Shown: positions 1-13,124 of the stretch, piece after piece
How positions within the stretch are numbered: the stretch's first letter is position 1
Layout: each line of letters starts with the position of its first letter
Assembly: GCA_050125095.1 (NCBI GenBank)
Contig: JASFEA010000089.1
Span: forward strand, 1 to 13,124
DNA length: 13,124 nt
Direction of reading: 5' to 3'
Source of the DNA: a bacterium
GTDB lineage: Bacteria > Arandabacterota > Arandabacteria > Arandabacterales > JALGWA01
The notes under the pieces: generated by a model
Database searches by the model: none
Seen by the model: only the letters and a program-made list of their open reading frames with translations
What the model was told of the DNA's origin: nothing
Program-made: the position numbers and the translations under genes

Positions 1-2
1 CC

Positions 3-266
3 AACCTGTCGGCGCTGGTGTGCTACAGGGGATACTCGAAGGCGGAGGTGCTCGAGTCCGCCGCGAGGGGCAGGCGCTTCCCGAGCGGGGTCACGCGTTT
101 CAGCGTTCCCAAGAGGGCTTTGTCGCTAAGCGTGCCGCTCACGCTGCTCAAGGACCGGGACTCGCTCGAGGGTAAGCAGGCCAGGGTGGACATGCTGATT
201 GAGAACAAGATAAAGCAGAGGAAGATAAGGTTCTACGAAGAGCCGACGTTCTATTTCGATGAGTAG
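3..266 (+). CDS. Partial (5'-truncated by window) ParB/Srx-fold protein, SbnI/SerK-like putative free L-serine kinase, C-terminal part
   Basis: The frame is open from position 3 (NLSALVCYRG...) to TAG 264-266. The translation 'YSKAEVLESAARGRRFPSGVTRFSVPKRALSLSVPLTLLK...IRFYEEPTFYFDE' follows the SbnI C-terminal pattern as I recall it (P-x-GVTRF...R-x-L-x-L-x-VPL-x-LLK...R-x-Y-x-E). The N-terminal catalytic part lies outside the window. Confidence 0.7.
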   Translation, partial: NLSALVCYRGYSKAEVLESAARGRRFPSGVTRFSVPKRALSLSVPLTLLKDRDSLEGKQARVDMLIENKIKQRKIRFYEEPTFYFDE

Positions 267-336
267 AGAAAGAGTAGCGCGTATGGATAGAGAGCAGGGA
301 TAGAGAATGTGGATAGAGACTATGAGCGAATAGAGA
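261..336 (+). repeat. Five dispersed GRRTAGAGA 9-mers in the purine-rich trpB2 leader
   Basis: GAGTAGAGA 261-269; GGATAGAGA 285-293, 298-306 and 311-319 (exact 13-nt period); GAATAGAGA 328-336. Confidence 0.8.
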
Positions 337-365
337 ACATGAACAGAACCGCGAGGAGGTAAGAA

Positions 366-1730
366 ATGGAACAGGTCAAGTTCACGCTGGAAGATAAGGA
401 AATACCCAGGGCATGGTACAACATCGTGCCTGACCTGGGCGGCCTGCCGCTCCCGGTGCTGCACCCTGCCACCGGCCAGCCCGTGGGGCCCGACGATCTC
501 AAGCCCATTTTCCCGATGGCGCTGATACTGCAGGAAGTGAGCCAGGAGAGACATATAGACATCCCGGAGGAAGTGCTCGAAGCCTATCTCGGCTGGCGGC
601 CGACTCCGCTGGTGAGGGCCAGGAAGCTCGAGAAAGCGCTCGGGACGCCTGCCAGGATCTACTTCAAGCATGAGGGCGTGAGTCCCACCGGCAGCCACAA
701 GCCCAACACGGCCGTGGCGCAGGCCTATTACAACAGGCAGGAGGGTGTGAAGAGACTGACGACCGAGACGGGCGCCGGGCAATGGGGCAGCGCGCTCAGT
801 TTCGCGTGCAATGTGTTCGGCCTCGAGTGCAAGGTCTACATGGTCAAGGTGAGCTATGAGCAGAAGCCCTACCGCAGGATCATGATGGAGTCATGGGGCG
901 CGTCGGTTGTCCCCAGTCCCAGCAGGGACACCAACGCGGGCAGGACAATACTCGAGGAGATCCCGGACACCACCGGGAGTCTCGGCATGGCCATAAGCGA
1001 GGCCGTGGAGGACGCCGCGACGAGTGACGTCACCAAGTACTCACTGGGCAGCGTTTTAAACCACGTGCTCATACACCAGACGGTCATAGGGCTCGAGGCC
1101 AGGAAACAGATGGAGAAGACCGGCGACTATCCCGACGTCGTTATCGGCTGCGTCGGCGGCGGCTCCAATTTCTCGGGTCTGGCGCTGCCTTTCATCAAGG
1201 ATAAACTGGAGGGCCGCGACCTCCGGGCCGTGGCGGTCGAGCCGACCGCCTGCCCGACCCTTACACGGGGCCTCTTCGCGTATGACTTCGGCGACGCCGC
1301 GGGCATGACGCCGCTTCTCCCCATGTTCACTCTCGGCCATAAGTTCGTTCCCCCTGCCATACATGCAGGCGGACTCCGTTATCACGGCGACAGCCCTCTG
1401 CTCTGCGAGCTGGTGAGGCGGAAACTGGTCGAGGCGCGGGCGTACGGCCAGACCGAGGTGTTCGACGCCGCAATCATGTTCGCCAGAACCGAGGGCATTC
1501 TCGCGGCGCCGGAGACGGCGCACGCCATCAAGGCGGCGGTCGATGAGGCGCTCGACGCCAGGAAGAAAGAAGAGGAGCGGGTCATACTCTTCAATCTGAG
1601 CGGCCACGGCCACTTCGACCTGGCTGCCTATGACGCATATCTCAGCGGCAATCTCAAGGACGAGCCGCTTTCAGAGGACAAACTCAAGCAGGCGATGGAG
1701 GATCTCAAGGACTTCCCGAAAGCCGAATGA
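366..1730 (+). CDS. trpB2: TrpB-like PLP-dependent enzyme, type-2 tryptophan synthase beta chain (TrpB2)
   Basis: 454 aa. SD GAGGAGGT at 353-360 before ATG 366. Motifs: PLP lysine [23 protein letters not shown] phosphate loop, HAGGLRYHG, and NLSGHG (TrpB2-type, versus SGRG in TrpB1). N-terminal IPxxWYN extension typical of TrpB2. No trpA adjacent. Confidence 0.95.
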
Positions 1731-1820
1731 GCATAAGAGCTGATTAACCCAACAGCTTGGCAGTCCGGAGGGAGTCAGTAGGATTTGCCGGAATGCACGC
1801 GACCCGGGTGGAAGCGGCCG

Positions 1821-4793
1821 CTACTTGATCGTTATGATCTTGCGGGTGAGAGTCCCCATGGCCGTTTTCACCCGGAGGTAGTAAACGCCGGGCGCGACCC
1901 GCTGTCCTGCGTCCGAGTTGCTTTCCCAACGGGCCACCGCTCCGCCGTCCAGCTTGAGGACCGGGAGCTCCGCCACGAGCTGCCCGGTAACGTCGTATAT
2001 CGAGCAGGCCGCCGGGCCCGAACCGGCGCCCATCAGCTCCACGTTCACTTCGCCCGGCGACGGGTTGGGATAGACAAGCAGCCTGAGCGGCGACGCCGCC
2101 GGTCCCCGGTCGCCGGCCTTTCCCGAGGGTCTCAGCAGGAAGCCCTCCTCCGTCACGCTGTGTTTGCCGTGCGGATAGTCCACCGCCACAATCCTCAGGT
2201 AGTCGTTCTCGGTAACGAAGGACTCCGGCCCGAATTCATAGCCGGGCTCGGTAATACCGCTCAGCCTGAGCACTCCTTCGGAGAAGGCGGGGTCAGAGGA
2301 GATCTCCAGCTCATAGTAGCCGCCCTCGCCGCAGGTGTGATCCCAGGTAACATACATGCCGAGTTCCTCGGGGAGCTTCTCGATGTTGACATGCTGTGGC
2401 GCCCCCGGGGGCGGGGTCAGGCGTGTGAATGTGTAGGCCTCGAAATCGCTCACCCTCAGGAGCCCGGACGAGGACGAAGACGAGATCGATCCGGCAGTGG
2501 AGTCTATGGCGGTCACGAAGACCGTATGCTCTCCCAGGAGCAGGGGCGGCAAGGTGAACTGCCATCCCACACTCGTGCCGCTTCCTGTGATTGTGGCCTC
2601 ATCCCACTCGCCTCTCAGCCCGTCGACTTTGTAGAGGACCTTCATGATGCCGAAGTTCCTGGGAGTCCTCATGGATGTGGCGGTCCCCGTTAAGGTCGGC
2701 GTGGAGGAGTAGGAGATATGTCCTGCCAGCGAGTCGATTTCGACCTGGAGCCTCGGCGAGATCCTGTCCCTCAGTTTCATTATGCTTATGGAATTACTTG
2801 CGTGATTCGAAACATAGAGCTTTTCGAGCACGGGATCGTAGGCGCTCGCATGGGGCTCGTACCCGACAGGCAGGATCATAGAGGTCTGCGAAACCCCGTC
2901 GATCACCGTGAGCGTGCTCAGGTCCCAGCTCACGCTGTAGACCTTGTTGAGATAGGGGTCGACGTGGACTTCGAAGAGACCGATGTCACCCCTGATCGGC
3001 GTCCGTTCATATGTGTCGCCGTCTATGGCAATGACCTCGCCGTCGAGACCGCTGGAAGCGTAGATTGTGTTGGTCAGCCTGTTAATCGCCAACGCCCGCG
3101 GCGTGGAACCCGAAGGAATCACCCTGCGTTCCAGCGTCGTCCCGTCCACCTCGGAGATGGTTCTGTCATTGCTGTCCGCCACGAAGATCTTGTTGGTCGC
3201 GGGGTTCACCCTGATCTGCGTGGGCCCGGCCCCGACCGGGGCGAATGACGTGGAAAGAGTCGCGCCGTCCACGACCGTGAGACTCCAAGTGGTCCTGTTT
3301 GCGGCGTATATCCTGTTGTCCTCGAGATTGGTCGCCACAAAGCATGGGTAGTTGCCCGTGCGGACAAGCGCCGTGTCCAGGGTGGCTGCGTCTATCACCG
3401 ACAGATCGGCGGAGCTGCGGTTGGTGACGTAGACCCTGCCCGTGTTGGAATTGCTGTCTATCCCGTGCGGATAGGCGTGCACAGGCACCATGAGAGTGTC
3501 GGAGCTTCCGGCTCTCCTCACCGTGACCGCGCCGCTCCAGGCGCATACCACGTAGACGTCACCCGTCGCCGAGTCTATATGAAGGCCGTTGGGCCCGTCG
3601 GCCACCCGGAAGCTCGAAACGGCGTCCGTGTAGCCGTCTATGATTGTGGTTCTCGCCGTATAGTACCTCGGCACATAGACCTCGTGGTTCTTCAGGTTAA
3701 TGACCACGGGCCCGGGGCCGCCCGAAGCGTCCACCGTGGCGCCGTCGTAGTCAGCCGCCTCCAGTATGTCGACGGACGGGCCGTCAGGATCGGCGACGTA
3801 GCATTTGTTTGTTATGGGATTAAAGAGGCAGGCGGACGGGGCGCCGCCGACGTCTATGAGCAACGTATCCCCTGCTGAGGTTACTTCCGCGACCAGACCC
3901 TGGGCCGGCATTACCGCGAATGCCCGGTCTGAGAGGGCGTCCACAGCTACTGCCTGAGGCTGCCCGGGGAGGCTTGCCTTGAGCACGGCCTGTGTCGAGG
4001 TGGTCACGATCTCAAGGGCGCTGCCTCCGGCCGAGTAAAGCTTGCCGGTCTCGGTGTTTACGGCCAGGGCGACGGGGTTTTGCGTGAGCGCCACCGTGGA
4101 CGTCGTCCCCGAGTCGATGTCCAATACGGTGATGGACGCACCCGCCGAATTCGCGACGTATACCTCGCCGCGCTCGGGGTCTATCTCTATCGCCGCGGGC
4201 TCAGAGCCCGCCGCGTAATAAGAGGTGTCGGTGCCGGCCACGTCGAACTCGAAGATGAGGCCGGTGCTGGAGAGAGAGGCGAAGCCATGGCCCGTAAGAG
4301 GGTCGACGGCCACGGCTACCGGCGTGCCGTTAGTGATGAAGGTTCTTGCGACCGATGTGCCGGCGATTACCACGATTCTGCTCCCGGCGGGATCGCATAT
4401 GCAGGCGAGGCCTCTTGCCGGGTCGACCGCCATAGCGCCCGGGCTTCCGCCCGTCGTGACGGTGGAAGTATCGCCCGAGTCTATATTGATAAGGCTCACG
4501 ACGCCGCCCGCCGGCTGGGCTGCGAATAGAATCCTCCGGGCCGGGTCGATCGCCAGCGAACCGGCTGTGCCCGGTAGGTTTATTGATGTCGTCTCCTGGG
4601 TGGGCTCCTCGATCCTCAGGACGGTCGAGGTGCCCGTGGTCGCGAAGAGGTCTCTCGTCACGGGGTCCATCACGAGAGCGCCCGGGCTCTCCGCCAGGTC
4701 GATTTCGCCGGTCTGCCAGATCGCGCCTGCAACGGATGCATACAGAACGACAATCGCGGCAAATATGGGCGTACTTCTCACAAGACCTCTCAC
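1821..4793 (-). CDS. Secreted YVTN/YncE-type beta-propeller repeat protein with Ig/FN3-like region and C-terminal T9SS type A / FlgD-Ig-like domain
   Basis: Long ORF (track 1821..4808). Likely start is GTG 4793, after SD AGGAG. Signal peptide (IFAAIVVLYASVAGA). Many ~40-aa repeats such as 'P..IAVDP..G.VYVAN.....ITVID'. C-terminus YPNP...IYDVTGQLV...W...G..VAPGVYY...KIITIK. Confidence 0.88.
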   Translation of the reverse strand: MRGLVRSTPIFAAIVVLYASVAGAIWQTGEIDLAESPGALVMDPVTRDLFATTGTSTVLRIEEPTQETTSINLPGTAGSLAIDPARRILFAAQPAGGVVSLINIDSGDTSTVTTGGSPGAMAVDPARGLACICDPAGSRIVVIAGTSVARTFITNGTPVAVAVDPLTGHGFASLSSTGLIFEFDVAGTDTSYYAAGSEPAAIEIDPERGEVYVANSAGASITVLDIDSGTTSTVALTQNPVALAVNTETGKLYSAGGSALEIVTTSTQAVLKASLPGQPQAVAVDALSDRAFAVMPAQGLVAEVTSAGDTLLIDVGGAPSACLFNPITNKCYVADPDGPSVDILEAADYDGATVDASGGPGPVVINLKNHEVYVPRYYTARTTIIDGYTDAVSSFRVADGPNGLHIDSATGDVYVVCAWSGAVTVRRAGSSDTLMVPVHAYPHGIDSNSNTGRVYVTNRSSADLSVIDAATLDTALVRTGNYPCFVATNLEDNRIYAANRTTWSLTVVDGATLSTSFAPVGAGPTQIRVNPATNKIFVADSNDRTISEVDGTTLERRVIPSGSTPRALAINRLTNTIYASSGLDGEVIAIDGDTYERTPIRGDIGLFEVHVDPYLNKVYSVSWDLSTLTVIDGVSQTSMILPVGYEPHASAYDPVLEKLYVSNHASNSISIMKLRDRISPRLQVEIDSLAGHISYSSTPTLTGTATSMRTPRNFGIMKVLYKVDGLRGEWDEATITGSGTSVGWQFTLPPLLLGEHTVFVTAIDSTAGSISSSSSSGLLRVSDFEAYTFTRLTPPPGAPQHVNIEKLPEELGMYVTWDHTCGEGGYYELEISSDPAFSEGVLRLSGITEPGYEFGPESFVTENDYLRIVAVDYPHGKHSVTEEGFLLRPSGKAGDRGPAASPLRLLVYPNPSPGEVNVELMGAGSGPAACSIYDVTGQLVAELPVLKLDGGAVARWESNSDAGQRVAPGVYYLRVKTAMGTLTRKIITIK

Positions 4794-4806
4794 GGCCTCT
4801 CCTAAC

Positions 4807-4841
4807 AAAAAAACGCCGGGTCGGCATTGTTCCCGGCTTTT
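4807..4841 (-). terminator. Intrinsic-terminator-like hairpin in the 5' leader of the beta-propeller gene
   Basis: Minus strand AAAA-GCCGGG-(11 nt loop)-CCCGGC-G-TTTTTTT, immediately upstream of the SD. Confidence 0.6.
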
Positions 4842-4856
4842 ATTGCTCTCAGATAT

Positions 4857-4886
4857 ATTCTACTACATGAGGGGGCGCAATGTCAA
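4857..4886 (-). promoter_or_regulatory. Sigma70-type promoter for the beta-propeller gene
   Basis: Minus strand TTGACA (4886-4881), 18-nt spacer, TAGAAT (4862-4857). Confidence 0.72.
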
Positions 4887-4959
4887 GTCTGGGGGGACTA
4901 TTCCGGTGTAACGCAATATGTGGGGGGCTTCGGTCAAGGACTGGAAACCAGTTTCAGCC

Positions 4960-6330
4960 CTAGGAGATGAGCTCGGCCATGGGGTGCTCGCTCTTCTCTT
5001 CGCGGAGCTTCTCGGCGAGGCGCTTCTGACTGGTGATGTCTATCATCGTCGCCTGCACGCTCGGCTTGCCGAGGAACTCGATCCGGCTGGCGAACATCTC
5101 GACCCAGCGCACCTGCCCGTCCTTGCGGATGATGCGGTATGAGTAGCGCTGGTCGACCGGCTTGCCCTCGAGGCGCTCGCGGAACCGGCTCCATACCATG
5201 TCCTGGTCCTCGGGATGAACCAGGACCTGTACCTCGGAAGGCCTCATGCCCAGGAGTTCCTTGATCGTGAACCCGCTGAGTTCCGCCAGCGCGGAATTGG
5301 CGAATACGACGCGGTAGTCCTGTATGACCGCCACGCCCTGCATGGAGTACTCGACCAGGCCGCGGAATTTCTCCTCCGACTTGCGGAGCTCGACGGCTGT
5401 CCGCTTGAGCTCGGTTATGTCCGAGGTCACCTCCGCGACACCGACGATCTCCCCGGCGGAGTTCCGGACGGGGTATCCGTTGAGATGCCACATTCTGCCG
5501 TCAGGCGTGATTACCTCTCCGCTCTGCGGCTCGCCGCTTTCCAGCGACGCCCTCACAGGACATCCCACACAGGGCTCTTCTCGCTCATGCCAGAGCTCGT
5601 GGCAGCATTTGCCCACGATCTGCTGCGGAGTCATGCCTATGCTCGCGGCGGCGGCGCGGTTGCCCCATAGAATCTTCAGGTTGGGATCCATCAGGGTGAC
5701 CAGCTCGGAAACGCTGTCAAGTACCAGCGCCCTGACCTTGTCGACGTTTCTCATCACCTCGTCGCCGCGCTTTCGCTCTACGGCATGGGCCAGCGTCTGG
5801 GCCAGTGTCTTGAACCAGTTGATGTCCTCCCTGTCCCAGGCGGCCGGCTCCGACGTGGTTGCCAGCGCGAGCAGGCCGAGTTCTACCTCTTCGGGCTGTA
5901 AGGGCATGACCAGAAGTGTCTTTATCGCAGTAGCGTGGAGATCTTCGTGATAGCCGCGGGTGTCCATGGACGCATTGCCCATGTCTTTGATATATATTGT
6001 GCTCGACTCCTCCAGGGACGTCATCCAGGAGGTGAGTACTTCATGGGGGAGCAGGGTGAGGCGCGTCTGCCCGCAGACCTTCTCCTGGCTCCACTCATGT
6101 CTTTCGCCGAAGGTGGCGCCGTCGCCGGGCGCAAGGTAAAGAAGCCCGTTGGAGGCTCCGCTGAGCTTGCATATGTCCTTGAGCGAGCCCTTGATGGCCT
6201 CTTCCAGACCGGCGCGTCCGACGAACCTCTGGAGCATCCTTGTGAGCGTCCTGTAGTAGTCCTGCTCTCTACCCTCGAGATGCGCAGGCTGCATTACGCT
6301 TATTCCGGTGGAGTCGGTTTCTCCCAGCAT
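4960..6330 (-). CDS. GAF-PAS-PAS (PAS S-box) sensory protein without a recognisable output domain
   Basis: 456 aa. SD GGGAGG before ATG 6330. GAF-like region (IKTLLVMPL...LGLLAL...W..EDI..F). Two PAS/PAC domains (N.AA....G.....IVGK; FANSALAELSGF...HPED...RKDGQVRWV...DIT). No HisKA, HATPase, GGDEF or HTH motif follows. Confidence 0.88.
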   Translation of the reverse strand: MLGETDSTGISVMQPAHLEGREQDYYRTLTRMLQRFVGRAGLEEAIKGSLKDICKLSGASNGLLYLAPGDGATFGERHEWSQEKVCGQTRLTLLPHEVLTSWMTSLEESSTIYIKDMGNASMDTRGYHEDLHATAIKTLLVMPLQPEEVELGLLALATTSEPAAWDREDINWFKTLAQTLAHAVERKRGDEVMRNVDKVRALVLDSVSELVTLMDPNLKILWGNRAAAASIGMTPQQIVGKCCHELWHEREEPCVGCPVRASLESGEPQSGEVITPDGRMWHLNGYPVRNSAGEIVGVAEVTSDITELKRTAVELRKSEEKFRGLVEYSMQGVAVIQDYRVVFANSALAELSGFTIKELLGMRPSEVQVLVHPEDQDMVWSRFRERLEGKPVDQRYSYRIIRKDGQVRWVEMFASRIEFLGKPSVQATMIDITSQKRLAEKLREEKSEHPMAELIS

Positions 6331-6559
6331 TGTGCCTCCCCGCGGATGACTGTGACCATATTGAGGACATTATCATCCAAAATACCGAAGTCTGTTCTGC
6401 CCTATAGGAATTTCGTCAAAAACGCTGTCAGCCATGAGTTGTTTTTGCCGGCCGACGGGGAGCGGATTTCGGAGTCATTTCAGGTGGAATGGGCCGCGCC
6501 GGTTGTGGTATAAGCATTAAGCAGATACCGGACTGTTTCACTTATGCAAGGAGGCGGCC

Positions 6560-7765
6560 ATGTTCGCTGGCAAGAGGAAGTCGTGGTTTGGCTCGGCCCT
6601 TATCCCGCTTGTGCTCGCGGCCGTCATAGCCGGCGCATCGGGCGCCGCTCCGGCGGAGGAGGAGATACTGAGTCCAAAAATCGCAAATCTTTACAAAATG
6701 CTCGACGAGGCCAGGCCCGGCGAGATGGACGCCATAGTGAGCGCTTTCATAGAAGAGAACCGCGAACGTTTCCCCCTCGTCGAGGAGAACCTGGCGACGT
6801 TCGTTTACTATGGCCGGGTGGGGCTCAGGGTAACGGTGCCTTCCGACCTCAACCGCTGGGATACCAAGATGCACGAGATGACCCGGTTAAAAGACACCGA
6901 CCTCTTCTACCTCACGCTGGAGCTCCCCGGGGACGCGCGCATCGATTACAAGTTCTATGTCGATACCGTTTGGATGCTGGACCCCATGAACCCGGAGACC
7001 ATAACGGGCGGGTTCGGTCCCAACTCGGAGCTCAGCATGCCCGGCTACGTTTTCCCCGCCGAGATTGAGCCCAATGACACCATTCCGCACGGCACGATCG
7101 AGGTGCACAACTTCGATAGCAAGATAATGGCGAACTCCCGCAACATTCACGTGTACACCCCCGCCGGTTACGACGAAGGCGGGTCGTACCACACGGTGTT
7201 CGTGCAGGACGGGTCCGAATACATAAGCCTGGGCTCCATGGTGGACGTGCTCGACAACATCATATACCAGGGCAGAATCCCGCCCGTCGTGGCGGTTTTT
7301 GTAGACCCCGTGGACCGCAACTTCGAGTACTGGGCCAATCCCGATTACGAGAGAACGGTAGTCGAGGAGATAGTGCCATTCGTGCGCGCCAACTACGCCG
7401 TCGCAGAGGAGCCCGCGAGGAACGCCATCATGGGTGCGTCCCTGGGAGGGGCCATTTCGCTATTCATCTCCGCCGACCATCCGGATCTGTTCGGGAAGTG
7501 CGGCTCCCAGTCCGGCGCCTTCGGCCTCGACGGGGGCAAGCTCTACGACAAGATGGAGAAGATGGACAGGGTGCCGGTGGATTTTTACCTGGATACGGGG
7601 CTAATAGGCGACCTCGATACCGACAATGTTCGCATGAAGGATGTTCTCGAGATGAAGGGCTACAACATCTTGTACCGGGAGTTCAACGAGGGGCACTCCT
7701 GGGGTAACTGGAGAGCGCATATCGACGACATGCTCGTATTCTTCTGGGGTGAGGAGGCGAAGTGA
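6560..7765 (+). CDS. Exported alpha/beta-hydrolase (Fes/enterochelin esterase-like) with an N-terminal CBM48/E-set-like domain
   Basis: 401 aa. SD AGGAGG. Signal peptide (KRK + hydrophobic stretch + AxA). CBM48-like 'YKFYVD..W.LDP.NP'. Esterase motifs R.IHVYTP.GY, QDG, nucleophile elbow GASLGG, catalytic His in EGHSWGNW. Confidence 0.88.
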   Translation: MFAGKRKSWFGSALIPLVLAAVIAGASGAAPAEEEILSPKIANLYKMLDEARPGEMDAIVSAFIEENRERFPLVEENLATFVYYGRVGLRVTVPSDLNRWDTKMHEMTRLKDTDLFYLTLELPGDARIDYKFYVDTVWMLDPMNPETITGGFGPNSELSMPGYVFPAEIEPNDTIPHGTIEVHNFDSKIMANSRNIHVYTPAGYDEGGSYHTVFVQDGSEYISLGSMVDVLDNIIYQGRIPPVVAVFVDPVDRNFEYWANPDYERTVVEEIVPFVRANYAVAEEPARNAIMGASLGGAISLFISADHPDLFGKCGSQSGAFGLDGGKLYDKMEKMDRVPVDFYLDTGLIGDLDTDNVRMKDVLEMKGYNILYREFNEGHSWGNWRAHIDDMLVFFWGEEAK

Positions 7766-8802
7766 TGAGACAGTCTATTTCAAGATCTGCCGTAACCGCG
7801 ACACTGGCGCCGGCCCCGGCTGTGTCTATAGCGGTGCTGCTGCTTCTTGGCATCGTATTTGCCCCGGCGTCGACTTCGCCGGCGGCAACTGCGGCCAGCA
7901 TTCACAATATAGCCACCTTCTCGATAGTGGGTTTCGATCCCGAGACCGGGGAACTGGGGGTTGCAGTCGCTTCCAAGTTCCTGGCGGTCGGCTCTGTCGT
8001 CCCCTGGGTGGAGGCGGGTGCGGGCGCCATTGCGACCCAGGCCTATGCCAATACCACCTTCGGGCCCGAGGGCCTCGCACTCCTCAGGGCGGGGCTCAGT
8101 GCTCAGGCCACGCTGGACTCGCTTGTGGCGATGGATGAGGGGAGAGAAGAGAGGCAGGTGGGCATAGTGGATGCAAGGGGCGGGTCGGCCACTTACACGG
8201 GTACGGGTTGCATCGCATGGGCGGGCGGCAGGAAGGGCGAGAACTACGCCTGCCAGGGCAACATACTCGTGGATGAGAACACGGTCGCGGCCATGGCCGG
8301 GACATTTGAAGAGACCACAGGCCCCCTCGCGACGAGGCTCCTCAGAGCGCTCAAGGCCGGCGAGGATGCCGGCGGGGACTCGAGGGGCAAGCAGTCCGCC
8401 GCCATATACGTGGCCAAGGAGGGGGGCGGCTACCAGGGCATGAACGACCGGTACATCGACCTCAGGGTGGACGATCACGACGACCCCATTACCGAGCTTC
8501 AGAGACTTCTCTCCATACACCTCGCCTACCAGGCGCTGTACAAGGCAATGGCGATGAGGGAGGCCGGGGACATTCCGGGAGCCATATGCGAGCTCGAATG
8601 CGCCAAGGAGGTCTGCCCGGGAGTGGCCTATCTCCACTATGACCTCGCCTGCTACTACTCGCTCTCGGGCCAGAAGACCAAAGCTCTACTTGAGCTGGAG
8701 AGGGCGGTCAGTCTCGAGCCCGAGTACAAGAAGATGGCCGTCGAGGACACGGATCTCCAGGAGATCAGGGGCGAGGCCAAGTTCAGAGTCCTCACCCAAT
8801 AA
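7765..8802 (+). CDS. DUF1028 (Ntn-hydrolase-like) domain protein with signal peptide and C-terminal TPR region
   Basis: ATG 7765 overlaps the upstream TGA (TGATG), with SD GAGGAGG at 7751-7757. Motifs TFSIVG.DPETGELGVAVASKFLAVG, GAIATQA, RQVGIVD, QGNIL, GGDSRGKQSAA, DLRVDDH..PI.EL.RL. TPR-like tail YDLACYYSLSG...A...LERAV.L.P. Confidence 0.92.
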   Translation: MRQSISRSAVTATLAPAPAVSIAVLLLLGIVFAPASTSPAATAASIHNIATFSIVGFDPETGELGVAVASKFLAVGSVVPWVEAGAGAIATQAYANTTFGPEGLALLRAGLSAQATLDSLVAMDEGREERQVGIVDARGGSATYTGTGCIAWAGGRKGENYACQGNILVDENTVAAMAGTFEETTGPLATRLLRALKAGEDAGGDSRGKQSAAIYVAKEGGGYQGMNDRYIDLRVDDHDDPITELQRLLSIHLAYQALYKAMAMREAGDIPGAICELECAKEVCPGVAYLHYDLACYYSLSGQKTKALLELERAVSLEPEYKKMAVEDTDLQEIRGEAKFRVLTQ

Positions 8803-8910
8803 ACCCGGGGTCAGGTCTTAGAATGCACAATCCGGCCCCGGCGTCGCCGGGTACCGCGGTCGCTGTCCGTCCCGCAGGCCTTTTATATGACTCCTGAACC
8901 CTCATGCCGC

Positions 8911-8939
8911 TTGACTTCGGCCCCCATTAGTGGTATTAT
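8911..8939 (+). promoter_or_regulatory. Sigma70-type promoter for the Omp28-related gene
   Basis: TTGACT (8911-8916), 17-nt spacer with extended TG, TATTAT (8934-8939). Confidence 0.75.
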
Positions 8940-8946
8940 GCTTGTG

Positions 8947-8976
8947 AGGAGCGGGACGTCGATGCGTCCCGTTTTT
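8947..8976 (+). terminator. Intrinsic-terminator-like hairpin in the 5' leader of the Omp28-related gene
   Basis: CGGGACG (8952-8958), loop TCGATG, CGTCCCG (8965-8971), then TTTTTGT. It lies between the promoter and the SD (GGAGG 8987-8991). Confidence 0.6.
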
Positions 8977-8996
8977 GTATCTATTTGGAGGATTAG

Positions 8997-11003
8997 ATGG
9001 TGAAGTGGTCTTTGATTGCGCTTGTTTTCATAATAGCCGTGCTCCCGGCCGGCGCCGCCATGTCCGCGCGCAGGGTAGTTCTCATGGAGCAGGCCACCAA
9101 CGGGGGCTGCGGTTGCGCGGGCATTCTGGACCCCGGCATGGACTCCCTGTTCGTCAGGTACGGCCATGAGGCCATCGTCTGCATAAGGTATAATGACGAC
9201 CACCCCTGGGCCTATGACGAGCTTTACGCCTATAATCCCACTCAGATAGACGCCCGCATTGCCTATTACCCCATGCCCACCATGCCCACCCTGGTAATAG
9301 ACGGCGAGCTGTCGGAGCGGGTGTGCGACGCCAACTCGCTTCCGGAGAAGTTCGAAGAGAGGTTCACGGCGCCGAGCCCGCTTATAATGACGGCGTCGGG
9401 CTCCATGGACTTGGACTCCTTCTACGTGGATATCCGTGTCATCGCCGAGGAAGACCCCGGGGCTGATACGCTCAAACTCAGAGTGGCCGTGGTGGAAGAC
9501 AGCGTCTACTACGACGCGCCCAATACCAAGCAGTACTGGACATACACATTCAGGACCATGCTTCCCGGCATCGACGGGCAGGCTTTCACAATCGCCCAGG
9601 GCGAGACCCTGGATTTCAGCCTGAGCGTCCCTCTCGACCCGGTCTGGGACGCATCGAGAGTGCTGGCCGTCGCCTTCGTCCAGAACGATGACGACAAGTC
9701 GGTGCTCCAGGCCGCAACGACCGTGCCGCGCCGCCAAACCTGGGCGGGTTATTACGGCGGCGTCTGCGGTGACATAGTCAGATCAGGTTACTCCGCTACG
9801 CTTACCGGCACATTCGTGAACCTGGGCTCTCTAAGAGACACCTTCGATATAGAGTTCACCGGGCAGCTGCCCCCCGACTGGAACGTGTACTACGATATTA
9901 CAGGCGGCGAAAGCGTCGCAGGCGACGTGGCCCTCGATCCGGACTCGGCGGCCGTAATAACCGTCAAGTACGACTGCGGATTCGACAGCGGGACCGCCGA
10001 AGCCACGATGACGTTCACTTCTCTGCGAGACGGGGCGGTTGAGAGATCGCTTGACTTCTTCACCATATCCGGCGTATGCGGCCTCCTTGTTGACGACGAC
10101 GGGGGCAACGCACTCGAGATCTTCTATGAGGACGCCCTGGACTCCGCCGGGGCCGTGTACGGCGTATGGGACCGGTCCATAGCCAGGCCGGACTCGGCAG
10201 ACCTCGAACTGGCGGATTTCGTCGTGTGGTTCACGGGCCAGGCCGCGCCCACATTGGACGATACCGACTGCGCCGCCATCGGGCCCTACCTGGACTCAGG
10301 CGGCAACTTCTGCCTGACCGGCCAGGACATAGCCTACAGCATGTGCGATCCCACGAGTTCGCATTACACCACTGAGACCAAGGCCTTCTTCGAGACATAT
10401 ATGCACGCGACTTACGTAATGCCCAATGCCAATCTCTTCGATCTCGATGGACGGGCGGGCGACGTAATAAGTGACGGCATTTCGGTTACCATCCGGGGAG
10501 GGGACGGTGCCGATAATCAGGACTTCCCTGACGTCATCGACGCCATAGCCCCGGCCGAGGTCATATTCGATTACAGCGACCCCGCCAAGCACGGCGGCAT
10601 CAGGTACGAAGGAGGGGGAACCAGGCTGGTCTATCTGTCGTTCGGCTTCGAAGCTATCGACAACCAGCATGACCGCGCAAACCTCATGTCGAATATCGTA
10701 GCCTGGCTCGCCCCGACGGCATCCGTGGACCCCGGCCTCACCGGCCCGGTCAGGATAGCGTGCTACCCCAGCCCTGCCGTCTCCTTCGCCAACATCAGCG
10801 TTGCGGGCGCCGGCGGCTGGCAGTCCCTCAAGATCTACGACGTGCAGGGGAGAGTGGTCCGGGACGCCGGCGCGAGCGAGGGGCGGGACTTCCGCTGGGA
10901 CCTCACAGACGAGAGCGGGACCCGGGTCTCGCCGGGTATCTACTTCGTGGCCGTCGCGGCCAGTGGCTCCTCGGCCACGCATAAGCTCATGATCGTGCGC
11001 TAG
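8997..11003 (+). CDS. Secreted Omp28-related (thioredoxin-like + Ig) multidomain protein with C-terminal T9SS type A / FlgD-Ig-like domain
   Basis: 668 aa. SD GGAGG and a signal peptide. Omp28-like 'RRVVLMEQAT...C', 'PTLVIDG', 'LRVAVVED', 'FR.MLP...G' and 'AFVQNDDDKSVLQA'. 'LLVDDDGG...VVWFTG...YLDSGG....TGQDI' module. CTD YPSP...IYDVQGRVV...WDLTDESGTRVSPGIYF...KLMIVR. Confidence 0.85.
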   Translation: MVKWSLIALVFIIAVLPAGAAMSARRVVLMEQATNGGCGCAGILDPGMDSLFVRYGHEAIVCIRYNDDHPWAYDELYAYNPTQIDARIAYYPMPTMPTLVIDGELSERVCDANSLPEKFEERFTAPSPLIMTASGSMDLDSFYVDIRVIAEEDPGADTLKLRVAVVEDSVYYDAPNTKQYWTYTFRTMLPGIDGQAFTIAQGETLDFSLSVPLDPVWDASRVLAVAFVQNDDDKSVLQAATTVPRRQTWAGYYGGVCGDIVRSGYSATLTGTFVNLGSLRDTFDIEFTGQLPPDWNVYYDITGGESVAGDVALDPDSAAVITVKYDCGFDSGTAEATMTFTSLRDGAVERSLDFFTISGVCGLLVDDDGGNALEIFYEDALDSAGAVYGVWDRSIARPDSADLELADFVVWFTGQAAPTLDDTDCAAIGPYLDSGGNFCLTGQDIAYSMCDPTSSHYTTETKAFFETYMHATYVMPNANLFDLDGRAGDVISDGISVTIRGGDGADNQDFPDVIDAIAPAEVIFDYSDPAKHGGIRYEGGGTRLVYLSFGFEAIDNQHDRANLMSNIVAWLAPTASVDPGLTGPVRIACYPSPAVSFANISVAGAGGWQSLKIYDVQGRVVRDAGASEGRDFRWDLTDESGTRVSPGIYFVAVAASGSSATHKLMIVR

Positions 11004-11062
11004 GCGGCCCGCCTTCAGGAGTATAGATTTTCCCGCTGATTTGGGTATCATTGCCCGCGCCA

Positions 11063-11079
11063 GTTTGCTATATTCAAAC
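11063..11079 (+). promoter_or_regulatory. Possible extended -10 promoter within a short inverted repeat, upstream of the radical SAM gene
   Basis: TG-C-TATATT (11066-11074) inside GTTTG-N7-CAAAC (11063-11079). No good -35 element. Confidence 0.4.
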
Positions 11080-11122
11080 GTGTCCGAACTCGCGAGTAAC
11101 GGGCATAACCGCAGGAGGCGCC

Positions 11123-12418
11123 TTGAAGTTACTTCTCATATCGCCCGGGAGACACAGGAAGAAGCCAGGCATCATAGGCAAGGCCTTCCACGTTCCCCCG
11201 CTGTCGCTGGGCGTCCTGGCCTCGCTGACTCCCCCGGACGTGGAGATAGACCTCATCGACGAGAACCTCCGCGACATCAATTATGACAGCGGCCCGGACC
11301 TGGTGGGTATTACCTGCCTGACGGCGGTGGCGCCCAGGGTCTACGACATAGCCCGGAACTTCAGGGAGCGCGGCTCCAGAGTGGTCCTCGGCGGGATGCA
11401 CCCGTCCGCGATGCCGCTCGAGGCGCAGCAGCATGCCGACAGCGTGGTCGTGGGCGAGGCGGAGGGCGTCTGGTCCAGGCTGATCAAAGACTTCAAAGCG
11501 GGCTCGCTGCAGAGGTTCTATAAGGGCAAGCCCCCCGAGCCCGGCGAGATCGCGACCCCGAGCAGGGAGATATTCGAGGGACAGGGCTATTACGTCAAGG
11601 GCACGGTACAGACTTCGCGCGGCTGTCCCTTCGGCTGCGACTTCTGCAGCGTCCAGCGCTTCTTCGGCAACAAGTTCAGGTTCAGGTCGGTGCCGGACAT
11701 TGTTGACGAAATAAGGGCCCTCGCCGTCAAGTTCATCGCTTTCGTCGACGACAACATAGCGGGCAGCACCGCCTATGCCAGAGAGCTATTCACGGCCATC
11801 ACGCCGCTCAATATAAGGTGGATATGCCAGGCCCCCATAAGCGTGGGGAGGGATCCGGAGCTCCTCAAACTCATGTACAGGAGCGGATGCCGCGGCATGT
11901 TCATCGGCTTCGAATCCATCGCCCCCGAGAGCCTGAAGGAAATCGGGAAGAGCGTGAACGTGGTCGGGAAGTTCAAGGAGTACATCGCGAGGATCCATGA
12001 CGCCGGCATAAGCGTCGAAGGTGCTTTCATATTCGGTTTCGACCATGACAACCGCGACGTCTTCAAGAGGACTTTGGACTTCATGGTCGACGCCAGGATC
12101 GACTTCGGGCAGTTCGCCATACTCACGCCCTTCCCCGGCACCAGGCTCCAGGCGCGCCTAAAGGAAGAGGACCGCATCACGACTTATGACTGGAACAAGT
12201 ACGACATAACCCATGCCGTATATAAGCCCGCCCGGATGACAGCCAGCGAGCTCGAAGAGGGCCGGATGTGGATCGAGCAGGAATTCTACTCCATGAAGAA
12301 CACCGTGAAGAGGATGTTCAAACTGGGCAAGCGGGCGCGCTATCTCATCCCCATGTTCATCCTCAACACGAGCTATCGCCACCACATCAAGGATTACGCC
12401 GAAGCCTACACCCCGTAG
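11123..12418 (+). CDS. B12-binding domain radical SAM protein (class B / YgiQ-BchE-like architecture)
   Basis: Likely start TTG 11123 after SD AGGAGG 11113-11118, in frame with track ORF 11051..12418. Cobalamin-binding region (PPLSL..LA, VVLGGMHP, VVGEAE). Radical SAM motif SRGCPFGCDFC, FVDDN, FIGFES, FIFGFDHD, LTPFPGT. Confidence 0.93.
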   Translation: MKLLLISPGRHRKKPGIIGKAFHVPPLSLGVLASLTPPDVEIDLIDENLRDINYDSGPDLVGITCLTAVAPRVYDIARNFRERGSRVVLGGMHPSAMPLEAQQHADSVVVGEAEGVWSRLIKDFKAGSLQRFYKGKPPEPGEIATPSREIFEGQGYYVKGTVQTSRGCPFGCDFCSVQRFFGNKFRFRSVPDIVDEIRALAVKFIAFVDDNIAGSTAYARELFTAITPLNIRWICQAPISVGRDPELLKLMYRSGCRGMFIGFESIAPESLKEIGKSVNVVGKFKEYIARIHDAGISVEGAFIFGFDHDNRDVFKRTLDFMVDARIDFGQFAILTPFPGTRLQARLKEEDRITTYDWNKYDITHAVYKPARMTASELEEGRMWIEQEFYSMKNTVKRMFKLGKRARYLIPMFILNTSYRHHIKDYAEAYTP

Positions 12419-12488
12419 GATCAGAGACTACGCTGAATATTGCTCCCCCTTAGGATCAGAGCCCGGGCCGAGGTCTATTCCCAGTAAG
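12386..12488 (+). repeat. Degenerate ~34-35 bp triple tandem repeat spanning the junction of two convergent genes
   Basis: Units 12386-12419, 12420-12454 and 12455-12488. Includes the near-perfect direct repeat CCCC(G/T)TAGGATCAGAG at 12411-12426 and 12446-12461. Confidence 0.6.
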
Positions 12489-13122
12489 CCCGGGGCTGCG
12501 GCATGTCGAGAAGTTCCCGCAACATGTAGTATTCGAGTTCGGAGATGGAGCGCTGCCTGGCGTTCGGAGTTATGCCGGTGTGGCCCATGATCTCCGTGGT
12601 GAGAAGGTAGAAGTCCGAGAAGACGTAGACCTTGCCCTCTCCCAATCTCACCTCGGCCAGCACGGTGCGGCCATCCGATGTGAAAAGCAGCGGCTTGCCC
12701 CCGATGATGCCGGTGGGCTCGGCCACAGGTACGATTTTGACTCCGCCGGCCGTGACTATGAAAGGACGCTCTTCCCTTTCGGGCTGTTGCTCTACCGGCT
12801 CTTCTTCGCCCGGCCCTTCTTCGTCCGGTTGTTCTTCCCCCGGTTGTTCTTCCCCCGGTTGTTCTTCCCCCGGTTGTTCTTCCCCCAGTTGTTCTTCGTC
12901 CCGCCGTTCCGCTTCCCTCTGTTCTTCCGCCTCGCCGCCGCGACCGGCCTCGTAGTCGAGCTTGAGGCCGAAGAGATCGAGCACCTGGGCTGTCGGTCCC
13001 CTGGGTTCCGCTCCATCCACTATCAGGAGCAGCCGCCCGCCGCTCTCCACGTATTCGAGCAGGGCGTCGGTCTCGGCCTGGTCCAGGGACTTGAGCGGCC
13101 TCGCTATCACCACCACGTCCCC
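12475..13122 (-). CDS. Partial (5'-truncated by window) DUF4350-like / class I glutamine-amidotransferase-like fold protein with an acidic repeat insert
   Basis: The frame is open to the window edge. 'VVIARP...E..ALLEYVESGGRLLLI.D', 'VLDLFGL' and 'G.GKVYVFSD..L' are typical of DUF4350/GldG-like domains. Stop TAG at 12477-12475. Confidence 0.7.
   Translation of the reverse strand, partial: GDVVVIARPLKSLDQAETDALLEYVESGGRLLLIVDGAEPRGPTAQVLDLFGLKLDYEAGRGGEAEEQREAERRDEEQLGEEQPGEEQPGEEQPGEEQPDEEGPGEEEPVEQQPEREERPFIVTAGGVKIVPVAEPTGIIGGKPLLFTSDGRTVLAEVRLGEGKVYVFSDFYLLTTEIMGHTGITPNARQRSISELEYYMLRELLDMPQPRAYWE
12825..12899 (-). repeat. 15-bp coding tandem repeat (EEQPG)n
   Basis: Four perfect CCGGTTGTTCTTCCC units (12825-12884) plus one variant (12885-12899). 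Degenerate flanking units encode EEGPG, EEEPV and EQQPE. Confidence 0.95.
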
Positions 13123-13124
13123 CT

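Follow-up and report, generated by a model that had tools for sequence, protein, structure and literature searches.

A putative free-serine kinase gene paired with trpB2 behind a tryptophan-codon leader: a candidate phosphoserine-fed indole-salvage module

The closest described relatives of the protein considered here are two free serine kinases. SbnI of Staphylococcus aureus and S. pseudintermedius (PDB 5uje, 5ujd and 6nr6), which phosphorylates free L-serine and is encoded in the staphyloferrin B operon, is its best match in both sequence and structure; we take Glu20 of SbnI to be the catalytic Glu of the HE motif, and Asp58 to be the Asp of the D-G-x-H-R motif. SerK of Thermococcus kodakarensis (TK0378; PDB 5x0b and others, and 1vk1) is an ADP-dependent free serine kinase with a role in cysteine synthesis and serine assimilation. 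In the paper by Makino et al. (PMC5120207), it is stated that clear SerK homologues were not found in bacteria, and SerK homologues of the Desulfurococcales are described as adjoining genes for 3-phosphoglycerate dehydrogenase and an aminotransferase.

The literature reached gave no clear answer as to the purpose of TrpB2 or the source of its reported co-substrate, O-phosphoserine. Work by Hiyama et al. in 2014 is said to place the TrpB2 of T. kodakarensis in indole salvage, and Busch et al., also in 2014, reportedly observed a preference for O-phosphoserine in archaeal and Thermotoga TrpB2 enzymes. A paper citing Busch 2014 (PMC11917138) likewise refers to TrpB2 enzymes as O-phosphoserine-dependent. 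As for regulation, the trp leaders of Corynebacterium and Streptomyces are described in PMC1262725 as having a short ORF that ends soon after tandem UGG codons and, beyond it, a GC-rich hairpin with a U-tract.

The original prediction for the DNA analysed here (the window, 13,124 nt) was that a serine kinase gene lying next to trpB2 forms with it a phosphoserine-fed module for indole salvage. The features concerned are listed in Table 1. Base 1 of the window is also base 1 of its contig (C89), and the kinase ORF is open at that end; 87 residues, terminating in RFYEEPTFYFDE, precede a TAG stop, in agreement with the estimate that only the last 88 or so residues of the kinase were visible. The last 127 nt of contig C30 are identical to window positions 1-127, and the frame of the ORF runs on there (L002:795-1625). 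A database protein of 308 aa (P0004) shares 98% identity with the C30 part and 87 of 87 residues with the window part, which provides independent support for the join between C30 and C89. The full kinase-like protein, of approximately 308 aa, is a distant two-domain homologue of SbnI and SerK.

Table 1. Positions of the features of the kinase-trpB2 locus. Coordinates refer to the window unless a contig or locus is named.
Feature	Position	Strand	Remarks
3′ end of SbnI/SerK-like putative serine kinase gene (last 87 codons and stop)	3-266	+	ORF call, profile match
5′ part of kinase gene	contig C30, L002:840 or 891/906 to 1625		overlaps window 1-127
PSGVTR codons	81-98	+	conserved C-domain motif; GVTRF shared with SbnI, aligned with TTRH of SerK
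Kinase-trpB2 spacer	267-365	+	exactly 99 nt; GGAGG Shine-Dalgarno a few bases before ATG (by eye)
trpB2	366-1730	+	TrpB2-type PLP enzyme, 454 aa, kinase-linked subtype
Lys112 codon	699-701	+	GSHK motif; invariant in TrpB2 alignment (A2)
Arg338 codon	1377-1379	+	GGLRYHG; invariant in both TrpB2 subtypes
Terminator-like hairpin between leader ORF and kinase gene	L002 ~745-770		then TTTTCC
Terminator-like hairpin between leader ORF and kinase gene	L002:783-807		10 pairs (9 GC), then T-rich tail

The likeness of the kinase C-terminus to that of SbnI, put forward in the original prediction, is real: taken by itself, the piece of 87 residues gave an E value of 2.9e-10 against the SbnI model of NCBIfam (model positions 175-250 of 254). 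When a family profile of 26 sequences (A1) was compared with the PDB, SbnI was matched over both domains (E value of 2.4e-33, profile positions 26-271 of 291), 1vk1 with an E value of 6.3e-12 (positions 29-246) and SerK, in a stretch of the N-domain, with 2.8e-10; the E values for SerK and 1vk1 ranged overall from 6e-12 to 5e-9. For an AlphaFold (AF2) model of the kinase (pLDDT 83.6), the nine best PDB matches found by Foldseek were all SbnI or SerK, with E values from 8e-16 to 2e-13, TM-target values of 0.74-0.81 and 243-274 columns. Matches to ParB, Noc and Srx were limited to approximately 80-95 columns.

Both an N-terminal HE motif and a DG-H-R motif had been anticipated in the full-length protein. 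The two-domain fold and the HE motif are present, as judged by profile, AF2 model and alignment: by alignment-column count, a Glu aligned with Glu30 of SerK occurs in 59 of the 60 loci in which the kinase gene is linked to trpB2 (the 60th is truncated) and in all 20 unlinked loci. The kinase of the window's genome reads FHE at this point, placed by the profile alignment on H29-E30 of SerK. The expectation for the second motif, which concerns nucleotide/phosphate, held only for its Asp, Gly and Arg (D89, G90 and R93; 59/60 linked and 20/20 unlinked loci). Its His gives way to Asn in 59 of the 60 linked loci and in 19 of the 20 unlinked ones, locus L069 having Thr, so that the family reads DG(A/V)NR where DGxHR was expected; His was found at this position in a single row of the 26 in A1 (P0087). 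A DGxLR motif is also present in the family, ahead of DGxNR. The PSGVTR motif is conserved in the linked loci, at P248 in 58/60 and at G250 and R253 in 59/60 each.

Measured against the NCBIfam equivalog models, P0004 falls far short of both cut-offs (90.7 bits against 350 for SbnI and 34.8 against 380 for SerK; the C30 fragment gave 60.2 and 29.6 bits, respectively). By these scores the kinase is an orthologue of neither SbnI nor SerK; it belongs to a separate subfamily within the SbnI/SerK fold, marked by DGxNR, and for this subfamily phosphorylation of free L-serine is predicted. Proteins of this family carry no Pfam domain and, where named in any source, are called 'hypothetical protein'.

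The identity of the adjoining gene is clear. Its product (P0002) scored 733.8 bits on NF009057 (cut-off 366) and 654.4 on TIGR01415 (cut-off 518.85), as against 162.4 bits on the canonical trpB model (cut-off 392), and its best PDB matches were the Sulfolobus TrpB2 entries, over the full length (E values from 7e-133 to 3e-114). The kinase-linked TrpB2 subtype is approximately 50% identical to the unlinked one, from which it differs at about 37 conserved positions, and it keeps all of the TrpB2-wide conserved residues. Among these are the GSHK lysine, presumably the one that binds PLP, and Arg338, kept by all 53 linked and all seven unlinked TrpB2 sequences, where 3/3 TrpB1 have Asp. Use of O-phosphoserine by this bacterial subtype would follow by analogy with published work on other TrpB2 enzymes.

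The co-directional arrangement, with the kinase gene ending 99 nt before trpB2 and no terminator between them, was borne out by a consensus scan of window positions 1-2000, in which neither a terminator-like nor a promoter-like site was found within the spacer; the only sites in that range were promoter-like at 1757-1784 (+) and terminator-like at 1224-1208 (-). The spacer holds three exact copies of GATAGAGA, at 286, 299 and 312, for which Tandem Repeats Finder reported no repeat. No other locus among the 93 compared has these copies, and they were dropped as a part of the mechanism. Two runs of complex prediction for the kinase (P0004 residues 30-308, A1) and TrpB2 (A2) both scored 0.00 and are uninformative either way as to binding. 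A search for longer forms recovered one SerA-like fusion and no kinase-TrpB2 fusion, which is a weak negative.

Conservation of the pairing was a further point of the original prediction, and it is extensive. Of 80 related loci, 60, from eight or more phyla, have a co-directional TrpB2 gene directly 3′ of the kinase gene, with a median gap of 44 nt (59 measured gaps). On the tree the linked kinases fall into a single group (64 rows), and the linkage label needs three changes, as against 18.1 in shuffles. Seven of the 18 genomes from the window's phylum have the kinase gene, in all seven cases beside a TrpB2 subtype scoring 733-756 bits; the 580-590-bit subtype, present in eight genomes of that phylum, never adjoins it, and the kinase gene was found in 0/5 genomes having only this unlinked subtype. 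Among 101 sampled genomes from the phylum of carrier G022, there were one close and five distant members of the kinase family. The carriers belong to uncultured FCB-type phyla. In line with the original prediction, a literature search found no paper on the pairing.

A feature lying outside the window bears directly on the function of the pair. Upstream of the kinase gene, L002:667-714 encodes a leader peptide, MKDLIHIMSWWRTWT and a stop codon, with tandem Trp codons near the stop; a promoter-like site lies 5′ of it and the two terminator-like hairpins 3′ (fold z = -4.84). Leader ORFs with tandem Trp codons were found in 43 of 56 evaluable linked loci, compared with 0/56 on the opposite strand, 2/20 unlinked loci and a shuffle mean of 1.8. 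A hairpin with a T-tract precedes the kinase gene in 41 of the 43 leader-bearing loci, as against 9/43 on the opposite strand, and no such leader was found ahead of the seven unlinked-subtype TrpB2 genes. The tandem-Trp leader with terminator-like hairpins 5′ of the kinase gene is a new finding for the kinase-TrpB2 pair; to our knowledge, trp leader-peptide attenuators have been little described in these phyla. In the other 13 linked loci neither a tandem-Trp leader nor an Rfam match at gathering score was found, and L001 and L002 had no Rfam match at E ≤ 1. Constrained MFE folding of the leader in the window's genome found no antiterminator displacing the terminator hairpins; the Trp codons lie inside the first hairpin, and masking them left the terminator hairpins in place in the MFE folds.

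The tryptophan pathway, for which a check had been proposed with the original prediction, is missing from most carriers. Of 16 distinct genomes with the pair, trpA was found in three. Four carriers examined in depth (G000 to G003, three of them chromosome records) also gave no match for TrpB1, IGPS (trpC), trpD or chorismate-binding enzymes (trpE), with models that matched 13 or 14 of 14 reference genomes over cut-off; the results for G000 come from a 91%-complete draft. The window's genome, like most carriers, has none of the tested trp pathway genes. A complete trp operon or trpA does occur in G004, G022 and G023, which indicates that the module does more than stand in for the trp pathway. 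No credible phosphoglycerate dehydrogenase was seen in G001 and G002, and serC_1 was matched in 0/5 genomes, from which it follows that the usual source of phosphoserine may be missing in carriers. The absence of serC is weak, since the serC_1 model matched only 12/14 controls, and G004, despite a true phosphoglycerate dehydrogenase, lacks a serC_1 match.

With a SerK/SbnI-like gene placed before trpB2 and behind a Trp leader, the pair probably makes tryptophan from serine and scavenged indole. The putative operon would consist of a promoter, the Trp leader peptide with its terminator hairpins, the candidate free-serine kinase and trpB2, the last two within the window. Scarcity of charged tRNA-Trp would, judging from this anatomy, permit read-through of the leader and production of both enzymes. 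The kinase would convert free L-serine to O-phospho-L-serine, as suggested by homology, by its conserved catalytic residues and by the partners of its family, and the linked TrpB2 subtype, if it behaves as other TrpB2 enzymes are published to do, would combine this product with indole to give L-tryptophan and phosphate. In carriers without the tested trp genes, indole salvage by this module would apparently be the only route to tryptophan. Such a module, induced by tryptophan starvation, is in our judgement the likely function of the pair, and the original prediction is supported on comparative-genomic grounds, all of its computational checks having come out in its favour. Three lines of evidence that it had not anticipated add to this: the Trp leader ahead of the kinase gene, the link to one TrpB2 subtype alone, and the phosphoserine-handling partners found in other branches of the family.

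Other branches of the kinase family, which comprises about 1,200 clusters at 50% identity, bear on the substrate. The kinase gene lies between those for SepRS and SepCysS in L069, and with a CysM-type synthase, JAB and a CymR-like regulator in L079 and L082; it is fused to ThiS in P0157 and to a SerA-like protein in P0092 and in eight of ten extended forms. All three distant relatives (L094-L096) lie in clusters of SerA-like, kinase and class-V aminotransferase genes. The partners in these branches (SepRS/SepCysS, CysM and SerA with an aminotransferase) all handle phosphoserine. No phosphoserine-related neighbour was seen for the members from Acidobacteriota and most of those from Chloroflexota, in which the homologues adjoin YebC-RuvCA and a pseudouridine synthase, respectively.

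The alternative that survives best, although we consider it unlikely, is that the protein, although a phosphotransferase or kinase with the SbnI/SerK fold, has another substrate (threonine or homoserine, for instance), donor or direction, such as the phosphoserine-to-serine reaction put forward for 'SerBK' (DUF1015), a family unrelated to it, or that the TrpB2 product is not tryptophan. The replacement of His by Asn, together with scores far under the equivalog cut-offs, means that the substrate or phosphate donor could indeed differ. A SerK-like ParB-fold protein is reported, in PMC12704722, to bind CTP rather than ATP, and donor preferences thus vary within the SerK-like fold. The divergence between the two TrpB2 subtypes would also suit this alternative, and the clusters with SerA and an aminotransferase are compatible with flux in either direction. 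The Trp codons of the leader, however, link the operon specifically to tryptophan supply, TrpB2 retains its family-wide residues, Arg338 and the GSHK lysine included, and O-phosphoserine is the only feature common to TrpB2, SepRS/SepCysS, CysM and SerA with an aminotransferase.

That the SbnI-like protein mainly regulates trpB2, by DNA binding or ligand sensing as SbnI does in the sbn operon, seems improbable. The NCBIfam label for SbnI is 'bifunctional transcriptional regulator/O-phospho-L-serine synthase', and the N-domain of the kinase has the ParB/Srx fold that is common to the DNA-binding proteins Noc and ParB. In the kinase protein, however, neither an HTH nor any further kind of DNA-binding domain was detected and Pfam gave no match, conservation across the family falls on the catalytic-type residues that the enzyme SerK also has, the Trp leader in 43/56 loci already explains regulation, and the fusions to a SerA-like dehydrogenase and to ThiS suit an enzyme better. 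Slightly more improbable still is a conserved but functionally loose neighbourhood, in which the kinase serves general serine/phosphoserine metabolism and TrpB2 draws on an existing pool: family members without a PLP or phosphoserine-related neighbour and the retention of the pair in the complete-pathway genomes (G004, G022 and G023) would fit it, but in the window's phylum the kinase gene strictly accompanies and adjoins a single TrpB2 subtype (7/7, and 0/5 where only the other is present), and this, the short gaps and a shared leader placed before the kinase gene, and not before trpB2 alone, argue against it.

Production of tryptophan from serine and indole by the kinase and TrpB2 is accordingly the function that we favour, and it would have several consequences. 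With its own kinase encoded in one Trp-controlled operon, TrpB2 would have a concrete pathway for the supply of O-phosphoserine. Metabolic predictions would change for several candidate phyla (Krumholzibacteriota, Eisenbacteria, KSB1, Zixibacteria and Ignavibacteriota) and for the carriers in the Gemmatimonadota: genomes now rated tryptophan auxotrophs would have to be read as prototrophs that depend on indole, which would in turn imply indole cross-feeding in sediments and soils. There would be a functional handle on the clusters of the whole family, and free-serine kinases would reach well beyond Staphylococcus and the hyperthermophilic archaea. On a wider scale, we advance a conjecture to which we would give a little under even weight: that the DGxNR branch comprises widespread, mostly bacterial and uncharacterised dedicated phosphoserine suppliers for at least four routes (TrpB2, SepRS/SepCysS, CysM with a sulfur carrier, and SerA with an aminotransferase), and that many uncultured FCB-type bacteria, having lost the whole trp pathway, have no source of tryptophan other than the Trp-attenuated kinase-TrpB2 operon and hence depend on indole released by their neighbours. 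If so, both the physiological role and the true co-substrate of bacterial TrpB2 would be settled.

The comparison with SbnI is the closest that can be made. The HE motif, D-G-x-x-R, W-x-H and GVTRF are common to both proteins (Foldseek E value of approximately 1e-15), and in both systems a dedicated phosphoserine supplier is encoded beside the PLP enzyme that consumes its product, SbnA there and, in the role proposed, TrpB2 here. The two proteins are nevertheless only 23-25% identical, the motif His of SbnI is Asn here, and the present kinase is longer by approximately 40-50 residues, among them a conserved YxEPTFxFD[DE] at the C-terminus. Control also differs, by a Trp leader here and by iron/heme for SbnI, as do the hosts, which are FCB-type phyla and Bacillota, respectively. 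SerK has the same two-domain fold (TM-target 0.74-0.81) and the conserved Glu at position 30, for which the PDB has E30A and E30Q mutant entries, but it is 18-19% identical and has DGHHR. The SerA and aminotransferase neighbours of the distant bacterial relatives (L094-L096) resemble those described for SerK homologues of the Desulfurococcales in PMC5120207.

As regards the second enzyme, TrpB2 of Sulfolobus solfataricus (PDB 6hul_B, 4qys and 6hte), reported by Busch et al. to depend on O-phosphoserine, matches P0002 over its full length and has the TrpB2-wide residues in common with it. In S. solfataricus and T. kodakarensis, however, a trp operon is present and TrpB2 is not reported beside a serine kinase, whereas one bacterial subtype is here strictly kinase-linked and apparently attenuator-controlled. 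The leader itself resembles known trp attenuators, such as those described for Corynebacterium and Streptomyces: from two to five UGG codons lie near the stop, and a GC-rich hairpin with its U-tract comes next, ahead of the first gene. The classical trp attenuators of Proteobacteria and Actinobacteria control trpE to trpA; the candidate described here precedes the kinase-trpB2 pair.

The window begins at the start of contig C89, and the gene ahead of trpB2, encoding a putative SbnI/SerK-like serine kinase, had been seen only as its 3′ end. The last 127 nt of a second contig of the same genome, C30, are identical to window positions 1–127, and the kinase reading frame runs on into C30 as L002:795-1625 (L002 being the C30 stretch). 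The join between C30 and C89 is considered sound because a database protein of 308 aa, P0004, matches both parts, with 98% identity to the C30 part and 87/87 identity to the window part; P0004 was used as the full-length proxy for the window's kinase. Its start is a TTG at L002:840, approximately 9 nt after GGAGGT, and its N-terminal extension is kept in close relatives; ATG codons at L002:891 and 906 are other possible starts.

Features of the kinase–trpB2 unit on C89 (window) and C30 (L002)
Feature	Contig	Coordinates	Strand	Details
Promoter-like site	C30	L002:630-658		TTGACC-17-TAAAAT
Leader ORF	C30	L002:667-714		15 codons; product MKDLIHIMSWWRTWT*
Terminator-like hairpin 1	C30	L002 ~745-770		followed by TTTTCC
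Terminator-like hairpin 2	C30	L002:783-807		10 pairs, 9 GC; followed by a T-rich tail
Kinase gene, 3′ end	C89	3-266	+	open at the window 5′ edge; 87 residues + stop, C-terminus RFYEEPTFYFDE
Kinase–trpB2 spacer	C89	267-365		99 nt
trpB2 ORF	C89	366-1730	+	454 aa

The original prediction, that a co-directional gene precedes trpB2 by the length of this spacer with no terminator between them, was borne out: a consensus scan of the spacer gave neither a terminator-like nor a promoter-like site. GGAGG lies ahead of the trpB2 ATG, and trpB2 closes the unit, since a convergent gene of 995 aa ends at 1821. The spacer also holds, at 286-336, three exact copies of GATAGAGA with a 13-nt period, plus AATAGAGA. 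These account for three of the four exact copies in the window, and the other 92 loci lack a two-copy spaced pattern of this kind.

The 454-aa protein (P0002) is clearly, by its sequence, a TrpB2-type enzyme. It scored 733.8 bits against the TrpB2-type model NF009057 (cut-off 366) and 654.4 bits against TIGR01415 (cut-off 518.85), and only 162 bits against the canonical trpB model. Its closest solved relatives are Sulfolobus TrpB2 (6hul_B, 4qys and 6hte; E values 7e-133 to 3e-114), with TrpB1 structure entries at around 1e-40.

The kinase had no match in Pfam, and all source names supplied in the first homologue search read 'hypothetical protein'. P0004 matched the NCBIfam SbnI model at 90.7 bits (E 9e-26, model positions 7–249 of 254) and the SerK model at 34.8 bits, both well short of the equivalog cut-offs (350 and 380, respectively). 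With a family profile built on 26 of the 88 homologues found, the E values were 2.4e-33 for SbnI, covering both domains, 6e-12 to 5e-9 for SerK/1vk1 and 5e-4 for Noc; an exhaustive profile search yielded 1,186 family clusters at E ≤ 1e-10. The nine top PDB matches of an AlphaFold model (pLDDT 83.6, pTM 0.78) were SbnI and SerK entries (243–274 columns, TM-target 0.74–0.81), with Srx, Noc and ParB matching only the N-domain of ~80–95 residues. The resemblance to SbnI, first proposed from the C-terminus, extends over both domains of the protein.

The HE motif expected of such a kinase is conserved in the family, its Glu aligning with SerK E30, for which the PDB listing includes the mutant structures E30A and E30Q. 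The expected DG-H-R motif was recovered in part: Asp, Gly and Arg are kept, and Asn replaces the His of SbnI (DGVHR) and SerK (DGHHR), giving D-G-(A/V)-N-R. Across 80 related loci, E50, D89, G90 and R93 were present in 59 of the 60 in which TrpB2 lies directly downstream of the kinase gene (the 60th, linked like the rest, being truncated) and in 20/20 unlinked loci; the Asn was present in 59/60 and 19/20, respectively. Other conserved motifs are W-H-H, P-S-G-x-T-R and a C-terminal YxEPTFxFD[DE]. The column of P0004 H123 reads WHH in 58/60 linked proteins and WNH in 16/20 unlinked ones; this residue may be specific to the subfamily and lie close to the active site. These comparisons place the protein within the SbnI/SerK superfamily, in a distinct subfamily; it is orthologous to neither enzyme.

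Conservation of the gene pair was examined in the best 80 of 134 relatives from species-representative genomes. It is apparent that the adjacency is widespread: tblastn with P0002 found TrpB2 in 60/80 loci, always directly downstream and on the same strand, with gaps of 11 to 519 nt (median 44; 59 measured). Among the 20 loci without TrpB2, the downstream sequence available was 203 nt in L014, 46 nt in L040, about 850 nt in L075 and 878 nt in L013, and 2.2–5 kb in the remainder. A kinase tree of 81 rows placed the linked proteins in one group of 64 (SH-aLRT 83), comprising 61 linked proteins and those of L013, L014 and L040; the linkage label required 3 changes, vs 18.1 in shuffles (0/500 as low). 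According to the records, the linked group spans Gemmatimonadota, Zixibacteria, Ignavibacteriota, KSB1, Calditrichota, Krumholzibacteriota, Eisenbacteria and Marinimicrobia. Within the window's phylum, 7 of 18 species genomes carry the kinase gene; exactly these seven have a TrpB2 subtype scoring 733–756 bits on the TrpB2 model, which adjoins the kinase gene in 7/7. A subtype scoring 580–590 bits, with ~50% identity to P0002, occurs in eight genomes and never adjoins the kinase gene.

Several individual loci merit mention. L013 and L014 are a sister pair within the linked clade; L013 has LE for HE (His lost) and no TrpB2 within its downstream sequence, the leader ORF of L014 retains a single Trp (…QQRWCTSG), and the pair looks like a decaying module. 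L034, on a contig labelled Acidimicrobiia, lies deep in the Gemmatimonadota clade, for which mis-binning or mislabelling seems more likely than transfer. The kinase gene at G008:C323:7961-8827 holds one in-frame TGA, and at L068:5771-7080 the TrpB2 match begins no earlier than query residue 116, with a gap of ~290 nt before it; either could reflect gene damage or an assembly error. The second TrpB2 subtype (L084–L089 and L093, from the window's phylum and genome G003) has no kinase gene or Trp leader nearby, and adjoins a ~260-aa Fer4_5-type 4Fe-4S protein in three of five ORF-listed loci (L084, L085 and L087). Elsewhere in the window, two large secreted proteins, one a beta-propeller and the other Omp28-like, carry type-IX-secretion C-terminal sorting domains (1821-4808, –; 8997-11003, +), consistent with an FCB-group-type organism; between their genes are those for a GAF-PAS-PAS protein, an esterase, a DUF1028 protein and a B12-binding radical SAM enzyme.

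Ahead of the kinase gene, on C30 and outside the window, a promoter-like site is followed by a leader ORF and two hairpins. A fold of –81 kcal/mol is predicted for the 171-nt leader (z = –4.84 vs shuffles), with the Trp codons and stop codon within the first hairpin; MFE folds with the Trp codons masked revealed no antiterminator. A leader ORF with tandem Trp codons (runs of 2–5) was found in 43/56 evaluable linked loci on the + strand and 0/56 on the opposite strand, vs a mean of 1.8 in shuffled linked loci; it was found in 2/20 unlinked loci (two sister Chloroflexota, within the upstream gene) and in 0/7 loci of the unlinked TrpB2 subtype. The 13 linked loci without it are mostly from Zixibacteria and Ignavibacteria. 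A hairpin and T-tract precede the kinase gene in 41/43 leader loci, vs 9/43 on the opposite strand. As read from its sequence, the C30 leader is laid out like a classical trp attenuator, in agreement with the passages of PMC1262725 on such attenuators in Actinobacteria, and its position would place the kinase gene, not trpB2 alone, under tryptophan control. A third small hairpin on C30, UGCGCC...GGUGCA (L002:816-833), overlaps the GGAGG Shine–Dalgarno of the TTG start, and the kinase gene might for this reason be gated at translation as well as transcription.

The trpA search, which detected 14/14 reference genomes, found the gene in only 3 of 16 distinct pair-carrying genomes: 1/5 in G000–G004 (G000 being the window's own genome), 2/5 in G022–G026 and 0/6 in further carriers from the window's phylum. 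In G000 (91% complete) and G001–G003 (chromosome records by title), no TrpB1 or trpD above cut-off, no IGPS and no chorismate-binding enzyme was found. G004 has a full trpE-D-C-...-B-A cluster plus the kinase–TrpB2 pair, and is alone among the five in having a phosphoglycerate dehydrogenase above cut-off; G001 gave no match at all and G002 a 20-bit match only. The serC_1 model, which detected only 12/14 controls, matched 0/5 genomes. On these results the linked TrpB2 is the sole recognisable tryptophan-forming enzyme in most carriers, which may also lack the usual source of phosphoserine. G000 also encodes a tryptophanase/tyrosine-phenol-lyase-family protein (G000:C4:20868-22289; 338.6 bits, below the TnaA cut-off of 825.8), which could be an internal indole source or sink; G002 and G004 encode closer members of the family.

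Other members of the kinase family have different partners. SepRS uses free phosphoserine, and a MAG labelled Woesearchaeota carries a SepRS → kinase gene → SepCysS cluster (L069:3406-6946; SepRS 459 bits, cut-off 381; SepCysS 562 bits, cut-off 365, 3 nt after the kinase gene), the kinase lying on a long branch of the tree; the arrangement suggests that tRNA-dependent cysteine synthesis has a phosphoserine supply of its own there. At L079:5822-7724 and L082:5826-7763, the kinase gene is followed by genes for a CysM-type cysteine synthase (cysKM 359 and 345 bits, respectively; cut-off 344), a JAB-domain/desampylase-like protein and a CymR-like Rrf2 regulator. Together with P0157, in which a ThiS-type sulfur carrier is fused to the kinase, these genes resemble the mycobacterial CysM/CysO/Mec route, which is phosphoserine-dependent. 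A CBS-type enzyme is directly upstream of the kinase gene in L073. Fusions to a SerA-like 2-hydroxyacid dehydrogenase, whole or partial, are recurrent (P0092 and 8/10 extended forms examined; P0174, P0198, P0218, P0225 and P0228 are among them), and in 3/3 distant Gemmatimonadota relatives (L094–L096) the kinase gene lies between a short SerA-like gene (391–398 bits on PGDH) and a class-V aminotransferase. The same arrangement is described for Desulfurococcales serK in a passage of Makino et al. (PMC5120207), and a serine-to-3-phosphoglycerate route is possible for these fusions and clusters. Neighbours are unrelated in Acidobacteriota and most Chloroflexota members. O-phosphoserine is the one metabolite common to the SepRS/SepCysS, CysM-type, CBS-type and SerA-like/aminotransferase partners.

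Taken together, operon anatomy, homology, conserved residues, co-occurrence and missing pathway genes support the proposal that the kinase supplies O-phosphoserine to TrpB2 in a TrpA-independent route to tryptophan; the gene pair itself is confirmed. Poor charging of tRNA-Trp would lift termination in the leader, the kinase would convert serine to O-phosphoserine, and TrpB2 would join this with indole to form tryptophan. Arg338, which presumably contacts the phosphate, is TrpB2-wide, with Asp at that position in TrpB1. The last step is proposed because of this residue and because TrpB2 enzymes use O-phospho-l-serine, according to a passage in PMC11917138 citing Busch et al. 2014. A full-text literature search, covering few subscription-journal papers, gave no account of a serine kinase paired with TrpB2. 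The relevant passages on TrpB2 and O-phospho-l-serine contain nothing on a kinase, and those of a ParB-fold survey (PMC12704722) and a GapMind 2026 preprint mention SbnI/SerK with no TrpB link. The C. diphtheriae trpB2A operon was rejected as a precedent, the name 'trpB2' being used there in an unrelated sense. In comparison with the systems known, the kinase forms a new subfamily within a known kind of enzyme, and its metabolic pairing with TrpB2 would likewise be new.
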